Positions 1-64,000 of a DNA stretch of 64,000 nt are shown one piece after another. Origin of the DNA: Escherichia phage vB_EcoM-UFV10; sequence record OP555981.1; one strand, given 5' to 3'. The translations under genes were made by a program, and so were the position numbers. Positions within the stretch are counted from its first letter, which is position 1. Every line of letters starts with the position of its first letter. The notes under the pieces were generated by a model. That model saw only the letters and a program-made list of their open reading frames with translations, was not told the DNA's origin and made no database searches.

Positions 1-2178
1 TTAGGCCGCAAGGGCCTTCATAGTTTTAGCGATTTGGGAAACTTCATCATCACTTAAAGAGTTGCGATAACCGATGAAGTCGGAAACAATACGGAATTTC
101 TTGGTAAACTCAGCAACCATTTTATCACTATTTTTTGAAGCATTACGTGATAATTCATCAAAGAGATTAGTTACTGTCCAGATATCATGACCGATGGTAT
201 CTTTTCCACCGTTGAAGTATACACCCTGTAATGAACTAACCATATTAGCGAGTCGTGTATATTCTTCAGAAACTTCATCTACACTGAAGTACTTCATCAT
301 AAAATCTAATTCAGGATACTTGATAATTTTATCAATATATCGTTTAGCTGAACTTGAATAACCTACATACTTATCATAATCTACATCATCAAAAGCATCT
401 ACATATAAATCACGCAAAGCTTCAAAAATACATTGGCACTGACCGAGTTCTTTTACCTTTTTCTGTAAAAGCGGACGAATAACATAAAATTCATTAATGC
501 CAATAAGATTAGCCATACGAATCAAAATATTCATAGATGGATGACAAAGCGATGTAGTACCATCCATAGAGAAAATATCAGAACGATGCATATACGCTAC
601 ATAACCAGTAATTTCATCTGCTTCTGATGTGAGCGTAAATAGTTCCTCTTTTTCCCAGCGCCCGTCTTTAATTTCAAACTTAAATGCTGTAGCAGCTTTA
701 GGACGAGGAGCTTTACTTTTAACTACCTTTGGAATATAGCTTTTAACTAAAGCTTCAATTTCTGACAAATAATGAATGTTAACTTCATCACTTTCAAACA
801 TTGCCATAATATCAGGTAGTAAATCAATCTGCGATTCTACTTCCGGATTAATAAACAGAAGGCGTTCGTTATGATGAATATTCAAAGTGTTATTAAATTC
901 ACTATCATCTAACGCTCGTGCTAATCCACGAACAATATTAACACGATTTTTAATATTATCAATAACGATATTAATTTTTGTTGTATTAATACCAAACAGA
1001 CGATAACTTGATGCAACGGCTGAAGTTTCATGACTTTGCTTAATGCGCTTCAGTCGAGGGTCAAGATTTACTTCATACACAACTCCTGCATTGCATAACT
1101 TACTGTCAGGTTCAAACATGCTCTGCATCTTCTTATATGACAGATTTTTAGTCGTGAATTTGACTGAATTACTAATCATATAATCTCGAGCAGAATACCC
1201 CATCTTCATCAATTCACGGTATGTGTGACGAGGAGATGTAGATTCTTTAAATCGTTTTACATCTTCATTAAATGCTTTCTCACTAAGCTCTTTAACTCGT
1301 TCAATAATATTTTTACGAGTGCGATCATCTAATGAAAGAGCTTCGCGTGATGGAGCAATATCCAGTGAACCCATTGGAAATTTAATGTAATTCACTTCAT
1401 TGCGAATGCTTAACCAGTTACGGTCTCTAATAACACCATCGATAGGATAAACAATACCGCCATAGATAGCGTACAATCCACCACGATCAGGCCAGTATCT
1501 TTCTGGATTTACACCGTAATAGTCATCAAAATCCGGAAAATAATCAATTTCGCGGTCAAGACCATTAATGATAGCCAAATCTTTGAATGGTCGCATGATA
1601 TAAGAAACTTCATAAGCAAAGTTTCTAAAGTCTTTTTCTTCAACTGGAACTACGATTTCAATACCAGTTTTATCATTTGGACCCATTTCTTTTACGAATG
1701 TAGGTTTAATTTGTGGACCATCGCCATCCATGTAAGCTACATAACCACGAATTTCACCTTTATGATATGAAGTAATACTAAATGTATCAGTATAACTAAA
1801 CGGAGATTTAGAACCTAAACCAAATCCACCAATGAAATCATTAGATTCAGCCTTAGATGAACTAAAGTATGAATTATACAACCCAGGAGAATTATCATCA
1901 CCCTGAATATCAAAATCACTCATACCCGGACCAAAATCTCGACAAACAAATCGTGGATCTAAACGTCCAGGAACTTGAATGATAAATTTTTCAGGATTTC
2001 CATTGAGAGCATGGGCATCAATCATGTTAGTAATCAATTCACGGACTACTGCGCGAATCTTGTTTGTATACAAATCAGATGACAGAATTTTAAATACTTT
2101 AGGAGATGCTGTGATGCTAAATGCTTTTGATTTAGAACCATTACCAAGAATTGTTTCTTTTTCAGTGGTGATAATCAT
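1..2178 (-). CDS. rIIA: rIIA protein (GHKL-like ATPase fold at N-terminus)
   Basis: 725-aa ORF; N-terminus [16 protein letters not shown] and [16 protein letters not shown] Bergerat-type motif; length and position before gene 39 match T4 rIIA; ATG start, stop at 1-3. Confidence 0.9.
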
Positions 2179-2188
2179 AATTTCCTCA

Positions 2189-2392
2189 TTAATTCATATT
2201 ACGCTTAATAACTTCGGCAACTTCTAGTAGTTCATCTTTAGTTGCGGTGTCGGATTGAATTTTATCTCTAATATCCTTAAAGCGGTTTTTAAATTCTTCG
2301 GCTTCTCCCATATCGAAAAAGCGTTGAATGATTCTATATTCTCGATGAACTGCTTTATCAAAAAGTTCTAAATTTACTTTATATGATTTCAT
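2189..2392 (-). CDS. small protein downstream of rIIA (rIIA.1-like)
   Basis: 67-aa ORF with ATG start, directly downstream of an early promoter; synteny. Confidence 0.55.
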
Positions 2393-2417
2393 TTCAATAT
2401 CCTCATTTGCCCAATTA

Positions 2418-2447
2418 ATTATACCACATCCTTGTGGTAAAGTAAAC
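2418..2447 (-). promoter_or_regulatory. early promoter (sigma70-like -35 GTTTAC / -10 TATAAT) for rIIA.1
   Basis: minus strand GTTTAC-17bp-TATAAT; spacer holds palindrome CCACAAGGATGTGG; approximate coordinates. Confidence 0.55.
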
Positions 2448-4264
2448 TACTGGCTCATCCATTCTTTACGAAGGTCAGCATTATCTCCCATGAGCATTTC
2501 AAAAAGCTCTTTCCAATTCTCAGGAAGTTTAACAACATCATATACTGGGTTTTGAATCATCTCACGATATTCAGATTTTTCCAAAGAGCCAAGTCCTTTA
2601 ATATAACGGATGCTATGTTTAGGTAGAGCATCTTTGGCACTCTCATATTCAGCGACTGTATAAAACCATTCTTGTTTTTTACCGACCTGAGCGATGATTA
2701 CAGGAGTTTTGACAAAGCGAATTCGTCCTTGCTCAAACAATTCTGGCCAATTACTAAAAAATCCGAGCAGAGAAGGATAAATGCTTCCTAAACCATCATG
2801 GTCAGCATCGGTCATAATAGCAATATTATGATAATTCAAGTTTTCAGCTTTTTCACCAAGAACTAATCCAGTGATTGCGCAAATATCAAACAGTTCTTTG
2901 TTTTTAAGCATATCAGCATATGACATACCCCAGCTATTAAGAACTTTACCACGCAATGGATAACCACCGTGAAGTTCTTTATCACGAACATCAATAAGAT
3001 ATCCGATAGCAGAATCACCCTCAGTCAAGAAAAGAGTAGTGTCAGCATCTTTACCACAAAGATTCGCTTTGATATGTTTATGAACCTTAGCTTTAGAAGC
3101 CTTTTTAGCTGCTTTAGTTTCTGCTGCTTTTTCTGCCGCCAATTTACGAGCAAGGGCAGCTTCAATGATTGGCATTAAAATTGCTTCATTATTTAGAATA
3201 GCGCGTGAAATCTTTTTAGCATCAAGTTGAATATGACTACGAATTTCGCCAAATGGAGAAGTCAAACGCTCTTTAGTTTGAGAATCAAATCGCATGTTTT
3301 TCATATCACGGACAAACATAACGATAGTCAAACATTCTTTGACACGTGCTTTAGTCACATCAATTTTGAACTTACGTTTGATTTGTGGAATAAGGTCTTC
3401 ACAAATATCATCCATAACACAGTCAATGTGATGGCCACCATTCTTAGTGTGAATGTTATTCACATAAGTTAATTGACGAAATCCATCCGGTGAACGACCA
3501 ACAGCAATAGAACAATTTTCTTGTTCTTGAACAATAGCATGTTCATCATACTGTCGTGCATATTTCTTAAAATTGCCCTGAACCTTTTTACCATTAAAGG
3601 TAAATTGAATATCAGGATAAACAACAGCAAGTGTCTGGAGACGATCTAGTGTAATGTCAAGATAAACTTGGGACAGCTCATTAGTTTCAAATGACATAAA
3701 ATCTGGAATGAAAGTAACACGAGTTCCTTTCCATTTTCCAGGAATAGTTTCCCAGGATTTATTTTCCATGCCATTTGAACAACGAACTACAATATTATTT
3801 TGACCATCGCCAGTTTCACCGACAAACATCACAGAAAAAATGTTAGTTAAACTAGAACCAACACCATTCATACCACCGGTGACGCGTTCTTTATCATCAC
3901 CAAAGTTACCACCCGCTTTTGGAATAGTCCATGCAGCAACAGGACCAGGAATTTCTTCACCGGTAGGTGTTTTAACCATCGCTTGCGGAATACCGCGACC
4001 GTTATCTTCAACTGTCACCTGATTATTTTTAATGGTAACATTAATTTTATTCGCGAATTTAAACTTAGTACGAATACCTTCATCGACTGAGTTATCGATA
4101 ATTTCATCAATAAGCTTAACAAGACCAGGTACATACTGAACACTTTCCCATTTACCAAACAGAAAGCGCTCATGCATTTCATTAGCAGAAGAGCCAATGT
4201 ACATGCCACTACGCTTTTTGATATGTTCAATATCGCTCAGAATTTTAATTTCATTCTTAATCAT
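2447..4264 (-). CDS. 39: DNA topoisomerase II large subunit, GyrB-like ATPase, single fused 39+60 ORF
   Basis: 605 aa from ATG (track ORF begins one codon earlier at GTG); MIKNEIKILSDIEHIKKRSGMYIGS, GHKL and toprim-like regions; continuous ORF with no gene 60 or mobA. Confidence 0.9.
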   Translation of the reverse strand: MIKNEIKILSDIEHIKKRSGMYIGSSANEMHERFLFGKWESVQYVPGLVKLIDEIIDNSVDEGIRTKFKFANKINVTIKNNQVTVEDNGRGIPQAMVKTPTGEEIPGPVAAWTIPKAGGNFGDDKERVTGGMNGVGSSLTNIFSVMFVGETGDGQNNIVVRCSNGMENKSWETIPGKWKGTRVTFIPDFMSFETNELSQVYLDITLDRLQTLAVVYPDIQFTFNGKKVQGNFKKYARQYDEHAIVQEQENCSIAVGRSPDGFRQLTYVNNIHTKNGGHHIDCVMDDICEDLIPQIKRKFKIDVTKARVKECLTIVMFVRDMKNMRFDSQTKERLTSPFGEIRSHIQLDAKKISRAILNNEAILMPIIEAALARKLAAEKAAETKAAKKASKAKVHKHIKANLCGKDADTTLFLTEGDSAIGYLIDVRDKELHGGYPLRGKVLNSWGMSYADMLKNKELFDICAITGLVLGEKAENLNYHNIAIMTDADHDGLGSIYPSLLGFFSNWPELFEQGRIRFVKTPVIIAQVGKKQEWFYTVAEYESAKDALPKHSIRYIKGLGSLEKSEYREMIQNPVYDVVKLPENWKELFEMLMGDNADLRKEWMSQ

Positions 4265-4292
4265 CACTTATCCTCGTTTGGTTTCGGGAATA

Positions 4293-4316
4293 TTATACTC
4301 CGGCAATCATAAAGCT
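4293..4316 (-). promoter_or_regulatory. putative MotA-box middle promoter for gene 39
   Basis: minus strand AGCTTTA then about 12 nt then TATAAT, followed by GAGGA and start; approximate. Confidence 0.4.
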
Positions 4317-4334
4317 AAAGGCCCGAAGGCCTTT
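4317..4334 (-). terminator. UUCG-tetraloop hairpin
   Basis: AAAGGCC-cgaa-GGCCTTT; loop is UUCG on the minus transcript; directly 3' of the lipoprotein gene. Confidence 0.6.
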
Positions 4335-4603
4335 TATTTAAAACGAATAGTTGAATCCTTAAAGAACAGCCCAGAACATACTGTTCCTTCTACTTTCTGC
4401 CCGGTAGGTCCAATAGCACGAAATCCAGTATGCTGGAAATCATTTTCAGAGCAACCGAACCAATTGTATCCAGTGATTTCAATATTCGTAAAACCACTTG
4501 ATGATAAAATTTTAGTTGCATTATCAGCATCAGTACATCCTACTAAAGATACTGCTAATACTAATGCTGCGATAGAACGATTAACATATTTCATAATTTT
4601 CAC
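4334..4603 (-). CDS. small lipoprotein
   Basis: 89-aa ORF with lipoprotein signal LAVSLVGC-T; GTG start at 4603 or ATG three codons in; followed by UUCG hairpin. Confidence 0.5.
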   Translation of the reverse strand: MKIMKYVNRSIAALVLAVSLVGCTDADNATKILSSSGFTNIEITGYNWFGCSENDFQHTGFRAIGPTGQKVEGTVCSGLFFKDSTIRFK

Positions 4604-4974
4604 TTAAATTTAATGGCTTGAAGGAGACTAATAATTCTCAAACGGCTTCTTTCATCTTTAACTGTAAAAGAAAGAGGGTCGCCAGATTTCATGGTAATAG
4701 TGCATTCAAAATCAAAATCTTCAGTGACTTCTTCGAAGAAGTCAAATTCTTCATCATAAATTAGAACACTACTTTGCAGACTGTGAAGAGTTTTTCCAGC
4801 ATTTCTGCTAACTGCTGTACTAATCATTGTAACATTATGACCTTTCATATCTTCAACGATAAATTCACTAGTCAATATTACAGCATTAATAGAACTATTC
4901 CTATTACTAACAGAAAGTAGAAATTTCTGTTCTTCACCTTCACGAATACGATATTTCTTACCAATTTTAAACAT
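4600..4974 (-). CDS. hypothetical protein
   Basis: 124-aa ORF, ATG start, stop overlaps next start. Confidence 0.45.
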   Translation of the reverse strand: MFKIGKKYRIREGEEQKFLLSVSNRNSSINAVILTSEFIVEDMKGHNVTMISTAVSRNAGKTLHSLQSSVLIYDEEFDFFEEVTEDFDFECTITMKSGDPLSFTVKDERSRLRIISLLQAIKFK

Positions 4975-4976
4975 AA

Positions 4977-5153
4977 TTACCCTTTAAGTAAATCGTAAAA
5001 TCCACCATTCACATGCTTAGGAGCAGAAGGCCGACGAGTAGACAAACGATGACATTTAGGACAAACATCATTTTCTCGTTCAGAAATCTTTTTAATTTTT
5101 TCATATTCATGCCCGCAATCTTCGGATTGGCATTTATAATCATACATTGGCAT
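4977..5153 (-). CDS. small zinc-ribbon protein (CxxC...CxxC)
   Basis: 58-aa ORF below the track cutoff, read by hand: MPMYDYKCQSEDCGHEYEKIKKISERENDVCPKCHRL...; fits exactly between neighbouring genes. Confidence 0.5.
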   Translation of the reverse strand: MPMYDYKCQSEDCGHEYEKIKKISERENDVCPKCHRLSTRRPSAPKHVNGGFYDLLKG

Positions 5154-5155
5154 AA

Positions 5156-5581
5156 TTATTCCTTAAAATGGGCTTTCAGCATCTGATACAAAGACCACGC
5201 CTGTTCATTATTTTCAATAGTAACTTTCATGACCGGGAATTCTGTGAAATCTTCTATCTGTTCTTGCTCTTTCTCTTCCTGCTCTTGCTCTTCGGCTGCC
5301 TGGTATGGATTTTCCACTTCATCAAAGAACACAGCTTCGCTCGTTGAAAGCCAGATAAAATCTTCATCCAAAATATCTTTACCAGAAGATAACGCCAATT
5401 TTCCACTAGATGTCACAAGTTTAGTAGGACGACCAAGATAGTCAATATCTGTAACTCTAAAAGGTTCCATACCAAGACGACGTGCATAAATTCCGTTTTC
5501 AGTATGGTCCTTGATAAAATCTTCTTGAGCTTGTTTATTTTTAAATTGATACCATTTATTAACTTCAAATTTAATAGCCAT
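5156..5581 (-). CDS. acidic hypothetical protein (possibly goF-like by size and position)
   Basis: 141-aa ORF with acidic [12 protein letters not shown] stretch; T4 goF is also 141 aa at this position but identity not verified. Confidence 0.45.
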
Positions 5582-5796
5582 TAATAAGTTTCCTTCCAGT
5601 AAGTTGTGCCATCTTCAGTAATTTCACGAAACACACCATAAATTGGTTGTTTATCACCAACTTTTTCGTACACATAAACCGAAGTCAAGTGAGTAAACTT
5701 AACGGTATGTTCCTTTTGAACCACTACCAAATCTGGATCAAATAATACATCTTCAAATTCGTCATTAGTGCAATTCTGAACAATTTTACGTTTCAT
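5581..5796 (-). CDS. hypothetical protein
   Basis: 71-aa ORF, ATG start, TAATG overlap with upstream gene. Confidence 0.4.
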
Positions 5797-5809
5797 TACA
5801 ATTTCCTCA

Positions 5810-6079
5810 TTAATTGAACAGTGGAGCGATGCGTTTCAGAAGAGTAGCAGCACCTTTAGCGAATTTTACATCATGAAAAACAGTTTCTTCTTCCGTTACA
5901 ACACGAGCTTTAATGTTTTCACAATCCCAATTTTTGCGAACAATCTTCAAAAGCTGCAGTAAATCTTTACATTCAACAATATCGATAACACATCCACGAG
6001 AATCTTCCATTATCGCACGATAACCGTAAGCCATACCATAATCGTTGAAAGATTGCTCGATGATAATTAAGTTTTCCAT
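5810..6079 (-). CDS. hypothetical protein
   Basis: 89 aa from internal ATG (track start is TTG inside the conserved leader); preceded by GGAGAATAAAATG leader and early promoter. Confidence 0.5.
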   Translation of the reverse strand: MENLIIIEQSFNDYGMAYGYRAIMEDSRGCVIDIVECKDLLQLLKIVRKNWDCENIKARVVTEEETVFHDVKFAKGAATLLKRIAPLFN

Positions 6080-6122
6080 TTTATTCTCCAAGTTATTTTC
6101 TGTATCAGTAGTTGATATTGAT

Positions 6123-6151
6123 ATAGTACCATAATCAACTACTGATGTATA
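6123..6151 (-). promoter_or_regulatory. early promoter with flanking 11-bp inverted repeat
   Basis: minus strand TATACA-17bp-TACTAT; inverted repeat CAGTAGTTGAT / ATCAACTACTG (about 6106-6116 and 6134-6144) brackets the -10. Confidence 0.45.
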
Positions 6152-6176
6152 TAGTTTTATGAAAAAATTTTAAACT

Positions 6177-6668
6177 TTATGCATAGCGAGCTTTGCTATA
6201 GTGTTTAATCCAACTTTCAGGAATGACTTTGTATGTTCCTAAATATACCGCGTTGTACAGCTTAACACCGTCTTCTACCCACTGATCAGTAATGTATGCA
6301 CACATAGCGCGAGTACGGTTAACAACACCTTCCTCACCTTCAGTAAATTCGAATTCATAAGGAGCAACGAACTTGATAGCTTGACCGAGTTTCCACTTAA
6401 AGTCTACACCTACATGTGAAGTATCAATCGTTTCAATTCCTTTAGCAGGAACAGCTTTCAAAAACGCAGACTCAAGAAATTTCGCACGAACATAGCCAAA
6501 CTGAGGTTTAGACTTTCCATCTTTAGGAATGATACGCACTTTTACTTCAGAATCTTCATCTTTAACACCATGTTTAAGCTGAATGCTTACAATTTCGACC
6601 AATTTTCCTGCTGCTTTAGAGCGGGATTTATCAGATACACGAGCTAATTCACCAATATTAATAATCAT
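6177..6668 (-). CDS. MotB-like protein (by size and synteny)
   Basis: 163-aa ORF at the motB position; C-terminal ITDQWVEDGVKLYNAVYLGTYKVIPESW motif shared with the next ORF. Confidence 0.45.
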   Translation of the reverse strand: MIINIGELARVSDKSRSKAAGKLVEIVSIQLKHGVKDEDSEVKVRIIPKDGKSKPQFGYVRAKFLESAFLKAVPAKGIETIDTSHVGVDFKWKLGQAIKFVAPYEFEFTEGEEGVVNRTRAMCAYITDQWVEDGVKLYNAVYLGTYKVIPESWIKHYSKARYA

Positions 6669-6706
6669 AGTTATCTCTCACTTGTTAAAAAGATTTTATA
6701 CTCCAC

Positions 6707-6742
6707 GGGACCATTATACTCTGGTCCCAAGAGTTTGTAAAC
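6707..6742 (-). promoter_or_regulatory. early promoter with -10 inside a hairpin-forming palindrome
   Basis: minus strand GTTTAC-17bp-TATAAT; GGGACC...GGTCCC arms enclose the TATAAT. Confidence 0.5.
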
Positions 6743-7176
6743 TAGCTTACACGAACATTAATCACTGCGCTACGAGGAACTACAGAGTATTCTCCAGCAT
6801 GAACTACGTTCAGAAGTTCAACGCCATCTTCAATCCACTGGTCAGTTACCCAACCGCCGACCGGATTCGCGAATGGACGACGAATGTAAACCGCCTTACA
6901 CAACAAATCAGTCGGATCTTCAGGTTTTTCAATTTCTGTCAATAGATTAAAATCTTCTTCATAGATGATGAATGATGATACCCTTCCATAATAGTTTCTA
7001 ATTTCCATGTACACTGTACCAATGAGAATTCCGCTATTAACCCTAATAACAGTAAAAGGATATCCGCCAGTTGTACCAAGAAGTTCCCAAAACTTGCTAT
7101 CAGTCGTATTCGACATTGTCTGGAAATCAATTTCAGATGGTTTTTTCATTTGATACGCAGTATTAATTTTAATCAT
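6742..7176 (-). CDS. hypothetical protein, paralog of 6177-6668
   Basis: 144-aa ORF; C-terminal VTDQWIEDGVELLNVVHAGEYSVVPRS resembles neighbour. Confidence 0.45.
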   Translation of the reverse strand: MIKINTAYQMKKPSEIDFQTMSNTTDSKFWELLGTTGGYPFTVIRVNSGILIGTVYMEIRNYYGRVSSFIIYEEDFNLLTEIEKPEDPTDLLCKAVYIRRPFANPVGGWVTDQWIEDGVELLNVVHAGEYSVVPRSAVINVRVS

Positions 7177-7185
7177 AATTTTCCT

Positions 7186-7698
7186 TTAATCTAAGGTAAT
7201 AAAGCCTTTTAATTCGGCATGCGATTTGCGGAACATTACTTGGTGACCGCCAATGATAACTTGGTCATCAGGAACTTCATAAATCGCAATGTACATTCCA
7301 CGATCTTTTAAGTCTTCACGCTCTTCTCGAGTAAACCATCTCATTATATCATATTCACTAGCGAAAGCAAAATGATATAATGCAATAAACCACAATGGAA
7401 TATAATTTTCAATTCGTGAATAATCTTTATTCCATTTAGTTTTAATAGCATCATTAGCATTTTCAACTAATAACTTATCATCGTGTGGAATAGGAATACT
7501 TTCATGACTTTCATAATCATTGCTATGATGATGAAATGACGATGAATTAATACCGCAAAATTTTAGCCAAGTTCGAGTTTTCATAGAATCAAATCCACGA
7601 TAAGGAGTTGATTGAACGCATAACTCTTGCCTAATTTTCACTATACCACTATCATCATTTAATGCGCTAAACGATGATTCAACACGATAAATTTTCAT
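7186..7698 (-). CDS. hypothetical protein
   Basis: 170-aa ORF, ATG start, early promoter upstream. Confidence 0.45.
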   Translation of the reverse strand: MKIYRVESSFSALNDDSGIVKIRQELCVQSTPYRGFDSMKTRTWLKFCGINSSSFHHHSNDYESHESIPIPHDDKLLVENANDAIKTKWNKDYSRIENYIPLWFIALYHFAFASEYDIMRWFTREEREDLKDRGMYIAIYEVPDDQVIIGGHQVMFRKSHAELKGFITLD

Positions 7699-7761
7699 TT
7701 TATTATCCTCAGTAGCTATGGTGTTATAATACCATAACTAACCGAGGAAGTAAACAACTTT

Positions 7762-8445
7762 TTATCGTTTTGTTGGAAGAGATAGAGGATCACACTCTTC
7801 CTCTGATGGAGCGTCTTCAAGACCCATAGCATAGCGCAAAGCATACTTCATCATCAGGATGTCTTTCGCACAGTCATGAATAGAATCATGCGCAACGAAT
7901 CCATCTAAAGTTCCTTTTGGAAGAGGACACGTGGTCATATCACGAACAAGGAGAAGTGCTTCAATTCTGGTACGAATATCACGCTGATTCCAAAATTTAC
8001 AAGGTTCTAACTTAAATGTATCAAGCTCATTCTCGGAAACGCCGTTAAAACGTTGAATATCGCGAATGAGATCGACTAAAATTGGAAAATCAAACGACAT
8101 TCCACGGCACCAGCCTTGAGATTTCCAAGGATCGATATTATGCGCATTGATGTAATCATTAAATTTTGCAATACCATCGATAGTGCTTACATCTTCATCT
8201 GATGGCGCAATATTTTTTCGAGCTTCAGGAGATTGATTCTTCCACCATTCAATAGTGCTTTTAGTAAAAAGACGGTGTCCTTTTTGACTTTTTAAGTCAA
8301 ATTTAATTTTAATGCCACGTGAAACTAGTTCATCGAATGTTTCAACAACTTCTGGGTTAGGGTCAAAAGCAATTACAGCCAAATCAATAACAGCTGCTTT
8401 TTCACCACTTCCCATCGTTTCAAAATCTATAATAAAATCAAACAT
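7762..8445 (-). CDS. dexA: exonuclease A (DEDD-type 3'-5' exonuclease)
   Basis: 227-aa ORF, N-terminal IIDFETMG exonuclease motif, length and position match T4 dexA. Confidence 0.8.
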   Translation of the reverse strand: MFDFIIDFETMGSGEKAAVIDLAVIAFDPNPEVVETFDELVSRGIKIKFDLKSQKGHRLFTKSTIEWWKNQSPEARKNIAPSDEDVSTIDGIAKFNDYINAHNIDPWKSQGWCRGMSFDFPILVDLIRDIQRFNGVSENELDTFKLEPCKFWNQRDIRTRIEALLLVRDMTTCPLPKGTLDGFVAHDSIHDCAKDILMMKYALRYAMGLEDAPSEEECDPLSLPTKR

Positions 8446-8687
8446 TAAACTTTCCTCGCTAAATCGCGAATTTGACCTACAGTATAATCTTGGATATAAA
8501 CTTTATTAATAGGCTCATCAATAAATTTTGCCATAGATTCAATATCTTTTTGCATCTCTTCAAGACTGTATACTATCTTTGAAGCTTTTTCACGAATAGT
8601 TGCATTTTCAGGTCCTGGATTTTCTTCAATGACAGCTTTAACATTTGCCATAAGAGATTTAAACTGATACCAACTTAATTCAATCAT
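8445..8687 (-). CDS. hypothetical protein
   Basis: 80 aa from internal ATG MIELSWYQ; track N-terminal extension overlaps upstream gene. Confidence 0.4.
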   Translation of the reverse strand: MIELSWYQFKSLMANVKAVIEENPGPENATIREKASKIVYSLEEMQKDIESMAKFIDEPINKVYIQDYTVGQIRDLARKV

Positions 8688-8925
8688 TAATAACCGCCTT
8701 ATAAAGATGGTTAATTTCACCCAAAACATAATCACTGATTGTGACAGTTTTCACTTCGCCGCAAAAGAATTCTAACGCAATTAAATCTCGTTCAATTTCT
8801 TCTAATTGAAGCATTAACTTGCCAGATTCAATTTTTACATTTCTACGATTTTTACTATAAGCTATTTCATAAATTTCGCTCACTTTATCTTGAAGCAGAT
8901 AAAACTGGTCTTTAGTTATTTCCAC
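8680..8925 (-). CDS. hypothetical protein
   Basis: about 81 aa from GTG behind GAGGAA; track start is TTG; start uncertain. Confidence 0.35.
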   Translation of the reverse strand: MEITKDQFYLLQDKVSEIYEIAYSKNRRNVKIESGKLMLQLEEIERDLIALEFFCGEVKTVTISDYVLGEINHLYKAVIND

Positions 8926-9172
8926 GAATAGCTTCCTCAAATTTAATTAGTAATTTACAGACACTTTCATCTAGTGTAATTACCGTATCTGTATTACTGT
9001 GATATGATTGTTTTTCAATTCGTTTAATTGCTAATATAGTATCACTTATAAGATAAAGCTTATGAAGGAGCTCAGCTCCTGTTACCATAACATCGAGATT
9101 ATCTTGCTTATTAGTATGCTTCCTTATACCATCTATTAGACGATTTAAATATTTTGAATTGATGTTAATCAT
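8912..9172 (-). CDS. hypothetical protein
   Basis: 86-aa ORF, ATG start. Confidence 0.4.
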   Translation of the reverse strand: MININSKYLNRLIDGIRKHTNKQDNLDVMVTGAELLHKLYLISDTILAIKRIEKQSYHSNTDTVITLDESVCKLLIKFEEAIRGNN

Positions 9173-9178
9173 ATATCC

Positions 9179-10498
9179 TCACACATAAAATACGTCATAA
9201 CGACCACGGGTAACACCAACATAAAGAAGTTGTTGAGCCAATTCAGCATCTGCATAATGAATACAAGGCGTATAAATGAAAGCACGGTCTACAGACATAC
9301 CCTGAGCTTTATGGAATGTTGATGCAGGAAGTGCTTTCACTTTACTAAACTGTGATTTAGCATCCCAAAAATCACTCCATGGAGCTTTTCCGCCTTTGTT
9401 CAAATTTTTATAAGTTTCTGCCGTTTTACCTAAAAATAAGTTAAACTTATACAGCTCTTCATCAGATGAAATTATTTTAATCTTTTCACGATAATATTCA
9501 TCATCGCCGTAAGTTTCTACTGTTAAATCCCAATGACGAATTAGATATTCTCCAGGAACACCACGAGCTTTAACAAATGTTGATGTATATTCTGCTTCTA
9601 TAATACGAACTAATTGTCCGTTATTAAAAATAATTTCTGACACAGGCTTTCCATCAATTTTATATGTTTTAATTAATGGTTCCTGCATTACAATAATTTC
9701 ACCGACAATAAAATCTTTATCAGTTTCAAAAATCTTTTTACGAATAATGCTATTTAACTTGTCAACAGATTTATTCGTAAATGCCATTACGCGATTTTCA
9801 AACAAATCATCTAGTGATTTGACGATTGAAAAATAATTTACCATAAAATCGCGTAAAGCGGTATCACCAGTAAATCCACGTACTCCATGCCCGTCAACAA
9901 CTTTATCATAAATCCACTTACCGTTGCGAACATCAGTAGCTACATCAATAATAGGAGCATTACTGCGTTTAACTTCAGTGAGTTCACACTGATAAAAATC
10001 TTTGTGTGTAAAAAATGGACTGATATAAGCAGTGTTTTCTCCTGGGTCAACAGGTCTAATTTGCTTATTATCACCTATTCCAATTATAGTACACCACGGC
10101 GGGATAGTTGAAAGCAGAATTTTAAATAGCTTTCTATCATACATTGACACTTCGTCGCAGATTAATACCCTGCATTTAGCTAAATCTGGTACTTCCTTCT
10201 GTTCAAAAAGAACGTTTTCTTCATATGTTACGGGGTTAATTTTAAGAATACTGTGAATAGTACTCGCTTCTTTCCCCGACAGTTTTGAAAGAATCTTTTT
10301 AGCTGCATGTGTAGGAGCTGCCAAAATGATACCAGTTTCGCCCGTAGATATTAAAGCTTCAATGATGAACTTAGTAAGAGTAGTCTTACCAGTACCAGCA
10401 GGTCCATTAATAGTTACATGATGTTTCTTTTCTTTAATAGCCCTCATAACGATGTTAAAGGCATTTTTCTGACCTTCGGTCAAATCATCAAATGTCAT
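9179..10498 (-). CDS. dda: Dda DNA helicase (SF1B)
   Basis: 439-aa ORF, Walker A GPAGTGKTT, length and position match T4 Dda. Confidence 0.9.
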   Translation of the reverse strand: MTFDDLTEGQKNAFNIVMRAIKEKKHHVTINGPAGTGKTTLTKFIIEALISTGETGIILAAPTHAAKKILSKLSGKEASTIHSILKINPVTYEENVLFEQKEVPDLAKCRVLICDEVSMYDRKLFKILLSTIPPWCTIIGIGDNKQIRPVDPGENTAYISPFFTHKDFYQCELTEVKRSNAPIIDVATDVRNGKWIYDKVVDGHGVRGFTGDTALRDFMVNYFSIVKSLDDLFENRVMAFTNKSVDKLNSIIRKKIFETDKDFIVGEIIVMQEPLIKTYKIDGKPVSEIIFNNGQLVRIIEAEYTSTFVKARGVPGEYLIRHWDLTVETYGDDEYYREKIKIISSDEELYKFNLFLGKTAETYKNLNKGGKAPWSDFWDAKSQFSKVKALPASTFHKAQGMSVDRAFIYTPCIHYADAELAQQLLYVGVTRGRYDVFYV

Positions 10499-10806
10499 CG
10501 TAAATTCCCTGCAATTGGTATACTAACAATACGCCCAGTATCTAAAATTCGCCGATATAATCTTTGTGTGTCTACATCAGGCTTAACGTGTTTAACTTCT
10601 ATTTTATTAAACCAAAACTTGCGTGGAGTCTCAACTAGTCTTGGAATTCCCATACCTAAAGCTAGTTTATATTGGTCTTTGAGAGTAGTAAAAACTCTAT
10701 CAGCAATCTCTCTTTCAAAAAACACAGCAGGACGATGTTCATCAAGAGGAACTGGCGCAGTAAATCCATCTTTGTCTCGGTAAACTATCGCATATACATA
10801 AACCAT
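10495..10806 (-). CDS. hypothetical protein (dda.1 position)
   Basis: 103-aa ORF, ATG start, ATGA overlap with dda. Confidence 0.45.
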   Translation of the reverse strand: MVYVYAIVYRDKDGFTAPVPLDEHRPAVFFEREIADRVFTTLKDQYKLALGMGIPRLVETPRKFWFNKIEVKHVKPDVDTQRLYRRILDTGRIVSIPIAGNLR

Positions 10807-10807
10807 A

Positions 10808-11563
10808 TTATCCTCGGATAAGTTTAAAAATTGAACAATTTAGCGGGTATCCTCTTTTCAGTTTAAGTTTATCAATAAAAGACAAGTTTTGATACCGCTC
10901 TACACCTTGAATAATTTTATCACACATATCATATTGCATTTCTGCTTCTGACAACTTTTTCACAATTTTCCAATCCGAGCCTTTAAGAAGAACGTTCAGT
11001 TTAACAACTTCAGCGCCTTCTGCTATGCGAGAACCATCAATACGAGCTTTAAGTGCTATAATCCTTAGCTTAATGTCAGAGGTCTGTTTTGATTTAGAAA
11101 GCTGAGAAATGTGTTCAATTCGATTTTCACGCTTTTTCTGTATAGCTTTAATTTGATTATAAGTCTTTTTGATTTTAGCCCATTTCTTTTCATCTAAATT
11201 TAGTTTATGAACTTTTTTCGCAGATGAACGACCAATTCGCAAAGCAAATAAATCACGCTTTTCAATCAACTCTTCTAAAGTATAATCAGAACGAAATGTA
11301 TTATACTTTTTCTTTACTGCAATAACGTTCCCTTTAATGTATCCAACGTTATTATCAAAACGTTCTAATGATAATTTCTCTCCTTCAATACGATTATCAA
11401 AAGGTTCTCCTGAATAGGCACAAACTTTTTGATCTAAAATGTTCTTAATGTAATTGAAGTCTAAGTTAAAATCTTTAGAACGTCTTTTTGCAGATGCCTG
11501 AGTGTGCTCTAAACGACGTTTAATTTTACGAATTTGATTATTAGACATATTATGCAGTTTCAT
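10808..11563 (-). CDS. basic hypothetical protein (srd position by synteny)
   Basis: 251-aa ORF, Lys/Arg-rich, ATG start; identity not verifiable from sequence alone. Confidence 0.4.
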   Translation of the reverse strand: MKLHNMSNNQIRKIKRRLEHTQASAKRRSKDFNLDFNYIKNILDQKVCAYSGEPFDNRIEGEKLSLERFDNNVGYIKGNVIAVKKKYNTFRSDYTLEELIEKRDLFALRIGRSSAKKVHKLNLDEKKWAKIKKTYNQIKAIQKKRENRIEHISQLSKSKQTSDIKLRIIALKARIDGSRIAEGAEVVKLNVLLKGSDWKIVKKLSEAEMQYDMCDKIIQGVERYQNLSFIDKLKLKRGYPLNCSIFKLIRG

Positions 11564-11685
11564 ATTTTTCTCACATCTTACGGACGGTTGACTACTATAC
11601 TATAACATTTTTACCTTAGCTTGTAAACAACTTTATGCAAAAATGCTTTAAAAATTTCATGGTATAATGAATCTAAGTCCTTCCA

Positions 11686-12387
11686 TTATAGATTAAATCC
11701 TTCAAAATCAAGAGTATAGATAGTGTATGTTGAATACTTTTTATACTCATATCTATCTGCAATTCTAAATACACTTCCAGCTGGTATCATTACTTCTTGT
11801 TCATCTGAAACTAATTCCATATTACGATAACGATGGCTATCCGGAAACTTAAAGTTTGGATTGTATTCTTTACAGCGTAGAGCTTTTATAGCTTCTTGTT
11901 CATCTGAAACTAATTCCATATTACGATAACGATGGCTATCCGGAAACTTAAAGTTTGGATTGTATTCTTTACAGCGTAGAGCTTTTATAGCATACTCCTG
12001 GAAATTGAATACCATAGGAGCTTTGAATTCAAAAATAACCTGTGTGTTATACTCTAAACCAGAAGCAAAATGTAGAGCTATATTTTTATCATATGAAGCT
12101 GATACGACTTTATCAAATGTAATAATATCAATTCCTTGATTTAACACCTGCTTAGTCTCAGCTGGAACACCTCTCCAAAGAGGTTTATCGTTTGGAACCA
12201 AACGAGATTTGATTATTTCATTTAACCAAGTATGGTCATCTGGTTTGTTGGTAATACAATGAATTAAAAGTTCAATTTCAGATAAATTAAACCCTTCAGA
12301 AAGTAATTCTTCACGAATAGAAGCACGCACCGATGCATCCATTGATTTTATTTTAAAATCTTTTAGTTGCATTACTGAGTATTTCAT
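11686..12387 (-). CDS. modA: ADP-ribosyltransferase ModA-like carrying an internal 33-aa tandem duplication
   Basis: 233 aa (T4 ModA is 200 aa; 200+33); ART motifs R (LWRG), S-x-S (SAS), E-x-E (EQE); duplicated block AIKALRCKEYNPNFKFPDSHRYRNMELVSDEQE. Confidence 0.7.
   Translation of the reverse strand: MKYSVMQLKDFKIKSMDASVRASIREELLSEGFNLSEIELLIHCITNKPDDHTWLNEIIKSRLVPNDKPLWRGVPAETKQVLNQGIDIITFDKVVSASYDKNIALHFASGLEYNTQVIFEFKAPMVFNFQEYAIKALRCKEYNPNFKFPDSHRYRNMELVSDEQEAIKALRCKEYNPNFKFPDSHRYRNMELVSDEQEVMIPAGSVFRIADRYEYKKYSTYTIYTLDFEGFNL
11793..11990. repeat. perfect 99-bp tandem direct duplication (2 copies) inside modA
   Basis: 11793-11891 and 11892-11990 identical base for base; in frame. Confidence 0.9.
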
Positions 12388-13007
12388 TCAACTACCTCAA
12401 TATCATAAACTTTAAATGTTCCAAATGAATCGTGTAATTTTTCTTTTGAAATAGAAGTTATTCTATACTTTCCAATTGGAATCATCCATTCTTGTTCACG
12501 CACAATCATCATTAAGTTATCAGTACGCTCTGAATCTAACCCATCAGTATCTTCATATGTATACTTAAACTCAGTATTAGGAGAAGAAAGTATAATATCG
12601 CTGATATGGTCAGAGTAATTAAAAGCTTTATCAGTTTTTAAGCGAAGTATTGTTTCAGTGAAATATTCAGCATAAGAAAAAGAACACGCTGTATGCAAAC
12701 TAGTAGTAAATGAATCTACCCTGTTCGTTGAAAACACTTCTCCAACTTGTAAATCTTTAATGAGTTCTTTTGTCGATTTTGATATACCACGATATAATTG
12801 ATAAGGCGATTTAGTTAAATGCTTTTTAATGATTTTATTCAACTGTCTGTGAAGAGCTTCATTCTTTTTGGCTTCCATACATTGCCAAAGAATTGACTGT
12901 TCAAAGTCAGTAAATTTTTCACAGACCTTTTTATACATATCATATTGAAAATCAACGCTTTCGGCTTTTATAGATAACTGTTCAACATCTGCAAGATTAA
13001 TAATCAT
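12384..13007 (-). CDS. modB: ADP-ribosyltransferase ModB-like
   Basis: 207 aa as T4 ModB; ART motifs LYRG, STN, EQEWMIP; ATGA overlap with modA. Confidence 0.7.
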   Translation of the reverse strand: MIINLADVEQLSIKAESVDFQYDMYKKVCEKFTDFEQSILWQCMEAKKNEALHRQLNKIIKKHLTKSPYQLYRGISKSTKELIKDLQVGEVFSTNRVDSFTTSLHTACSFSYAEYFTETILRLKTDKAFNYSDHISDIILSSPNTEFKYTYEDTDGLDSERTDNLMMIVREQEWMIPIGKYRITSISKEKLHDSFGTFKVYDIEVVE

Positions 13008-13074
13008 GATAGCCTCCGTATACTTCAGAAGCTATCATATCATCGTTAGAAAGGAAAGTAAACAACTTTTTGAA

Positions 13075-13257
13075 TTATTTTGCCCAGGGAGCCCAAGGCG
13101 GAGGGTCAAGATGGTATGAAGCTAGTTCTTCTAGAAGAGCATCTGGGGCTTCAATTCCATAATTCTGTAATACTATACGGTACTCTTTCTTATAATCACT
13201 AGAATCATTCTGGATATTCGTAGAATGATTATCTTCTAACATCTCAAATAAATCCAT
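13075..13257 (-). CDS. hypothetical protein
   Basis: 60-aa ORF, ATG start. Confidence 0.35.
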   Translation of the reverse strand: MDLFEMLEDNHSTNIQNDSSDYKKEYRIVLQNYGIEAPDALLEELASYHLDPPPWAPWAK

Positions 13258-13265
13258 ACTAATTC

Positions 13266-13736
13266 CTAGCGATAAAAACCAAATTGACGATTAGCTTCAA
13301 TAATCTTTCTTTCTTCTTCGGACATTCTCCAGCGTAGTCCAACATCAAAATGAGCCCAGACCATCTTAACAAATGCATTTATATCTTTAATATCTTCAAT
13401 AATGAATGTTTTACTTTTAGAAGGTTGACTCGCTAATTTAACTTTATCGTCTTCAAACAGGTCAAAAAGACTATATTCATGAGCTCTTTTATAGCCTTTA
13501 ATAGTTAAAGCTTCGGAAGAAGAAAACGGCGAATCAGTATTCTGCAAAATATCTTCAGTATGCTTTATAATTAGAATAACATTTTCTGGATATTTTCTTT
13601 CTTTTATATCTTTAATTAAAATATCCGGATTTTCTGCTAAAGGAATAATTAATGAGCACTTTTTATCAAGTGTATTTACTGATTTACCTTCTTTAGACAT
13701 AAATTCTATTGAATAATGTTTTGCTACTTCAATCAT
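13266..13736 (-). CDS. hypothetical protein
   Basis: 156-aa ORF, ATG start. Confidence 0.45.
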
Positions 13737-13889
13737 GTGATTTCCTTTTGCCTACTAATGGACCGTCAGGAATTTTATTTTCCTGAATGTATTTCTCATT
13801 TTCTTCCATCATTTTACTGCCAATTTTAAGAAGCAAATCCATTGCTTCATTTGCTTTAGCCTTGGCCTCTTCCAGCGTCATATCTTTGT

Positions 13890-14093
13890 TCATGATTTAT
13901 CACCATAGATGTCTCTCATCAATTTAAGCGCTGAGCGTTCTAATTTCTTTTCTTTCTCAGCACTAATCATTGATTTCATCCATTCTTCTGATTCGTTCTG
14001 CATTTCTTTATTTGCTTGTTCAACCCAACCATCATCAATATACATTGAGTTTGGTCTATTAAACCATTCAAGAATCTTCTTGAGAGCTTTCAT
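13890..14093 (-). CDS. hypothetical protein
   Basis: 67-aa ORF, ATG start; a further ORF of about 52 aa lies at 13740-13893. Confidence 0.4.
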
Positions 14094-14553
14094 TTATTTT
14101 ACCTAAAACAATAGTATGGACACCGTCAAATTTATGAATTTTTAGCAAATTAGGATTTAAATTATTCCATAAAGAGGTAATAAAATATGATAGCGCACTT
14201 TCGTCCGTAATTATAAATTTATTTCCCTTATCAATTTTCCAGTCATATATTGAATCATATGAATAGAAGGATAACGGTTTATTGTTATAGTATGCTTTAG
14301 CAACATCAATATAGTTAGATTTAGTAAATGCTTGAATTGCCATAAATGGAGAATTTTGTACAGTTTCAATAATTCCGATCTTTTTAAGTTTTATTTCAAC
14401 ATCTTCTGGAACTGGCATTGAAATAAAATCTTCTACTAGATACATGTTATTGTCATATCTTTTATCAATCATTACTGCTACGGTAATTGGAACATCCTTG
14501 ACAAACGCCATACTAATACTATTGATAGACATTTCAAACAAAATCGCTTCCAT
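14068..14553 (-). CDS. hypothetical protein
   Basis: 161 aa from internal ATG behind GAGGAA; track start is TTG. Confidence 0.45.
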
Positions 14554-14561
14554 AATTTTCC

Positions 14562-14903
14562 TCAATCGCAAGATGTAGATGAACAACTAGAATCACAAGA
14601 ACTTCCACATGAATCGCCCGTCCATACATGAACAGGAACATTAGTATCATATGAATCAGAACTAGACTGTGTATTCTGTGCATTAGATGATGTAGTAGGT
14701 GTTGACCAGCGCCAAGGATTTTTATAATATTCTTGGGCTTCTTCATAAGTCATAGTAACTGCTTCTACTGTTCCATCTCCCATATAAACATATTCAACTA
14801 CAGTTAAAGGAAGATAGTCATTTGAAATAGGAACTACACCTTCTCCGGGAGTTGTAGAGAAAAAATCTGTAAAGAAATTTTTAAACCAATTAAAGATAAA
14901 CAT
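14562..14903 (-). CDS. hypothetical protein with Cys/Ser-rich C-terminal tail
   Basis: 113-aa ORF ending [18 protein letters not shown]; ATG start. Confidence 0.45.
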
Positions 14904-15109
14904 TACAAAAAGCCTCTTTTGAATTCGACTTGTTTATCGCCATAATCATATCGAATCTCTGCGTTAAATTCAACAGAACCATCTGCGTACATCATAAATG
15001 AATGCACAACAACTTCTGTAGACCATGGTTGCAATTCATATTTCTTCATTACATGCCGTGAAATGATAATATCTAAATCTTCATTTGGTTTAATCCAACG
15101 ATTTAACAT
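14903..15109 (-). CDS. hypothetical protein
   Basis: 68-aa ORF downstream of an early promoter. Confidence 0.45.
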   Translation of the reverse strand: MLNRWIKPNEDLDIIISRHVMKKYELQPWSTEVVVHSFMMYADGSVEFNAEIRYDYGDKQVEFKRGFL

Positions 15110-15135
15110 AGTGCTCTCCTCTATAAGATAATTCT

Positions 15136-15165
15136 ATTATACCATACTCATTTTGGAAAGTAAAC
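15136..15165 (-). promoter_or_regulatory. early promoter downstream of the soc terminator
   Basis: minus strand GTTTAC-spacer-TATAAT with extended TGG; approximate. Confidence 0.5.
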
Positions 15166-15180
15166 CGGTAAAATGAAAAA

Positions 15181-15200
15181 AGGACTCCCGAAGGAGTCCT
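15181..15200 (-). terminator. UUCG-tetraloop hairpin after soc
   Basis: AGGACTCC-cgaa-GGAGTCCT, 8-bp stem, followed on minus strand by a T-run. Confidence 0.65.
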
Positions 15201-15207
15201 TGAATTA

Positions 15208-15444
15208 TTAACCACCTATTTCTGTGGGTGTAAACATTGCAGCATTCTTAGTTTTCCAGTCAGCTGCATCAGAAACTACAGTAGAATATGCCGCCTTTTC
15301 AGAAGGAAAGGTCTGATAATGAGAATCTGCAATACGATGCTCGTTAGAATAAATTTCAAACGGAACAGAAACTTCCATACCTTTAACTTCTTTGCCTTCA
15401 CCTGTTGGATGAGTAAAGGTCTTGATGTTAACGAAACCACCCAT
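15208..15444 (-). CDS. soc: small outer capsid protein
   Basis: 78 aa; VNIKTF...HYQTFPSEKAAYSTV matches T4 Soc; TATAAATA late promoter upstream, UUCG hairpin downstream. Confidence 0.85.
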   Translation of the reverse strand: MGGFVNIKTFTHPTGEGKEVKGMEVSVPFEIYSNEHRIADSHYQTFPSEKAAYSTVVSDAADWKTKNAAMFTPTEIGG

Positions 15445-15475
15445 AATAAACTCCTTTATTGTTTAATTACAGGTG

Positions 15476-15483
15476 TATTTATA
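15476..15483 (-). promoter_or_regulatory. late promoter (TATAAATA) for soc
   Basis: forward TATTTATA = minus TATAAATA about 30 nt upstream of the soc ATG. Confidence 0.6.
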
Positions 15484-15625
15484 ACTTACAATTTAGCGGC
15501 TTTCCAGAGTTGTTCAATAATCTCTTGGTCTATTTCTTTAGTTATTTCATTACGTAATAAAGCAGTAAGGGCTTTCGCCCTTTTCTTATTCAACTTTTTG
15601 AGTTGGCGTTTATTTAAACGGGACA

Positions 15626-16144
15626 TTAATAACCTCGGTCTTGACGTGCGAAATTTTCAGCATTTTTCAGATAATAAAGTTTAAAGATTTCTTCTGCTGT
15701 AAGACCAAGACCCTGGAACATATTCAGAACGAAATGAAGAATATCAATCATTTCAAATTTAATTTCTAACTGGTCTTGTGGAGACAAATCAGTAATCAGA
15801 GTTTCACGACGTTCACCATGCTGCGACTTCCAAGGTTTCCATACAGCAGATGCGTCTTTTTCACCATTACTCATACCACCAAGAGAAGTCAGAAGTTCAC
15901 GGAATTCATCGTCAATATAATCTTTCTGATTACGCAACCAATCAACAACTTCACCGGCAGTAGCTAAGTCATCAGGATGACGATTATATTCAGGTTTATC
16001 TTTAGCTAAACGAACCTGCAAAGATTTCTGCATATCAAGCATTACCTGCAGCGGGTCTTTTTCATCGCCGAGAATATCCCAATATTCATTTTGAGCTTTA
16101 TCAGCGCCTTCAATCAGTTGTGAACATTCGTTAAAGTAAGCCAT
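15626..16144 (-). CDS. 56: dCTPase/dUTPase (MazG-like dCTP pyrophosphatase)
   Basis: 172 aa from ATG MAYFNECSQ (track adds 31 codons of leader); size and position match T4 gp56. Confidence 0.8.
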   Translation of the reverse strand: MAYFNECSQLIEGADKAQNEYWDILGDEKDPLQVMLDMQKSLQVRLAKDKPEYNRHPDDLATAGEVVDWLRNQKDYIDDEFRELLTSLGGMSNGEKDASAVWKPWKSQHGERRETLITDLSPQDQLEIKFEMIDILHFVLNMFQGLGLTAEEIFKLYYLKNAENFARQDRGY

Positions 16145-16178
16145 TATTTTTCCTTTCAATTCATGGGTTAGTAGATTA

Positions 16179-16203
16179 ATTATACAATAAATATATAAAG
16201 CAA
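16179..16203 (-). promoter_or_regulatory. MotA-dependent middle promoter for gene 56
   Basis: minus strand TTGCTTTA then 11 nt then TATAAT, about 35 nt upstream of the gene 56 ATG. Confidence 0.55.
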
Positions 16204-16215
16204 TAAGGAGGACAT

Positions 16216-16416
16216 ATGGTACAAAAATTAATGGCACTTGTTAATGCCATCAAAGGTAATAAGAAACGTATAGCTTTTACTATTTCTGCTATGGTAGGAA
16301 TTTTACTCTGGAACTTTATTTTATCACCAATTGCAATTGCGCATGGTGTTAATATTCCAGTAGTTACTCTTGATACATTCGTAGATCTAGCATTTGCTTT
16401 AGTTGGGTTGATTTAA
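16216..16416 (+). CDS. putative small membrane protein on the opposite strand
   Basis: 66-aa ORF, AAGGAGG 4 nt before ATG, two hydrophobic segments; sits in the 56-61 intergenic region. Confidence 0.35.
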   Translation: MVQKLMALVNAIKGNKKRIAFTISAMVGILLWNFILSPIAIAHGVNIPVVTLDTFVDLAFALVGLI

Positions 16417-17441
16417 ATCTTAGCATATTTAGATAGCCGCATTTTAGCCATCAACCCCTGGGCAATATTATTTTTCATATATTCCATAATTTGTTCAGGG
16501 GTTGCACCTTCCTTTCTAATCATATCATTAACATCTTTAGATTTCCAGGGAGATTTATCCCAAAACATAACCCTTTCTCCTGCATCAACTAATTTAGTCA
16601 TTCGTTTGATAGTGTCAGGGTGACGAGGTTCATTATCTAAAACCCACACTCGTCTATCTTTAAATGGAACAATTTCTAGGTCTAATTGACCACCCGTAAT
16701 AGCTATACCATTTTCAATAAAAAGTGAATCTATAGGTCCTTCTAGAACATATACATCGCCATCTTTAACTCGTTCGACTCCATAGATTTTTGTTGCCTCA
16801 GGATAAGCTTTAATGGTGATATATTTTTGAGGAGCATTTTTCTTTAATGCACGCCCTTGAAACGACTCGGCTTTTCCGTTAGCATTATAAATTGGAATAA
16901 CAAGACGAGGCTCAGGTATTTCCTTTTTATATGTTCCCGGTGCTATGCTATTAACCAATTTAGGCCATTCGGTTGTAAACCAAAGATATTTCCATTTATC
17001 CTTTGGAATACAACGAGCTTTTACGTATTTTATAATTGGATGGTCTTCCGCCAGTTTATCTAATCTAACACATGACGGAAGAGATTTAATTATTTTCTTC
17101 TCAGGTTGTTTAGGAAGTTCTTTAGGTTTTTCTACTGGACGACTTTTACCTTTTTCTTTTCTTATTTCAAAGATATACTCACGATATAAATCAGGTTCAA
17201 ACTCCTTTAAATATATTCCGATTGGTGCGTGATAGTTACAGTTATAACAATGAATATTTCCTTCATTATTATCACCATAATACCATCCACGAGCTTTATT
17301 CTGGTCGGTTTTTGAATCTCCACAAACGGGGCATCTAAACCGCAATTTAAAAGTTGAACTATTATTTACTTGTGTGAATTTAGGTAAATGAGCCAATGCA
17401 CGATACGCAAACTCATTATCAATCCAAGGTATTGATGACAT
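16413..17441 (-). CDS. 61: DNA primase
   Basis: 342 aa, zinc-binding CPVCGDSKTDQNKARGWYY..., toprim region; matches T4 gp61 length and position. Confidence 0.9.
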   Translation of the reverse strand: MSSIPWIDNEFAYRALAHLPKFTQVNNSSTFKLRFRCPVCGDSKTDQNKARGWYYGDNNEGNIHCYNCNYHAPIGIYLKEFEPDLYREYIFEIRKEKGKSRPVEKPKELPKQPEKKIIKSLPSCVRLDKLAEDHPIIKYVKARCIPKDKWKYLWFTTEWPKLVNSIAPGTYKKEIPEPRLVIPIYNANGKAESFQGRALKKNAPQKYITIKAYPEATKIYGVERVKDGDVYVLEGPIDSLFIENGIAITGGQLDLEIVPFKDRRVWVLDNEPRHPDTIKRMTKLVDAGERVMFWDKSPWKSKDVNDMIRKEGATPEQIMEYMKNNIAQGLMAKMRLSKYAKI

Positions 17442-17443
17442 TT

Positions 17444-17608
17444 TTACTCTTCTTTTTCTTTAGATTCCTCTTTTTTCTTTTTAGGAATCTGTTCAGGACC
17501 TTTATTTACTACAGCACCTGATGTTGTTCCAGTAGAGATATTTTCAGGATTACCACCTGAATCTCCAGCAACCATATCTTCTTTAATAAATTCTTTATAT
17601 GTTTTCAT
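17444..17608 (-). CDS. small protein with capsid-targeting-sequence-like N-terminus
   Basis: 54-aa ORF read by hand: MKTYKEFIKEDMVAGDSGGNPENISTGTTSGAVVNKGPEQIPKKKKEESKEKEE; GAGGT SD; same MKTYKEFI start as 62759-63232 and 63249-63566. Confidence 0.5.
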   Translation of the reverse strand: MKTYKEFIKEDMVAGDSGGNPENISTGTTSGAVVNKGPEQIPKKKKEESKEKEE

Positions 17609-17652
17609 ATTAACCTCTATTCATAAAAGCATTAAAAATTTGGTCATCAATC
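17606..17652. repeat. 47-bp junction repeat, copy A
   Basis: CATATTAACCT(C/T)TATTCATAAAAGCATTAAAAATTTG...; 3 mismatches to copy B at 17964-18010. Confidence 0.8.
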
Positions 17653-17966
17653 GATGGAATAGCAACTTTTTCTGCATCATTTAGCAAATCATTAATTTCA
17701 TCAGATAGCATAACACATGTACCTTTATTTCCTGTAATTGTTACTGCACAATTACGAACGTTTTCTTTATTAAATTTTAGGTTAATATTTTCGTAATGAA
17801 AATCCTTTAATGCTGAATATATTTTTAAAATAAAATTGTCTTTTACTACAATAAACCCAACCTCACTATTAAAACGTGGTTCATGGAAACTGTAATAAAC
17901 CTTTTCATCTATAAAATCGTATGAAATTTTTTCCATTTTTAAATATGAAAATTCAGAACTATACAT
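17610..17966 (-). CDS. hypothetical protein
   Basis: 118-aa ORF; C-terminus SIDDQIFNAFMNRG shared with upstream ORF. Confidence 0.45.
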   Translation of the reverse strand: MYSSEFSYLKMEKISYDFIDEKVYYSFHEPRFNSEVGFIVVKDNFILKIYSALKDFHYENINLKFNKENVRNCAVTITGNKGTCVMLSDEINDLLNDAEKVAIPSIDDQIFNAFMNRG

Positions 17967-18010
17967 ATTAACCTTTATTCATAAAAGCATTAAAAATTTG
18001 ATCGTCAATA
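17964..18010. repeat. 47-bp junction repeat, copy B
   Basis: near-identical to 17606-17652; covers C-terminal codons, stop, SD and next start. Confidence 0.8.
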
Positions 18011-18600
18011 GAAACTTTTACTTTAGGATGTTCTTCAAACGGTAATTCATATCCACATATTACAATTTTGTGATCGATACCAAAATACACAGAAGCAATA
18101 TGATTAATATTATTTTCAGTGAAATCTAAATCAACATCAATATCTTTTTGACTAACGCTCAAAGGATAATTAATACGAATAATTCGATTATCTTTAACAA
18201 AGATTCCACCGACATACTCTGTGTTGCGTTTAAAGTTTACACGTTTCCTAAATGAAAAATATTCAGGTTCTTTATGAGCCCGACTCATAGGACACAATGA
18301 GTAGCTAGAATAAGAGATGTCAAATCCTACACCTTCAATATGAGCCAACGTGTCATGATTAAACCAATTATAATCATACGCCAAATCCATTATATTGTAA
18401 TATGTGAAAGGCACCGGATTAACATCATATATTGTACCTTTAAAATCTGCCCAGGCAACGATTTCATTATCTTTAACAATTACAAAAATTGTGCCAATAA
18501 GATATCCACGGTTATTTTCATCAGGCGTTATATTATAACATTGTGCATCAGGAAATTTACCGTATTTAAACGGTGGATTTTTGTGCATATAATAAATCAT
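17968..18600 (-). CDS. hypothetical protein
   Basis: 210 aa from ATG (track start is GTG); C-terminus SIDDQIFNAFMNKG. Confidence 0.45.
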   Translation of the reverse strand: MIYYMHKNPPFKYGKFPDAQCYNITPDENNRGYLIGTIFVIVKDNEIVAWADFKGTIYDVNPVPFTYYNIMDLAYDYNWFNHDTLAHIEGVGFDISYSSYSLCPMSRAHKEPEYFSFRKRVNFKRNTEYVGGIFVKDNRIIRINYPLSVSQKDIDVDLDFTENNINHIASVYFGIDHKIVICGYELPFEEHPKVKVSIDDQIFNAFMNKG

Positions 18601-18601
18601 A

Positions 18602-18895
18602 TTATTCACCTGTGATTTCGGTTACGATATCTTTGTTATCAAAATTAGGGTCACAATACAAAACATAGTTATACTGCATCACACCACCTGATTTAAGCTG
18701 TTTTTGTACTTCAACTTTCATATTGGGACGATCACGCTCAACGATATTCATAATATCCGCTTCAATTTGAGTTTCAACTTCAGTCTGATCTGCAGTCATA
18801 GACCATTCACACAAATCTTTATCATAACCTGCCATAGCAGGCTGAGCAGCACAAGAAGCTAAAGCAAAAATTGCAGCAAAGATAAATTTTTTCAT
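18602..18895 (-). CDS. sp: periplasmic spackle-like protein
   Basis: 97 aa with signal peptide MKKFIFAAIFALASCAAQPAMA; size and position match T4 Sp. Confidence 0.65.
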   Translation of the reverse strand: MKKFIFAAIFALASCAAQPAMAGYDKDLCEWSMTADQTEVETQIEADIMNIVERDRPNMKVEVQKQLKSGGVMQYNYVLYCDPNFDNKDIVTEITGE

Positions 18896-18923
18896 GATAA
18901 TCTCCTCAGTAGTTTATGTTTAT

Positions 18924-18953
18924 ATAGTATCTCAATTTCCAACAAAAGTAAAC
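18924..18953 (-). promoter_or_regulatory. early promoter for sp
   Basis: minus strand GTTTAC-18bp-TACTAT; approximate. Confidence 0.45.
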
Positions 18954-18955
18954 AG

Positions 18956-19213
18956 CTATTTTAAAACTTCTGCATAATCACATGTTACAAACTGTTTCTC
19001 TAACTTGACGATTTTACGAAAATACCTTTTACACTGACGAATCTGTCGCTTCGTAGGACGTACAGCAAACTTAATAAATTCCACTCGACCAAATGGAGGA
19101 CTTTCTTCTGCTGGAATATCTAGCACCAATTCCCACGTATCTGCAATAAGTGCTTTGAATTGCGTATTTTTCCTGACGTTATACGGAGTAGGTTTAAATA
19201 AAACAATATGCAT
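18956..19213 (-). CDS. hypothetical protein
   Basis: 85 aa from ATG behind GAGGATAAT; track start is TTG. Confidence 0.4.
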   Translation of the reverse strand: MHIVLFKPTPYNVRKNTQFKALIADTWELVLDIPAEESPPFGRVEFIKFAVRPTKRQIRQCKRYFRKIVKLEKQFVTCDYAEVLK

Positions 19214-19214
19214 A

Positions 19215-19397
19215 TTATCCTCGGCAATCCACTTCGCACACTTTCTTGTCATCAATGAAAGCTTCAACTAATGCTTTATTAACTTCAGCATATTGAGTAG
19301 TAGCCCATTGAACGTCATCTTTCATCATTGTGGTTTCTTTAGTAAACATGCTTTCATTCTTAAACCACCCCATAAAAACTACCTTTACCAATTCCAT
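19215..19397 (-). CDS. dmd: Dmd, antitoxin against host RnlA/LsoA endoribonucleases
   Basis: 60 aa, MELVKVVFMGWFKNESMFTKE...DDKKVCEVDCRG matches T4 Dmd as remembered. Confidence 0.85.
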   Translation of the reverse strand: MELVKVVFMGWFKNESMFTKETTMMKDDVQWATTQYAEVNKALVEAFIDDKKVCEVDCRG

Positions 19398-19426
19398 AAC
19401 AATCTCCTCATTTAACCAACAAAACT

Positions 19427-19456
19427 ACTATACCATAGTCTTGTCAGCTTGTAAAC
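19427..19456 (-). promoter_or_regulatory. early promoter for dmd
   Basis: minus strand GTTTAC-18bp-TATAGT with extended TGG; -35 overlaps the gene 41 stop. Confidence 0.45.
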
Positions 19457-20883
19457 TAAAATTTTAATTCATTTGCCAAAGCATCTAACTGAGCTCGAGC
19501 TGATTCGTTTCTTTGATAGCGATTCTGTTCAGCCTGAATCTGCTGTGAACCTGCTACTTCACTCACTTCGGTTGGAGTAGAATCTTGTTCAATTTCTACC
19601 CATTTTTGATTTCCTTTTTGAACACCCATCAAAAACTTATTCCACTTATTCTTATCACCATATCGTGATTTGATTTGCTTAATGAGTTGTTGTTCAGCAG
19701 CTGCTAGCTCCTCGGTTTCAATGACCGCAAGCATAAAATCAGCTGTTGCTGGAAGACCAGCAGATTCTGCAATATCGCTCATGTTAACATCGGAAGAGTC
19801 CCAAGCTTGTTTACCGACCTGTGCTGCAGTCCAAAGAACAGTTTCTGTTTCAACAGCCAGAGCACGTAATTCCTCTGCAATAGCTTTAACAGTGGTGTAA
19901 CTATTTTCTGAATAAACTCTAATGCGGCAAGATTTACAAATACCTAGATAGTCGACAATAATGATTGTTGGAACAAAATTCTTTTTGAGCTTCAATTCAT
20001 TCAAGAGAGACCTGAATGTGTTAGCGTCTGCTCCACCAGTAGGATATTGCTTAACGATTAAACGACCGAGAGTAGATTTCTCACGCCATTTTTCCATTTT
20101 TCCTTTATACTCGGCATAAGAAATATGTCCATCATCAATATCGTCAAGAGAAACATCGAGCATGTTAGCATCAATACGTTTAGCACAGACTTCTTCTGCC
20201 ATTTCCATGGAGATATAAAGAACGTTATGACCAAGCTGCAAATAATCTGCTGCTAATGAACAAAGTCCTAATGATTTACCAACGTTAACGCCAGCCATTA
20301 AAACGTTCAGTGTTCCAGTCTCAGCTCCGCCTTTAGTAATTTTGTTTAGAATTCTGAGTTTAAATGGAACCTTACGAGCTTTATTCATATAAGATAGCCA
20401 ACGCGCTTCATAGTCATCCATCCAATCATGACCAACGTAGCTATCAAATGAAATTGATAATGCTTGGCGCATGATGTCAGGAATAGCACCTACATCTGGC
20501 ATTTTCTTATTTCGTTTTTCCGGAGGAAGCTCAGCATTAGTTTGAATTTCAATTATTTTAGATGTGGCGTTAAACATCGCCCTTTGCTGAACATATTTTT
20601 CTGTTTCTTTTACTAACCAGCTATGGTCTTCCGGAGAATCGGCCAGTTTTGAAATAAGTGTTTTTACACCAGAATATTCTGTTTCAGTAAATGAACTATT
20701 TTCTAATGCAACATTTAACGCATTAATAGATGGAACGTTATGGTATTCATTAACATGAGATTTAATTAATTTGAATGTATTTTTAGCTGGACCACTTTCA
20801 AAATATTCTGAATCCATATATGGCCAAACTTTTGAAAAATAAGCTTGATCAAATATGAGATGAGAAAGAATAATTTCTACCAC
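19456..20883 (-). CDS. 41: replicative DNA helicase (DnaB-like)
   Basis: 475 aa, MVEIILSHLIFDQAYF..., Walker A GVNVGKS; first codon reads GTG behind AAGGAG. Confidence 0.9.
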   Translation of the reverse strand: MVEIILSHLIFDQAYFSKVWPYMDSEYFESGPAKNTFKLIKSHVNEYHNVPSINALNVALENSSFTETEYSGVKTLISKLADSPEDHSWLVKETEKYVQQRAMFNATSKIIEIQTNAELPPEKRNKKMPDVGAIPDIMRQALSISFDSYVGHDWMDDYEARWLSYMNKARKVPFKLRILNKITKGGAETGTLNVLMAGVNVGKSLGLCSLAADYLQLGHNVLYISMEMAEEVCAKRIDANMLDVSLDDIDDGHISYAEYKGKMEKWREKSTLGRLIVKQYPTGGADANTFRSLLNELKLKKNFVPTIIIVDYLGICKSCRIRVYSENSYTTVKAIAEELRALAVETETVLWTAAQVGKQAWDSSDVNMSDIAESAGLPATADFMLAVIETEELAAAEQQLIKQIKSRYGDKNKWNKFLMGVQKGNQKWVEIEQDSTPTEVSEVAGSQQIQAEQNRYQRNESARAQLDALANELKF

Positions 20884-20892
20884 ACTTACTCC

Positions 20893-21237
20893 TTAAAAGA
20901 ATTTAAATTTTTTCTTTGACCTTTTATTAAATGCATCTTGTAGTTGCATTGTAATACATTTTTCTACATGAGGAGCTAACTCAGCTTTTCTTTCTTGGTC
21001 AAGAACAGCAAAGTCCATTACGACTTTTCCATCAACCCAATCTAATTTTGTCACATACACAATGTGTGTAGAACCGTCTTCTAGTTTAATGACAATCTCC
21101 TGGATAACATTTTCCATGGCAGATTTAATTATCTTAAGAGATTCATTAAAAAGACGTTCTTTTCTTTCTTCTTCCCCCTCCGAAGAGGGGGATTCATCGA
21201 TAATTTTTAGATCTAAATCTAAATCATCTTTATTCAT
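20893..21237 (-). CDS. 40: gene 40-position protein (head vertex assembly chaperone in T4)
   Basis: 114 aa from internal ATG; between 41 and uvsX as in T4; acidic N-terminus. Confidence 0.5.
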   Translation of the reverse strand: MNKDDLDLDLKIIDESPSSEGEEERKERLFNESLKIIKSAMENVIQEIVIKLEDGSTHIVYVTKLDWVDGKVVMDFAVLDQERKAELAPHVEKCITMQLQDAFNKRSKKKFKFF

Positions 21238-22411
21238 TAAATTCTTCCATATCACTTAACTGATCTAGGTCAGTTTCTAAATCAGCTGCTGATTTACTTT
21301 TACTTTCTGGAGATTTAAATTTTTCAACCTTTGAGTTAATCAATTCATCAACTTCAGCTTCAACAATTTCATTACTATCAATAGCACCTAACTGATAAGC
21401 ACGTTTAATAGCATCTCGGAACGGTTGATGCTTAAATAAAGGACCCCAGAATGTAGTGCAATTGGTATCTTTTGCACGCCAAGATTTTTCTTCGCGAATC
21501 ATCTCGCCGGTTTCTTCGTCAAGAAATTCACGAGCATACCAGCCATTTTTAGGTTTTACCACAAATCCTAATTCTAAAGCCATATCTAACAATCCAGAAT
21601 AAGGATCGATGCCACCGTCAAATTTAACATCAATAAAGAATTTACTTTTTTCTTTGACGGTACGAGATTTTTCTACATTTAGAACAAATTGATACCCCTG
21701 AAGATCAGAACCATCTTTAATCTGGCGCTTACCGATAATGAATACGGTATCAGCCGAATACATTACACCTGTACCACCTGTCATCACGGTTTTACTAAAC
21801 ATTTCAATTGTTTCAATTGTGTGGTTAACCGCAACACATGGAATATTTTTAATACTAAAATAAGGAGTAACAATACGGAATAATGACTTCAGTGATTTAG
21901 CACGAGTCATATCTGCCACAGATTTTTCATTCAAGGCATCTTCCGTTTCTTTCTTAGAAGCCATATTACCGATTGAGTCGATGAATACAATAACTTTTTC
22001 ACCACGCTCAATAGCTTCAAGCTGATTCACCATATCAATTTTCAGCTGTTCAACTGACTGAATTGGTGTATGAATTACTCGTTCCGGATCAACTCCCATG
22101 GATCGCAAATAAGCTGGAGTAATACCAAATTCGCTATCATAGAATAGACACACCGCGTCAGGATATTTGTTCAAATACGCCGCAACCATAGTCAAAGACA
22201 TATTTGATTTAAAGTGTTTAGAAGGACCTGCAAAAATGGTTAAACCAGACTGCATACCACCATCAATCGCACCTGAAATAGCGATATTAAGCATTGGGAT
22301 TTTTGTACGGATTACATCCTTTTCATTAAAGAATTTAGATGTAGTCAGTTCAGCAGTCATTTTAGAAGTGGAAGCTTTAATCAAACGGGATTTTAAATCT
22401 GCAATAGACAT
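21230..22411 (-). CDS. uvsX: UvsX recombinase (RecA-like)
   Basis: 393 aa, near-identical to remembered T4 UvsX across N- and C-termini; Walker A GPSKHFKS. Confidence 0.9.
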   Translation of the reverse strand: MSIADLKSRLIKASTSKMTAELTTSKFFNEKDVIRTKIPMLNIAISGAIDGGMQSGLTIFAGPSKHFKSNMSLTMVAAYLNKYPDAVCLFYDSEFGITPAYLRSMGVDPERVIHTPIQSVEQLKIDMVNQLEAIERGEKVIVFIDSIGNMASKKETEDALNEKSVADMTRAKSLKSLFRIVTPYFSIKNIPCVAVNHTIETIEMFSKTVMTGGTGVMYSADTVFIIGKRQIKDGSDLQGYQFVLNVEKSRTVKEKSKFFIDVKFDGGIDPYSGLLDMALELGFVVKPKNGWYAREFLDEETGEMIREEKSWRAKDTNCTTFWGPLFKHQPFRDAIKRAYQLGAIDSNEIVEAEVDELINSKVEKFKSPESKSKSAADLETDLDQLSDMEEFNE

Positions 22412-22488
22412 TCATTTTTTCCATAGGCATCATTATATTTTCCTCACTGGTTAAAGATAAAGTAATTATAACACAATAAATTTAGGCA

Positions 22489-23331
22489 TTAATCAACTGC
22501 TATTGGATGAATAGCATTAAACTTATGAAACGCTTCTGATTTTTCTTTGCGCGAAACACACATGCGAAGAACCTTTAATGGCTCGTCTTCTTCACCCAAC
22601 GATTTTCTCTTTTCAATATTAGAAGTTTTCCAACGAGCTTGCTCTGGAAACTCTCTATTGATTTGCTCAAGAGCTCTATTATGTTTTGAATTACTACGAA
22701 TTGAACTACATCCGCCTGGAGCTTGTGCTTTTCCAGATACAACCAGATATTTGAACAAGGCCAAATGCGGATAACCTTGATTAATTAAATTGAGAAATGC
22801 ATACATATCTTCGCATAAATCAATTTTTCCATACCCAATTTGTTCTGTTGTAAGTTTCCCGAGGTCATACCAAGTATTCGTGAATCCATATGAATTTTCA
22901 CGATAATTACCCCAAGATGAAGTAATTTTAAAAATTGGTAAACGAGCATGGCCATGATAATACCCGCAATCCATGGCATCTTCAACGTATTGAATCAATT
23001 CATAGAACTGTTCACGAGTTAACTGATTAATTTTATCTACGCAGCGACGGTCATCTTTCTTTCGCATTGAACTCATACGAATAGTAGTATCATCGTCAAT
23101 CATCCAAATTCGTTGACCTGCATACATATCAGTAATTGCTTTACGAGTACCAGCAATTCCGTTAACATCATCAGGAATAGTTATAATTTTAGCTCTAGAC
23201 CCGTAAGCGTCATAATAAGCTTTTTCTTCGTGTTCACGTACTACAATATGTGGTTCATAATCAGTCGGAAACATATCAAGGGCAGAAACTGCCCCTACGC
23301 GTTGATAGCTTGGAATTACGAATTGAATCAT
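22489..23331 (-). CDS. GT-A family glycosyltransferase at the beta-gt locus (possibly beta-glucosyl-HMC alpha-glucosyltransferase)
   Basis: 280 aa from ATG; DxD-type motif IWMIDDDTT; not T4 beta-gt (351 aa, different sequence); ATGA overlap with gene 42. Confidence 0.55.
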   Translation of the reverse strand: MIQFVIPSYQRVGAVSALDMFPTDYEPHIVVREHEEKAYYDAYGSRAKIITIPDDVNGIAGTRKAITDMYAGQRIWMIDDDTTIRMSSMRKKDDRRCVDKINQLTREQFYELIQYVEDAMDCGYYHGHARLPIFKITSSWGNYRENSYGFTNTWYDLGKLTTEQIGYGKIDLCEDMYAFLNLINQGYPHLALFKYLVVSGKAQAPGGCSSIRSNSKHNRALEQINREFPEQARWKTSNIEKRKSLGEEDEPLKVLRMCVSRKEKSEAFHKFNAIHPIAVD

Positions 23332-24068
23332 TTCCACTCACCGTTATAATCTTTTTTCGCAATATGAGTTTCGCCAGTTTTCCACCAATGGTCAACCAAA
23401 TAAAAATGACGGGAATACACATGAAGGCTCCCGACATTCCATATAATGGAACCTGCTTTATACTGACGGGTTGAATCACCTGCATTCAAATCAGATACTA
23501 ATTTATCTAGTACGTATTTTTGCCATGCATAATCATTACGGAATCCGAAGACCACGTCATTTGAACGCATGCTTACTACTGCATTGACTTTCTTATCACG
23601 AATCAGGTACTGTACTGTATTCGTACACATGAAATCTGACATACCATCTTTATTGTAGTCAAACTGCATGGATGGACGAGTATAAATCATGATACCACGC
23701 CGAGAATCAGGATTTTGACCAAGTTCAGCTAAACACATATCATACTGAGCATAGTTATCTTCTGACCAAATAGCCCAACCATAATTCGAGTTAATTTCGC
23801 CTTTAGAAGATGCTACCTGTTGCCAAATCTTCGGTGTTTCACCTGGAATATCTTTAACAAACAGGCTTTGAGACTTATACCATTCAAGTTCACGCTGAAT
23901 GTATTCATCATTAAGAGCGCCAAAAATAAAAGGTTCATCTGCTACAAATGATGCACCAATAATTTCAATAGTTTTAACACCAGTTTTATCAATTACGAAA
24001 TCTTTTTCCTTTAATGCAAGACCCAAATCAAGACGGATTTCTTCAACTGTCATATAATCGTTAATCAT
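23328..24068 (-). CDS. 42: dCMP hydroxymethylase (thymidylate-synthase fold)
   Basis: 246 aa, position between the glycosyltransferase and imm; length matches T4 gp42. Confidence 0.8.
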   Translation of the reverse strand: MINDYMTVEEIRLDLGLALKEKDFVIDKTGVKTIEIIGASFVADEPFIFGALNDEYIQRELEWYKSQSLFVKDIPGETPKIWQQVASSKGEINSNYGWAIWSEDNYAQYDMCLAELGQNPDSRRGIMIYTRPSMQFDYNKDGMSDFMCTNTVQYLIRDKKVNAVVSMRSNDVVFGFRNDYAWQKYVLDKLVSDLNAGDSTRQYKAGSIIWNVGSLHVYSRHFYLVDHWWKTGETHIAKKDYNGEWK

Positions 24069-24075
24069 TTAAACC

Positions 24076-24225
24076 TCAATTGATGCATTCATATTTAATT
24101 TGTAACAGTAATAAACCCCAACCTATAATAAGTGTCGGAATCATACAAGGAACCGTTACGCTATAGTATATACTTATTATAATCATCAAGATTAAAAGCA
24201 ATACTGCTAAAATTTTGCTTTTCAT
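24076..24225 (-). CDS. small membrane peptide (imm.1-like)
   Basis: 49-aa hydrophobic ORF read by hand (MKSKILAVLLLILMIIISIYY...); ATGA overlap with imm stop. Confidence 0.35.
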   Translation of the reverse strand: MKSKILAVLLLILMIIISIYYSVTVPCMIPTLIIGWGLLLLQIKYECIN

Positions 24226-24473
24226 TCCTTCTCTCTGATGATAATTACTTGATTTGGTTGTACAGATTTTTTAGTTTCACCTGCAATTGACCAAATAAAT
24301 GTAATAAACCAACCAATGATTGACCAGTTAAACAGTAAAGATGTGAAAAAGATTCCTACTGTCGATTTTGACCCACGCATCAAGGCGATGAACCATGGAA
24401 GCATGTATATAATAATAGCCAACACGCCTGAAACTAAAACCATAAAAATTGAACCTGCTACTAAAGTTTCCAT
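24222..24473 (-). CDS. imm: immunity to superinfection membrane protein
   Basis: 83 aa, two transmembrane segments, size and position match T4 Imm. Confidence 0.65.
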   Translation of the reverse strand: METLVAGSIFMVLVSGVLAIIIYMLPWFIALMRGSKSTVGIFFTSLLFNWSIIGWFITFIWSIAGETKKSVQPNQVIIIREKE

Positions 24474-24480
24474 ATTTTCC

Positions 24481-24861
24481 TCACTTAGTCAAATTTTTTA
24501 CGCATGAATTATAAGAATTCACTACATACTCCATCGGAGCATTTTTACCTGTACGCCATTGGTAATTATTAGCCCAATTAGCCCAAAGCTCAGCGCAGTA
24601 GTTTTCAATTTTTTCTTCGCGTGTAATTACATCTGAATTACGATATGCTTGAGCAGATTCATCTGGGCGAATAGCTTCGTCAAAATTCGCCTGCATCTGT
24701 TCTACTGTCTGTTTTGGAGCTTCTTTATAACACTTAACATTAGGATTATAAAATTTGCTTGAACAGTTTACAATTTTTCCTACATCAGATTGATTTACTA
24801 CCGGTCCTTGAGCTACACAGCCAGTAAGACCTAATGCAATAACCAAAATAGCGATTTTCAT
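24481..24861 (-). CDS. lipoprotein
   Basis: 126 aa with lipobox LTGC-V. Confidence 0.5.
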   Translation of the reverse strand: MKIAILVIALGLTGCVAQGPVVNQSDVGKIVNCSSKFYNPNVKCYKEAPKQTVEQMQANFDEAIRPDESAQAYRNSDVITREEKIENYCAELWANWANNYQWRTGKNAPMEYVVNSYNSCVKNLTK

Positions 24862-24871
24862 AATAATTTCC

Positions 24872-25108
24872 TCAAATACAAGTAGTAATTACTCCAGTAG
24901 TGCTTACACAGGTATTACCTAATTGAACACCCAACGTTCCATTAGTATTCATATGAAGATTATCATCAATTTTTGTTGATACTTTACCATTCATGTGAAT
25001 AATAGTATTAGATTCAATCACATTCTGAGTGTCATTTTCAATATCAATAAATGGAACAGTTGCTAATGCAACTAAACACACTGCTAAACAACCATAAACA
25101 ATTTTCAT
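24872..25108 (-). CDS. small secreted protein
   Basis: 78 aa from ATG MKIVYGCLAVCLVALA; track extension is translated promoter/leader. Confidence 0.5.
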   Translation of the reverse strand: MKIVYGCLAVCLVALATVPFIDIENDTQNVIESNTIIHMNGKVSTKIDDNLHMNTNGTLGVQLGNTCVSTTGVITTCI

Positions 25109-25143
25109 TTTATTCTCCAAATCCGTATCAGTTGATAGTTGTA

Positions 25144-25172
25144 TAGTACCATGGAAGAACGGGGATGTAAAT
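25144..25172 (-). promoter_or_regulatory. early promoter plus conserved leader (TTTACA / TACTAT / ...GGAGAATAAAATG)
   Basis: same promoter-leader module as at about 6100, 51350, 52800, 56380. Confidence 0.5.
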
Positions 25173-25260
25173 AGTTTTGTGAAAAAATTTTTAATGAATT
25201 TACAGGACCTAGAATCATCTATTTTTCCTAAGTATAGATTTATATTACTTGTATGAAAAA

Positions 25261-25276
25261 GGGACCCGGAGGTCCC
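25261..25276 (-). terminator. hairpin terminator after gene 43
   Basis: GGGACC-cgga-GGTCCC followed on minus strand by CTTTTTC. Confidence 0.6.
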
Positions 25277-25289
25277 TAGATTTATTCTA

Positions 25290-27986
25290 TCAGCCAAACA
25301 GGAAGTCTAACGAAGCTTTTTCCTCATAGTCCATACCTGCCGATTCACACATGCCCGCAAGCGGTTTAACAAACGATTTTTGGAACAAAGTTGAGTAGTC
25401 AATCCAAGATAGTACGTCAGAACGAATTTCTTTTGGAAGTTCCGTACCCGATGGCCAAGCAATGCACTTGTCACCAAATGGATTTCCCTCACGTAACGGA
25501 AGAACCATTACCTTATTTCCATCCAAAATTGGAGCTACACCTAAACCGCTAACAGCTCGACGATAAGTTAGCACCCCACGAATATGGAACGGGCATTTAA
25601 ACCCTGGCCAACCTTTATCGTCATATTTCGCTATATCGTTCGCGGTTTTTACTTCAGCAATAACTTTATAGTCAAGTTGACGGTATTCTTTCTCAAAGTT
25701 CTTATAGTATTCTTGGACAGACTCTTCGCCTTCCTGAAGAATACGACGAATACTTTCTTCGAGAGCTTCTTGCACTGCTTTTGGTGTTGAACTCTGCTGA
25801 GTTTCCATACCCATGATTTTTAGATGTGGTTCAGCGAATCGCTTATCTTCCATATCATAAACGTTCAGAGCATAACGCTTTTTCGCTTTCCAAAATCCAC
25901 CAACGCCCTTTGAACCAAGTGGAGGGCAAGAAATAGCTTCACGGTCCATATGCATCAGATGCTCGCGGTTATTCATATAATCACATAACTCACGATATGC
26001 AACATCAATCATAGGTTCCATCTTTTTCTTACCGAACTGATTCATGAATTCAACTAAATCGTTCTGCTCTTTGAATCGGTCAAGACCAACTTTTTCAATA
26101 ACTTTATCTACACAAACATATACCGAATCAGTATCACCTGCTGCAATGAAATCTTCGCCATTAGTTCCGCACACTTTATTCAGATACTCATTAATTTTAC
26201 GAGCAATCCACTGAATACCAACTTGGCCGAAAATTGTGATAGCAGTAGCATTTCGCAAATCATAGTAACGGAAATGAATATTACCAAGAGCACCATAAAG
26301 ACTGTTAATAAGAATTTTACGGTTCAGCTGATTTGTGTTAGCAAGTGTAGCTGCTTTTTCACATTCTTCAATCAAACTATTGAGAACAGATTCAGTGTAA
26401 TTCGATAATTCATTTAAGAAATCATCGCTGAACTTAACATATCGTTCAACTTCTGGTTTAGTTGAACAAGACCCTGCACCTTTCATAATAATCTTTTTAA
26501 TAGCTTCGGCATTCATTTCTTCAGCGAACATTTTCTTTTTCCAATCTTTACGCTGGAAAAATACTTTAGCGATTTCCTTTGGAATGATACCTTCTTGATG
26601 CTTATCATACATCCATCCATTCGGAGAACAAGAATATTCATCACTTGGCTTAGGAGCTGTTCCTGCGATATATTCATGAATTGGATGAACTTTAAACTGA
26701 CCACGAATAGTTTCAGGACTAATGTTAACCTGGCGAATAATGCTCGGATACAGAGACGTCAAGTCAAAACTCATAATATATCGACGAGCAATTGGTTTAG
26801 GTTCAAACACAAATGCACCCGGAAAACTCTGTTTAACGTGTGAACCTTGTTGAGGAATAACCTTATGTTCACCTTTCAATGAGTTAAAAATAATAGCATC
26901 CCAAGTTTTAATAGGACTCATTACACCAGAAAAAGGCATTTTAGCGTAATAAGACATACTTAAAACTAGATCAATAAACCCACGAATTTTATCAATTGCT
27001 TGAACTGATTCTACGTCAATGATGTTATAACTAATGTATCGTTGATGATTAGTCTCACGAAGTTTATTAATAGGACCGTCGTATGGTAATTTACCTTTTT
27101 TGGTTTCATGCTGAGCAACTGATTCCAAAGAGAATGACGGCAAATTAGTAAATGCGAATTTCTTATACAAATCTAAATAATCAAGAATAGATACGCCATC
27201 AATAGAATAAATTTCTTTGCTACCGTACATATTTTGGATAAGTTTAGATTTTACTCGACCGATTGGAGAGAAGCGTTTCATACTGCGTTCACCAAGAACC
27301 ATTTTAACGCGATTCATGATATACGGAACGTCAAATCCCTCAATATTCCAACCAGTAAAAATAGCAGGTCGTTTCTGTTCCCAGAGATTGATATATTCCA
27401 TGAGCATATCACGCTCATTATCGAATGGCATATAAATTACTCGGTCAAGAATTTCTTGAGGAACTTCATCACCACCTTCACAGTCAAGCTTAGCAGCTAA
27501 CTTTGCATCCCATTTTGATACTGAACCGTACATTGAATTCAAAAGGTCGAAAACATAAAAACGATCATCAATTGAATCATAATGAGTGATAGCATCAATT
27601 TCATATTCTGCTTTCATTGGGTCAGGAAATTTATCACCAGTAACCTCAATGTCACAGTTAGCTACACGAACAAATTTTCGGTCATAAACAATTTCTGAAC
27701 CGTATGTATCACTGATATAAGCGAGTTTAAAATCGTTCATACCGAGAGCTTCGAGACCGATGTCTTCCATTCGCTTCATCCAATCTCGAGCATCTTTCAT
27801 TGATGGAAATTTTTGAGGAGCGCAATTTTTACCATAGATGTCTTTGTATTTTGACTCTTCCTTACAATGCCTAAACATAGTTGGAAGATATTCTACTTCA
27901 CGAGTACGTTCCTTTCCGTTTTCATCAATATAACGTTCAACAATGTTATTTCCGACTGTTTCAATAGAGATATAAAATTCTTTCAT
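25290..27986 (-). CDS. 43: DNA polymerase (family B)
   Basis: 898 aa exactly as T4 gp43; exonuclease and polymerase motifs; hairpin terminator downstream. Confidence 0.95.
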   Translation of the reverse strand: MKEFYISIETVGNNIVERYIDENGKERTREVEYLPTMFRHCKEESKYKDIYGKNCAPQKFPSMKDARDWMKRMEDIGLEALGMNDFKLAYISDTYGSEIVYDRKFVRVANCDIEVTGDKFPDPMKAEYEIDAITHYDSIDDRFYVFDLLNSMYGSVSKWDAKLAAKLDCEGGDEVPQEILDRVIYMPFDNERDMLMEYINLWEQKRPAIFTGWNIEGFDVPYIMNRVKMVLGERSMKRFSPIGRVKSKLIQNMYGSKEIYSIDGVSILDYLDLYKKFAFTNLPSFSLESVAQHETKKGKLPYDGPINKLRETNHQRYISYNIIDVESVQAIDKIRGFIDLVLSMSYYAKMPFSGVMSPIKTWDAIIFNSLKGEHKVIPQQGSHVKQSFPGAFVFEPKPIARRYIMSFDLTSLYPSIIRQVNISPETIRGQFKVHPIHEYIAGTAPKPSDEYSCSPNGWMYDKHQEGIIPKEIAKVFFQRKDWKKKMFAEEMNAEAIKKIIMKGAGSCSTKPEVERYVKFSDDFLNELSNYTESVLNSLIEECEKAATLANTNQLNRKILINSLYGALGNIHFRYYDLRNATAITIFGQVGIQWIARKINEYLNKVCGTNGEDFIAAGDTDSVYVCVDKVIEKVGLDRFKEQNDLVEFMNQFGKKKMEPMIDVAYRELCDYMNNREHLMHMDREAISCPPLGSKGVGGFWKAKKRYALNVYDMEDKRFAEPHLKIMGMETQQSSTPKAVQEALEESIRRILQEGEESVQEYYKNFEKEYRQLDYKVIAEVKTANDIAKYDDKGWPGFKCPFHIRGVLTYRRAVSGLGVAPILDGNKVMVLPLREGNPFGDKCIAWPSGTELPKEIRSDVLSWIDYSTLFQKSFVKPLAGMCESAGMDYEEKASLDFLFG

Positions 27987-28046
27987 AGATATTCCTTAGT
28001 TTATAGCCCGAGTTATTAGGCTCTTGATATATTATACTCCAAATAA

Positions 28047-28060
28047 GGGGCCGAAGCCCC
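28047..28060 (-). terminator. UUCG-tetraloop hairpin
   Basis: GGGGC-cgaa-GCCCC immediately 3' of the small ORF and upstream of the gene 43 promoter. Confidence 0.5.
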
Positions 28061-28067
28061 TTTGCTT

Positions 28068-28304
28068 TTAAATTTCTATTGTATGACGCGATATAACGGA
28101 CTTGCCATCTTTATTTGTGGTTTTGATAATCGCATGAAATACGCGTTGGCGTGGGTAAACTAATCGTTGGAATTCTTTTTGGAATTCTATTTGTTTATCT
28201 TCTGGGAGGTCAAAAACCAGTTGGGTAGAAGACAGACCATATGTTTGTTTTAGATTTTCGAATATTAGAAAAGCTTCGGTAAACTGAATCTTTGATTGTG
28301 TCAT
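28068..28304 (-). CDS. small hypothetical protein between regA and 43
   Basis: 78 aa from ATG behind AAGG; stop abuts UUCG hairpin; track version begins inside regA. Confidence 0.4.
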   Translation of the reverse strand: MTQSKIQFTEAFLIFENLKQTYGLSSTQLVFDLPEDKQIEFQKEFQRLVYPRQRVFHAIIKTTNKDGKSVISRHTIEI

Positions 28305-28314
28305 ATAATTTACC

Positions 28315-28683
28315 TTAATTACCAATCGTATATTTAGGAACGAGTTTCCATTCATGTTTTTGTTTAAAAGAAATAACTCGGAAGTTATTAGTTAAATCTT
28401 TCATAAAAGTTCTTTGACCAGGAACGATTTCAATCAGTCCCCAATCTTCTAACAGCCATGCAATCGAATCACGACGAACTTCATCTTCTTCTGTCATTTC
28501 AACTTGACGGCCATCCATACGAAGCATTTCTTTAAAATGAACGATATAGTATAGTCCTTTTTTCTGGAGAATGTGGCAGGACTGATACAGAACTTTATCT
28601 TTATTATTAGCAATTCCCATACGAGTCAAAGTTTCTTTTACTTTCAGAAAATCTTCAGGTTTTTTAAGAGTAATTTCAATCAT
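28315..28683 (-). CDS. regA: translational repressor RegA
   Basis: 122 aa; MIEITLKKPEDFLKVKETLTRMGIANNKDKVLYQSCHILQKKGLYYIVHFKEM matches T4 RegA as remembered. Confidence 0.85.
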   Translation of the reverse strand: MIEITLKKPEDFLKVKETLTRMGIANNKDKVLYQSCHILQKKGLYYIVHFKEMLRMDGRQVEMTEEDEVRRDSIAWLLEDWGLIEIVPGQRTFMKDLTNNFRVISFKQKHEWKLVPKYTIGN

Positions 28684-28684
28684 T

Positions 28685-29248
28685 TTACCATTCCAATGCT
28701 AGTTTTTTGAGTTGTTTCTGTTCTTTTACATTCTTAGTCACTTCTTTTAAAAAATCATCCGTGACTAAACCTTTTAGTTCTTTTAATACTAAAGGAAGTT
28801 TTCCATTTTTAGTAAGAATTGATTTATAGTTAATTGCATCATTTGTATTAACTTGATACCGCTTAGCAAGTAACTTAATAATCAATACTTCAGTAGAATC
28901 TTCGACCAGTTTTGCCCATTTACCATATCTTTTACCCCGAGGAACAGCAGCCATCAGGTAATTAAAATGGGCTTCATCGCTTAAACCTGATCCAATTAAA
29001 TTCATAGCATATACAGCTGGCATGCATTCAGGAAATTGTGATAATGCATTCTCAACCATGTATTTTGAATAATCTTTTTGAGCAATAGAGCATTTAGTTT
29101 TATTATTAATAGCTCCAATTATTTCAAAAAACTCATTTTCAGCTTTTTCTTTAAAAGAATCAGCAGCAGATTGGACAGCTGTCCAATCTTTTGAATACCA
29201 AGCAACTTGATGCTCGTTTAATTGAATATCATCTTCAAATAAGCTCAT
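28685..29248 (-). CDS. 62: clamp loader small subunit
   Basis: 187 aa from internal ATG (track start is GTG); size and position as T4 gp62. Confidence 0.8.
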
Positions 29249-29249
29249 A

Positions 29250-30209
29250 TCACTTCCACTGCATTTCACATGCTAACTGAATGAAAAGATAAACTAGATG
29301 CAATTCAGTATTAGCTGCAATACCATGATACTGATTATTTTCGCCGACAATTTCGTACATACGAATAATACTCTGTGGAGTTACACGTGAATAGATTTCT
29401 TCGGCAAGTTTACCCACGAACCACGAATAATCGGCTGCATATTTTGGCGCTAAAGCTCTGAGTTGTTTAACATCTTTATTTTTGAGAGACTCAAGAACAT
29501 CATCAATAGCACCACGATCGTTAGTAACCAGTGATAAAATACCAGCATCCAAAACACCTTTAGATGAATAACTATCGAGCTCGCCAATAGTTTTACGAAA
29601 ATCAGGAAAATTCTTTTTAACCAAAGCTGCTACAACTTTCATATCAGCTATAGCAATTCCTTCATGCTTACAGATTTCAGTCAACCGACGAATCATCTGC
29701 TTCATCATTTCAATTTTATCTTCATCGGTCGGTTGACCGAATGTGATAACTCGGCAGCGTGACTGAAGCGGTTTAATAATACCATCAATATTGTTAGCAG
29801 TAATAATAATACTACAGTTTGAGCTGTAAGCTTCCATAAAGGAACGAAGATGTCGCTGAGACTCTGCTAATCCTGAACGGTCAAATTCATCAATAACGAT
29901 TACTTTTTGACGACCGTCAAATGAAGCTGCGCTAGCAAAATTAGTCAAAGGACCACGAACGAAATCAATTTTACAATCTGATCCATTCACAAACATCATA
30001 TCAGCATTTACATCATGGCACAATGCTTTTGCTACAGTTGTTTTACCTGTTCCTGGAGAAGGAGAATGAAGAATAATATGTGGAATCTTACCTTTACTTG
30101 TAATAGATTTAAAGGTTTCTTTATCAAAGGCGGGAAGAATACATTCATCGATAGTAGATGGACGATATTTCTGTTCAAGAATGTGTTCTTTTTCATTTAC
30201 GGTAATCAT
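29250..30209 (-). CDS. 44: clamp loader AAA+ ATPase subunit
   Basis: 319 aa from ATG (track start is TTG); Walker [11 protein letters not shown], Walker B VIVIDEFD. Confidence 0.9.
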
Positions 30210-30241
30210 AATTTCCTCATTCAAGTTTTAGTGTAAATTAT

Positions 30242-30255
30242 AAAGGGCCGAAGCC
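30242..30255 (-). terminator. UUCG-tetraloop hairpin after gene 45
   Basis: AGGGC-cgaa-GCCCT. Confidence 0.5.
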
Positions 30256-30260
30256 CTCTA

Positions 30261-30947
30261 TTAAAAATCGTGGGTAGAATCAGCTTCAAGAGCTACTACA
30301 TAATTCGCGTGTTCACCTTCAAATTTAGCAGCACCTTGTTTACCTTTTGCCCAGAGCAGAAGTTTATAATTTCCTGGTTGCATTTTCATATTTGCCATAT
30401 TGATAATGAAATTAAATGTATTTTCACCATCATAATCACCAAGAGTCAAAGAATATTTAACACGGGTCAGAGCAGAATCTTCTACTTTATTAAAACCGTT
30501 AATTACGATTTTACCTTCTTTTACCGTGATAGCAATTGTATCAATCTGCAGACCACGAGATACACGCAACAGTTGTTGAAGGTCTTCAGCTTTAATTTCA
30601 GTAACAACAGATGCTACCGGGAATGGAATTGGTTTATTAGGAGCAACTACTGTACTCGGATCGGCTGCTGGCCAAAAAATTGTTGAACGGGCATCAGCAA
30701 TTTTAATATTTCCATCTTCTGACTGGGAAATTTCTGCATCATCATTAACTAGAGACAGAATACCGAGAAAACCGTTCAAATCGTAAATTGCTACATCAAA
30801 ATCAATAACGTCAGAAATATTTGCTTCCGCATAAGTTGTACCATTAACTGCGCGAGTCATAATAAATTGACCGGATTTAAGCATAATACCAGAGTTAATA
30901 GTAGCGAAATTTTTAAGCAGAGCAGTAGTATCTTTAGACAGTTTCAT
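30261..30947 (-). CDS. 45: sliding clamp
   Basis: 228 aa as T4 gp45; position after 44/62; hairpin downstream. Confidence 0.85.
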   Translation of the reverse strand: MKLSKDTTALLKNFATINSGIMLKSGQFIMTRAVNGTTYAEANISDVIDFDVAIYDLNGFLGILSLVNDDAEISQSEDGNIKIADARSTIFWPAADPSTVVAPNKPIPFPVASVVTEIKAEDLQQLLRVSRGLQIDTIAITVKEGKIVINGFNKVEDSALTRVKYSLTLGDYDGENTFNFIINMANMKMQPGNYKLLLWAKGKQGAAKFEGEHANYVVALEADSTHDF

Positions 30948-31002
30948 GTAATTTCCTTCAATTCAAATGAGATTTAATTTTATAACTAATTTAATAAAGC
31001 AA

Positions 31003-31392
31003 TTAACGATTAAAATCAGCCGCAATTGTTTCCACAACAATTTGAGCAGCAACAATTAGACGTTCATCTGCATTACCACAATAATCATCTTCAAGGCGTT
31101 CACCGCATGAAGTCATAATAAATTTAGCACCGGCGTTTAGGGATTCTGTAGTATGTTTGCGCATTAGTTCAATCCATTTATTACTTACTTCACGATCGAT
31201 AGCTTCATAATACGCATGACGAGCAGGTGCAGATTTAATTTTGTTCTGAATAACTTCCATTGCGTTATCAGAAAGAGACAAAACCCATGCTCGACGAATT
31301 TTATTTTGGTTTTGTGGATTTGATTCAGAACGCACGTGTTTTGGCTGAATATCTTTTACGTCAACAGTATAATTCACAGTAATTTTAGTCAT
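31003..31392 (-). CDS. rpbA: RNA polymerase-binding protein A (by size and synteny)
   Basis: 129 aa, immediately downstream of gene 45 as in T4. Confidence 0.55.
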
Positions 31393-31401
31393 AATACACC
31401 T

Positions 31402-31593
31402 TTAGTCATAATAATCAGTAACAGTCCAAGCTTCATTTCTATTGGACATTATTTTTGTATATTCTGCTTTAAATGCATTCCTAAGCATAGATTCAGTAAC
31501 TATATGCTCTTCATTAGAAAAATTATTTCTCAGAATATATCGTTTTATTTCAGGAATAGTTAATAGATGCTGTCCAGTTGAATATTCTGCCAC
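31402..31593 (-). CDS. hypothetical protein
   Basis: 63-aa ORF with apparent GTG start behind GGAGG; overlaps the late promoter on the opposite strand. Confidence 0.35.
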   Translation of the reverse strand: MAEYSTGQHLLTIPEIKRYILRNNFSNEEHIVTESMLRNAFKAEYTKIMSNRNEAWTVTDYYD

Positions 31594-31603
31594 AGTTCCT
31601 CCG

Positions 31604-31611
31604 TATAAATA
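31604..31611 (+). promoter_or_regulatory. late promoter (TATAAATA) for the plus-strand HNH endonuclease
   Basis: exact TATAAATA on forward strand about 33 nt upstream of the ATG at 31645; AAAAGGA SD. Confidence 0.55.
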
Positions 31612-31644
31612 TGTTTATCACTCGCTGTATCAAAAGGATATGTT

Positions 31645-32361
31645 ATGAATTATAAACTAATTTATGAAAAGTTAATCTCTAATGCTAAATCTCGAAAACT
31701 TGATTGCTATACTGAATCTCATCACATTATACCGCGCTGTTTAAATGGAAGTGATGATGCTTCAAACTTAGTAGATTTAACACCAGAAGAGCACTATGTA
31801 GCTCATCAACTTTTAGTAAAAATTTATCCTTCTGAACCAAAATTAGTCTATGCTGCTAACATGATGACAGTTTCTACGAAATACGCTAAACGCAACAATA
31901 AAACTTTCGGTTGGATTCGTCGTAAACTCTGGGAAATAGAAAAGAACAAAGAATTCTCCCAGGAGACACGAAAGAAAATGTCTGATGCAGTAGCTAATAA
32001 AGCAAGATTAACTTGTCCTCATTGCGGTAAGTCTGGATTAAGCGGAAATATGAATCGTTGGCATTTTGATAACTGCCCAAATCACCCTAATCCTAAAATT
32101 AGACCACCAATGTCTAAAGAACACAGAAATAATATCTCAAACGGGCTTAAAGCAATCGTTCTTGAAGAAACATCCTGCGAATTCTGCGGAATGATAGGCA
32201 AGAAATGCGTTATCGCAGCGCATAGAAATTTCTGCAAGAAAAATCCAAATGGACGCAAGAAAACTGAAAAGACTGGTACTTGCGTCCATTGTGGTAAAGT
32301 TACCACTTTCGGAAATTTATCAAGATGGCATAATGATAACTGTAAATATAAACTTAGCTAA
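31645..32361 (+). CDS. HNH homing endonuclease with three C-terminal zinc-finger repeats
   Basis: 238 aa; HNH core ESHHIIPRCLNGSDDASNLVDLTPEEHYVAHQLL; three CxxCG...RWHxDNC repeats; plus strand with TATAAATA upstream. Confidence 0.8.
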   Translation: MNYKLIYEKLISNAKSRKLDCYTESHHIIPRCLNGSDDASNLVDLTPEEHYVAHQLLVKIYPSEPKLVYAANMMTVSTKYAKRNNKTFGWIRRKLWEIEKNKEFSQETRKKMSDAVANKARLTCPHCGKSGLSGNMNRWHFDNCPNHPNPKIRPPMSKEHRNNISNGLKAIVLEETSCEFCGMIGKKCVIAAHRNFCKKNPNGRKKTEKTGTCVHCGKVTTFGNLSRWHNDNCKYKLS

Positions 32362-34042
32362 TCTTAGCTAAACTAAATCTACCAACTTTTTCCATCTGAA
32401 TATGCTGACCATATTCTTGTGGGTCATGGTCTTTATGTGAAATTATGAAGAAGTTGGTATCCTTCAAACCATCTAAAATTTTAGCTACATTTTTAATACC
32501 TTCAGCATCAAATGCACCGTCATACACTTCATCAAGAAATAAACAACTTATTTTAACACCTGAAACTTTTTCAGCAATATCACGCCAAGTAAATAAAAGA
32601 GCAATATCAATTCGCGCTTTTTCACCTTGACTGAATGAAGCATAACTAAAATCTTCACGACCACGGGATTTAATTGTCTCATTAAATTCTTCATCTAATG
32701 TAAACACATAATCCGCTTCCATTATTTTAAGATAATGGTTAATCTGCTTATTAAATAATGGAATGTACTTTTTAATAATAGCACCTTTAATACCAGAATC
32801 TTTGAGCATATCAGTCAAAATTCCTCGGTGGTATTTTTCCATTACTAAATTAGTTTTTGTCTTAACAATTTTATCAAGTTCTTCTTGAAGCAGTGCTATT
32901 TCATCAGCATGGTCAATAAACTCAGAAGATGCTTTTTCTATAGCCGCTTTAACCTTTTTAGCTTTATCTACTGCTGCGATCAGAGATTGCTTTTTATTGC
33001 GAATATCATTTGCCAACGACTGCTGGGTTTTAATATTATCTCGGTATTCATCAACAAGAACTTTTAAATTATCACGATGTGTTGAAAGATGTTCAAACGA
33101 ATGCGTGCATTCAGAAACTTTATCTTTAATTTTAGAAACAACTTTATCACCGGAACTTAATTGTGACAAACAGGTTGGACATAATCCACCTTCGTGATAC
33201 ATATTAATGACTTTATTATACGAGTCAATTTTTGATTTAATTAAAACTGCTTCTTGACCGATTTTATTAAATGCATCAGTCGGGTCTTCATCTAAAACAA
33301 TATTAACTAATCTTTCATTAGCTTCTTCTATTTCCGATTTTAGCGTTCTAGCTTCTTTTGCCAAATCATCATACATATTTTGAAGACGAGTAAGGTTGTC
33401 ACCCGTTAATTTTTTCTGGCGTTCAACGTTATCATTATATATTTTAATTTGTTGGATAATACTATCTTTTTTAACATCAAGCACTTGGTTTTGTGAATTT
33501 AATTCACGTATTAGTGCTTTATTAAGCTTATCCATTTCAGCTAATGTTCCTACCTCGAGCAGGTCTTCCACAAGCTTTCTTCGCGCAGGGGTCGACAAAC
33601 CCATGAAAGGGGTATACCCTGCTGTACCAAGGACAACAATCTGCTTGAAACTGGCATATGACATTCCGATAAGCTGTTCAAATTCTGCTTGGAAATCTTT
33701 ACTGCTGGCAGATTCATTAAGACGTGTACCGTTAACGGTGATTTCGAAAACGTTTGGTTTTTGTCCTCTTTTGATATAATACTTTTTCTCATCATATTCC
33801 ATCCACAGTTCAACTAAAAGTTCTTTCTTATTTGTGCTGTTTATTAATTGACCTTTCTTTACATCACGAAATGGCTTGCCAAAAAGCCCAAATGTGATGG
33901 CTTCTAACATAGTAGACTTACCACCGCCATTTCGTCCAGTAATAAGAGTTTTTTGAACCTTATCTAATTGAATGTCAATAGGATTTCCACCTACTGACAT
34001 TATATTTTGATACCTAACTCGGTTTAGTTTAAAATTCTTCAC
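32354..34042 (-). CDS. 46: recombination endonuclease subunit (Rad50/SbcC-like ATPase)
   Basis: 562 aa; Walker A GRNGGGKST, central coiled coil, C-terminal signature/Walker B; first codon reads GTG. Confidence 0.9.
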   Translation of the reverse strand: MKNFKLNRVRYQNIMSVGGNPIDIQLDKVQKTLITGRNGGGKSTMLEAITFGLFGKPFRDVKKGQLINSTNKKELLVELWMEYDEKKYYIKRGQKPNVFEITVNGTRLNESASSKDFQAEFEQLIGMSYASFKQIVVLGTAGYTPFMGLSTPARRKLVEDLLEVGTLAEMDKLNKALIRELNSQNQVLDVKKDSIIQQIKIYNDNVERQKKLTGDNLTRLQNMYDDLAKEARTLKSEIEEANERLVNIVLDEDPTDAFNKIGQEAVLIKSKIDSYNKVINMYHEGGLCPTCLSQLSSGDKVVSKIKDKVSECTHSFEHLSTHRDNLKVLVDEYRDNIKTQQSLANDIRNKKQSLIAAVDKAKKVKAAIEKASSEFIDHADEIALLQEELDKIVKTKTNLVMEKYHRGILTDMLKDSGIKGAIIKKYIPLFNKQINHYLKIMEADYVFTLDEEFNETIKSRGREDFSYASFSQGEKARIDIALLFTWRDIAEKVSGVKISCLFLDEVYDGAFDAEGIKNVAKILDGLKDTNFFIISHKDHDPQEYGQHIQMEKVGRFSLAKIS

Positions 34043-34302
34043 AAAAGATTCCTTTTAATGTATCTTTTAGACCATTCTATCATATCATCATAATCTAAAA
34101 AGTATTCATCAAATTCAGCCATGCAAACAACACCTTGTGCTGCTTTTGATGTGATATAAATTATTCCAACATATCTAGAATCTTCTTCGGTATAATCAAT
34201 ATTTGCTATGAATTCATCATTAATGTCAAATGTCGAAAACTTCACAGTATGCATCCTTAATACAAGATACAGCCATATCTTGTAATGATTTAGGTGTATC
34301 AT
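34039..34302 (-). CDS. hypothetical protein
   Basis: 87-aa ORF, ATG start. Confidence 0.4.
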   Translation of the reverse strand: MIHLNHYKIWLYLVLRMHTVKFSTFDINDEFIANIDYTEEDSRYVGIIYITSKAAQGVVCMAEFDEYFLDYDDMIEWSKRYIKRNLL

Positions 34303-34489
34303 TATCTAAAATGTTGAAGTTAAAAGATACAGCCCAATCTGTACAGACCGTAACCTTTTTAATACAATTATCTTCAACCTCTAACGGTTCAAACCAATAT
34401 TCAATAATTTCTTTATGCCCAATATCATCTTTTACTTCGCATTCAAAATGCTGACTCATCATAACATTTTTAAATTCATCAAAAGTCAT
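34226..34489 (-). CDS. hypothetical protein
   Basis: 87-aa ORF, ATG start. Confidence 0.4.
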   Translation of the reverse strand: MTFDEFKNVMMSQHFECEVKDDIGHKEIIEYWFEPLEVEDNCIKKVTVCTDWAVSFNFNILDNDTPKSLQDMAVSCIKDAYCEVFDI

Positions 34490-35505
34490 TGTGTTGCCTC
34501 TACATATAGCTGGTTTGCATATTGAATAAGTGCTTCACGATCAGAATCAGTGATGTCTGGAATTGCATTAATGTATTCTTCCATCAACGTCTGAAGAGAT
34601 TGAACTTCAACTTCTTCACTGTCATCTGACTCGACAGAGTTATCAATTTTTGACACAACTCGTAATGAATGCACAACTTTTTCTAGTTCAGATTCGAACT
34701 TCGTCAGATTTTTGTCTACTTCAGTTACTATAACACGTACTGATAGATTTGTAAAATCTTTATAGTCAATTTTTCCTTTAAATGGATAATGAATTCTACG
34801 ATGCCAGGTAGTATTGTTTGGAATAAATTCCATTCGTTCTGTTTCTGTATCAAACATCCAGAACCCACGAGGGTCATTCTCGTCACCTGCAGTTAGTGTC
34901 CATGGTGTCCCAATATATCTGACGTTAGCAGCCTCAGAGATAGTATGGAAGTGACCAGACCACACTTCTTTATAAGTCTTAAGGAAATCAGGTTCAAGAC
35001 CATGAGATTTCATTCCTTTATAAAAATAAAATCCGTTCAGTTCCCAGTGACCGACGCAAAAAGAAGCAGATGAAGTTTTGATGTGCTCAAGAATTTCACC
35101 AGTATTTTCTTCACACATCCAAGGAATTAAATCAATTAAACATCCGTCAAAATCTACTGTAGTAGGCTTATCATATACTTTAACATTAGGATATTTAGCC
35201 AAAAGCTCAGTAGAAGCATTTGGATGCATTACATTTTTATAGTGGAGATCGTGATTTCCTACAATAGTATGTAGGGTAATACCAGCATCATCAAGCATTT
35301 GAACTATTTCACGGGCAAACTCCATAGTTTTATGCGTGATCGCTTTTCGCACATCAAAAATATCACCGTATTGAATCCAAGTAGTAATTCCATTTTTCTT
35401 AGAATATTCTATCGCTTGCTTAATTCCATCAATTTGAATACCGCGAATCCACTCATCATCGGCTTTAACGCCTAAATGCCAATCACCTAAATTTAAAATT
35501 TTCAT
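34486..35505 (-). CDS. 47: recombination endonuclease subunit (Mre11/SbcD-like)
   Basis: 339 aa; calcineurin-like phosphoesterase motifs (GDWHLG, GNHD, GHWE). Confidence 0.9.
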   Translation of the reverse strand: MKILNLGDWHLGVKADDEWIRGIQIDGIKQAIEYSKKNGITTWIQYGDIFDVRKAITHKTMEFAREIVQMLDDAGITLHTIVGNHDLHYKNVMHPNASTELLAKYPNVKVYDKPTTVDFDGCLIDLIPWMCEENTGEILEHIKTSSASFCVGHWELNGFYFYKGMKSHGLEPDFLKTYKEVWSGHFHTISEAANVRYIGTPWTLTAGDENDPRGFWMFDTETERMEFIPNNTTWHRRIHYPFKGKIDYKDFTNLSVRVIVTEVDKNLTKFESELEKVVHSLRVVSKIDNSVESDDSEEVEVQSLQTLMEEYINAIPDITDSDREALIQYANQLYVEATQ

Positions 35506-35665
35506 ATATCAAGAACCGTCATTGAAATGCAAAATAAAATTATTGAAATAAAACCATCTGGAGTACTAAAGAATCCAACCCAACACGCTCTAGTGAAAAG
35601 ATAAAACGCGAGAAAAAGTATCACATATCCAAGAAATATCATTATATCAAACTCCATATAAAGCT

Positions 35666-35683
35666 AAAGGGCCGAAGCCCTTT
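35666..35683 (-). terminator. UUCG-tetraloop hairpin after a-gt
   Basis: AAAGGGC-cgaa-GCCCTTT. Confidence 0.55.
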
Positions 35684-36884
35684 ATTTTGTAATAATGTCA
35701 AACTGCTCTTTAAAGCAGAAGCTTGAATCTTGGTGCTGATACAAAAATTCATAAGCTTTTTCGCGTTCACGGTCATAAAGAGTTCGGTCAGATGACAGTT
35801 CTTTAATACGTTCAAATGTTGATTCCATGTCATTTTCATCAAACCAAATGATACCGCTATCATGCGAGGTCAAAGGAGTATTATCAACACGGAATTTTAA
35901 ATTTTCGCCTGTAGATTTCCAAAATACCGGAATTGTTCCACATGCACCAAGCTCGAGATGAGTATATTCTAAAGAACGTTGTAGATATTTTTTGTCCAAC
36001 TTACTCAGCTGATAACCAAATCCGGATTTACTCATGCGTTCAAGCATTTCGCTATTTACATAACGGTCAAGAATTTGCGTTGGCAAATTAGGAGCAATTT
36101 TAATTTGGTCTACTTGATGAAGACGATAATACTCGTATGGAATTCCTTTTTCTTTAATAGGAATGAACGCTGGAGAACGTTCCAGACCTTCCATAATAGT
36201 ACTTAGTCCTGCAGGTTTAAGATGTTTTTCATGAAAATCAAACATCTGATAAAAACCTTTCCACGTAGTAGTACGACCAATCCAACGATTGATATTCATG
36301 TTAATTTCAGAAACATCTTTCCAGTAGGTTGATCGAACCTTTGCAATATCCATCGGAGGCTGAAAGTTATATACTGTCGGTGCTTCTTCAATATCATCAA
36401 ACAGAGAAACTGTTTCAGGATACCATTCTTTCATCAGAACTTTATTAAAATCGCCATTATCAGAATGGCTAAAAATAACATCAGCTCGACGAACAGTTTC
36501 TTCTAATCCCAAATTTCGACGCAAAGAAAGAGAAGAATGGTCATGTTGATAAACTACAACACGAACAGAAGGTTTAATGTTATCAATAATTTTTTTATAG
36601 TTATTAATAGTGTCTTCTTCAACTGAAGTAGCAGGAACTGAATTGATAATTAGAATATCACAATCATTTACCAGCTTAAGTGTTTTATCGTATTCTTTTG
36701 CCAATAAAACCGGAATTGAAAATGATTTATAATCATGCGCGCAATTACGAGTAAATGATTTATCTTTAGCATAAACCAAAGTTACTTCATGACCATTTTT
36801 AATAAACCAATCACGTTGCTCAAGAGAAAATTTAGTTACACCACAACCTTCAAGACCTCGAGCCATAAAAATACATACTTTCAT
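35682..36884 (-). CDS. a-gt: DNA alpha-glucosyltransferase
   Basis: 400 aa as T4 AGT; N-terminus M-VCIFMARGLEGCGVTKF close to remembered T4 AGT; MotA-box promoter upstream. Confidence 0.8.
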   Translation of the reverse strand: MKVCIFMARGLEGCGVTKFSLEQRDWFIKNGHEVTLVYAKDKSFTRNCAHDYKSFSIPVLLAKEYDKTLKLVNDCDILIINSVPATSVEEDTINNYKKIIDNIKPSVRVVVYQHDHSSLSLRRNLGLEETVRRADVIFSHSDNGDFNKVLMKEWYPETVSLFDDIEEAPTVYNFQPPMDIAKVRSTYWKDVSEINMNINRWIGRTTTWKGFYQMFDFHEKHLKPAGLSTIMEGLERSPAFIPIKEKGIPYEYYRLHQVDQIKIAPNLPTQILDRYVNSEMLERMSKSGFGYQLSKLDKKYLQRSLEYTHLELGACGTIPVFWKSTGENLKFRVDNTPLTSHDSGIIWFDENDMESTFERIKELSSDRTLYDREREKAYEFLYQHQDSSFCFKEQFDIITK

Positions 36885-36904
36885 TTAATATCCTCTTTGT
36901 TTTG

Positions 36905-36932
36905 GTTTATTTTACCAAAAATTTATAAAGCA
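36905..36932 (-). promoter_or_regulatory. putative MotA-box middle promoter for a-gt
   Basis: minus strand TTGCTTTATA then about 12 nt then TAAAAT; approximate. Confidence 0.4.
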
Positions 36933-36934
36933 AT

Positions 36935-36954
36935 ATAGGAGCCGAAGCTCCTAT
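36935..36954 (-). terminator. UUCG-tetraloop hairpin
   Basis: ATAGGAGC-cgaa-GCTCCTAT. Confidence 0.5.
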
Positions 36955-37124
36955 CCGCATAATACACCATACAAAGGCTCATTAGAGCTTCTAAATTTTA
37001 TGCGCTTATATGTTATAGTTCCTTCTGCTTTAGCTTTATCATGAGACTCTTTAAAGCGTCTCATCATTTCCTTTTTAGAGGAACGAATTTTATAATCTAT
37101 TTCAGAAGTCTGGGTGTTCATCTT

Positions 37125-37328
37125 TCATAACTGCCACCATTTTTTGACTTGATAAGAATCAACCCACACTTTCATATTAGGGTCTGCTCTTACAATAGGA
37201 GGATTAACTTCTTTAATTGAACTATCATGGTATTCTTTTTCAGAAATTTTCACACAAAGATGACCATTCAAAGATTCAGTAAATCCTGCATTAATTTTAA
37301 GACGCTTGAATTTTACGTGTGTAAGCAT
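37125..37328 (-). CDS. hypothetical protein
   Basis: 67 aa from ATG (track start is TTG). Confidence 0.4.
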   Translation of the reverse strand: MLTHVKFKRLKINAGFTESLNGHLCVKISEKEYHDSSIKEVNPPIVRADPNMKVWVDSYQVKKWWQL

Positions 37329-37614
37329 CAATCATATCCTCAATCTGCGATCTAGTAGTCTTCCAAAGAATACTAATGAGTTCATCGTTATATGGCTGTT
37401 TTAGAATATCCCGACTTTTCTTGATAGCATATTCGTATTGAGCAAAATTATTATTTTCAGCTGCAATCTGAGCGTGCTTATAAAGACGATTCAGTTCGCG
37501 TTTGTTTTTAGACAATAACTTATTTGCTTTTCTTTCTGCTTCAAGACGGTTCTTTTCTTCAATAGAAGAAATAAGCTTTTCCACTTCATCATTAATTTCG
37601 GGTTTATCAGTCAT
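37297..37614 (-). CDS. hypothetical protein
   Basis: 105-aa ORF, ATG start. Confidence 0.4.
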   Translation of the reverse strand: MTDKPEINDEVEKLISSIEEKNRLEAERKANKLLSKNKRELNRLYKHAQIAAENNNFAQYEYAIKKSRDILKQPYNDELISILWKTTRSQIEDMIDAYTRKIQAS

Positions 37615-37615
37615 A

Positions 37616-37834
37616 TTATTTCTCTAATATAAAATAAAAATCATCATCTGTTAAATGATACCGATAGTTTAATTCTACACCATTAGATTTAAAAGCGGTA
37701 TCATACGGATTTTCTGGATCAATATCAATGTCAAGAGCTAAAACTTCCCTGAGATACATTTTAAGTAAATAGGGAATAGCTTCAACTTCAGGTATTTCTT
37801 CCAAGAATCCGGAGAGGTTAATCGTTAGCCTCAT
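37616..37834 (-). CDS. hypothetical protein
   Basis: 72-aa ORF, ATG start. Confidence 0.4.
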
Positions 37835-38375
37835 ATAAAAAATCCAAACTAGGAGAATCGTCTACAACACTTTTCTTTTCAGCCCCCGGTGTTCTATAGG
37901 TTGATTCTTCGTAATGCGTCATTTTATCGTAGATGTCTTGAATAAAAGTTTCATCTACTAACGCAACCATATCGTCGTCACGGCTGTCATAGACATTGTG
38001 AACGAAGTAACTATATTTCTTTGCAACTTCCTTACGTTCTTTTTTAATACGTTGGACGAATGCATTAAAACAAGCTTGAGTTATATACGCATGTGGGTTT
38101 TTATATTTCGTTTCATCAAAATTATGAAGCCCCTTAATAGAAGCTTCTATACCATCTGCAATCATTTCTTGTTTCCAAGATTGGGTGTATCCTGAAAAGT
38201 TGAAACGTTTAGATAAGCCTTCTGCAATAAGCATAATGGCTAATCCGATAGTATCATTCTGACGAACTACTTTATTTGGGTCTTTATTATTTGCTAATTC
38301 TGTTTTCCAATCAATAATAGCTTGTAAAAGCTCTTTATTGTTTACGTAATTATATTTAGGCTTAGTTTCTGACAT
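37818..38375 (-). CDS. 55: late-transcription sigma factor gp55
   Basis: 185 aa from [26 protein letters not shown]; size and position match T4 gp55. Confidence 0.85.
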
Positions 38376-38453
38376 TTTCACCTCTTAGCTCAATTCATAG
38401 ATCTATTATATCATAATATTTGAAGATCTATCTTAAAGCATAGAGGATATCAG

Positions 38454-38723
38454 TTATCTAAGTAAACAGTATGCTTGGAACACTTTCTCCATCATCTTTT
38501 TAAATTCATGAATATCTATATAATGACTAGTTAGATCAGCATGATATAAAAAGTCTAAAAACTTTTCATGTGTACTAACATATTCGCTTTCATTTAATTC
38601 AGAAACATGGCTTTCCCAATATCCAACACCAGTCTTATTTGGGAAAAATGAAATTTTCATGTATTGGTCAACATAGAAAATGCCATAATTTTCAATAGTA
38701 ATAGAAATATTAATAAATTTCAT
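38454..38723 (-). CDS. hypothetical protein
   Basis: 89-aa ORF, ATG start. Confidence 0.4.
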   Translation of the reverse strand: MKFINISITIENYGIFYVDQYMKISFFPNKTGVGYWESHVSELNESEYVSTHEKFLDFLYHADLTSHYIDIHEFKKMMEKVFQAYCLLR

Positions 38724-38935
38724 ACATTCATCAACTTAGCCGCTTCAAGAGCTGCATCTAGTGAATCAAATTGGTCAACATATTCAATCAATTCGCCGTA
38801 ATTAGCGTATAACCACCATTGACTGAATTCATATTCAAGGATAAATCCATTTCCCTCAATTTGAGTTAAACCATTGCCGTTTGTATTTACTTCATATCCG
38901 GCAAGACGCAAATCGTTAATAAGAGCTTCGTTCAT
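38720..38935 (-). CDS. hypothetical protein
   Basis: 71-aa ORF, ATGA coupling. Confidence 0.4.
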   Translation of the reverse strand: MNEALINDLRLAGYEVNTNGNGLTQIEGNGFILEYEFSQWWLYANYGELIEYVDQFDSLDAALEAAKLMNV

Positions 38936-38937
38936 AA

Positions 38938-39264
38938 TTATACCTTAGTAATTTTCAGGTCTGCAAATTTTTTCTTGCGTTGATTTTTCATGCGACGAAT
39001 AGTTTTATCGGAAATTTCATGCTTTTGATAAGCTTTAGATTCTACACCGAAAGCTTTAACATCAAATTCTGACAAGATATATTGAACCAACAATTCGCGG
39101 ATAGTGTTGCGTCCAATCTTCTGATCATTCTGTTTCATCGTCTGATGAAGCTCTTTTTCCCATTTATCCAAAATTTGAGGAGTTACAATATCGCCTTTTT
39201 CTAACAAAGAAACTACTTTATCATATGCGTAAGAATTGATGGCGTTTTTAATTTGAATAGTCAT
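38938..39264 (-). CDS. hypothetical protein
   Basis: 108-aa ORF, basic C-terminus. Confidence 0.4.
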   Translation of the reverse strand: MTIQIKNAINSYAYDKVVSLLEKGDIVTPQILDKWEKELHQTMKQNDQKIGRNTIRELLVQYILSEFDVKAFGVESKAYQKHEISDKTIRRMKNQRKKKFADLKITKV

Positions 39265-39303
39265 ACATTATCCTCAATTGCATTAAAATTTTATTATCCA
39301 AAA

Positions 39304-39319
39304 AAGGGCCGAAGCCCTT
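39304..39319 (-). terminator. UUCG-tetraloop hairpin
   Basis: AAGGGC-cgaa-GCCCTT. Confidence 0.5.
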
Positions 39320-39518
39320 AGCTAAACTTTTTGGCACCCTTCCAGCCTTCGTACATCATTGCGGCTGATATTAATATTGCTCCTGAGCAACTTGAATATT
39401 TGTGATTCCAAAACCAGTTTAGAAAAACTTCGTCATCAATACCTTGGGCTATCATATTTTCAAAGAACTGACGACGAGATTCGGCAATTCGTTGCGATAA
39501 TTTAGATTCAGGATTCAT
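39318..39518 (-). CDS. hypothetical protein
   Basis: 66-aa ORF; hairpin downstream. Confidence 0.4.
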   Translation of the reverse strand: MNPESKLSQRIAESRRQFFENMIAQGIDDEVFLNWFWNHKYSSCSGAILISAAMMYEGWKGAKKFS

Positions 39519-39650
39519 TTAAATTTTCCAGTTACCATTTTCATCAATAAATTTAATCCAGTCATTTACTGACCACTTAGTTGTATCACCTTTTGGAGTA
39601 ACATTTAAAGTATATAACCCCTGCTTAAAAAGCATTCGTTTGATATTCAT
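39519..39650 (-). CDS. hypothetical small protein
   Basis: 43 aa from internal ATG behind GAGGAA; track N-terminus overlaps upstream gene. Confidence 0.35.
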   Translation of the reverse strand: MNIKRMLFKQGLYTLNVTPKGDTTKWSVNDWIKFIDENGNWKI

Positions 39651-39657
39651 ATTTTCC

Positions 39658-39951
39658 TCAGCTGTAACGATAACACTCGTTTGATTTACGTTTAGCAACT
39701 CGTTGAGAAGTATTATAATCAAAATCATCGTCAATGTAAACTGATTTTTTCAACTTTCTTACTTCACCACGCAGTTGACGATTTAACTCATCTTTAACTT
39801 CTGAATCAATACCTTTCATTCTACGCCATTTATCTGAGCGAAAAATGTTTTCAACCATATCTTTATGACTTACACCATCAGGAGCTTTACGCTTTCCGAA
39901 ATAGTCATAATCACGTACTTTTAAATCTCTACGACGATACGTTTTACCCAT
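39658..39951 (-). CDS. basic hypothetical protein
   Basis: 97 aa from internal ATG MGKTYRRRD; Arg/Lys-rich. Confidence 0.4.
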   Translation of the reverse strand: MGKTYRRRDLKVRDYDYFGKRKAPDGVSHKDMVENIFRSDKWRRMKGIDSEVKDELNRQLRGEVRKLKKSVYIDDDFDYNTSQRVAKRKSNECYRYS

Positions 39952-40260
39952 GGAGTTTAATTTCCTTAGCAACTGAACTAAATACAGCACGGTCACAAAT
40001 CATACGTTTGTTCCATTTAATCACGGTATAATGAACATCTAAATCATCGACTGCTGTGACAATAACGATATGTCCGTTAACACGATAGTACTGGTCAATT
40101 TTAATCTCTTTATCAACCATATCAATTCCTCAAAGGTAATTCATATGTTAATAATACCACGGTTTGAACTTGTTGTAAACAACTTTGTGAAAAATATTTT
40201 ATGGAATGATAAGAAAGGAACGATAGCTTACAATGGTAATATACAGAATGTGAGAAAGAA

Positions 40261-40275
40261 GGGCCCAGAGGGCCC
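40261..40275 (-). terminator. hairpin (GGGCCC palindromic arms)
   Basis: GGGCCC-aga-GGGCCC immediately 3' of the glutaredoxin-like gene. Confidence 0.45.
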
Positions 40276-40278
40276 GTC

Positions 40279-40602
40279 TTAGTCTTCTATGATATCTCTA
40301 TCATATCCAAGTGAAATGAGAGTTTCTTTGAAGTGTTTAATGTTCTTTTGTCTAGAATCATTAATGAAAATGACAGGATACCGAATATTAAGAGATGTGA
40401 ATCCGGCGCGTTTGGCAAGAGATACAATCAGTGGACGATCATACTCAATCTTACCATTATTAGTAAGAACTTTATAGAAAGTAAAAGGAGCATTGAGCTC
40501 CTTTAGAAGTTTTGTAACTGATTGACATCCAGGACAACGACCTACTTCATCTGGAATTCCATAGACTTCAATCTTATTCTTTAAGTTCGAGTTTTGTTCC
40601 AC
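40279..40602 (-). CDS. glutaredoxin/NrdH-like redoxin (CPGC active site)
   Basis: Redoxin-like region KIEVYGIPDEVGRCPGCQSV...; no in-frame ATG nearby, probable GTG behind AAGGAA; track adds a hydrophobic extension overlapping the upstream gene. Confidence 0.45.
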   Translation of the reverse strand: MEQNSNLKNKIEVYGIPDEVGRCPGCQSVTKLLKELNAPFTFYKVLTNNGKIEYDRPLIVSLAKRAGFTSLNIRYPVIFINDSRQKNIKHFKETLISLGYDRDIIED

Positions 40603-40885
40603 GAGAAATAATTCCTTGGTAAGCCCAATAAGGAGGATTAACAGAATCCTCACCAGAGTTTTCTTCAGGAAAATAAACCTGGATAACGAAGCCGGATTCA
40701 TCAAAGGTGAAATAAGTAGTAGGCAGTTCACCTAACAAATCGGCACGAGCATTAATTTCTTCGAGGTCTTGTTCACGTCCAACCCAGAAGCTTGGGTTCA
40801 GACTACATTCATAGAAATAATAGTCATTACCGAACATATCAAAACCATTCCAACTCTCTACTACATACCGCTCAAAACTAATCAT
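40574..40885 (-). CDS. hypothetical protein
   Basis: 103-aa ORF, ATG start. Confidence 0.4.
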   Translation of the reverse strand: MISFERYVVESWNGFDMFGNDYYFYECSLNPSFWVGREQDLEEINARADLLGELPTTYFTFDESGFVIQVYFPEENSGEDSVNPPYWAYQGIISRGTKLELKE

Positions 40886-40887
40886 AA

Positions 40888-41103
40888 TTAAGCCTTTTTA
40901 TCAAGAACAGCATTCAGCTTGTTAGTAATTTTATCCAGACGCTCATTGAACTCACTAGAAGATAAGCCCTTTTCTGGAGAAATTAAACTAATAACGAAAA
41001 ATACAACAATAAAAGGAATAAGGAAAATAGCTCCAACTGCCATAAACAGAAAGAATGTTACAGTTGTAAGAAAATCAGCTAAACCTTTACGAAATTTATA
41101 CAT
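40888..41103 (-). CDS. small membrane protein
   Basis: 71 aa with one long hydrophobic segment. Confidence 0.4.
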   Translation of the reverse strand: MYKFRKGLADFLTTVTFFLFMAVGAIFLIPFIVVFFVISLISPEKGLSSSEFNERLDKITNKLNAVLDKKA

Positions 41104-41218
41104 ATTTTACCCTTAATTGATTAACCAAGCATTGATAAACACTAAACTATATTGGGAATAAAATTCTGGACCAAAATGAAAAATCATATCATTTATAGTA
41201 TCCATAATGTAATTCAAT

Positions 41219-41689
41219 TTAATCATGTTTCCACACCCCATCGGTATTTGACCAAAGTCGCTGATTATCTGATCCTCGCCACAGCTTTTTAGTCGGAAGA
41301 TTTTTCTCATACTTCCCATCAATAATAACATCAACATATTTAAGCATTTCTAGTTGTTTAATATCTTCAAACTTATATCCTGTCCACAACCAAATGCTTT
41401 TATTAGGATAAAGATTTTTAATAGTTTGAACCACAGAGTGAATCACGTCTCTGTTATCAGGATAGAGAGGGTCACCTCCAGTTATAGTTAATCCTTCTAT
41501 ATAATCATTATTCAAACATTCAATTAATTGTTCTAGTGTTTCACCAGTGAATGGAACGCCATTTCTAGCATTCCATGTTGATTTATTATAACACCCTTCA
41601 CATTTATGCAAACAACCTGTAACGAAAAGAACGACCCTGCATCCAGGGCCATTCACAAAATCACAGGGATAAAATCTATCGTAATTCAT
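41219..41689 (-). CDS. nrdG: anaerobic ribonucleotide reductase activating protein (radical SAM)
   Basis: 156 aa as T4 NrdG; CxxxCxxC cluster GCLHKCEGC; overlaps nrdD stop. Confidence 0.85.
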   Translation of the reverse strand: MNYDRFYPCDFVNGPGCRVVLFVTGCLHKCEGCYNKSTWNARNGVPFTGETLEQLIECLNNDYIEGLTITGGDPLYPDNRDVIHSVVQTIKNLYPNKSIWLWTGYKFEDIKQLEMLKYVDVIIDGKYEKNLPTKKLWRGSDNQRLWSNTDGVWKHD

Positions 41690-43503
41690 TGGTGTTTAAC
41701 CCTATGCATGATTTCTTTATTTTTGCCGAGATTAAATCCGCGTTCGTTCGGATTTCCCAAATAACCACATGTTCTTCTTATTGTGTTCATCTTTTTAGGA
41801 TCAGTTTCTCCACAAATAGAACAAACAAATCCGTTTTCAGTAGGAGTCATTTCATGGGTACTTCCACATGTAAAACATTTATCTACTGGCATATTAACAC
41901 CAAAATAATCTAAATGTTGTGCAGCATAATCCCATACGGCCTCAAGACCCTTTAAGTTATTTTTCATATCAGGAAGTTCAACATAAGAAATGTGGCCGCC
42001 TGTCGCAATGAAATGATATGGTGCTTCGCGAGAAATCTTTTCAAACGGAGTAATATTTTCTTCTACTGAAACATGGAAACTGTTAGTGTACCAACCTTTA
42101 TCGGTAACATCCTTTACACTTCCATATTTTTCGGTATCAAGTTTACAGAAGCGATAACAAAGGTTTTCAGCAGGAGTAGAATACAAACTAAAAGCAAACC
42201 CAGTTCTTTCAGTCCACTGTTTAAGACGAGCATTCATTTTAGTTAAAATTTCCTGTCCAATATCACGACCGACAAGAATATTCAATTCGTGAATACCAAT
42301 GTATCCTAGAGACACTGAACTTCTGCCATTTTTAAATAACTCAATTATATCGTCATCAGGTTTAAGACGAACCCCGAATGCACCTTCTTGATAAAGAATA
42401 GGAGCAACAGTCGCTTTAACTCCTTTTAAGGAACTAATTCTACACATCAAAGCTTCAAAACATAAATCCATTCGTTCATTGAATAATTCAACAAATTTCT
42501 GTTCATTGAACTGTGTTCCAATATAAGAATCTAATGCGATACGAGGAAGATTCAGTGTTACAACACCGAGATTATTACGTCCATCAAGAATTTCATTGCC
42601 AGTCGAATCTTTCCATACGCTCAAGAAACTACGACAACCCATTGGAGAAACAGGAATAGATGAGCCGGTGATAGCTTTATTGTTCTTAGCCGAAATAATA
42701 TCAGGATACATTCTTTTGCTTGCGCACTCTAGAGCAAGCTGTTTAATATCATAGTTCGGATCGTCTTTATAAAGATTAACACCTTCTTCAACGAACATAA
42801 CAAGCTTAGGGAAAATAGGAGTTATCCCATCACGACCAAGACCTTTAATACGATTTTTCAGAATTGCTTTCTGAATCATTCGTTCAGTCCAGTCAGTTCC
42901 TGTACCAAATGTAATTGTTACAAAAGGTGTTTGTCCGTTTGAGCTAAAGAGAGTATTTACTTCATATTCATAAGCTTGGAATGCATCGTATACATCTTTT
43001 TCTGTTTTAGATTGAGCATAATTCAACGCATCAGCGATTTGCCATTTTTCTGCATCCTCAATATGTTTTGCATAGGTGCGTTTAACATAAGGAGAAAGTA
43101 CTTTATCTACATTAGCAAAAGTCGTTCCGCCGTATTGATGGGAAGCAACCTGTGCAGTAATTTGTGCCATAATTGCAGTAGCAACACCGATTGATTTAGG
43201 AGTTTCAATCTGTGCATTACCAAGCTTAAATCCGTTCTCAAGCATTCCTTTTAAATCTACTAAACAACAATTAGTAAATGGAAGAGCAGGGGAATAATCA
43301 ATATCGTGGAAATGAATAATTCCGCTTTCATGCGCTTTCATAATAAAAGACGGGACCATATTTTTGGCAATGTGTTTAGACACAATACCAGCCATAAGGT
43401 CCCGTTGAGTTGGAAAAACACGAGAATCTTTATTAGCATTCTCGTTTAAAAGGTCTTTATTAGTTTTATGAATCAATCCTTCAATTTCTTTTTCAATTGT
43501 CAT
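41686..43503 (-). CDS. nrdD: anaerobic ribonucleoside-triphosphate reductase (glycyl radical enzyme), uninterrupted
   Basis: 605 aa continuous ORF; C-terminal glycyl-radical motif RRTCGYLG and Zn-ribbon CxxC...CxxC. Confidence 0.9.
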   Translation of the reverse strand: MTIEKEIEGLIHKTNKDLLNENANKDSRVFPTQRDLMAGIVSKHIAKNMVPSFIMKAHESGIIHFHDIDYSPALPFTNCCLVDLKGMLENGFKLGNAQIETPKSIGVATAIMAQITAQVASHQYGGTTFANVDKVLSPYVKRTYAKHIEDAEKWQIADALNYAQSKTEKDVYDAFQAYEYEVNTLFSSNGQTPFVTITFGTGTDWTERMIQKAILKNRIKGLGRDGITPIFPKLVMFVEEGVNLYKDDPNYDIKQLALECASKRMYPDIISAKNNKAITGSSIPVSPMGCRSFLSVWKDSTGNEILDGRNNLGVVTLNLPRIALDSYIGTQFNEQKFVELFNERMDLCFEALMCRISSLKGVKATVAPILYQEGAFGVRLKPDDDIIELFKNGRSSVSLGYIGIHELNILVGRDIGQEILTKMNARLKQWTERTGFAFSLYSTPAENLCYRFCKLDTEKYGSVKDVTDKGWYTNSFHVSVEENITPFEKISREAPYHFIATGGHISYVELPDMKNNLKGLEAVWDYAAQHLDYFGVNMPVDKCFTCGSTHEMTPTENGFVCSICGETDPKKMNTIRRTCGYLGNPNERGFNLGKNKEIMHRVKHQ

Positions 43504-43973
43504 TTTAAACTCTTTCTAAGCTGCTTCTTAAATGAAGCTATTAATTGTGTTTTAGTGTCAGATTCATTATATTCAAATCCTCTTTGAAGCATCTCGGCCA
43601 TCATTTCCTCTTTTCCCAAACGAGAAAATTCCTTTGATTTATCTCCAACAAAGTTAGGGTGAATATTATTTTGGGTGTAATCGGATTTTAAATAAGTAAG
43701 TAAATTTTCTAACCATTCAAGATAATCAACACCTTGTCCCTTTAAGCCAGAACGATTAAATTTATGCTTCATTTGACCTTCTGCGGCATTACAGAGATTA
43801 CAAAGCAATCCACGCACCTTTCCTGCTTTCGGTCCATTTAATTCATGGTCATGGTCGAGGTGATTAGCTTGAACATCAGGATTTAGTTCTCGTTGGCAAA
43901 TTAAACATTTACCATTTTGTGCATCATAAAATTTCTGTTTTTCTTCTTTGTATAATTTGCCAGTCAATAACAT
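43500..43973 (-). CDS. 49: endonuclease VII (Holliday junction resolvase)
   Basis: 157 aa as T4 EndoVII; zinc motif CLICQRE...HLDHDHE...CNLCN. Confidence 0.85.
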   Translation of the reverse strand: MLLTGKLYKEEKQKFYDAQNGKCLICQRELNPDVQANHLDHDHELNGPKAGKVRGLLCNLCNAAEGQMKHKFNRSGLKGQGVDYLEWLENLLTYLKSDYTQNNIHPNFVGDKSKEFSRLGKEEMMAEMLQRGFEYNESDTKTQLIASFKKQLRKSLK

Positions 43974-44190
43974 AATAAACCCTTACCTTAAATAGATAAG
44001 GGTATTTATTATTTTCAAGTATTGTAAAAGGCTCGATGCAATCGCTTATACTGCCGAATCATCTTTTTAGTAGGACGAGAATAAGTTCCTACACAAGTGG
44101 TCATATTAGGGTCGGTAGGACTTCCTTTAATAAAAAGTTTCCAAACCTTACCACCATTTAACTTTTCAGTATAAATCAATTCAGTTTTCA

Positions 44191-44637
44191 TTAAAACGCT
44201 CGGTCAGAAAAAGATTTTTGGGTTTCAAGCCATTCAATATATTCTGCCGCAGCTTGCATCAAATTTCCTTCATAGCCATCGTTATTTTCTTGTGCAGCTA
44301 ATTTAGCCAATGCGTATGAAATACGTTCACCTTGAAAATCAGCTTTAGGCTTCTGGACAACTTGATTAGTTCGCTCTACAACTTCTTCAATTTCGCCATT
44401 TTCGACTGATTCAGTATTCCACAAGCACCAATACGTAATTGGCTTATCGTAGATGTTAATAATCTTTCCATCAGAAAGTTCAATTTCAATAATTCCAGTG
44501 TCAGGCTCTATATCATCTTCACATTCTTTTGCAAGTTCACGAACTTTAAAGACAGTACCTGCACTAAGTTCCGGCCAGTAATTACATAGCCCTGTATCAG
44601 CACGATTAATTCTAAACCACTTATCTACTGTAATCAT
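44191..44637 (-). CDS. hypothetical protein
   Basis: 148 aa from ATG behind GGAG; track start is TTG; a further ~58-aa ORF lies between this and gene 49. Confidence 0.4.
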   Translation of the reverse strand: MITVDKWFRINRADTGLCNYWPELSAGTVFKVRELAKECEDDIEPDTGIIEIELSDGKIINIYDKPITYWCLWNTESVENGEIEEVVERTNQVVQKPKADFQGERISYALAKLAAQENNDGYEGNLMQAAAEYIEWLETQKSFSDRAF

Positions 44638-44760
44638 GTCCCATCTCCATATCAATTAAGTCATTTATCGTTGGTTCATTATATACTGTTTCTTCATCAG
44701 TGTAAACCGGTTCTTCCGGCTCTGGCTCTACAGTTTCCCATCTAGCCGCCCACCAAGGTT

Positions 44761-45081
44761 TTATAGCGTAATCCATTCTCGTACTATCTGAGTTACTACA
44801 CGTTCACGGGGCTCGACTAGTTCAACAGTCGGAACTGCATAATACCAGTCAGAATGATAGGAACCTGACCGAGATTCATTTACAGCCACATGTACATTAT
44901 GTTTTGGACTAAAGTAAACACACTGACGATATTGGCATTTACCATCTTGCACCCAGTCTTCTATTTCGATAGGTTTAAGATAATCGGAAAAATCGAAATC
45001 ATAGTTTTCCGAAAATGCATCATGGTCTTCAATGATTTCGCTCAGAACTGCATCAACATCTAATTTATTTTCAATAGTCAT
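44761..45081 (-). CDS. hypothetical protein
   Basis: 106-aa ORF. Confidence 0.4.
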   Translation of the reverse strand: MTIENKLDVDAVLSEIIEDHDAFSENYDFDFSDYLKPIEIEDWVQDGKCQYRQCVYFSPKHNVHVAVNESRSGSYHSDWYYAVPTVELVEPRERVVTQIVREWITL

Positions 45082-45264
45082 TTTTCACCAATTAATTTCG
45101 CAATTTATTAAGTTCTTCATCATCAATCCAGGATTCTAATCCTGATGGCAGGGCACATTCAATTTCCCAAAGAAGTTCTTCAATTTTCTGAAGACGATCT
45201 AGTTCTTCGGCTGGAATAGTAACCATTGACGGAGCTCGTGATACATTAATATCGTAAATCATAT

Positions 45265-45480
45265 TTACCCCAATTTAACCATACAATCGCCGTATTTCCA
45301 CTTAGAAATAGACTTTTCACCATTAGAATAATAAACTTCGAGTTTAGCACGATTATTTTTAATTTGAATAACCTTTGCTGTCATCAAAGTTCCATACCCA
45401 TAATAAACTGCAACTTCATCACCTACATATACCGCGCTTCCGCGGTAATCATGGATATAATCAGTTCCTTCGAGAATCAT
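45265..45480 (-). CDS. hypothetical protein
   Basis: 71-aa ORF, ATGA coupling to nrdC. Confidence 0.4.
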   Translation of the reverse strand: MILEGTDYIHDYRGSAVYVGDEVAVYYGYGTLMTAKVIQIKNNRAKLEVYYSNGEKSISKWKYGDCMVKLG

Positions 45481-45740
45481 TTAAAGTATTCTCGCAGTTG
45501 GTCAAATCCACCAATATGACTTCCATCAGGAGCAAATACCTGAGGCATTGTCAAGCCGATTTGAGTATCACGACTTAGTTTAGTCAGAAGCTCAGCGATT
45601 TTCTCATCATCAAAAACACCTTTTTCCGGCATAATGTTGATAAATTCAAACGGCTGTTTCTTCACGGTCAAAAGACGTTTTGCATTATCACAATACACAC
45701 ATTTATGGATGTTGCTATCATAACCATATAATTTAAACAT
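45477..45740 (-). CDS. nrdC: phage thioredoxin/glutaredoxin
   Basis: 87 aa; CVYC active site; sequence close to remembered T4 NrdC. Confidence 0.8.
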   Translation of the reverse strand: MFKLYGYDSNIHKCVYCDNAKRLLTVKKQPFEFINIMPEKGVFDDEKIAELLTKLSRDTQIGLTMPQVFAPDGSHIGGFDQLREYFK

Positions 45741-45741
45741 A

Positions 45742-45984
45742 TTATTCCTTAATTCCTAGTACTTGTTTAAAAGTCTCGTCGTAATCAAGACTTTGGCCCG
45801 TTTGTTCTTTATGTTTGTATATAATATCACTTACTTCTGATAGCATATTTTTATATGAACGAGTTAAAGCAGATTTAAGCACGCTGTATCTATCAGGAAA
45901 TTTACCGTGTTCATTATAATAAGCTATTGCTAATTCACGGACTGCCTTTTCAGCAGCCTCCATATATTCTTTACGCTTGGTCAT
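45742..45984 (-). CDS. hypothetical protein
   Basis: 80 aa from internal ATG MTKRKEY (track start is GTG). Confidence 0.4.
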
Positions 45985-45985
45985 T

Positions 45986-46375
45986 TTAATCCAAAATATT
46001 ATTAGGCATTGGTTGAACACTCACAAGTTCTTTAAAGAACTCAGTAGAGTCAGGCAATTTAACCATTTCCGGAGCATGCTTACTGAATTTATGTTTACAT
46101 TGACGGCATTTATATTCAAGCTCTGGTTTACGCCAGTTAATCAATTGAACTTGTTCAGTACCGCATTCAGGGCAATTAGGAACGTTTTTAGAAGCTCTTT
46201 CACGTCGTTCAACCATAGCCATAATAGCATCCCATGCTGGAGGTTTAAAATCTAAATCGTCGCAGCCGTGAATCTTTCCACGCATTTCCATATCATCTTC
46301 CTCACCAGCCATAATAATTTTAATTAGACTAGAATTACTTGAAGCTGCAATGTCTTCTAATAAACGCTTTTTCAT
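45986..46375 (-). CDS. zinc-ribbon protein
   Basis: 129 aa; CPECGTEQ...CRQCKHKF. Confidence 0.45.
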
Positions 46376-47298
46376 TTCAATACCTCAATAGCATTACGTA
46401 AACCATTTGCTTTTGCGTTAAGAGATTTTAACAATTTGGTGTGTTCTGCAATTTGGGCTTCAACTTCAATCAAACGGGCATTGAGATATTCGCGTTCTTC
46501 TTTCATAGTATCATTCCCATGATTGGGTTTTGGTGCAGATTTAAATTCACTAGGGTCCTTTAACTTAATAACAAATTTAGTTTCAAACAGTGAAAGACCA
46601 TAATTCGTATTATCATCAAAGGATTTAACTACATCCATATTAGATAATAACTCATGCAAATTATAAGACAAAGAACTAATAGTTTCATTGTGTTTATTAG
46701 CTTCGCGTGGTTTCATATACGGAAGATTTTTATATATCTCATGCGGAGCACAAATGATAATTGACAATTCAAATTGTCCATTCTGGGACGATGGAGTGAA
46801 TTTAGCCGTAACCCAGTCTTTTACATTCACATTAATAGTACGGTTATCACCATGACAAAACAATCTACGAGAATGCTTAAAAAGCATATTCACGTTATTA
46901 TTGAATTCGTGTGAAAATTCACTGGCAAATTTTTCTTTACTATCTTTAGAAAACCATTCTTCTAAATAAGTTCTTTTCACGTCGTTAATAATATTAAATG
47001 TAACAACATTAGCATTTGATACATTAGTCTCAATGTAGCTTGGATACATAAATTTTTTAACATTATTAACAGCTATCACAGAAGATAGTAATCGGGAACG
47101 TTTGAACCACTCGAGCAAAGAACCAAGAGAATGTGAATACGCGTTTTGCGTATCTTTACAAATATGGTTTTCCCATCCAATATAGTCTAAAAAATCACGA
47201 AGAATATTATTGATTACTGCTCTGTGTCCTATCTGATAATTACGATGTTTAGTAATAAGACTGTCAAAATAATCAATATAATGTTTACGAGTTTTCAT
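46372..47298 (-). CDS. paralog family member 1 (C-terminal coiled coil)
   Basis: 308 aa; C-terminal heptad-like [42 protein letters not shown]. Confidence 0.5.
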   Translation of the reverse strand: MKTRKHYIDYFDSLITKHRNYQIGHRAVINNILRDFLDYIGWENHICKDTQNAYSHSLGSLLEWFKRSRLLSSVIAVNNVKKFMYPSYIETNVSNANVVTFNIINDVKRTYLEEWFSKDSKEKFASEFSHEFNNNVNMLFKHSRRLFCHGDNRTINVNVKDWVTAKFTPSSQNGQFELSIIICAPHEIYKNLPYMKPREANKHNETISSLSYNLHELLSNMDVVKSFDDNTNYGLSLFETKFVIKLKDPSEFKSAPKPNHGNDTMKEEREYLNARLIEVEAQIAEHTKLLKSLNAKANGLRNAIEVLK

Positions 47299-47352
47299 GT
47301 TCTTCTCACTTGGTTAATGATTTATACTCCGAGCCATCCTTGGCTTTAAATT

Positions 47353-48354
47353 TTACTTAATTAACTGTAAAGCTTGTTCAAGACGATCAAGACGATTAAC
47401 GGATTCTTCCCAAATCTTTTTAGCCTTCTCATATTCTTTCTGTGCTTTATTAGAAATTTCTAGAGCTCCTTTATAAGCTTTTTCTAATGCAATAATTTCT
47501 GGACGAATTTCTACCGGTTCAGGCGAATCATCAAGATTATCCATTAGTTCCTCAAGGGTAGTTTCTTCTTTAGGGGTATTCACAATTTCTTCGCATTTTT
47601 GTTGGTAAATTTCTTTATCAGTCGGTGAATACGCACATTTCACTTCACGAAGACTAACTACAATTTTGTATCCTTCCCAACCACACATATTCTTAAAAGG
47701 ATATGTATGAATATTTTCTACTGTTTCCATACAAAGTAATGCAGTCTCTAACTGACGAGTTATAGTGCTAGCAATTGAGAAAAATTTATTAATATTCTTT
47801 TGGTTAGCGTTTGGTGTAAAAAATCCATAATTCACAAAAATAGCTACTTTATTTTCGTCAAGCTCATATTCTTTTACGATAATCATATCAGAAGCCAAAG
47901 GATGAATTTGACGATAATCGCCATAACATAATTTAGAAGCTGATTTTAGAATTTGTCCTTTGAAAAGTCTGAAATTACTAATCCAACGACGAGTAAAAAT
48001 ATTCTCAGGGTCTTCTTTATTATTAAGATGATAAGAATTAACATCACCGAACCAATTGTATCCTACTACATTTTTAGTTCGTTTAATTTCTTTCCCAAAT
48101 TTACCAAGAATATCTCTGTTAACTAAATATGAAAGAAGACGAGACCCTTTAAAGGTTTCCTTAATATCATCTTTATCTGCACGACTAGAAATTTTATGAA
48201 CTTCATGAATAAATTTGCTGGAAGAAACAATGCTTGCATCAGTATTATTGAGCCATTGATTGATAATAGAAATAACACTATTCTGACTAGACATAGGTTT
48301 AACTTTATCATCAATAACGCTATTGAATGATTTGATATATTCGTTGCGAGTCAT
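47353..48354 (-). CDS. paralog family member 2 (C-terminal coiled coil)
   Basis: 333 aa from ATG MTRNEY behind GAGGAG; the track ATG is the G of the promoter -10; shares SRLLS motif with member 1. Confidence 0.5.
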   Translation of the reverse strand: MTRNEYIKSFNSVIDDKVKPMSSQNSVISIINQWLNNTDASIVSSSKFIHEVHKISSRADKDDIKETFKGSRLLSYLVNRDILGKFGKEIKRTKNVVGYNWFGDVNSYHLNNKEDPENIFTRRWISNFRLFKGQILKSASKLCYGDYRQIHPLASDMIIVKEYELDENKVAIFVNYGFFTPNANQKNINKFFSIASTITRQLETALLCMETVENIHTYPFKNMCGWEGYKIVVSLREVKCAYSPTDKEIYQQKCEEIVNTPKEETTLEELMDNLDDSPEPVEIRPEIIALEKAYKGALEISNKAQKEYEKAKKIWEESVNRLDRLEQALQLIK

Positions 48355-48383
48355 ATTAATCTCCTCAGTAGAAAGTAAGAACA

Positions 48384-48412
48384 TTATACCACATCCTTGT
48401 GGCGAAGTAAAC
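48384..48412 (-). promoter_or_regulatory. early promoter, near-duplicate of the one at 2418-2447
   Basis: minus strand GTTTAC-spacer with CCACAAGGATGTGG-TATAAT; 20-bp core identical to the rIIA.1 promoter. Confidence 0.55.
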
Positions 48413-49431
48413 TAGTTTAGTGCATTTAGTGCATTGTTCAATTTAGAACGTTGCTTTGTCAGATTTTGAACCCTTGACTGAGCTTGTTCTAACACCTTTT
48501 CAGCTTCTAGCACTTCATTGGTCGCTTTAATGAGTTCAGCATCTACTGCCTTAAGAGACTTCTCAATCGCGTCAGCGTGCCATTTTTCTACAGGTTTAAA
48601 ATTTGAATTTTCAGTAGGAAGAAAATTCACTTTATTAAATTTCCATGCATCTTTATTACCTGAGCTATACATCCAAAATTTAGGATCGTTTGATGAGCAA
48701 TTAGATAAATTTAAGTTATCTTGTACTTCCTGCTTTTTCTCTTGCGGGACTTCATCCTTTCTCAAAAAATCGTATTTAAATGAAACGATCATATCAAGTT
48801 CATACGTTGTTGTATGTTCCCAATTTCGCTCAAAATGAGGTAAAATCTTAGACTGAACAGCGGCAACAACATCCATATACTTAAATGCTTCTGTCAACTG
48901 TGATTTAAGGCATTCACAAATTGAAAGAGAATTTTTTGTATTAGGCTTAAAGCTAATTCGTGCAGTTCTATTATTTTCTTTTAACGGTCTTACTTCCATC
49001 TGAAGAGTATAACCATCAAATTTCAGGTTCTTTAAGTTAATGTCAGAACCTTTTAATCGACTAGCAGTAGACAAAATTTGCTTTAATTGTTTACGGAATA
49101 AAGCAATAAATCTCCATTCAAGACGATAATGATTTGGATTAAAAAATCCTGTTGATAAATCAACCTTACTCTGACCAACGCCTTGAACAAATAGAGGATT
49201 TTTATAATCAATAGTTTTACAGAAATCGGTGAGCTGCTCACGAGCAGTCATTTGTGTAATATATCCCGCTTTACTAAAATGACGTAACCATTCACTGCTA
49301 TTCATATACTTAAAGTGAATGGAACTATTAACTCTATCAGGGTCTAAATTATTTTGGCACAAAAATGTCATAACATTACGGGTATAGCTAGCATTACGAA
49401 CCATATCTTCAATTTGAGAACGAGTTTTCAT
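48412..49431 (-). CDS. paralog family member 3 (C-terminal coiled coil)
   Basis: 339 aa; N-terminus MKTRSQIEDM resembles member 1 MKTRKHYIDY; C-terminal coiled coil. Confidence 0.5.
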   Translation of the reverse strand: MKTRSQIEDMVRNASYTRNVMTFLCQNNLDPDRVNSSIHFKYMNSSEWLRHFSKAGYITQMTAREQLTDFCKTIDYKNPLFVQGVGQSKVDLSTGFFNPNHYRLEWRFIALFRKQLKQILSTASRLKGSDINLKNLKFDGYTLQMEVRPLKENNRTARISFKPNTKNSLSICECLKSQLTEAFKYMDVVAAVQSKILPHFERNWEHTTTYELDMIVSFKYDFLRKDEVPQEKKQEVQDNLNLSNCSSNDPKFWMYSSGNKDAWKFNKVNFLPTENSNFKPVEKWHADAIEKSLKAVDAELIKATNEVLEAEKVLEQAQSRVQNLTKQRSKLNNALNALN

Positions 49432-49439
49432 AGTGTTCC

Positions 49440-50327
49440 TTAAGATTTAAGTAAATCAACAATTTTAATTAATTTTTCACGCTCAGATTTAGCTTTACTA
49501 CTCAATCCAGATAGTCTGAAAATTTCATCGTCATACTGTTGAATAGAAATATTTAGCTCTTCAATTTGCTTATTAAAATAATCAATTTGCTCAGAATGTT
49601 TTTCATTACTGCGAACTGGTATAGGGTTTGTAGGCAATTTAGTTGAACTAGATTCATCCGGGCGATAAATTAAAATACAACTTGAACCAATTGGACATTT
49701 TGCACCAGATGAATATTCTAATGTTCCGGCTTCTTTTAAAACTTCAAAAGCTAAACAGAGATGATGCCCCATATTAACATAATCTGTAGAGCGAGCTCTG
49801 ATGTAATAATCATCTCCGCGAATACTAAATTTAAAGCATTTAAGGTCTTCTGTATTATTGGTCTTAAAAATCATTTGTTTATCTAGACCTTTAGCTAATC
49901 GAGCGCCTAATGCTAATAATCGTCGTTGATTTTCCCACAAATCTGCGATCATTTGGTCAAATGATAATTTCGGCATTAGTCGACCATAAAGGTCATATCC
50001 TTTATTATAATTACGAAGGATTTCACTCGCGTTAATACGAGACAATGCTCCAATTTTATTAAGGGCTTTCATAATGCGATTAGATAAACCCATTCCAGAC
50101 CCGTTTGTTCGCTGCAAATGTTTTTCTAATCCAAATCCAATATCAACTTTAAACTTATCTAAAATTTCTGCATGAACATCTCTGTCAATAACATTCAAAT
50201 CCAAAGTTGGGTTAAATCTATGAAAAAATTTATCTGGCTCTCCACGACGAAGTACAGTCCATTCATTCATTTTTTTATTAACTAAAGATTTAATTACTGT
50301 ATTGACATTATTAATTACTACTGACAT
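49440..50327 (-). CDS. paralog family member 4 (C-terminal coiled coil)
   Basis: 295 aa from ATG behind GAGGAA (track start is TTG); C-terminal coiled coil. Confidence 0.45.
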   Translation of the reverse strand: MSVVINNVNTVIKSLVNKKMNEWTVLRRGEPDKFFHRFNPTLDLNVIDRDVHAEILDKFKVDIGFGLEKHLQRTNGSGMGLSNRIMKALNKIGALSRINASEILRNYNKGYDLYGRLMPKLSFDQMIADLWENQRRLLALGARLAKGLDKQMIFKTNNTEDLKCFKFSIRGDDYYIRARSTDYVNMGHHLCLAFEVLKEAGTLEYSSGAKCPIGSSCILIYRPDESSSTKLPTNPIPVRSNEKHSEQIDYFNKQIEELNISIQQYDDEIFRLSGLSSKAKSEREKLIKIVDLLKS

Positions 50328-50334
50328 ATTTTCC

Positions 50335-50742
50335 TCACTCAATTTCAATTTTACTAAATATACAGAATATGATGGAAAAGACTATATAAGCACCACAAAC
50401 AGATTGAACTAATACCATTCCAAAGAACCAAACAATATTATCAAACCATGTCTGTTTTACGTCGAAAGGACGTAAACTTACAGTAATATTATCACCTTTT
50501 TCTATTGAAGAATACATCTCTGGGGAAATATATTCACTAAATCTATAACCGTCTTTGAGTTCATATACAGCAATAAACGATAAACTAGACCCCTTTCCTT
50601 GTGTTCCTGTAATAGTATTAACTACAGTAACATCATAATCTTTATAATGCATATAATCATTAATTGCGTAATAACCATATGCAACTACTACACATAAACA
50701 ACATATCAATAAATTCAATCTTTTAATTATCAACTGTTTCAT
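50335..50742 (-). CDS. membrane protein (two TM segments flanking a soluble domain)
   Basis: 135 aa; hydrophobic N- and C-terminal segments; MotA-box promoter upstream. Confidence 0.45.
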   Translation of the reverse strand: MKQLIIKRLNLLICCLCVVVAYGYYAINDYMHYKDYDVTVVNTITGTQGKGSSLSFIAVYELKDGYRFSEYISPEMYSSIEKGDNITVSLRPFDVKQTWFDNIVWFFGMVLVQSVCGAYIVFSIIFCIFSKIEIE

Positions 50743-50797
50743 AATAATCTCAATTAAAAGGGCTTAGAACCATTATACCATCCTTGGTATAAAGCGG

Positions 50798-51325
50798 TTA
50801 TGCGAGTACCGTCTTTAACCGTTCTTCAAACTTCCGAAGAGTATTCTGGCGTTCAGCTCTTTGCTTTTTGTAAGTTTCAATACGCTCTGAAATGAGAGTG
50901 TATCGTTCATTTACTGATTCTTTCATAAAATCAGGAATTTCACGAGAAGCTTTAATCTCGTCAAATTTATCAATAACAGCTTGCTCTTCAGCAATTAAGT
51001 TATCATACATCAAAATATCTTTCTTGATGAACTCAATATCTTCTTGAGTTACACGAGATAATTTAAATGCTTTATCCTTTTTGTACTGTTCGTTAGTATC
51101 ACGAGACCAGTGTAATGTACGATTTTTATTCGTATTCTTATAAATTTCTACAATACCAATATCATCAATAATAACGATCCAATTCCAACGGGATTTGTAA
51201 ATTTGTCCTCCATCAACTGTGATTTCACCTCCGATTGAGATGTCATTAAAGAACTTGCTTTGTGCTTCTGATTTAAATTTACCATCGTTGTAATTTACCA
51301 AGTTGAAAATATCTTTAGCGTTCAT
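50798..51325 (-). CDS. hypothetical protein
   Basis: 175 aa from ATG MNAKDIF; track extension is translated leader. Confidence 0.45.
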   Translation of the reverse strand: MNAKDIFNLVNYNDGKFKSEAQSKFFNDISIGGEITVDGGQIYKSRWNWIVIIDDIGIVEIYKNTNKNRTLHWSRDTNEQYKKDKAFKLSRVTQEDIEFIKKDILMYDNLIAEEQAVIDKFDEIKASREIPDFMKESVNERYTLISERIETYKKQRAERQNTLRKFEERLKTVLA

Positions 51326-51353
51326 TTTCTGTTCCTCCGTAGTTGATAGTTGT

Positions 51354-51383
51354 ATAGTACCACAGAGGAACAGTCTTGTAAAC
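51354..51383 (-). promoter_or_regulatory. early promoter
   Basis: minus strand GTTTAC-18bp-TACTAT then conserved leader; approximate. Confidence 0.45.
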
Positions 51384-51385
51384 AA

Positions 51386-51700
51386 CTAAAAGAAACTTCT
51401 TTCACAATTTTTTCCACTGAACCACGCGCTCACTGCTTTCTTAGTCTCAGGAGCAGTGTTATCCATAAACCATTCAAAGGCAGCCTTTTTATGATTCTGG
51501 AGGGCTTCTCGGGCTTTAATCTGCTCACGGTCTATTAACACTAACATATGAGCCTTTCTTGTCACCATGGGCTTCTTATGATTTTTTGAATATTCCCAAT
51601 CATTTGTCCATCGCATCGTTGTTGCGAATTGAAGTACAGCTTCTTTAATTTTAGTTTCGTAAATTTCACGAGCCTTTGAGTATAACATTACTACCTCCAT
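51386..51700 (-). CDS. hypothetical protein
   Basis: 104-aa ORF. Confidence 0.4.
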   Translation of the reverse strand: MEVVMLYSKAREIYETKIKEAVLQFATTMRWTNDWEYSKNHKKPMVTRKAHMLVLIDREQIKAREALQNHKKAAFEWFMDNTAPETKKAVSAWFSGKNCERSFF

Positions 51701-51789
51701 TTACCAGTTTAATTCTAGTCATCTTTTTGATGGCAGTCCATATAATCTATTTCTGAACTGCCTTTTTATCTTAGAAGGCCTCTTATGAA

Positions 51790-52758
51790 TTATTTCAGAA
51801 GAGTAACCTCAGCGATTTCTTCCCAACCGTTTTTGTCGGTCATAATAAAGTCAGCAAGATAAAGAGCAGTACGCAGTGAAACATTGCGTAAACGATTAAC
51901 ATTGACTTTCATCCATGATAATGCTTTATAAGTTTCTTCATCAGAAAGACCGCGCTTTTGCATCATGTCAGTTGAAAGAATAACATCTTCAACCCTGACC
52001 ATAATTTCTTCATTAGTGTGAACACCCAAATCCAAATAAACTGAGCGGGACACTAATGCTTGTAAATGTGGAGCAAGTTTAGTACCACGGTCTAATTCGC
52101 GGTCAATGTCAACGTTTGTGATAAAAACAATCGTTCCTTTAAATTCAAACTCACGCTCAATGCCTTTTTCTTCTAAGTAAGAAGATGCAGTGCTCCAGCA
52201 GACTTTACGGGTCTCTCCAGTGTCCAGAGCAGCTTTCAGAAGATTAAGAATGTCCATATCAGAGAAAACATCCACATCATCAATCAAAAGGACAGAATTC
52301 TCTTCACGATTATTCCAAAGCTGCTCATAAAGACCAATACCAGAGATTTTACCATTAATGCTTTTATATTCAATGTATCCAATATCATTTGCTTTATTTA
52401 AAGCTTTATCTAAAGAATACGTTTTACCAATACCCGCCGCACCAGAGATAATTAATGAACGAATGTTTCCGTTAATAATACCATTCGTCATCATTCCCAT
52501 AACATTAAATCTTTTATTAATGCGGGTTTTCATATCTTCATATGATTCTTTAACTTCTTCAACTTTTACACCATCATATGAAATGTCTGATTTGTAAACC
52601 CAAACACCGCGACGTTTACCGTCAATTTCAACAAAAACTTTACCATCTCCTTGTGCATCTACTGGGGCATTATCAGGGAACCACTCACCTAAGAGTTCAA
52701 AAGTTCCAGAGATTTCTTTGCCAAAGTAGATACCCTTATTGATAGTTACAGTTTTCAT
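51790..52758 (-). CDS. P-loop/AAA+-like ATPase
   Basis: 322 aa from ATG MKTVTINKG; Walker A GAAGIGKT, Walker B VLLIDDVD, sensor-like FITN; early promoter and conserved leader upstream. Confidence 0.55.
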   Translation of the reverse strand: MKTVTINKGIYFGKEISGTFELLGEWFPDNAPVDAQGDGKVFVEIDGKRRGVWVYKSDISYDGVKVEEVKESYEDMKTRINKRFNVMGMMTNGIINGNIRSLIISGAAGIGKTYSLDKALNKANDIGYIEYKSINGKISGIGLYEQLWNNREENSVLLIDDVDVFSDMDILNLLKAALDTGETRKVCWSTASSYLEEKGIEREFEFKGTIVFITNVDIDRELDRGTKLAPHLQALVSRSVYLDLGVHTNEEIMVRVEDVILSTDMMQKRGLSDEETYKALSWMKVNVNRLRNVSLRTALYLADFIMTDKNGWEEIAEVTLLK

Positions 52759-52792
52759 TTTATTCTCCAAATCCGTATCAGTTGATAGTTGT

Positions 52793-52822
52793 ATAGTACC
52801 ATAAAGCTTTATGCTTGTAAAC
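52793..52822 (-). promoter_or_regulatory. early promoter for the ATPase gene
   Basis: minus strand GTTTAC-18bp-TACTAT then leader ...GGAGAATAAAATG; follows the hairpin at 52854-52871. Confidence 0.5.
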
Positions 52823-52853
52823 TGTTTTGTGAAAAAATTTTTGAAATAAAAAA

Positions 52854-52871
52854 GGGAGCCCGAAGGCTCCC
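52854..52871 (-). terminator. UUCG-tetraloop hairpin after the nucleotidyltransferase gene
   Basis: GGGAGCC-cgaa-GGCTCCC. Confidence 0.55.
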
Positions 52872-52873
52872 TA

Positions 52874-53887
52874 TCATTTATAATAACTTCGGTGGTTTTC
52901 AAGATAGACCTTCTCAAGGAAGTCATCCCAGAAACCCATGTCTACTTTTTGCTGCATACCGTTCTTAGAAGCTTCAGTAGATGCTGCTTCTACTTGATCG
53001 ACCACATCTTCCAAAAACTCTTGAACTGTTTTAAATGGATGTTTACCCAACTTCACGTCGAGAATAAATGGAGCGTCTTGAAGTGGATAAACTAAGTCAC
53101 CAGTTTTGTAAATTTCCAATAGTTGAAGTCCACCACGACAGGCATGGCTCAGAGCTTTCCAGTCAATACCTTCATTGGCTTCGGCCTTACGAGCACGTTC
53201 ACCATATTCAGCATCTAATTTGTTCAGTGACTGCTTAAGCTCAATAAGAGAAAGCGTTGTCTGATATTTACGACCCAACACAGTGTAGAACGTTTGTGGG
53301 CCTGTTTTCTCATGATTATGGAACACCCATTCACAGAATTCGTTTTCTGGAAGACGATGCTTAATATCTTCAATTTTAGTGCGACGTTGTCCTTGTGTTC
53401 CATCTTCTCGGTAGACATTCCGTTGATCAGGAATTTGATTAACTACTTTCAACACATCACGTAATGCAGCCAAACGAGAACCCTTGACACCGTATTTAGA
53501 AGCTTGCTTGCGAACATATCCTAAATAGGATTTCATGTTAGTCGTATAAAAACGAGAACGATTGTCTTGAATAAACTTCCACACATCAGGCAAATCAGAT
53601 TTAACCACTAGTTCAGGTGGAGTGTGAAGCATATCCAATGCTACAGTTTCACCATCTGCTGCTAATTTAAAGAAATACTTAAGACTATACAATTCGTGGT
53701 CAATATCATCTTTAGTGTTTTTAGATGATGTGTTGTTAGTGTTTTTACTCATGTGCTCTTTGACATTTCCAATAAGAATATCGCGAGCAGGAGGAACAAA
53801 GATTTCTTTAAAATCTACATCAGATTCTGGAGTAGAAGTTCCATAAAGATGACTACCAAAATAGCTTTTCATTACTGTTTTCATCAT
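52874..53887 (-). CDS. Pol-beta-superfamily nucleotidyltransferase
   Basis: 337 aa; N-terminal GS-x10-DVD motif (YFGSHLYGTSTPESDVDF); hairpin downstream. Confidence 0.55.
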   Translation of the reverse strand: MMKTVMKSYFGSHLYGTSTPESDVDFKEIFVPPARDILIGNVKEHMSKNTNNTSSKNTKDDIDHELYSLKYFFKLAADGETVALDMLHTPPELVVKSDLPDVWKFIQDNRSRFYTTNMKSYLGYVRKQASKYGVKGSRLAALRDVLKVVNQIPDQRNVYREDGTQGQRRTKIEDIKHRLPENEFCEWVFHNHEKTGPQTFYTVLGRKYQTTLSLIELKQSLNKLDAEYGERARKAEANEGIDWKALSHACRGGLQLLEIYKTGDLVYPLQDAPFILDVKLGKHPFKTVQEFLEDVVDQVEAASTEASKNGMQQKVDMGFWDDFLEKVYLENHRSYYK

Positions 53888-54345
53888 TCAGCCTTATATT
53901 CAATAACAGGACATACTTTAGCTTTACGGGCTTTTAAAAATTCGACGATAATAGATTTCTTGGGTTGAATAGGAGGTAAACCTTTATACGCCCTATCAAT
54001 ATTTTCTACATGTAAAGCATAATCCTTTTTCCATTTATAATCTTTATATTTTTCATGCAGTTGTGCAGGAATAACAAATGAACCAATAATAAGTAAAACA
54101 AGCAAAATGGCAAGTATAAATGCCGATGGAATAAGAGTCCATAAACTACCAAAAATAAGCCATTTCTGTATGATTTCTGCGCAGATAATAGTTAGACCTG
54201 CGAGTATAGTACATCCGAAAAAAGAAACGAAAAATGTAGGGATAACAATAGACCAAAAGTATGCACACAGTGTCTTAGGTCGTTTCCATTCGTCGTTAAA
54301 CAGTTTGAATAATTTATAGTGCCAAGAGTTTTCATTAATAATCAT
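53884..54345 (-). CDS. integral membrane protein
   Basis: 153 aa with 3 predicted TM segments; ATGA-coupled to the nucleotidyltransferase. Confidence 0.45.
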   Translation of the reverse strand: MIINENSWHYKLFKLFNDEWKRPKTLCAYFWSIVIPTFFVSFFGCTILAGLTIICAEIIQKWLIFGSLWTLIPSAFILAILLVLLIIGSFVIPAQLHEKYKDYKWKKDYALHVENIDRAYKGLPPIQPKKSIIVEFLKARKAKVCPVIEYKAE

Positions 54346-54347
54346 AA

Positions 54348-54869
54348 TTATCCTTTCATTGAAGGTGTAACAGTTGTTAAATACTTAATCATAGCTTCAG
54401 CTTCTGATTTTGATAATGAAATTTCTCCATTGTTTTGACGAATAGAAATAAAATCCGGATGACGGTCACCACCAGCTTTTAAAACACACATATAAGTATC
54501 AGTTTCATCTTCAATATCTGAAATGATTGAAGCAGTTCCGCATGAATGTGGTTTTTGATAAATCAATACAGCTTTTCTTCCACCATTTGACTGTTCATAG
54601 GCTTTTAATACATCAAACAAATCAGTTCTTTTATCAATAGCTAAAATGTTATTTTCATCTTCAATGTTAAATCCTTCGGATACTTCATAAAGTGTTACCC
54701 ATAAATCACCGATGTCAATAACAGCATTTCCTTTTCCACGACTTTCAAGAATATGACAAATTTTCTTTATTTCGTCATAACTCATTTTAATAATATCATC
54801 TCCTTGAATAAGGAAGATGTCATTTTTAAATTTAACGCGAATTAAACCGCTTTCACTAGAAATAAACAT
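54348..54869 (-). CDS. hypothetical protein, paralog of 54876-55433
   Basis: 173 aa; C-terminus ...ISIRQNNGEISLSKSEAEAMIKYLTTVTPSM resembles neighbour. Confidence 0.45.
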   Translation of the reverse strand: MFISSESGLIRVKFKNDIFLIQGDDIIKMSYDEIKKICHILESRGKGNAVIDIGDLWVTLYEVSEGFNIEDENNILAIDKRTDLFDVLKAYEQSNGGRKAVLIYQKPHSCGTASIISDIEDETDTYMCVLKAGGDRHPDFISIRQNNGEISLSKSEAEAMIKYLTTVTPSMKG

Positions 54870-54875
54870 ATTTCC

Positions 54876-55433
54876 TCACTTTGAAATCATAGTTGGAATA
54901 ACAGAATCAAGATAAGTTTTTAGTGCAATAGCTTCGTCTTTGTTTAATGTAATGATATGTGATCGAAAATCGTCAATTTGACGAATAGATACTACATCTC
55001 CCTCTTCATAGCATTTTGAAACATTTAAAATAGTTTCATCATTCTGATTACAGGAGTTAGTAATAATAGCATTACATTTTTTAAACCATTTTAAATTATG
55101 TTTTCTTTTAGTAGAATCATAAAAATATTTAATGTTAGTTATAAAATTATCCCAATTATTAATTGATAAGCACATTGACTCGCTTTTAATATTAAATCCT
55201 GGGCATGAAGAATAAAAATGAATTTTATGCTCATCATTAATGCTTACAATTTTATCAGTGTAAGCATATTCAATTTGGGTTAAACGAACAATTTCACTAG
55301 GCGTAAAATATAACATGTCGTCTTCTTGCGTCAAACGATACATGTTATTTACTTTTTCGATCGCTAATTCACCAAAAAGCACACTATCTTCTAATACTAA
55401 TCGTTTCATATTGATTCTCTTCGACTCACTCAC
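54876..55433 (-). CDS. hypothetical protein, paralog of 54348-54869
   Basis: 185-aa track ORF (first codon appears GTG; alternative ATG 8 codons in); C-terminus ...VSIRQIDDFRSHIITLNKDEAIALKTYLDSVIPTM. Confidence 0.45.
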   Translation of the reverse strand: MSESKRINMKRLVLEDSVLFGELAIEKVNNMYRLTQEDDMLYFTPSEIVRLTQIEYAYTDKIVSINDEHKIHFYSSCPGFNIKSESMCLSINNWDNFITNIKYFYDSTKRKHNLKWFKKCNAIITNSCNQNDETILNVSKCYEEGDVVSIRQIDDFRSHIITLNKDEAIALKTYLDSVIPTMISK

Positions 55434-55763
55434 AATTACATACTCCTCTGAATCATATCAATAATGTTGTTCACCAGATTATAAGTAAACATTGGGTAAT
55501 TATATTGAATCATCACATACACAACAAACAAAACTTTCATTCTCTTCTCCTTGGCAGTTGACAAGATTACTATACCATAACCTTGCCAACTTGTAAACCA
55601 TTAAATGACGTTTTCAATAAAATTCTGAAGCTTTGTGTGAGCATCAACCATGATTTTCATTTCTTCTTTGGCGAAAGCTGTACCTCTTTCCCGAGAAGAA
55701 CACTCATAGTCAGAAACTGCATTAGCATATTCTTCAATTAGTTTCATTAAAAACATCTGCTTT

Positions 55764-55958
55764 TCAGTTTTCATTATTCCACCTAATCATTTCAAGATAT
55801 TGAACTAACTTAGCTTTAGATTTATCCAAATCCTTTTTAGCTGCTTCTATACCGTCGTATGAATATCCTTCACAATGCTCAACTGCTAATTGATATGAAT
55901 CTATTTCAACATCACGTGCTAATTTAATGATTTTTTCAAACTGTTCGTGTGTCAGCAT
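55764..55958 (-). CDS. hypothetical protein
   Basis: 64-aa ORF. Confidence 0.4.
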   Translation of the reverse strand: MLTHEQFEKIIKLARDVEIDSYQLAVEHCEGYSYDGIEAAKKDLDKSKAKLVQYLEMIRWNNEN

Positions 55959-55960
55959 AC

Positions 55961-56164
55961 TTAAACTCTCGTATTGTGATCGATAATTTCATCAAGAAAC
56001 ATATCTAAAGCTTCCACAGCATTATCAACTTTAGCTTCAAGTTCATCAATACCTTTATTTGCAATGCCTGACGAAAACCAAGCAAAGTCGCTAAGTTCCT
56101 CATCTGCTTTACGAATTAAAGCTACCAATTCCTTAATTTTATCCGCTTGTTCGATACTAATCAT
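55961..56164 (-). CDS. hypothetical protein
   Basis: 67 aa from internal [12 protein letters not shown]. Confidence 0.4.
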   Translation of the reverse strand: MISIEQADKIKELVALIRKADEELSDFAWFSSGIANKGIDELEAKVDNAVEALDMFLDEIIDHNTRV

Positions 56165-56352
56165 TATTCCACCACATATGAAAGAGAGAATATTGCACAT
56201 GCCATGTGAGTTGCAACTTCATCACACATATTATAACGTTTCTTAAGAAGTTCTACAAGTTTTTCACTAGTAACTTCATCCATGTTGACGAAAAAATCAC
56301 CATTAATGATGACGTAGATATTTCCTTCTTGATTGAGTGCTTCAATTTTCAT
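56164..56352 (-). CDS. hypothetical protein
   Basis: 62 aa from [11 protein letters not shown] (track start is TTG inside the leader). Confidence 0.4.
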
Positions 56353-56380
56353 GATGTTCTCCTCTTTATCCGATAGTTGT

Positions 56381-56410
56381 ATAGTATAACAGCTCAAACG
56401 GAAAGTAAAC
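56381..56410 (-). promoter_or_regulatory. early promoter
   Basis: minus strand GTTTAC-18bp-TACTAT; part of a terminator-promoter cassette also seen at about 15150-15200. Confidence 0.5.
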
Positions 56411-56425
56411 CGGTAAAATGAAAAA

Positions 56426-56443
56426 AGTCTCCCGAAGGAGACT
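56426..56443 (-). terminator. UUCG-tetraloop hairpin
   Basis: AGTCTCC-cgaa-GGAGACT; flank identical to the soc terminator cassette, stem differs by compensatory changes. Confidence 0.55.
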
Positions 56444-56447
56444 AATG

Positions 56448-56834
56448 TTATTCGAGGGAAAGAAGATACTTACTCTGGTAAAACATCCCAGTAATATCAT
56501 CTATCGTGCTTTGGATGGCTGGAGGCATTTCTTTATAAATGCTGTTAGATTGGTCTAGTATGCGATCAATCATTTTAATTGTGTCGGTAGGAAGTTTACT
56601 GGCATCTGGAATTGAAGGCGTGTATTTTCTACCAGAATACCCCAAATATTGCTCACCAAATTTATCAATCAAATCTGGCAACTCGGAAAAAATAAAATCG
56701 TATGCTTTGTGTCTAGCATAACTTTTAGTTTCAAAATGTGCAGAATGAAAATAAGCTTGTGCAGCCATTAATAAACCTAAGTATTCATCTGCCTTTGAAG
56801 GTTTTCCACTTTGTGAAAAGTCGCTGAATTTCAT
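56448..56834 (-). CDS. hypothetical protein (rI.-1 position)
   Basis: 128-aa ORF upstream-adjacent to rI; hairpin downstream. Confidence 0.45.
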
Positions 56835-57124
56835 TCAGTCTCCAATTTAATGTTCATAATTCTAGCGTATGATTGTGCCATCTCCGCGCCTCGTTCTATA
56901 CATTCAAAATCAGAAGAGCACGGGTCATTTTTATAGGTCGTTCTCATAAAACTATAGAATTGTTCAGACGATTCTACGCTTTTATTTTCAAAAAGTGTAT
57001 AAACGTGCCTAATACCAGATTCCATAAATTTATCAAAATGAGGATCGACATTCGCTTCAATTGATGGAGATAAAACAAATGACAATCCTAGCATGGCAAA
57101 AAGTGCCGTTGCTTTTAAGGCCAT
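56831..57124 (-). CDS. rI: lysis inhibition regulator rI (periplasmic, signal-anchored)
   Basis: 97 aa; MALKATALFAMLGLSFVLSPSIEANVDPHFDKFMESGIRH... matches T4 rI as remembered. Confidence 0.8.
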   Translation of the reverse strand: MALKATALFAMLGLSFVLSPSIEANVDPHFDKFMESGIRHVYTLFENKSVESSEQFYSFMRTTYKNDPCSSDFECIERGAEMAQSYARIMNIKLETE

Positions 57125-57136
57125 AAAGGCCTCCTA

Positions 57137-57349
57137 TCATTTTTGTCCTGTATTTACTTTATGCCGATGCACGGCCTTAACTTTATCAAGGTATTTTTCA
57201 AAATTTCGCAATCTAGTATAGTCTGCCGGAGATTGGTTGAGTGATACTTCTCGACGCAAAGCTGAAATGATATTTCCAACTTCCCTACGAATTTCATCTA
57301 ATTGAAGCACAGTAAGATTGCGAAGTTGCTTTTCAGTTAATTGTAGCAT
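57137..57349 (-). CDS. hypothetical protein (rI.1 position)
   Basis: 70-aa ORF; coordinates taken from the ORF track. Confidence 0.4.
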
Positions 57350-57391
57350 ATATACCCCTTTAGTTAGATAAACCTATTTATAACTTTTGCA

Positions 57392-57973
57392 CTAACCGAG
57401 CTTTTTAGTTAATTCATTCCAATGTTTTCTACACAAAGAAACATAAATTTCATCACCAATACAGATTTGATTACCTTCTTTAACTGGTGTTCCATCTTCC
57501 ATTAATCGAGCTGTCATAATCGCTTTTTTACCGCAATGACAAACTGCCTTTAGTTCAATAAGTTTATCTGCAATCGCTAAAAGTTCTTTAGAACCTTCAA
57601 ACAATTTTCCAGCGAAATCAGTCCTTAATCCATAAGCCATAACAGGAACATTATATGTATCAACAATTCGACTTAATTGATGCACCTGTTCAGTTTTTAA
57701 AAACTGAGCTTCATCTACAAATACGCAATGAATATCTTTTTGTGCTTCAGCCCATTTATAGAACTCGAAAATATCCATATCATCTGTAATAATATTCGCT
57801 TCCTGTTTAATTCCAATGCGAGAAACAACTTCACAGACAGAATCGCGAGTATCAATAGCAGGCTTAAGAACTAATACACTCATTCCACGTTCTTTATAAT
57901 TATGTGCAGCAGTCAAAAGAGAAGCAGATTTTCCAGCATTCATTGCTGCATAAGTAAAAATTAAACTCGCCAT
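57392..57973 (-). CDS. tk: thymidine kinase
   Basis: 193 aa as T4 Tk; P-loop AAMNAGKSASLL; C-terminal zinc ligands. Confidence 0.85.
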   Translation of the reverse strand: MASLIFTYAAMNAGKSASLLTAAHNYKERGMSVLVLKPAIDTRDSVCEVVSRIGIKQEANIITDDMDIFEFYKWAEAQKDIHCVFVDEAQFLKTEQVHQLSRIVDTYNVPVMAYGLRTDFAGKLFEGSKELLAIADKLIELKAVCHCGKKAIMTARLMEDGTPVKEGNQICIGDEIYVSLCRKHWNELTKKLG

Positions 57974-57982
57974 ATCACCTTC

Positions 57983-58168
57983 TTAAAGCGTATTCACATA
58001 AGCTATTAATTCATTTTCTTTCTTATCAAACCGATCAGCAAATTCTTCCTGCTGCTCGGGAGATAGCGGGCCGTATTCATCATAAAAGGTGTTTGCTTCT
58101 ATATGCTCATCTAGAAGTTCATGGATAAGCTCAAACAATTTATCTTTTTGTTCTTTGCTTAGACTCAT
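57983..58168 (-). CDS. hypothetical protein
   Basis: 61-aa acidic ORF. Confidence 0.4.
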   Translation of the reverse strand: MSLSKEQKDKLFELIHELLDEHIEANTFYDEYGPLSPEQQEEFADRFDKKENELIAYVNTL

Positions 58169-58334
58169 ATATTAATTTCCAGGAGTTTTAAAATAATTCG
58201 CTTTTGCTTAAATATTTCCATAGTTAAATGACCAGTATCTTTTTGACCGATTCCAATGGCAAAACCTTTATTAACAGCGAGTTCAATTAAATTATCAAGC
58301 TCACGTAACACTTCGTATTGTAACTCAAAACTAT

Positions 58335-58541
58335 TCATTTTGGTTTACCTTCTTTAACGAAATCAGGATAAGGGTAAAATCCTGAATAAAATCCTTCACC
58401 TTTATGATTGATGCATCCTTTATTAGAACAATAGCACCAATAATCGAAATCACAAGCCATTTCATCGTTGCATAAAGCAAAAACAACCGGCCACTTACAC
58501 TTTTCACAGTGGGCATTTTTAAGAATACTAGTTTGGCTCAT
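58335..58541 (-). CDS. Cys-rich putative zinc-binding protein
   Basis: 68 aa from ATG overlapping upstream stop (ATGA); CEKCKW...CNDEMACDFDYWCYCSNKGC. Confidence 0.4.
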   Translation of the reverse strand: MSQTSILKNAHCEKCKWPVVFALCNDEMACDFDYWCYCSNKGCINHKGEGFYSGFYPYPDFVKEGKPK

Positions 58542-58750
58542 AACCATGTAACCTTTAAGCAATATTCTTCTACATGTTGTTTACGACCTTTCTTATCAAT
58601 AAAGGTATATTCAACGAATGTTCCAATGTAGTCTTTATCTACATCATGTGGACTATTAATTGGACATTTAGTACGGCAAATGCGTTCCCATTGACGAATA
58701 ATTTCCACTTTGTTTTTAGGATCAAACGGATGTGGGTAATGTACTTTCAT
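58538..58750 (-). CDS. hypothetical protein
   Basis: 70-aa ORF. Confidence 0.4.
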   Translation of the reverse strand: MKVHYPHPFDPKNKVEIIRQWERICRTKCPINSPHDVDKDYIGTFVEYTFIDKKGRKQHVEEYCLKVTWL

Positions 58751-59201
58751 AATCCACCACTATTAAATCAATATCAGGAGTAAACATGTCGATTAATTTA
58801 GAAACCTTATCCCAATCGCCGCCAGCAATACCACAACCTATGCGTGGAATGTAAATTACTGGTTTAAACAAAAGGGTTTCTGCCTGTAGATTTAATTCTA
58901 TCATGCAGTTTACTAAAGCACCATAATCAAGATTAGGACCTGGTTCGTATTGCGTATACAAGTTATAACATATGCCAAAACCATTAGGTTTATGTTTAAA
59001 AACAATAGACATATCGCCTAATTTATCACGAGAACCGTACTCGGTAGTGGTTTTATCTATTTCTAAAATTTTGGGATAGGCTCTTGCTAATTGACCAGCT
59101 ACACCACTGCCCATTGTATGAAAACAATTGCACCCGTGCGCAATAATATTACCTTCAAGAAAGAGGGCGACAATATCGCCCTTGATATATTTTACAATCA
59201 T
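58722..59201 (-). CDS. macro-domain protein (ADP-ribose binding/hydrolase fold)
   Basis: 159 aa; IIAHGCNCFHTMGSGVAGQLARAYP and IPRIGCGIAGGDW resemble macro-domain glycine-rich loops. Confidence 0.5.
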   Translation of the reverse strand: MIVKYIKGDIVALFLEGNIIAHGCNCFHTMGSGVAGQLARAYPKILEIDKTTTEYGSRDKLGDMSIVFKHKPNGFGICYNLYTQYEPGPNLDYGALVNCMIELNLQAETLLFKPVIYIPRIGCGIAGGDWDKVSKLIDMFTPDIDLIVVDYESTLPTSV

Positions 59202-59545
59202 CTAGTACTCAATCCTCGATTATAAGAATCTACCAAACGGTCAACCATTGAATGACAAGCGGCTTTATCTTTCTCCTCCGCAACTGAACATTCTAAGGTA
59301 TTCCACTTTTTAGCATATCGTTTTAATAATGTATCGTTTTTGTATCTGCTTGATTTATCTCTTTCTCCGTCTTTATATGCATATATTAATTTCTGCGCAA
59401 ATTCAGCTTGGCATGCTTTATTTTTCCCACAATAATCTGCCGCAGTGCGGTTCACATACTCCCTAATTTCAGTATATGATGTATCTGCTGACGCATAAGC
59501 AGAAAATGAAATTAATCCTATACATAAAACCAAAATTTTAGTCAT
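59198..59545 (-). CDS. secreted protein (signal peptide)
   Basis: 115 aa; signal peptide MTKILVLCIGLISFSAYASA; Cys-containing mature part. Confidence 0.45.
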   Translation of the reverse strand: MTKILVLCIGLISFSAYASADTSYTEIREYVNRTAADYCGKNKACQAEFAQKLIYAYKDGERDKSSRYKNDTLLKRYAKKWNTLECSVAEEKDKAACHSMVDRLVDSYNRGLSTR

Positions 59546-60083
59546 TTACTATTTCCAAAAGTTTATTATTTTTAAGGTAGTTAGCCTTTTCTAGGACTTC
59601 AGAAGCATATTTAGAACCTGCTTTAACATTCCATCCCGAATTATAAGAGGATATTGCTTTTCTTATATCGCCCTTATGTATATTTAACCAATAAGAAAGT
59701 TCAATGTACGCCCAGGAAGCTGAATTGGATCGTTTATTCAACATTCTTTTTATTTCAGCATCGGTCATATTATAACCAAGTTCCTTAACTCTTGCTCGCA
59801 TAGTAGGCAAATAATTTTGGAACATTCCATAAGCGTGATGCTTTGGTTTAGATTTTAAATTAACTCCGCCAGAGCTTTCTTGCCATAAAATAGCAGCCAT
59901 TATATGACCTAATCCGCTCTTGTGGATATTTTTATGTGTTTTATATTTTCCATCCTTAGAAAACTGTTCCCCGAATTGATACGCGTAACGCATGTTATCG
60001 AGTTGGACATTACTGAAAGTATGCTCGGAGCTATGTGCCATCATTGAAATGGCCAATAGACCAGCGAGTAGTGCTTTTCTCAT
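59538..60083 (-). CDS. lytic transglycosylase-like protein (SLT domain) with signal peptide
   Basis: 181 aa; signal peptide; SLT motifs WQESSGG and AYGMFQ. Confidence 0.55.
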   Translation of the reverse strand: MRKALLAGLLAISMMAHSSEHTFSNVQLDNMRYAYQFGEQFSKDGKYKTHKNIHKSGLGHIMAAILWQESSGGVNLKSKPKHHAYGMFQNYLPTMRARVKELGYNMTDAEIKRMLNKRSNSASWAYIELSYWLNIHKGDIRKAISSYNSGWNVKAGSKYASEVLEKANYLKNNKLLEIVND

Positions 60084-60090
60084 GCTTACC

Positions 60091-60552
60091 TCATTGAGTT
60101 TTAATTACTGCTTTAGAAGCCTTTCCTGGTAAACGACGACTGTTAATAATTGCCATCCTGCATTGAAGCGACGGGTCTTTGAACTTCGCATTAGGTTTAC
60201 AAACTGTAAATCCAAGCCAAAGATTTCCATCTGTGATTTCTAAACGTCCAGGACGATATTCAACCCCATCAATAAAATCCTCGTCAATGTCAGGACGCGG
60301 AGGCATACTCAGGAATTCATTAACTTCTAAAACATGGTCTTTTATTTTATGGAATAATTCAAAAACGTATGTCTCATCAATCTCCCGTTGAATTGCGCGA
60401 TCAAGAAGATGTTGAGAATATTTTAGATGAAACGATGAGACCCCTGCTGCTTTTGATGCCTCACGAATCTCATTGTTAATTTGACGAAACTCCGACTCAA
60501 AGTGACGACGAAGCTTATTTCGACGGATAAAAACTTCTGTGTTGATAGTCAT
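60091..60552 (-). CDS. regB: RegB endoribonuclease
   Basis: 153 aa as T4 RegB; position between the vs-region and tk-proximal genes. Confidence 0.7.
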   Translation of the reverse strand: MTINTEVFIRRNKLRRHFESEFRQINNEIREASKAAGVSSFHLKYSQHLLDRAIQREIDETYVFELFHKIKDHVLEVNEFLSMPPRPDIDEDFIDGVEYRPGRLEITDGNLWLGFTVCKPNAKFKDPSLQCRMAIINSRRLPGKASKAVIKTQ

Positions 60553-60611
60553 GTTATTCTCCTCTTAACTGATAGAAAAATTATACCACAGTCAAGAGGA
60601 AAAGTAAACAG

Positions 60612-60890
60612 TTATTCTTTAAATCTAATCAATTTATTCATAGACTTTGAAACTTCTGTACGAACCTCATGTAGATTTTTGAGTTGTTCAAGACGCTGCG
60701 TATAGTAAGCAATTTCATCTTCTTCGAGACAGTCCTGTGAATCTTCTTTAAGATAGCGTGCATAGTCCTGGAAAGCGTTACGGATTACTTCCTGGAAATC
60801 ATCAAGACTTTGAATTTTCTTAGGAGCAGCAGATACACGACGAGGGGCAGTATAATACTCATAACCAAACCCTGCGCTTAATTGAGCCAT
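60612..60890 (-). CDS. hypothetical protein
   Basis: 92 aa from internal ATG behind AGAGG (track start is GTG). Confidence 0.4.
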
Positions 60891-61156
60891 TAGTATTTTT
60901 CCTCTGGTTGGAACACAGCACGACAAGCCCACATACTGGCTTCTTTGAGTTTCGTTTTAGCAATAGTTAACTGATCGAGGCTTTCGGCGTAATTCTTCGC
61001 GAGTTCATCATCTTCACAGCTATCAAATGCTTCCCAAAATTCATCGTATAAAGCATCAAAGATAAGTCCTAAACGAACTTCAGCGTCTTTAATAGCATTT
61101 ACTTTACCGATTTTTTCGTCGGTATGTGGCTTATAACCTTTAATATCTTCAATCAT
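60890..61156 (-). CDS. hypothetical protein
   Basis: 88 aa from internal ATG behind GAGGAA (track start is TTG). Confidence 0.4.
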
Positions 61157-61370
61157 ATTTGACTTCCTCACCAGTACATAAATCGTATTCAACTAAACGA
61201 ATAGGTTCATGAATGCCATATCCCTGAACAGAAATTTCTGTCGTAGGATAAATTCCATCAATATCACCCATATTCCAGGCTTCGTTAAATTGCTGTTCGC
61301 CTGAATTACTAAACCACTCGGCGAAAGCATTTAGCACATCTTTAGAACCTTCAATAATTATCTTTGCCAT
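61149..61370 (-). CDS. hypothetical protein
   Basis: 73-aa ORF. Confidence 0.4.
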   Translation of the reverse strand: MAKIIIEGSKDVLNAFAEWFSNSGEQQFNEAWNMGDIDGIYPTTEISVQGYGIHEPIRLVEYDLCTGEEVKYD

Positions 61371-61732
61371 TACAAACTCTCGGTAAAGGTACGAGCGATA
61401 ACGTCGCGCTGCTGTTCCGGAGTCAGAGAGTTAAAGCGAACTGCATAACCGGATACACGGATGGTCAGCTGCGGATATTTTTCCGGATGCTTAACTGCAT
61501 CTTCCAGAGTTTCACGACGCAGAACGTTAACGTTCAGGTGTTGACCACCTTCAATTTTAACTGTAGGCTGTTGCTCAATTTCAATTTCACGGGCATGCAA
61601 ACCGTAGAAAATTTCTGGGTCTACAAAAGAGTCCTCTTTAAAAGTTTTAGAGACAATAATTCGTGCTTGAATACCATCTTCAAAATAAATAGTACCTTTA
61701 TGCGTGCCTTCAAGAATTTGATATGCTTTCAT
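61370..61732 (-). CDS. autonomous glycyl radical cofactor (GrcA/YfiD-like spare-part protein)
   Basis: 120 aa; C-terminal [59 protein letters not shown] resembles E. coli GrcA; 3' half GC-rich. Confidence 0.75.
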
Positions 61733-61739
61733 ATAAACC

Positions 61740-62069
61740 TCAATTAGAAAATAAATTTATCCAAGATTGTTCTTTAATTAAAAATGGCTCAGAATCATAT
61801 GCCATTAAACTCTGCGTGATTAGTCCTTTAAAAGGTCCATCAATAAATTCCATGGTAAAATATGGAATTTTATTCATTAGCCGTGCGTTAGGAGCAGTAC
61901 ATAAAACTCTGCATCCTTTGAATACGCCTTTTTGTAATTTGTATTGCTTAGGATAAAATTCGCTCAAGACGTTGTTATTTGCCAAAATTTCAAAATGATT
62001 CACCAATTTATTTTTAATAGTTTTTGGCGAAAAATAAAGATATTCGAAAAGTTGCGTGTCTGTCATCAT
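61740..62069 (-). CDS. hypothetical protein coupled to upstream P-loop gene
   Basis: 109 aa from ATG overlapping upstream stop (ATGATGA). Confidence 0.4.
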
Positions 62070-62605
62070 TGCATTCCGATTATGAAAAACTGTGGACGAG
62101 TAATACCACCAATGCAACATTTAATATTACAGCAGCAGTGTACAGTTTCAATATGGACACTATAAATCTTATCCATATCAGGAGATTTGACAGGTTCATC
62201 AATTATATACAAAATTCGCGAAAGCGATAAACCTCTGAACTTGCTTCCTTTATTACCAATAAAACTGCGCACAGAATCAGCAAATAAACGAAAACGTATA
62301 TCATCATTAGAATAACGCGAAAATTCCTTTTTAATGTTATTTGAAGAAATTTTAGCGTAAGCTGAAGTATTAGAAAGAACAATAACTGTTCCGCCATCAT
62401 ACAACCAATTAGCGGCAAAATTAGTTACTGCAGTTGATTTACCGGATTGACGTCCACCATCTAGTCGAAGTGTGCAATACTGCTTAAGTAAGTCTTCAAA
62501 TGGTGGGATATAATCGTTTTTACAAATTTCTTCTACTCTAGCGTCAGAATGGTGTGTAAAAGCATTCATCAGGGATAGATAAGGACCAGTTAAAAATGTT
62601 CTCAT
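62066..62605 (-). CDS. small P-loop NTPase with Cys-rich C-terminus
   Basis: 179 aa from ATG MRTFLTG behind GAGAGAATAAA; Walker A GGRQSGKST, Walker B ILYIIDEP; tail HCCCNIKCC. Confidence 0.45.
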   Translation of the reverse strand: MRTFLTGPYLSLMNAFTHHSDARVEEICKNDYIPPFEDLLKQYCTLRLDGGRQSGKSTAVTNFAANWLYDGGTVIVLSNTSAYAKISSNNIKKEFSRYSNDDIRFRLFADSVRSFIGNKGSKFRGLSLSRILYIIDEPVKSPDMDKIYSVHIETVHCCCNIKCCIGGITRPQFFIIGMQ

Positions 62606-62758
62606 TTTATTCTCTCTAAATTTGGGCCATTCCATGGCGCATGAATTGTCCATTTCTGTATTTACCCATTACCGCACTTGGGCTCGACCTTATTACAGGT
62701 TGGCGGGAATCCCTCACAGAATCATGAGGTCCAGCTTGTTCCCATATTTCTTATTTGC

Positions 62759-63232
62759 TTATTTGAATGATTTAACGTACTGAATAGAACCTTTACTATT
62801 CACAAAGGCAATTTTACCATTTTTGTTATACATAGTAGCAGTACGTTGATAGCCATAAGTTTGTTTACCAGATTGATAACCAACTAATGCGAAATTATCT
62901 TCACCCATTTTATTCTGTTTAGCGCGAATGCGTTCATGACCATGTGCCATAAGAACCTTAGCATCACCAGTTGCAATGGACCGACGAGTTTTTTCATCTT
63001 CAACTGTATTAACAAAGTCGTCAAATGAATCAAATTTAGCATGAGATTTATTATACAGTTTTCCATCTACTGCATAATTATATCCTTGTACATCCATCTC
63101 AACTTCTGTACCATCATCTAATACCGCAGTAATTTTCTGTCCTTTTTTAAATTTCAAAAGATCAGTAAAAGATTCAGCAATAATTTGAGAATTAATAGCT
63201 GCTTCAGTAATAAATTCTTTATACGTTTTCAT
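62759..63232 (-). CDS. internal head protein with capsid targeting sequence
   Basis: 157 aa; N-terminus MKTYKEFITEA like the T4 IPII/IPIII CTS; adjacent to e. Confidence 0.65.
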   Translation of the reverse strand: MKTYKEFITEAAINSQIIAESFTDLLKFKKGQKITAVLDDGTEVEMDVQGYNYAVDGKLYNKSHAKFDSFDDFVNTVEDEKTRRSIATGDAKVLMAHGHERIRAKQNKMGEDNFALVGYQSGKQTYGYQRTATMYNKNGKIAFVNSKGSIQYVKSFK

Positions 63233-63248
63233 GTGTATCCTTTAATTT

Positions 63249-63566
63249 TTATTCTTTAGGGAAGTTTTTAGAATATGCATCATAAAGCTTATTTCCAATA
63301 CGGCGGAAAACTCTAGCCGCAAAACGATTTTCTGGGTTTTTAATCATGATTTGCATCATATAAGTACCCGCGTCAGAAAGAGCTTCTTCATAGTACCCGT
63401 TAATTTCTTTAAGAGTCCTACGTTTACCACCAGGACCATCAACAGTGATTTTCCATTTACCTGTAGAAGTGCGACTTGGCGGTTCAACTTGTTCAATCCA
63501 GATATAACCGCCTTCTACACGCTGTCCTGCAACAGATTCTGCAATAAATTCTTTATACGTTTTCAT
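63249..63566 (-). CDS. internal head protein with capsid targeting sequence
   Basis: 105 aa; N-terminus MKTYKEFIAES; basic; directly downstream of e. Confidence 0.65.
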   Translation of the reverse strand: MKTYKEFIAESVAGQRVEGGYIWIEQVEPPSRTSTGKWKITVDGPGGKRRTLKEINGYYEEALSDAGTYMMQIMIKNPENRFAARVFRRIGNKLYDAYSKNFPKE

Positions 63567-63603
63567 GTGTTTCCTTTAAATATTTTAATTAGTAACTGTG
63601 AAT

Positions 63604-63633
63604 ATACTATCACAGTTTTAGGAGAAAGTAAAC
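63604..63633 (-). promoter_or_regulatory. promoter for the internal protein gene
   Basis: minus strand GTTTAC-18bp-TAGTAT upstream of the 63566 start; approximate. Confidence 0.4.
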
Positions 63634-63637
63634 AACT

Positions 63638-64000
<363 letters not shown>

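Follow-up and report, generated by a model that had tools for sequence, protein, structure and literature searches.

Genomic context of the small ORF

A window of 64,000 nucleotides (64 kb) from Escherichia phage vB_EcoM-UFV10 was analyzed, with a focus on a small open reading frame (ORF) located between gene 56 and gene 61. The 1.9-kb stretch at 15600–17500 that contains these genes is 100% identical to the Tequatrovirus Escherichia phage vB_EcoM-UFV09 (MZ291552.2). The locus is composed of the following elements:

15626..16144, minus strand: gene 56 (dCTPase), the divergent left neighbor of the small ORF
16205..16211, plus strand: Shine-Dalgarno (SD) sequence AAGGAGG, 4 nt upstream of the small-ORF ATG
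16216..16416, plus strand: small ORF of 66 codons with an ATG start, stop included, a member of phrog_2024
16413..17441, minus strand: gene 61 (DNA primase), the convergent right neighbor of the small ORF

A first-pass annotation of this DNA had described a 66-residue ORF with a strong AAGGAGG site in the intergenic region between genes 56 and 61. The ATG, the coordinates, and the SD sequence at 16205–16211 were all verified, and the gap between the two genes (16145..16412) is indeed taken up by the small ORF, whose stop codon and that of gene 61 share a 4-nt overlap. The arrangement AAGGAGG-N4-ATG occurs once in the window, against an expectation of 0.15 occurrences. The strand of the small ORF is opposite to that of all neighboring early and middle genes. 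Its description as convergently transcribed therefore holds with respect to gene 61 and does not hold with respect to gene 56, from which it diverges. The proposed proximity to a replication origin is borne out by the position annotated as oriA in T4, which is close to the small ORF.

Gene content to the left of the small ORF differs among relatives. The left neighbor is gene 56 in this phage, which has no dam gene; its place is taken in T4 by dam, in T2 and HY03 by dam together with an additional ORF, and in other genera by small ORFs. Given this variable neighbor, the small ORF is preserved within a plastic region.

The sequence between gene 56 and the small ORF (16145–16215) is variable when compared with loci L001, L018, L020, L031, and L032. 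Homing endonucleases have been inserted near the locus in the relatives H21, H36, and DK-13. DK-13 additionally carries a second, partial, and diverged copy of the small ORF (L005 1760–1875; ...LWNLLVVPIAATQGVHLPQV...), flanked on one side by the full copy and on the other by an annotated homing endonuclease gene that has been inserted ahead of gene 61. The same extra copy is present in VR26 and VR25 (L011 and L012, about 1750–1901), where the loci are unannotated. In these three phages the extra copy resembles what co-conversion with a more distant donor would leave behind.

Conservation and coding potential

An open frame of 66 codons is unremarkable by itself in DNA of 35% GC content, and many antisense ORFs of that size occur in the window. 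The distribution of the encoded protein was used to evaluate whether this one is a gene. A tblastn search identified the protein in 692 phage records, with at least 80% coverage in 686 of them. Identities were 90%–100% in ~500 Tequatrovirus records and below 60% in ~190 records, and sampled Mosigvirus and Gaprivervirus matches ranged from 44% to 56% (~55% for Mosigvirus and ~45%–52% for Gaprivervirus). A profile search against 1.84 billion representative proteins returned only 10 matches, some with ~30% identity, with lengths of 60–69 residues. The location and orientation of the small ORF are unchanged across six Tevenvirinae genera, at identities as low as ~30%. Distant T4-like members were placed using T4-like metagenomic contigs and Jiaodavirus, Karamvirus, and Kanagawavirus genomes; in each of these contexts the ORF is a lone plus-strand gene that abuts the 3' end of the primase gene or is one gene removed from it.

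The plus-strand frame is free of stops in 12 of 12 lineages, and all other frames are interrupted in at least half of them. A family alignment of 22 cluster representatives (A1) contains 16 invariant positions, and both of its internal deletions are 3 residues long and hence in frame. Divergence in the broad family alignment was too great to allow a pattern scan. Within genera, pN/pS values are 0.21 for Tequatrovirus, 0.22 for Mosigvirus, and 0.45 for Gaprivervirus, with codon position 2 the least variable, but the antisense shadow frame produces similarly low within-genus values, so that substitution statistics alone cannot pick the strand. Between genera, dN/dS is uninformative because synonymous sites are saturated (pS 0.6–0.8). 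A protein-level motif, WN[FY]..P.A...G..LP plus a downstream E, survives this synonymous-site saturation.

Disruption of the frame in close relatives had been put forward as an observation that would count against the ORF. Such disruption is essentially not seen: 686 of the 692 matches are full-length, and frameshifted alleles are few and mostly singletons from read-level assemblies. Because such alleles exist, the gene is probably dispensable in the laboratory. The conservation, fixed position, and upstream signals of the small ORF are, on these comparisons, far beyond chance, and it is very likely a real gene.

The opposite strand of the small ORF

The DNA of the small ORF also has features that read in the opposite direction, one of which is a potential terminator:

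16218..16253, minus strand: terminator-like hairpin (16253..16228) followed by a T run, inside codons 5–13 of the small ORF

The hairpin has a predicted RNA folding energy of −14 kcal/mol (z = −3.5). All 13 Tequatrovirus sequences examined have it unchanged, and it is missing from Mosigvirus and Gaprivervirus. The hairpin at 16253..16228 is probably where gene 61 transcripts stop, shortly ahead of the gene 56 promoter. Earlier in infection, the DNA of the small ORF would be transcribed leftward into the untranslated 3' end of gene 61 mRNA, which in Tequatroviruses probably stops at this hairpin. Transcripts ending there would carry a tail of ~185 nt that is complementary to the small ORF.

Minus-strand functions could in principle account for the conservation of the whole interval. 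Under this explanation the small frame is untranslated, and the constraint comes from the gene 61 3' untranslated region and terminator or from the promoter context of gene 56 or dam. Both the significance of the hairpin and its invariance in Tequatroviruses favor such an explanation, as does the frame that continues gene 61, which is open with low pN/pS in Tequatrovirus and Mosigvirus. Mosigvirus and Gaprivervirus, however, lack the hairpin and still carry the small ORF. The minus-strand frame has one to three stops in 6 of 12 lineages, whereas the plus-strand frame is open throughout. The ATG, SD sequence, and ATAAATA box are retained where the DNA is otherwise unalignable, and the protein-level motif outlasts synonymous saturation. 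We consider it very improbable that minus-strand functions explain the conservation of an untranslated frame.

A coding role for the minus strand, as a read-through extension of gene 61, was examined and rejected. The gene 61 frame past its TAA (16216–16412, minus strand) is open over the small ORF in Tequatrovirus and Mosigvirus, and one to three stops interrupt it in Gaprivervirus, Jiaodavirus, Karamvirus, and several metagenomic relatives, amounting to half of the lineages. This frame is best read as a shadow frame that is non-coding.

The GGAG(G) core upstream of the small ORF is present in every lineage compared. As a fallback, the first-pass annotation had suggested that AAGGAGG might be mere context of a minus-strand promoter. 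This is contradicted by T4, T2, HY03, and CJY920, which have the same SD sequence and ATAAATA box; these phages have dam or a different ORF on the left, and their SD sequence is not adjoined by a MotA box.

A late-promoter-like box upstream of the small ORF

In T4, early and middle transcripts share a single polarity, and transcripts of both polarities occur only in the late class (PMC2988020). The early and middle polarity corresponds to the minus strand here, so late expression is expected of a plus-strand gene in this region. The sequence upstream of the small ORF was compared with the T4 late promoter consensus, TATAAATA at −13 to −6 (PMC1524935), and the following elements were identified:

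16186..16193, plus strand: late-promoter-like box AATAAATA, 22 nt before the ATG, a 7/8 match to TATAAATA
16199, plus strand: predicted late transcription start, 6 nt past the box, with a 17-nt leader, placed by the −13..−6 rule

Perfect consensus matches are found at 32 of 50 T4 late sites, and 9 of 50 have an A at −13, which is the commonest natural variant (PMC2988020). A perfect TATAAATA was found upstream of the small ORF in none of the lineages examined. NATAAATA occurs 13–33 nt before the small-ORF ATG in all T4-like lineages examined except Karamvirus CkP1, which has ATTAAATA. The base at −13 of the box is G in T4 and T2, A in Mosigvirus, and C in Gaprivervirus. Jiaodavirus, Kanagawavirus, and T4-like metagenomic relatives are also among the lineages that bear the box, in surrounding DNA that is unalignable. 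Across at least four unrelated left-hand contexts, NATAAATA and the GGAG core are the only upstream elements kept. The single non-T4 relative, used as a control, has no such box upstream.

Sites matching ATAAATA are ~7-fold depleted in the window, with six on both strands compared to 40±6 in shuffled sequences. They are located at 15476–15482 (minus), 16187–16193 (plus), 31605–31611 (plus), 44003–44009 (minus), 57375–57381 (minus), and 61685–61691 (plus). Five of the six are 22–33 nt before an ATG-initiated ORF that is led by an SD sequence; these are soc, the small ORF, a plus-strand ORF for an HNH-type endonuclease of 238 aa, gene 49, and an ORF of 70 aa. No ORF is obvious downstream of the site at 61685. 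Two of these genes, soc and gene 49, are known late-promoter genes of T4. In the window both have (T/A)ATAAATA 29–31 nt before an SD-led ATG, which is the same layout as that of the small ORF. They differ from it in being on the same strand as their early neighbors, whereas the small ORF is on the opposite strand, and in their products: soc is a capsid decoration protein and gene 49 a nuclease, and the product of the small ORF is a predicted membrane protein.

Based on these patterns, the small gene is quite likely expressed late. The AATAAATA box at 16186–16193 would be read by late-modified RNA polymerase (gp55/gp33/gp45). In T4, the counterpart of the predicted start at 16199 is at about position 17,722 of NC_000866. 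When box, polarity, and conservation are taken together, we find it probable that the small ORF is a genuine and independently controlled late gene of T4-type phages.

Sequence downstream of the small ORF was searched for a site of termination, and no convincing plus-strand terminator was found after the ORF in the window. A stem formed by GGGTTGAT and ATCAACCC over both stop codons was considered as a possible terminator on the plus strand, with a base change between T4 and the window that would be compensatory, and was rejected. Most Tequatroviruses pair GGGTTAAT with ATCAACCC, leaving an A-C mismatch, and the fold that spans the stops has z = −0.6. Loci L027, L030, and L022 have a strong GC-rich hairpin directly after the small ORF, which in L027 is followed by a T run.

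Overlap with the putative gene 56 middle promoter

Middle promoters are built from a MotA box and a −10 element (PMC3016281). Elements of this type were identified on the minus strand between the small ORF and gene 56:

16202..16196, minus strand: MotA-box match TGCTTTA (ATTGCTTTA, 16204..16196), part of the gene 56 middle promoter
16184..16179, minus strand: −10 hexamer TATAAT, separated from the MotA box by an 11-nt spacer

The region upstream of gene 56 agrees, as a sequence match, with (a/t)(a/t)(a/t)TGCTT(t/c)A, centered near −30, followed by a sigma-70-type −10 element 11–13 nt on. The MotA-type promoter match is ~35 nt before the gene 56 ATG at 16144. Equivalent elements precede gene 56 in T4, Mosigvirus, and Gaprivervirus (T4, G53, TH40/DK-13). 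The ORF had previously been described as overlapping the gene 56 promoter. That description is accurate for the SD neighborhood and the late-like box and inaccurate for the coding part, since the promoter is wholly upstream of the small-ORF ATG.

The late-like box of the small ORF falls within the 11 nt that separate the MotA box from the −10 hexamer of gene 56. In a dam-less phage such as this one, the late box and the MotA-dependent gene 56 promoter would thus overlap in a back-to-back arrangement, which illustrates how a putative late promoter can be nested within a middle-promoter spacer. The late box is ~1 kb away from the gene 56 promoter in T4, T2, and HY03. Given the separation in T4, the nesting is a local consequence of the absence of dam and is not conserved.

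An alternative is that the late promoter is mainly regulatory and the peptide secondary. Late rightward transcription would collide or pair with gene 61 transcripts, and in dam-less phages it would also occlude the gene 56 promoter, a MotA-dependent promoter that in T4 is thought to provide the primer for oriA. A regulatory function of this kind would fit with a late box in the middle-promoter spacer, with the association of the small ORF with the gene 61 3' end in almost all T4-like lineages, and with the lack of a visible plus-strand terminator after the ORF in the window. The hairpins that follow the ORF in L027, L030, and L022, however, would stop antisense transcription into gene 61. The ~1-kb spacing in T4, T2, and HY03 means that occlusion is not a conserved feature, and conservation of the amino-acid motif also argues against a secondary role for the peptide. 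We regard a mainly regulatory late promoter as quite improbable. Antisense pairing or promoter occlusion is unlikely to be the main function, and it could coexist with a function of the protein.

Predicted protein product

The protein has a GRAVY score of 1.25, and its best 19-residue Kyte-Doolittle mean is 2.02 at residues 23–41. AlphaFold2, run with the family alignment, produced a model with a mean pLDDT of 77 and helices at residues 2–12, 16–42, and 52–63. The second of these helices is the predicted membrane span:

16261..16341, plus strand: predicted transmembrane helix, codons 16–42 (AlphaFold2 helix), which holds the conserved W32-N33-F34 and P38

Transmembrane-helix prediction had been proposed as a check on the ORF, and the model helix at 16–42 and the Kyte-Doolittle peak at 23–41 both agree with a membrane span. 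The earlier suggestion of a small membrane protein is likewise upheld, and the hydrophobic and conserved ORF behaves as a genuine gene for one. Five K/R residues are N-terminal to the transmembrane core, and both acidic residues are C-terminal to it, where there are no basic residues. A second transmembrane helix at residues 47–66 was considered and rejected; it is too short, has conserved acidic residues, and in distant relatives the C-terminal segment contains E, K, R, and Q and hence does not cross the membrane a second time. A single-pass topology with the N-terminus in and the C-terminus out is the likely arrangement according to the model and the charge distribution.

With this topology, the 66-residue product would insert in the inner membrane as a single-pass protein. 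Its K/R-rich N-terminus would be cytoplasmic, and a C-terminal piece of ~24 residues would be periplasmic and end in a short amphipathic helix. The most conserved part of the protein (WN[FY]..P.A...G..LP plus E) corresponds to the outer half of the predicted helix and the juxtamembrane loop. Conservation in these positions suggests that the protein acts by helix-mediated binding of a partner membrane protein, rather than as an enzyme. Searches of Pfam, NCBIfam, and PDB sequences yielded no significant match, and a viral fold search returned only members of the family.

Possible functions

Late, small, single-pass phage proteins often act in lysis or at the envelope, and a role of this type is favored on that basis. 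The small protein may tune end-of-cycle envelope events, namely lysis timing, lysis inhibition, or exclusion. This lysis- or envelope-related role is possible and is proposed tentatively, as nothing links the protein to lysis and there is no match in Pfam, NCBIfam, PDB, or by fold. A stronger version of the proposal, which we consider doubtful, is that the protein is a new Tevenvirinae-wide component of the machinery for lysis timing, lysis inhibition, or superinfection exclusion that has been overlooked in T4. Such a component might, for example, be a small protein that binds helices and in this way modulates either the T holin or a protein of the host envelope. If this were true, the interleaved late and MotA-dependent promoters of dam-less relatives could couple the middle-to-late switch at this locus; the MotA-dependent promoter concerned is the counterpart of the T4 promoter thought to prime oriA.

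Small phage holins and antiholins include lambda S105/S107, phage 21 S68/S71, and T7 gp17.5. The product of the small ORF could be a protein of this class, making membrane lesions itself or inhibiting the T holin to time lysis. It resembles these proteins in size, in its probable late timing, and in having at least one membrane helix. A homolog in phage OE5505 is labeled 'Holin' in UniProt (A0A482MZV5; P0025). Lysis genes in T4 are scattered, so an absence of linkage to them is not decisive. In contrast to holins and antiholins, the small protein lacks a charged C-terminal tail; its C-terminus is ...FVDLAFALVGLI (...ALVGLI), and its basic residues are all N-terminal. It matches no holin family in Pfam or NCBIfam, and no endolysin or spanin gene is adjacent in any context seen. 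In all T4-like contexts, primase is one neighbor and the opposite flank is occupied by dCTPase, dam, or small ORFs. A dual-start motif (M1..K4..M6), as in lambda S, was considered and rejected because it is not conserved, with position 6 being P or S in other genera. The 'Holin' label on A0A482MZV5 appears to be an unsupported annotation. Among the properties expected of a holin, the membrane helix is therefore present, and the charged C-terminal tail and either lysis-gene linkage or a holin family match are absent. A holin or antiholin function is unlikely, and the protein is not filed as a holin.

Toxins of type I toxin-antitoxin systems, such as Hok, TisB, and similar peptides, are also short and hydrophobic. 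The small ORF is like them in this respect and in that its mRNA would be fully complementary to an opposite-strand RNA, the 3' tail of gene 61. It differs in having no dedicated antisense RNA gene under a separate promoter, and in belonging to a lytic phage whose promoters fall into temporal classes. The gene 61 3' tail is the only antisense RNA predicted at the small ORF, and no separate antisense promoter is evident.

Annotation status and relatives

The small protein aligns with the profile of phrog_2024, an uncharacterized family in PHROGs v4, with an E value of 1.5e-31 (residues 2–66 to profile positions 1–65 of 65). Every distant relative identified matches the same profile, with E values of 3e-21 to 5.8e-11 for P0075–P0079. 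The ORF is annotated as a hypothetical protein in MZ291552.2, in many other GenBank records, and in a 2020s re-annotation of T4, and some GenBank records use the labels 'T4 GC 1491' and RB32ORF030w. A literature search found no paper on the small ORF. The gene is absent from the curated T4 record AF158101.6, in which its actual place is 17738..17935, between dam and 61, and it is absent from the T2 record as well.

The protein is thus already known as a member of a catalogued hypothetical protein family, and this limits the novelty of the locus. The present analysis adds that the gene is omitted from the reference annotations of T4 and T2, together with the conserved late-promoter-like box, the fixed position adjacent to the primase gene, and the predicted topology. 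The gain is modest, as nothing here reveals a function. The omission matters because T4 is a reference organism whose curated annotation is reused in transcriptomic and proteomic mapping; a T4 dRNA-seq study, for example, mapped reads to NC_000866.4 (bioRxiv 10.1101/2024.04.04.588121). A conserved gene that is missing from AF158101.6 and from the T2 record is invisible to analyses that map in this way. The protein is also easily missed by mass spectrometry. In silico digestion with trypsin yields one peptide of convenient size, LMALVNAIK, and the other 48 residues form a single hydrophobic fragment.

One relative, P0079 (E = 5.8e-11 to phrog_2024), is encoded at 5001–5210 of L029, a siphovirus-like contig that is not T4-like. 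Its gene is between tail-tip and minor-tail-like genes and is near genes for endonuclease VII and a serine recombinase. No further relatives of this non-T4 member were found in genome_contigs or viral_contigs. Non-T4 relatives were set aside as a source of functional context, as the sole one adjoins tail genes and not lysis genes. Another relative, P0074, comes from a public metagenome assembly and reproduces the small protein except that A>V, T>I, S>F, P>L, and H>Y changes run through it, as if each C had been read as T. This entry looks like a bisulfite or deamination artifact in a public protein collection.

What the first reader, a model, noticed from the sequence alone, without database searches (positions are those of the whole stretch)
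17444..17608. 54-aa ORF next to primase with an internal-protein-like capsid targeting N-terminus
A sub-cutoff ORF immediately upstream of gene 61 begins MKTYKEFIKE, the same N-terminus as the two internal-protein genes near lysozyme (MKTYKEFITEA, MKTYKEFIAES) and like the T4 IP capsid targeting sequence that the prohead protease removes after an (I/L)-x-E. The predicted mature ~44-residue peptide is Gly/Ser/Thr-rich with a KKKK-acidic tail. A tiny CTS-tagged peptide would be packaged and injected with the DNA, as known for IPI-type anti-restriction effectors.
Basis: partly seen in the sequence, partly recalled or inferred. Interest (0 to 1): 0.55.

Follow-up and report, generated by a model that had tools for sequence, protein, structure and literature searches.

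The report
Mini-copy of capsid protein's maturation site
This 54-residue gene (T4 gene 61.1, function unknown) is a real, widely conserved gene that copies the spot where the T4 major capsid protein is cut during head maturation plus the 26-residue "N-fist" that follows it, so it is probably a small head-related peptide cut by the same protease rather than an injected anti-restriction protein.

Summary
The ORF exists as described (17444-17608, minus strand, 54 aa). It is the annotated gene 61.1 of T4-like phages; the window is 100% identical to Escherichia phage vB_EcoM-UFV09. Its first 10 residues match the two internal-protein leaders in the window at 9/10 residues and 27/30 nt, and carry all four residues shown genetically to matter in the IPIII capsid targeting sequence.

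[quoted passage not shown] That stretch is the end of the propeptide, the gp21 cleavage site (I-K-E10 in register with L-T-E65) and the N-fist (gp23 66-91). Support: BLASTP E 1e-8, shuffle P about 2e-7, hhalign 98% (E 1.6e-13), and gp23 as the only significant PDB hit.

All 54 family representatives keep Glu at the cut position, 50 keep a hydrophobic P3, and 51 have a basic tail. The leader varies from about 5 to 140 residues. The gene always lies between helicase 41 and primase 61 and co-occurs with N-fist-type gp23 (1432 versus 1518 phage records). It is transcribed early and is dispensable in the laboratory.

Cleavage and packaging are inferred, not shown. The injected IPI-like effector reading is only partly supported.

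The parts
17444..17608 (-). Gene 61.1 ORF (54 codons plus TAA stop)
   Evidence: Annotated as 61.1 in RB51 and T4. Matches phrog_1823 at E 7e-34.
17614..17617 (-). Ribosome-binding site GAGG, 6 nt upstream of the ATG. The stop of the upstream AdfA-like ORF (17610-17612) lies 1 nt before the ATG, which suggests translational coupling.
   Evidence: Read directly from the sequence.
17579..17608 (-). Leader, codons 1-10 (MKTYKEFIKE). It is CTS-like and equivalent to the last 10 residues of the gp23 propeptide (AQAFGSFLTE). The predicted gp21 cut follows E10 (codon at 17579-17581).
   Evidence: 9/10 aa and 27/30 nt identical to the IP leaders. In register with gp23 L-T-E65. CTS determinants at positions 4, 7, 8 and 10 are present. 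Cleavage itself is inferred.
17495..17578 (-). N-fist-like core, codons 11-38 (DMVAGDSGGNPENISTGTTSGAVVNKGP), homologous to gp23 residues 66-93.
   Evidence: BLASTP 16/37 identities, ungapped, E 1e-8. Shuffle P about 2e-7. hhalign 98%, E 1.6e-13. PDB-wide hmmsearch hits only gp23 and gp23*. The N-fist is defined as gp23 66-91.
17447..17494 (-). Linker and charged tail, codons 39-54 (EQIPKKKKEESKEKEE). The lysine block is the conserved part.
   Evidence: 51 of 54 family representatives have at least 5 K/R in the 22 residues after the core. T6-type variants replace the acidic end through a 1-nt deletion in the A-run.
16413..17441 (-). Gene 61 (DNA primase), immediately downstream: the conserved syntenic partner.
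   Evidence: The gp61.1 homologue lies just upstream of, or close to, the primase gene in RB49, VH7D, KP27, SW69-9, 65.2 and DP45; in the metagenomic contig L015 it precedes an unannotated 345-aa ORF at the primase position.
62759..63566 (-). Two internal-protein-type genes (157 aa and 105 aa) whose leaders the 61.1 leader matches. Included as comparison features.

Best explanation
[quoted passage not shown] It has three modules. The first is a leader: in T-even phages a 10-residue sequence nearly identical to the internal-protein capsid targeting sequence (CTS), and in many other genera a folded helical domain of about 100 aa. The second is a hydrophobic-x-Glu site in exact register with the site where the prohead protease gp21 cuts gp23. 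The third is a copy of the 26-residue N-fist that forms the N-terminus of mature gp23*, followed by a lysine-rich tail. The most likely mechanism is as follows. The protein is made from early transcripts and persists. It associates with the assembling prohead core through its leader and its gp23-like segment, as the gp23 N-terminus and the internal proteins do. gp21 then cuts it after Glu10, releasing a peptide of about 44 residues (N-fist mimic plus charged tail). Shown here: the gene is real and conserved; it is homologous to gp23 57-93; the cleavage motif, basic tail and synteny are conserved; it co-occurs with N-fist-type gp23. Inferred: entry into the prohead and cleavage. Open: what the released peptide does afterwards. 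It could stay with the DNA, escape with the scaffold fragments, or occupy N-fist binding surfaces on the shell.
For: 1. Homology to gp23 57-93: BLASTP E 1e-8, ungapped, cleavage sites in register. Composition-preserving shuffles give a score of 80 against 29 +/- 4.4, with 0 of 5000 reaching it and Gumbel P about 2e-7. Family profile against gp23 N-termini of five genera: hhalign 98%, E 1.6e-13. A search of all PDB sequences returns only T4 gp23 (residues 58-101, E 7e-10) and mature gp23* (residues 2-36, E 7e-7).
2. gp23 E65 is not part of the mature protein, so its conservation reflects cleavage. The equivalent Glu is present in 54 of 54 gp61.1 representatives, with a hydrophobic P3 in 50 of 54, against a background of 0.033 per residue. 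The sequence upstream of it varies from about 5 to 140 residues.
3. gp21 cuts after Glu in I/L-x-E motifs (PMC12991175).
4. The IPIII CTS needs residues 4 and 7 for targeting and residues 8 and 10 for processing (PMC9026906). gp61.1 has Y/F4, F7, I8 and E10, and 13 of 23 short leaders from diverse lineages are CTS-like.
5. gp23 66-105 lies inside the unexpanded head and probably contacts the scaffolding core (PMC9546572), so a copy of it plausibly has the same affinity.
6. The four invariant gp61.1 core positions (G15, D16, G27, G31) are identical to invariant gp23 positions (G70, D71, G82, G86).
7. N-fist-type gp23 occurs in 1518 phage records and gp61.1 in 1432, with near-equal counts per genus. 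Cyanophage gp23 lacks this N-terminus, and cyanophages are not among the listed gp61.1 hits.
8. Metagenomic relatives fuse the gp61.1 unit to a second CTS-like motif plus an extra domain.
9. The internal proteins, which are packaged, are also transcribed early.
Against: There is no direct evidence of cleavage, of presence in proheads or virions, or even of the protein itself. In the T4 time-course proteome its protein class is 'NA', although a peptide cut at D11 would be semi-tryptic and easy to miss. Transcription is early, and no TATAAATA late-promoter box lies upstream in the 41-61 cluster. Knock-down has no fitness effect in T4 on laboratory E. coli, so any assembly role is non-essential. 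CTS-like N-termini also occur on UvsW.1 orthologues, so the leader motif is not specific. A disordered 4.6-kDa peptide could leave the prohead through the 14-17 Å capsomer openings that scaffold fragments are thought to use. The gene's invariant position between helicase and primase genes is not what one expects of a head gene, although gene 40, a head-vertex assembly gene, sits next to gene 41. gp21 is also active outside proheads, so cleavage need not imply packaging.
Confidence: 0.4

Rival explanations
1. One reading: a CTS-tagged small effector that is packaged, injected with the DNA, and acts at the start of the next infection like the anti-restriction protein IPI*.
For: The leader is 9/10 identical to the IP leaders and has all four CTS determinants. 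A 10-residue IPIII CTS alone is enough to package foreign proteins. The gene is dispensable in the laboratory, like the IPs.
Against: The mature part is a gp23 N-fist homologue, not an effector-like fold. It is predicted disordered in the long-form model (pLDDT 56-68). It is conserved across many genera, whereas IPs are not well conserved among T4 relatives. It is mildly acidic (pI 5.0), whereas the related T-even internal proteins are described as basic. Long-form orthologues lack the CTS altogether. A 4.6-kDa unstructured peptide may not be retained in the head.
Confidence: 0.1
2. A cytoplasmic molecular mimic acting in counter-defence. Made early, the peptide imitates the gp23 N-terminus and gp21 cleavage site. 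It would decoy or blunt host sensors that respond to the capsid protein or to prohead-protease activity, for example CBASS CD-NTase activation loops.
For: In T-even phages the gene sits in a run of counter-defence genes: dmd, tifA (61.4) and adfA (61.2). Other genes in that region have been proposed as anti-toxin candidates. It is transcribed early and dispensable in laboratory hosts. Hosts do sense gp21 activity through I/L-x-E-containing loops, and gp21 acts on soluble targets.
Against: The gene is near-universal in non-cyanophage T4-like phages and is the only gene between 41 and 61 in two Aeromonas phages. That marks it as backbone rather than a patchy accessory gene; the accessory genes look inserted upstream of it. 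A plain substrate is a poor protease inhibitor, and T4 already encodes Inh, Acb1 and Acb2. There are no PADLOC or other family hits.
Confidence: 0.13
3. A trans-acting N-fist or assembly modulator. The peptide, cleaved or not, binds the surfaces on gp23 that normally receive a neighbour's N-fist. It could fill sites left empty next to gp24 vertices or the portal, or it could restrain premature gp23 association.
For: The same residues are invariant in the N-fist and in the gp61.1 core. The N-fist folds only by contacting four subunits. N-fists facing the portal are disordered for lack of a partner capsomer. Unassigned densities are reported under gp24*. There is a weak hint that gp61.1 is more similar to the gp23 of its own phage (77 against 73.6, 4 of 120 permutations reach it). 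The gene co-occurs with N-fist-type gp23.
Against: No unassigned N-fist-like density is mentioned in the passages I read from the near-atomic T4 capsid papers, and the unassigned density is described as helical and lies inside the shell. The covariation signal rests on five related pairs. The gene is dispensable in the laboratory. This model does not explain the conserved cleavage motif or the basic tail.
Confidence: 0.15
4. A replication-module accessory protein. The lysine-rich tail binds DNA or the primosome, and the gp23 resemblance is a historical accident of domain capture.
For: The gene lies between helicase 41 and primase 61 in every genus examined, and alone there in SW69-9 and 65.2. 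It is transcribed early with replication genes. It has a basic tail. The long forms carry a conserved folded N-domain of unknown function.
Confidence: 0.08
5. A non-functional remnant of an old partial duplication of gene 23 that is merely carried along in a conserved operon.
For: No knock-down phenotype. No protein detected in one proteome.
Against: The frame is intact with position-specific conservation in 1432 phage records and 51 clusters at 50% identity, spanning genera whose DNA has diverged beyond recognition. It has a good RBS and tight operon packing.
Confidence: 0.03

Closest known systems
[quoted passage not shown]
   Same: Ungapped 43% identity over 37 residues. The L/I-x-E cleavage site is in register. 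The same Gly, Asp and Pro positions are invariant. The homology holds family to family across genera.
   Different: gp61.1 is 54 aa and has no HK97-fold body. After 'GP' it runs into a lysine-rich tail, whereas gp23 continues into AV(I/M)GMVRRAIPN. gp23's invariant H72 and Y74 are S/A and G in gp61.1. It is encoded about 85 kb away from gene 23 in the early replication cluster.
T4 internal proteins IPI, IPII and IPIII and other CTS-bearing, gp21-processed core proteins (Alt, gp67, gp68)
   Same: The N-terminal 10 residues are nearly identical to the IP CTS in the same genome. The targeting (4, 7) and processing (8, 10) residues are present. RNA appears early. The gene is dispensable in the laboratory.
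   Different: The mature moiety is conserved, short, predicted disordered and mildly acidic, rather than a poorly conserved basic protein. Many orthologues have no CTS. Packaging and cleavage are untested.
Long-form gp61.1 family (phrog_2086), for example KVP40/VH7D gp61.1 (159 aa) and KP27_034 (162 aa)
   Same: The same core, cleavage motif, basic tail and position upstream of the primase gene.
   Different: A conserved helical N-domain of about 100 aa (W..A...GIID..G...P.T..EK..YT.FH..VR..K) replaces the 10-residue leader. Its fold has no informative match in the PDB.
Capsid proteins that carry their own scaffolding or delta domain (HK97 gp5, T5 pb8)
   Same: An N-terminal capsid-protein segment that contacts the core or scaffold and is removed or rearranged by the prohead protease.
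   Different: In those phages the segment is part of the capsid protein. Here a copy of the junction is encoded as a separate small gene.

Membership tests
T4 gene 61.1 orthologous group (phrog_1823; 'T4 GC1491') | Sequence match to the family profile over its full length | tested here: met
   phrog_1823 E 7e-34, residues 1-54 against profile positions 1-54 of 54. T4 gp61.1 differs at 2 of 54 residues.
T4 gene 61.1 orthologous group (phrog_1823; 'T4 GC1491') | Position between helicase gene 41 and primase gene 61, on the same strand | tested here: met
   Window; RB51 and T4; RB49, VH7D, KP27, SW69-9, 65.2 and DP45. In metagenomic contig L015 the gene lies between a DnaB-type helicase and an unannotated 345-aa ORF at the primase position.
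CTS-bearing, gp21-processed prohead core / internal proteins | N-terminal CTS with the targeting determinants at positions 4 and 7 | tested here: met
   Y4 (F4 in T4) and F7. 9/10 identical to the IP leaders of the same genome. This is a sequence-level test only.
CTS-bearing, gp21-processed prohead core / internal proteins | (L/I)-x-E processing motif at the end of the leader | tested here: met
   I8-K9-E10. Glu in 54 of 54 and hydrophobic P3 in 50 of 54 family representatives. Motif definition.
CTS-bearing, gp21-processed prohead core / internal proteins | Actual cleavage by gp21 during head maturation | not testable with these tools
   No data found in the literature I could search. Needs mass spectrometry or tagged protein in gene-21-defective infections.
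CTS-bearing, gp21-processed prohead core / internal proteins | Physical presence in proheads and/or mature heads | not testable with these tools
   Not reported. The T4 infected-cell proteome lists protein class 'NA', and the T4 virion MS supplement shows only IPII, IPIII and Alt.
CTS-bearing, gp21-processed prohead core / internal proteins | Protein available when proheads assemble (late) | tested here: inconclusive
   RNA class is early. No late-promoter box upstream. The IPs are also 'early RNA, late protein'.
IPI-type injected anti-restriction effectors | Basic mature protein with poor conservation among T4-related phages | tested here: not met
   The core is conserved across genera, is predicted disordered and has pI 5.0. 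IPs are described as not highly conserved, and the related T-even internal proteins as basic.
Major capsid protein gp23 family (HK97 fold, Pfam PF07068) | HK97-fold body (A and P domains, E-loop, insertion domain) | tested here: not met
   The protein has only 54 residues, and homology stops at gp23 residue about 93-102. Pfam gives no hit. It is a fragment paralogue, not a capsid protein, despite database names such as 'major capsid protein'.
Major capsid protein gp23 family (HK97 fold, Pfam PF07068) | Propeptide end, gp21 site and N-fist sequence | tested here: met
T4 anti-toxin / counter-defence island genes (dmd, tifA, adfA) | Accessory, patchy distribution with location in the variable 41-61 interval | tested here: not met
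   It lies in the interval in T-even phages. However, it is near-universal and remains the sole 41-61 gene where the island is absent.
T4 anti-toxin / counter-defence island genes (dmd, tifA, adfA) | Demonstrated inhibition of a host defence system | not testable with these tools
   No data. PADLOC gives no hit.

The most novel reading that the evidence does not exclude
gp61.1 is a capsid arm supplied in trans. After being cut by gp21 at the same motif as gp23, the free N-fist peptide occupies N-fist receptor surfaces that lack a partner, next to the gp24 vertices or the portal, while its lysine tail contacts the DNA. This would be a separately encoded piece of the major capsid protein that completes or tunes the T4 shell. 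As a corollary, the internal-protein CTS would itself derive from the last 10 residues of the gp23 propeptide, with gp61.1 as the evolutionary link between them.
Probability: 0.12. Interest if true: 0.8.

Novelty: new variant of a known kind. Interest (0 to 1): 0.55.

Why it matters
T4 head assembly is among the best-studied assembly pathways, yet this small gene has no assigned function, even though it is conserved across most non-cyanophage T4-like genera. Showing that it copies the capsid protein's maturation site and N-fist turns a "hypothetical protein" into a specific, cheap-to-test hypothesis: is it cut by gp21, and is it in the head? It suggests where the capsid targeting sequence used in T4 protein-delivery engineering came from, namely the end of the gp23 propeptide. 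It also offers a natural minimal gp21 substrate. This has become more relevant now that host CBASS systems are reported to sense gp21 activity. If the peptide binds the shell or decoys a sensor, that would be a new kind of small phage protein.

Tried and rejected
- Pfam, NCBIfam and PADLOC scans of gp61.1 and of the long forms gave no meaningful hit.
- The search for homologous proteins with the gp23 N-terminus returned mostly fragments and was of no use for pairing.
- The same-phage covariation test on five gp61.1/gp23 pairs gave only a weak signal (4 of 120 permutations reach the observed sum) and is confounded by phylogeny. I do not rely on it.
- tblastn of the extra C-terminal domain of the fused metagenomic forms found nothing in GenBank phages.
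- Literature: only two held papers use 'gp61.1', both in gene tables. 'GC1491' returned irrelevant papers. Miller 2003 and Black & Rao 2012 are not held. The T4 virion MS in Ali 2017 gives no 61.1 data. HIDEN-SEQ does not mention it.
- No late-promoter box was found upstream of 61.1.
- I considered programmed frameshifting on the A-run in the tail and rejected it. The T6-type tail corresponds to a 1-nt genomic deletion (+1 frame), not to a -1 slip.
- I recalled from memory that the Gol peptide of gp23 begins just after residue 93, where the homology ends. I could not verify the coordinates, so I make no claim from it.

Full report
**What is there.**
The window is 100% identical, over the stretch tested, to Escherichia phage vB_EcoM-UFV09, a Tequatrovirus of the RB51/AR1/wV7 group. 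The flagged ORF (17444-17608, minus strand, 54 aa) is real. It has a GAGG ribosome-binding site 6 nt upstream of its ATG, the ATG lies 1 nt after the stop of the preceding ORF, and its own stop lies 2 nt before the primase ATG. It is not a new ORF. RB51 and T4 annotate it as gene 61.1, 'gp61.1 hypothetical protein'. T4's version differs at two residues (MKTFKEFIKE...ISIG...). On the minus strand the neighbours are gene 41, dmd, 61.4 (tifA), sp, 61.2 (AdfA, Pfam PF23813), a truncated AdfA-like paralogue, then 61.1 and 61.

It is accurate. Two ORFs at 62759-63232 and 63249-63566 begin MKTYKEFITEA and MKTYKEFIAES. They lie just downstream of the lysozyme gene, and one matches the PHROG 'internal virion protein' family. 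The 61.1 leader matches them at 9/10 residues and 27/30 nt. Published genetics of the IPIII capsid targeting sequence (CTS) places targeting at residues 4 and 7 and processing at residues 8 and 10 (PMC9026906). gp61.1 has Y/F4, F7, I8 and E10.

**The main new finding.**
Several GenBank records label this tiny ORF 'major capsid protein' or 'major capsid domain-containing protein', so I compared it with T4 gp23.
- Residues 2-38 align without gaps to gp23 residues 57-93 (16/37 identical, pairwise E 1e-8). I-K-E10 falls exactly on L-T-E65, the site where the prohead protease gp21 removes the 65-residue propeptide.
- The match is not a composition artefact. The Smith-Waterman score is 80 against 29 +/- 4.4 for 5000 shuffles (maximum 55, Gumbel P about 2e-7).
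- It holds family to family. A 27-sequence gp61.1 alignment against gp23 N-termini from five genera gives hhalign probability 98%, E 1.6e-13, covering gp23 55-102.
- A profile search of all PDB sequences returns only T4 gp23 (residues 58-101, E 7e-10) and the mature gp23* chains (residues 2-36, E 7e-7) as significant hits.

The aligned part of mature gp23* is the N-fist (residues 66-91). This is an unusual structure that is disordered inside the unexpanded head and moves to the outer surface on expansion. There it contacts four subunits and contributes to the Soc site. After the shared 'GP' the two proteins diverge completely: gp23 continues AVMGMVRRAIPN, and gp61.1 continues into a lysine-rich tail.

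**The family.**
- tblastn finds the gene in 1432 phage records: Escherichia, Klebsiella, Shigella, Aeromonas, Acinetobacter, Enterobacter, Yersinia, Salmonella, Vibrio, Proteus, Morganella and others.
- An exhaustive HMM search of 1.84 billion representative proteins finds 51 clusters at 50% identity, in two architectures. Short proteins of about 50-70 aa resemble this one. Long proteins of about 120-250 aa carry the core near the C-terminus after a conserved N-domain of about 100 aa (phrog_2086).
- Across 54 representatives, Glu at the P1-equivalent position is present in all 54. A hydrophobic P3 is present in 50 (L or I in 33), against a background of 0.033 per residue. At least 5 K/R in the 22 residues after the core occur in 51.
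- The sequence upstream of that Glu varies from about 5 to about 140 residues. Of the 23 short leaders, 13 are CTS-like.
- Three metagenomic representatives add a second CTS-like motif (M.EV..FK.FVE[GS]) and an extra domain of about 90 aa after the tail. One of them lies between the helicase gene and a 345-aa ORF at the primase position of a T4-like contig.

**Context.**
The gene always lies between helicase 41 and primase 61. In Aeromonas phages SW69-9 and 65.2 it is the only gene there. It is therefore part of the conserved backbone, and the T-even counter-defence genes (dmd, tifA, sp, adfA) sit upstream of it. A gp23 with the T4-type junction and N-fist occurs in 1518 phage records, with per-genus counts close to those of gp61.1. 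About 420 cyanophage records match gp23 only downstream of the N-fist, and cyanophages are not among the listed gp61.1 hits. This co-occurrence is confounded by phylogeny and limited by tblastn sensitivity with a 54-aa query.

**Expression and phenotype.**
In T4 the 61.1 RNA is classed as early and the protein class is 'NA' (PMC9697503 supplement). No late-promoter box lies upstream. CRISPRi-ART knock-down gives no fitness effect (score -0.84, p 0.93, 'Not Fit'; PMC11879866 supplement). The internal proteins are also 'early RNA, late protein'. I found no report of gp61.1 in virions or of its cleavage. A peptide starting at D11 would be semi-tryptic, so standard searches would miss it.

**Interpretation.**
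- Effectively certain: gene 61.1 is a real, conserved gene, and it is a fragment paralogue of the gp23 maturation junction plus N-fist.
- Inferred: it is a gp21 substrate. gp23 E65 is not part of the mature capsid protein, so its conservation can only reflect cleavage. The same Glu and hydrophobic P3 are the most conserved features at a junction whose upstream sequence is otherwise free to vary. In T-even phages the leader also matches a CTS that has been shown to work.
- Plausible: it enters the prohead. The gp23 N-terminus is thought to contact the scaffolding core, and the IPIII CTS alone is enough to package foreign proteins.
- Unproven: packaging itself. gp21 also acts on soluble targets, and CTS-like N-termini occur on UvsW.1.
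- Open: what the released 44-residue peptide does. I give about 0.4 to 'prohead-associated and gp21-processed'.

**Comparison with known systems.**
It works like a CTS-bearing core protein at the sequence level, but I do not file it as an internal protein. The mature part is conserved, short, predicted disordered and mildly acidic, and cleavage and packaging are untested. It is not a capsid protein, because it has no HK97 body, despite some database names. A side inference concerns the IP CTS (MKTYQEFIAE). It resembles the last ten residues of the gp23 propeptide (AQAFGSFLTE) at exactly the four positions that matter genetically (gp23 F59, F62, L63, E65), and gp61.1 bridges the two. This suggests that the CTS derives from the capsid propeptide end.

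**Novelty and score.**
The gene is known and annotated, and automated pipelines have flagged a capsid-protein resemblance. I found no discussion of the homology, of the in-register cleavage site or of the N-fist correspondence in the literature available to me. I rate it a new variant of a known kind (a gp21-substrate or CTS-type small protein whose body is a capsid-arm copy). Interest is 0.55: moderately surprising to a T4 head specialist and directly testable, but without functional evidence.

Noticed in passing
window 17610-17966 (-) and 17968-18609 (-): The 118-aa ORF just upstream of 61.1 is a truncated paralogue of AdfA/gp61.2, the anti-DarT factor (Pfam PF23813 positions 113-211, E 1.8e-8). 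It is present in RB51-type phages ('RB32ORF033c') and absent from T4. The last 71 nt of the two genes are 49/71 identical and end in the same ...CAAATTTTTAATGCTTTTATGAATA[G/A]AGGTTAA. Both therefore supply the same RBS and stop context to the next gene.
   Followed up: partly
window 17447-17480 (-), tail of 61.1; proteins P0002 and P0004: T6-type gp61.1 is 62 aa. A 1-nt deletion in the A-run AAAAAGAAAAAAGAGG changes the tail from KKKKEESKEKEE to KKKKRNLKKKKSKNVINTLD and makes the ORF overlap the primase start. The basic block is kept and the acidic end is not (hand translation of the window sequence).
   Followed up: partly
L002 14211 (+), L005 17833 (+), L010 19663 (+); window 40885 (-): UvsW.1 orthologues of T4, RB49 and SW69-9 begin M-x-x-F-K-x-[FY]-L-x-E-A, a CTS-like pattern. 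A 103-aa window ORF starts MISFERYVVES. Either the pattern is a common N-terminal helix start, or more T4 proteins are CTS-tagged than currently listed.
   Followed up: no
T4 gp23 residues 56-65 (L002 4946-6511) versus IP leaders at window 63203-63232 and 63537-63566 (-): The IP capsid targeting sequence resembles the last ten residues of the gp23 propeptide at the four genetically important positions (4, 7, 8, 10, equivalent to F59, F62, L63, E65). This suggests that the CTS mimics or derives from the capsid propeptide end.
   Followed up: partly
L015 6001-6756 (protein P0053); proteins P0037 and P0058: Metagenomic T4-like phages encode a fused form: N-domain, cleavage motif, N-fist-like core and basic tail, then a second CTS-like motif (M.EV..FK.FVE[GS]) and a domain of about 90 aa with no match in GenBank phages.
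   Followed up: partly
window 16216-16416 (+): A 66-aa hydrophobic ORF on the opposite strand, between gene 56 and the 3' end of gene 61. RB51 annotates it as RB32ORF030w, 'similar to RB69ORF029w'. It is one of the few plus-strand genes in this minus-strand cluster.
   Followed up: no
phage records KP185, Roth17, BL02, PhaR5, pSe_SNUABM_01, teqdroes and T6 (AP018814): Automated annotation calls this 50-60-aa ORF 'major capsid protein', 'putative major capsid protein' or 'putative head morphogenesis protein'. These names are misleading as a product name, although they stem from a real partial homology.
   Followed up: yes

Follow-up and report, generated by a model that had tools for sequence, protein, structure and literature searches.

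The window, by which we mean the whole 64-kb stretch of phage DNA analysed here, is that of a Tequatrovirus (T4-like phage). The locus under study is 100% identical to that of Escherichia phage vB_EcoM-UFV09 and about 97% identical to those of AR1, wV7 and RB51, all members of Tequatrovirus. Its genes lie on the minus strand in the order 41-dmd-61.4-sp-61.2-ORF-61.1-61. The gene 41 helicase (19456-20883), dmd (19215-19397), 61.4 or tifA (18956-19267) and sp (18602-18895) are followed by adfA (17968-18600), the T4 gene 61.2 encoding anti-DarT factor A, a protein of 210 aa recognized by Pfam PF23813 (E = 1.5e-136). The next open reading frame (17610-17966) encodes a 118-aa half-length adfA paralog of the RB32ORF033c type (phrog_4122). 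Gene 61.1 (17444-17608, 54 aa), in which the start site of the promoter P61 lies 8 nt inside the gene, and the gene 61 DNA primase (16413-17441), the gene served by P61, complete the series. This locus has been named a possible anti-TA island of T-even phages comprising dmd, tifA/61.4 and adfA/61.2, and its neighbouring genes were termed 'attractive anti-toxin candidates' (Srikant et al. 2022, PMC9391042). The proposed island contains the repeat described below.

A repeat search of the window reported a single family of direct repeats at this locus, made of two copies of 49 nt at 17606-17654 (copy 1, downstream) and 17964-18012 (copy 2, upstream) that are identical at 45 of 49 positions and spaced by 358 nt. 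Read on the minus strand, each copy consists of 14 codons (S I D D Q I F N A F M N R/K G), TAA, a single T and the ATG of the next gene. Copy 1 holds the last 14 codons of the 118-aa gene and the start of 61.1, and copy 2 the last 14 codons of adfA and the start of the 118-aa gene. The 47-bp near-identical direct repeat reported in a preliminary description of this DNA is thereby borne out, as is its reading of each copy as the last codons of a gene, a stop, a Shine-Dalgarno-like sequence (AGAGG/AAAGG) and the next start. Its figure of about three mismatches becomes four within the 47-nt span (17617, 17643, 17646 and 17652). The gene sizes that it gave, 118 and 210 aa, are right, the latter being counted from the ATG used in relatives; an upstream GTG start would make the adfA open reading frame 213 aa long. 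The 37-nt core of the repeat, CAAATTTTTAATGCTTTTATGAATARAGGTTAATATG, occurs exactly twice in the 64-kb window. Nucleotide identity between adfA and the 118-aa gene is 44% in the aligned bodies vs 90% in the tail.

AdfA, its half-length paralog and their common C-terminus

The 210-aa gene product is a full-length member of the family described as AdfA or T4 gp61.2 (PF23813, LeRoux lab, PMC11825919): it scores 452.9 bits over profile positions 1-211 and has the two-domain architecture of about 210 aa. AdfA was reported to bind and neutralise the toxin DarT1, with a specificity residue at position 164 that is R in RB69 and H in active AdfA variants (PMC11825919). At the position equivalent to RB69 R164 (NNINRIAS), the AdfA of the window carries H (NNINHIAS), and the short paralog aligns an N where AdfA has this specificity residue H/R.

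In comparison with AdfA, the 118-aa protein is devoid of the N-terminal half. It matches PF23813 at positions 113-211 of 211 with 34.4 bits, above the curated gathering cutoff of 27 bits, and thus corresponds to the C-terminal half only, without the two-domain architecture of about 210 aa. About half of this score is contributed by the tail. Collinear PHROG cross-hits link phrog_4122 and phrog_3781 (E = 5e-7 and 1.3e-10). Once the tail is removed, hhalign aligns positions 4-49 of the short protein with 98-143 of AdfA (P = 0.0026) and, among more divergent members, positions 20-76 with 110-171 (P = 0.001, 33% identity over 57 columns), the latter alignment leaving equal distances to both C-termini. 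Tail-less BLASTP of the short protein against AdfA is weak; the bodies of the two proteins are about 34% identical. By these comparisons, the 118-aa protein is a paralog of the C-terminal half of AdfA. Hence the two 'otherwise different proteins' of the preliminary description do share the C-terminal tail that it had noticed, but are paralogs according to Pfam, the PHROG cross-hits and the tail-less hhalign alignments. The gene is the same as RB32ORF033c or ar1_036 (phrog_4122, hypothetical protein 'similar to gp61.2'), and in RB51 too the short gene is annotated 'similar to gp61.2'. The RB32ORF033c annotation is silent on function, tail and promoter.

The AdfA family is narrow: an exhaustive HMMER profile search of 1.84 billion representatives recovered one full-length cluster at 50% identity plus fragments, which makes a deep alignment impossible, and word-indexed searches returned close relatives and no distant ones. 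Since IMG/VR yielded only six AdfA loci, the comparative work was built on INPHARED records and pattern scans. No relative of AdfA was found by sequence in the PDB, and its AF2 model, of moderate confidence (pLDDT 70.5), had no PDB neighbour by Foldseek (best E = 0.15). The AF2 model of the short protein (pLDDT 57.9) was too poor for fold comparison and was dropped as evidence of paralogy.

The tail peptide does not vary among AdfA proteins as distant as 60% identity, nor in any short homolog. Mosigvirus, Dhakavirus, Gaprivervirus and a Yersinia phage retain it although synonymous sites have changed: across genera, CAA/CAG, ATT/ATA, GCT/GCC/GCA, TTT/TTC and AGA/CGA alternate with DDQIFNAFM unchanged, and the stop codon of the tail gene is TAA, TAG or TGA. 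A third type of protein ending with the tail, of about 145 aa (phrog_8539), was encountered in Dhakavirus and Gaprivervirus; in phages such as UPEC07 and vB_YenM_P8, genes for a 145-aa and a 116-119-aa protein lie in tandem, each of the two closing with the tail. Deprived of the tail, the 145-aa family shows no significant similarity to AdfA or to the short family (P = 0.12 and 0.15), and homology of its body to AdfA is consequently not claimed. A back-translated pattern scan of viral and metagenome contigs recovered no body types other than these three, and each locus lay between sp and 61. The scan is biased towards the exact peptide, loci L020-L047 having been retrieved by a pattern that requires it; loci obtained by whole-protein or blastn similarity, which are free of this bias, show the same conservation of the peptide. 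L042, considered as a tail-only remnant, was rejected as such and is a frameshifted short gene.

In the AdfA model, the tail forms a terminal helix (residues 198-206) that follows a linker of lower confidence, and the shared peptide is thus predicted to be the invariant C-terminal helix of the AdfA family, SIDDQIFNAFMN(R/K)G. Selection on this peptide appears to be the primary constraint on the repeat, since the other T-even genera keep the peptide while synonymous sites change and the promoter described below breaks. From this conservation, we infer that the peptide has a function. A clamp-binding or PIP-box reading of QIFNAF was abandoned, the sequence showing no fit to those consensus motifs. 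We found no discussion of the shared C-terminal tail in the AdfA literature that could be searched.

A middle promoter inside the coding tail

The consensus of T4 middle promoters, which depend on sigma appropriation by MotA and AsiA, is a MotA box wwwTGCTTtA centred near -30, a spacer of 12 +/- 1 bp and TAtaaT (Hinton 2010, PMC2988021). P61, with its T4 start site at 19122, is listed in Table 1 of that review, which cites Marshall, Sharma and Hinton (1999). T4 position 19122 is the A that follows ATGAAAAC in gene 61.1; TAATAT stands at -12 to -7 and the MotA box TAATGCTTTT lies 12 bp upstream of TAATAT. The -10 element of T4 P61 is composed of the stop TAA of gp61.2, the single T after it and the first two letters of the 61.1 ATG. 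The same reading of the coordinates fits an independent promoter, Pdam, at 17617 of T4.

In copy 1 of the window, the MotA box TAATGCTTTT occupies 17625-17634, the 12-bp spacer 17613-17624 and the -10 TAATAT 17607-17612, all on the minus strand, and the T4 coordinate would place the start site at 17600. From the first tail codon to the mapped start, this copy is the same as T4 except for TCG/TCT in the first codon. Copy 2 presents the same elements on the same strand: box at 17983-17992, spacer at 17971-17982 with A instead of G at 17975, TAATAT at 17965-17970 and, by extension from copy 1, a predicted start near 17958. In both copies the box agrees with the consensus at 9 of 10 positions, the last base being T for A, and the -10 (TAnnnT) follows after exactly 12 bp; none of the four differences between the copies touches the MotA box or the -10. 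The window contains 17 occurrences of the pattern TGCTT-N14-TANNNT, which both copies match, where 5.45 would be expected; most of them are on the minus strand. Some of the promoter match is automatic, because any TAA-N-ATG junction provides a TAnnnT hexamer. A sigma-70 promoter scan gave no site at either tail, as expected for a promoter without a -35. The genes for MotA and AsiA lie outside the window and were read from UFV09, 100% identical at the locus, where they are annotated 'transcriptional regulator of middle promoters' (211 aa) and 'anti-sigma factor' (90 aa).

By its position and sequence, the 37-nt core of copy 1 thus appears to be the MotA/AsiA-dependent T4 middle promoter P61: it lies at the same place before 61.1, and its box, its -10 and the 12 bp between them agree with the published consensus. 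Because P61 starts 8 nt inside 61.1, its transcripts cannot encode 61.1, and the promoter would serve the primase gene 61. Compared with T4, the window has a second copy: copy 2 reads as another P61-like element, 358 bp upstream of the P61 at the usual place, and may be an active promoter. The putative transcripts of copy 2 would begin after the ATG of the short gene.

The core preceding 61.1 is invariant in 18 Tequatrovirus genomes, whether adfA or the short gene stands upstream. Mosigvirus reads TGCATTT, and Dhakavirus and Gaprivervirus TGCCTT, TTC and a stop TGA or TAG, so that the box and sometimes the -10 are broken; in these genera the downstream gene also differs. As the box, and sometimes the -10, is broken in other genera with the peptide kept, the promoter seems to be a Tequatrovirus overlay on an older peptide constraint. 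That P61 is embedded in the conserved codons for the C-terminus of AdfA and takes its -10 from the stop/start junction is our own reading of the sequence; no such statement was found in the P61 and AdfA literature covered.

Gene arrangements among T-even phages

Whether relatives carry one or two copies of the repeat was a point raised by the preliminary description, and both states occur, in three arrangements: sp-adfA-61.1 in T4, sp-adfA-short-61.1 in the window, RB51, Sf21 and slur04, and sp-short-61.1 in T2 and pSs-1. The tail is present at 907 places in 709 records, giving about 198 genomes with two copies, and full-length adfA in 486 records, 113 others having the short form only, these counts of arrangements being subtracted BLAST totals that include duplicate RefSeq/GenBank records. 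The body of the short gene was found in 298 phage records, and in 289 of these the identity was >=95%.

Comparison of the window with Sf21 reveals 96-100% identity in adfA and in all sequence downstream of copy 1, but 72-90% in the short gene body. Mismatches are concentrated between the repeat cores (62 of 324 positions vs 38 of 1130 in the flanks, P = 6e-19) and are dense only from 17963 to 17643. Sf21 thus appears to carry a replaced allele of the short gene, bounded by the two repeat copies. The alignment of T4 with slur04 contains one gap, a single 358-nt unit long; the one tail of T4 and both slur04 copies share the 39 nt TCTATTGATGACCAAATTTTTAATGCTTTTATGAATAGAG without a difference. In phages that have the short gene without adfA, its ATG is preceded by the 14 nt TAGAGGTTAGTATG, which agree with the tail junction at 13 of 14 positions and look like a remnant of a lost upstream gene. 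A deletion model based on TGAATA microhomology was set aside for this short-only arrangement, as it did not exactly reproduce the observed junction.

The Sf21 and slur04 patterns fit recombination of one copy with the other, or exchange with a donor for which the copies serve as arms, and we infer such a mechanism at the repeat. Conserved tails would in any case hide nearby breakpoints even if recombination struck anywhere. The DD codons of T4 (GAT GAC) match the tail of the short gene of the window and not that of its adfA; T4 therefore does not simply derive from a window-like ancestor, and either gain or loss of the short gene among relatives would fit. The 'recombination-generated modular boundary' of the preliminary description accordingly has two parts that fared differently: relatives have the short gene, lack it or carry a replaced version, and the breakpoints fall at the repeat, as befits a modular boundary, but the identity of the DNA itself needs no recent recombination (P = 0.12, see below).

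Recombination in the laboratory is known to reshape the anti-TA island locus by amplification and deletion (PMC9391042). Those experimental events involved homologies of 2-10 bp around dmd-tifA, unlike the 49-nt tails of the window. A closer likeness is offered by PeSLs, short repeated promoter-containing sequences flanking non-essential genes of T4-type phages, which were proposed as recombination sites that shuffle, delete and replace the genes they flank (Arbiol et al. 2010, PMC2839356; PMC4122927). The repeat of the window also bounds a gene that is lost, gained or replaced. However, PeSLs are intergenic and comprise a strong sigma-70 early promoter and a terminator stem-loop, whereas the present repeat lies inside coding sequence and contains a middle (MotA) promoter without a -35, the promoter scan having given no strong sigma-70 early site, and it has no stem-loop.

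Origin and maintenance of the repeat

We consider it probable that the repeat represents the 3' ends of tandem AdfA-family paralogs and acts in addition as promoter, gene junction and recombination arms. The 49-nt stretch would carry overlapping functions, namely the code for a helix, a promoter and a Shine-Dalgarno/stop/start junction, and its near-identity would be held mainly by selection on the peptide, to which promoter constraint on the DNA or occasional homogenisation would be added within Tequatrovirus. Since no other highly conserved DNA flanks the divergent gene body, the two copies could furnish homology arms for recombination, which would explain why T-even phages lose, gain or replace the short gene as a cassette.

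Chance similarity in AT-rich low-complexity DNA, which the preliminary description had itself named as what would undo its claim, is a negligible alternative: the region is indeed AT-rich with short A and T runs, but no match to the 37-nt core was found in 100 dinucleotide-preserving shuffles with up to three mismatches allowed, and 709 phage records have the same sequence at the corresponding gene ends. The repeat could also be the footprint of a recent partial tandem duplication or gene conversion, with nothing functional maintaining it, an account that we regard as improbable. It would agree with a repeat running exactly through the stop to the ATG and no further, like a duplication junction, and with the two tail copies of slur04, which differ at 1 of 45 positions. 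Tails are also somewhat more alike within a genome (one to four core differences between paralogs, median one) than within the short family across genera (three to five), which hints at concerted evolution, though this likeness is confounded by base composition. Codon identity is moreover higher in the tail (9/12) than in the aligned bodies (11/31, P = 0.023), a comparison that suggests a modest extra signal at the nucleotide level. Nevertheless, bodies with about 34% protein and 44% DNA identity indicate an old duplication, the short family with its tail already exists in Gaprivervirus-type phages, and retention of the peptide across genera with many synonymous changes is a signature of purifying selection. 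Among identical residues, the 9 of 12 degenerate codons that match compare with 6.5 expected from phage codon usage (P = 0.12). Tail codon identity is thus within the expectation from codon bias, so that a constraint at the DNA level appears weakly supported and the identity seems explicable without recent recombination.

Quite unlikely in our view is an element that is essentially DNA, namely P61, in which the peptide is conserved only as the promoter falls in a reading frame. Within Tequatrovirus, the last 10 codons, which cover box, spacer and -10, indeed show no synonymous change, in contrast to the variable S, D and D codons upstream of the box, and the core adjoining 61.1 is invariant whichever gene body lies upstream; yet Mosigvirus, Dhakavirus and Gaprivervirus, which break the box and sometimes the -10, leave DDQIFNAFM unchanged. 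A dedicated translational-coupling or RNA-structure cassette handing ribosomes from gene to gene, in line with the 'conserved coupling cassette' of the preliminary description, is very unlikely. The features of a coupled junction are present at the level of sequence: a single nucleotide separates stop and start, and AGAGG/AAAGG stands 5 nt upstream of the ATG, inside the upstream gene. The final two codons track the downstream gene as well, reading AGAGGT where 61.1 follows and AAAGGT or AGAGAT where the short gene follows; this variation may tune Shine-Dalgarno strength or simply reflect linkage. The 'identical junction' through which translation was said to be handed over does exist as TAA-T-ATG, but it is generic, with 24 TAATATG on this strand of the window, one of them at the sp/adfA junction. 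Coupling would need only about 13 of the 49 nt, and the junction RNA of the two copies folded with no extra stability over shuffles (z = -0.40 and +1.53), an Rfam search of the junctions gave no match at E <= 1 and a terminator scan found none at either copy.

The components of the explanation that we favour, tandem paralogs with a mapped promoter and recombination between direct repeats, are known; what is modestly new, and testable, is the way they combine, along with the widespread half-length paralog. About 300 sequenced T-even phages have, as a separate and little studied gene, the half of AdfA that bears the specificity residue; some of them, such as T2 and pSs-1, lack adfA. This has a bearing on a published puzzle, namely that presence and type of adfA do not predict sensitivity to DarTG1. 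A single 37-nt stretch that is at once conserved peptide, promoter, stop and start limits the evolution of this anti-defence locus, and its two copies suggest a concrete, testable way in which cassettes of the proposed anti-TA island could be gained, lost and replaced.

At least three protein types, one of them with a 145-aa body that has no significant similarity to AdfA, are encoded downstream of sp and end with the same helix. It is conceivable, although we hold it as rather doubtful, that this helix is a portable docking peptide tethering AdfA, the 116-119-aa and the approximately 145-aa forms to one common partner. If so, the partner would be a DarT-family toxin or a protein of the replication fork, and the variable bodies would set specificity. 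Because the DNA of the tail is also promoter and recombination arm, T-even phages could then swap cassettes of anti-toxin specificity with primase expression undisturbed, and the short paralog would be a second anti-toxin directed against a different target.

Variants of the shared tail

The tail shared by AdfA and its half-length paralog also terminates the phrog_8539 protein of about 145 aa, which is found in Dhakavirus, Gaprivervirus and a Yersinia phage and whose body showed no significant similarity to AdfA. Some of these genomes carry the gene in tandem with a short-form gene of 116-119 aa, both products ending in the tail (145-aa and tandem loci of related phages: L015 1205-1645; L016 1204-1641; L017 793-1281 and 1283-1642; L018 1157-1645 and 1647-1997). 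Such a pair resembles an AdfA divided into two parts, each with its own tail.

The last residue of the tail varies. Some adfA alleles, among them that of slur04 (L014 1291-1293), end in ...NRD and not in ...NRG through a GGT to GAT change (proteins P0014 and P0019), which also weakens the AGAGG Shine-Dalgarno sequence preceding the short gene. In Gaprivervirus, the 145-aa genes have the same kind of ending, ...KRD, where another gene comes next.

Short-only phages and two irregular loci

In short-only phages, the ATG of the short gene follows a 14-nt stretch (TAGAGGTTAGTATG) that shares 13 of its 14 bases with the tail junction TAGAGGTTAATATG (L009 1561-1575; also locus L010, from T2, and locus L031). 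This stretch is apparently the remnant of an upstream family member that has since been deleted. Two other loci depart from the usual arrangement. In the metagenome contig UMED01024097.1 (L042) the short gene is frameshifted inside an A run, reflecting either a pseudogene or an assembly error. In the Mosigvirus-type locus NFYZ01007209.1 (L036) adfA is followed by a largely deleted 65-aa gene, of which only the last residues are left after the adfA stop.

Candidate promoters and neighbouring genes

The pattern TGCTT-N14-TANNNT, which corresponds to the box and -10 element of MotA-dependent middle promoters, occurs 17 times in the whole window against 5.45 expected, with 12 of the 17 sites on the minus strand. 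These sites, for instance 24176-24200(-), 30977-31001(-) and 11644-11668(+), are likely candidates for further promoters of this class.

On the primase side of the locus, a hydrophobic ORF of 66 aa (16216-16416, plus strand) lies on the strand opposite to gene 61 and overlaps its 3' end by 4 nt. It is kept and annotated in relatives (RB32ORF030w, RB69ORF029w), and in Sf21 it is labelled 'predicted membrane protein'. On the other side, dmd and the homolog of 61.4/TifA adjoin the repeat locus (18956-19397, minus strand). The 61.4 product matches Pfam DUF7279 (E = 2e-20); mechanical ORF calling gives it 103 aa from a TTG start overlapping dmd, versus 85 aa annotated in relatives. TifA of T4 is reported to inhibit the ToxN toxin; together with adfA and dmd, the latter an anti-RnlA gene, it makes up a proposed 'anti-TA island' (PMC9391042).

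Start and 5' half of adfA

The mechanical adfA ORF begins at a GTG, encodes 213 aa and overlaps the end of sp (18598-18609); the annotation of relatives places an ATG at 18600, 1 nt past the sp stop, for a product of 210 aa. With this ATG, the sp/adfA boundary forms one more TAA-T-ATG junction. Identity to T4 and slur04 falls to 48-84% in the region 18400-18750, covering the 3' end of sp and the 5' half of adfA, compared with 90-100% in its flanks, and the first ~90 nt of adfA are almost the same as in Mosigvirus APCEc01. Such a pattern suggests that genera have exchanged alleles here.

Follow-up and report, generated by a model that had tools for sequence, protein, structure and literature searches.

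Escherichia phage vB_EcoM-UFV10 very probably carries a T2/T6-type beta-glucosyl-HMC-alpha-glucosyltransferase gene at the locus of the T4 beta-glucosyltransferase

We analysed a 64,000 nt stretch of DNA from Escherichia phage vB_EcoM-UFV10 (OP555981.1; the whole stretch is referred to as the window), and found that the ORF at 22489-23331 is very probably the orthologue of the ba-gt gene of phages T2 and T6, the product of which would yield gentiobiosyl-hydroxymethylcytosine (gentiobiosyl-hmC) after the alpha-glucosyltransferase a-gt has acted. We show here the orthology, the order of the genes, the class of fold, the conservation of the motifs and the presence of a-gt; for the enzymatic activity and the effect on host defence, we rely on published work. 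The window ba-gt is a textbook gene found where it would be expected, and brings nothing new to biology: earlier publications already describe the gene and its product, the fold class and the part played in evading host defence, and the exact sequence has been deposited before. The gene and its upstream neighbour are as follows.

22489-23331, minus strand: ba-gt (ggt) coding sequence, beta-glucosyl-HMC-alpha-glucosyltransferase, 280 aa plus stop (ORF list, PHROG 842, Pfam TAGT)
23328-24068, minus strand: gene 42, dCMP hydroxymethylase, which makes the hmC base; 96% identity to T4 gp42, with a stop codon that overlaps the ba-gt start

A homology search against the T2/T6 enzyme, the check proposed in the first-pass annotation of this DNA, returned 98-99% identity to the proteins of the T2 and T6 locus. 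Alignment over the full 280 aa gave 99% identity to the T2 protein of the same locus (EcT2_00043, AP018813), and identity to T6 ggt (MH550421, NC_054907), which carries the annotation beta-glucosyl-HMC-alpha-glucosyltransferase, was 98% over the full length. The full-length protein matched PHROG 842, 'beta-glucosyl-HMC-alpha-glucosyltransferase' (E = 5.6e-89), and residues 3-207 aligned with positions 2-205 of the 205-position Pfam TAGT profile (PF20691, TET-associated glycosyltransferase) with a score of 38.8 bits (curated gathering cut-off, 27.5 bits). No NCBIfam model matched the protein. At the DNA level, the gene is 100% identical in four deposited genomes, those of Escherichia phages vB_EcoM-UFV05, 06, 09 and 11, the records of which annotate it as 'glucosyl transferase'. 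A pseudogene was rejected, since the reading frame is unbroken and no conserved residue is missing.

In the ORF list, the minus-strand frame spans 22489-23337 and would encode 282 aa from a GTG start; an ATG at 23331, two codons past the GTG, gives the 280 aa protein. This ATG lies within an ATGA sequence (23331-23328) that it shares with the TGA stop of gene 42, a 4 nt overlap, and the purine-rich GAGTGGA is found immediately 5' of it. The overlap leads us to infer that ba-gt is probably co-transcribed and translationally coupled with gene 42, and thus with the gene for the hmC-precursor enzyme. Downstream, ba-gt adjoins a gene (21230-22411, minus strand) whose product is 90% identical to T4 UvsX. 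Given the identities of the two flanking products to T4 gp42 and UvsX, the first-pass description of a 280 aa ORF between uvsX and gene 42 is correct, and the gene order matches that of T2 and T6. The GC content over the gene (0.35-0.39) is ordinary for its region.

The sequence around the gene contained several other features. A scan for sigma-70 promoters found no excess of promoter-like sites (12 versus 9.4 in shuffled sequence). The 77 nt spacer between ba-gt and uvsX holds the sequence TGCCTAAA, followed by TATAAT approximately 11 nt further on (window 22440-22488, minus strand), and the spacer differs by one base between the window and T2/T6. The arrangement of TGCCTAAA and TATAAT, which was not flagged by the sigma-70 scan, is reminiscent of a T4 middle (MotA-box) promoter that would serve uvsX. 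Within codons 12-18 of ba-gt, there is a GC-rich 9 bp hairpin (GGGGCAGTTTCTGCCC) with a T-rich tail (23277-23297, minus strand) that is kept in T2 and T6; one such site is about the chance expectation for the region. Finally, a strongly hydrophobic 49 aa ORF at 24076-24225 (minus strand) is positioned between gene 42 and imm, with a 4 nt overlap with the imm stop. It is annotated as 'hypothetical' in UFV09, and the equivalent gap carries no annotation in the T4, T2 and T6 records. To judge from its sequence, this ORF may encode an unrecognized small membrane protein.

The first-pass annotation had also stated that the protein does not resemble the N-terminus of T4 beta-gt. The lack of resemblance was confirmed: BLASTP against the 351 aa T4 enzyme gave no match (best E = 3.4, over 8 residues), there was no full-length alignment and a Pfam search of the protein found no b-gt family match. 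The possibility that the gene is a diverged T4 b-gt was rejected on the BLASTP result.

The proposed function depends on a partner enzyme that supplies the acceptor, and the window encodes one.

35682-36884, minus strand: a-gt, alpha-glucosyltransferase, 400 aa, which makes the alpha-glucosyl-hmC acceptor (Pfam AGT PF11440, E = 4.3e-237)

The product of this gene is 100% identical to the a-gt of T2, 92% identical to that of T6 and 91% identical to that of T4. The conventional 400 aa a-gt recognized at first pass was confirmed. In T2 and T6, the homologous ba-gt attaches a further glucose to a base that already carries an alpha-glucose, and the product is beta-1,6-glucosyl-alpha-glucosyl (gentiobiosyl) hmC (PMC6024577; bioRxiv 10.64898/2025.12.06.692756). 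Gentiobiosyl-hmC makes up ~72% of hmC in T6 and ~5% in T2, and ~25% of hmC is unglucosylated in both (PMC6024577; bioRxiv 10.64898/2025.12.06.692756). By analogy, hydroxymethylcytosine made by the gp42 route would enter the phage DNA at replication, the GT-B enzyme a-gt would place an alpha-glucose on the hmC, and ba-gt would then use UDP-glucose to link a second glucose beta-1,6 to the alpha-glucose, generating gentiobiosyl-hmC. The 98-99% identity to the T2/T6 proteins, together with the presence of a-gt, supports the suggestion that the HMC-DNA sugar pattern differs from that of T4 and is possibly gentiobiosyl. The phage DNA should carry a T2/T6-type pattern of alpha-glucosyl-hmC, gentiobiosyl-hmC and some bare hmC, with no beta-monoglucosyl-hmC. 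The gentiobiosyl fraction could be T2-like (~5%) or T6-like (~72%), the residues of the window enzyme being mixed.

Two acidic motifs are candidates for the active site.

23089-23097, minus strand: codons of the DxD motif, D79-D80-D81 (GAC GAT GAT), a putative metal and UDP-sugar binding site
22807-22812, minus strand: codons of the E174-D175 'ED' pair, a candidate catalytic base by analogy with inverting GT2-like enzymes

GT2-like GT-A enzymes are typically inverting, and rely on a divalent metal bound by the DxD motif together with an acidic base. A beta product formed from UDP-alpha-glucose needs an inverting mechanism, which fits the GT2-like fold. In the mechanism that we propose, residues 79-81 would hold the metal and UDP, and E174-D175, by likeness to the TED motif of GT2 enzymes, would be the candidate catalytic base. 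The DDD (DxD) motif noticed at first pass is located at residues 79-81, and both it and the ED pair are conserved in homologues, so that the putative catalytic residues are not lacking. D79 and D80 are invariant across homologues as distant as 21-32% identity; D81 is invariant in alignment A5 and is replaced by Ser in phage DLP_6. E174 and D175 are both invariant in alignment A4, and D175 is also invariant in A5. The positions conserved down to 21-32% identity comprise the N-terminal strand I6-P7-x-Y9 (IPSY), D79-D80, D175, G206-G207 and R212.

Searches of the PDB by sequence, with the single protein and with a six-sequence profile, gave no significant match, and the fold assignment therefore rests on prediction. 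A single-sequence AlphaFold2 run produced an unusable model (mean pLDDT 39.6). The word-indexed homologue search returned 11 clusters only, so that the structure model is built on a shallow alignment; from a nine-sequence alignment (32-78% identity), AlphaFold2 gave a mean pLDDT of 72 and a pTM of 0.74, with low-confidence stretches at residues 127-138 and 191-211. The protein models as a GT-A enzyme, with a single Rossmann-like nucleotide-diphospho-sugar transferase fold, and D79-D80-D81 comes after the strand at 74-77 of the model, as the DxD motif does after the fourth beta-strand of GT-A enzymes. The Pfam TAGT match, the AlphaFold2 model and the conserved DxD are all consistent with the initial suggestion of a GT-A-like enzyme. 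An AlphaFold3 model of T6 ba-gt has been assigned to the GT-A superfamily, with GT2 as its sister (2025 preprint, bioRxiv 10.64898/2025.12.06.692756), and our AlphaFold2 model independently agrees with this placement.

To place the locus amongst related phages, we compared the distribution of the two transferase genes. Megablast of the ba-gt gene matched approximately 474 phage records, all with at least 80% query coverage and at least 90% nucleotide identity, and many of them annotated as beta-glucosyl-HMC-alpha-glucosyltransferase. In contrast, T4 b-gt matched only 29 phage records, mostly T4 and close relatives such as RB55 and RB59. The arrangement in the window is therefore the commoner one, a point that the first-pass annotation had missed, and T4 is the exception. 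This count agrees with the T4-like RB phages, 12 of 14 of which have a-gt and ba-gt, with a-gt and b-gt found in RB55 and RB59 only (Thomas et al. 2018, PMC6024577). More distantly, tblastn identified relatives of 62-66% identity in Karamvirus, Gelderlandvirus and Klebsiella T4-like phages, and one of 21% identity in Stenotrophomonas phage DLP_6. The ba-gt-like genes of CC31, S16 and Roth68 (64-66% identity) directly follow gene 42, their start codons overlapping its stop codon, as in the window. In CC31 (Karamvirus) and S16 (Gelderlandvirus), the order is gene 42, ba-gt-like gene, T4-type b-gt, uvsX, whereas the window lacks b-gt. The two transferase genes are in tandem and overlap in both CC31 (2267-4904 of the compared piece) and S16 (767-3404). 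It may be that T4, with b-gt only, and T2, T6 and the window, with ba-gt only, are alternative reductions of a two-gene ancestor resembling the CC31/S16 pair.

In T4, the homing-endonuclease genes segA and mobB flank the glucosyltransferase genes, whereas the window lacks both. No segA was found between uvsX and the transferase gene (22412-22488), where T4 has it, and there was no mobB-sized ORF beside a-gt (36885-37296); segA and mobB are lacking in T2 and T6 too. Compared with T4, the UvsX product of the window (21230-22411, minus strand) is mosaic: residues 1-240, which are nearest to ba-gt, hold nearly all of the substitutions, and over residues 241-393 the two proteins hardly differ. Divergence distributed in this way is suggestive of a recombination boundary within uvsX, linked to the exchange of the transferase gene.

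The T2 and T6 ba-gt proteins are themselves only about five residues apart. The window protein differs from that of T2 by four substitutions (R11H, K92R, I101V and P251S, window residue first) and from that of T6 by five, none of them at family-invariant positions. It shares R11 and P251 with T6, and Y40, D55 and R106 with T2. K92 and I101 occur in neither T2 nor T6 and are private to the window lineage; both are conservative changes. There is a slim chance that this natural T2/T6 chimera, which is accompanied by an a-gt identical to that of T2, could help to map the residues or the a-gt allele that set the extent of the second glucosylation, and we are similarly doubtful of the related idea that laboratory stocks frequently have a damaged ba-gt, for which the different lesions of two T6 records speak.

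Comparison with T6 also revealed lesions in public T6 records. In MH550421, codon 10 of ba-gt is TAG (amber), compared with CAA in the window (4923-4990 of the compared piece), and the gene is annotated from Met20, which would drop the conserved first beta-strand. In NC_054907/AP018814, Q10 is intact and one Asp of the DDD motif is lost in frame, leaving a protein of 279 aa (911-1750 of the compared piece). T6 is the phage with the highest reported share of gentiobiosyl-hmC, and these lesions in two public records could have arisen as mutations of the stocks or as sequencing errors, or could be variants that the phage tolerates. Neither is present in the window ba-gt, which has both Q10 and DDD.

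We weighed three other accounts of the gene. Because its gene is found where T4 has b-gt, and because some database records label it 'beta-glucosyltransferase', the protein might be a primary beta-glucosyltransferase that acts on bare hmC, a functional replacement of T4 beta-gt with a different fold. We regard this as highly improbable: the T2/T6 enzymes to which it is 98-99% identical are described as acting on the alpha-glucosylated base, a primary beta-gt would glucosylate the ~25% of hmC that stays bare in T2 and T6 (PMC6024577; bioRxiv 10.64898/2025.12.06.692756), and the homologue in CC31 and S16 adjoins a true b-gt, implying that the functions are non-redundant.

We give equally little credit to the proposal that this phage has the gene in an inactive form or can dispense with it, which would leave the DNA with alpha-glucosyl-hmC only. 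The T6 lesions (the amber codon 10 of MH550421 and the Asp loss of NC_054907) do suggest that laboratory stocks can tolerate changes, but the window ORF is full length, retains Q10, DDD and all family-invariant residues, and is identical in four independent isolates. Least credible of all, to the point of being nearly dismissible, is the transfer of a different sugar, or a different linkage, from that of the T2/T6 enzyme owing to K92 and I101. Sugar diversity amongst T4-like phages is real, as in the arabinosyl-hmC of RB69 (PMC6024577), but R/K and V/I are conservative exchanges at positions that vary across the family, and RB69-type arabinosylation is carried out by unrelated genes (PMC6024577). 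Identity as a T2/T6 ba-gt orthologue is the reading that we favour, and we found nothing that argues directly against it.

The sugar pattern of hmC decides which host defences can attack the DNA, including Brig1-type glycosylases, GmrSD-type type IV enzymes, restriction enzymes and some CRISPR systems, and also which laboratory enzymes cut it. The first-pass annotation had anticipated an effect on modification-dependent defence, and this has already been shown experimentally in T6: deletion of ba-gt leaves alpha-glucosyl-hmC only and makes the phage more susceptible to the Brig1 DNA glycosylase, an enzyme that leaves wild-type T6 DNA undegraded (PMC11078745). The reported targets of GmrSD are both glucosyl stereoisomers and the gentiobiosyl base (bioRxiv 10.64898/2025.12.06.692756). 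As a-gt is combined with ba-gt and not with b-gt, the phage is predicted to behave like T2 and T6, a point of use in annotation and in the choice of therapy phages.

Amongst known systems, the closest likeness of the window gene is to ba-gt of T2 and T6, with which it shares the slot between gene 42 and uvsX and the partner a-gt; the 4 nt overlap with gene 42 is also seen in T2. With T4 b-gt, it shares the chromosomal slot, the UDP-glucose donor and the beta stereochemistry of the new bond (established; PMC6024577). The T4 enzyme differs in having a GT-B fold, compared with the GT-A fold predicted for the window enzyme and for T6 ba-gt (bioRxiv 10.64898/2025.12.06.692756), and in its acceptor, which is bare hmC rather than the alpha-glucosyl-hmC used by ba-gt. 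From Pfam TAGT and GT2-like GT-A enzymes, the protein is set apart by an identity of only 8-16% to solved GT2 structures and by its acceptor, which is a sugar on DNA as opposed to a glycan, lipid or protein.
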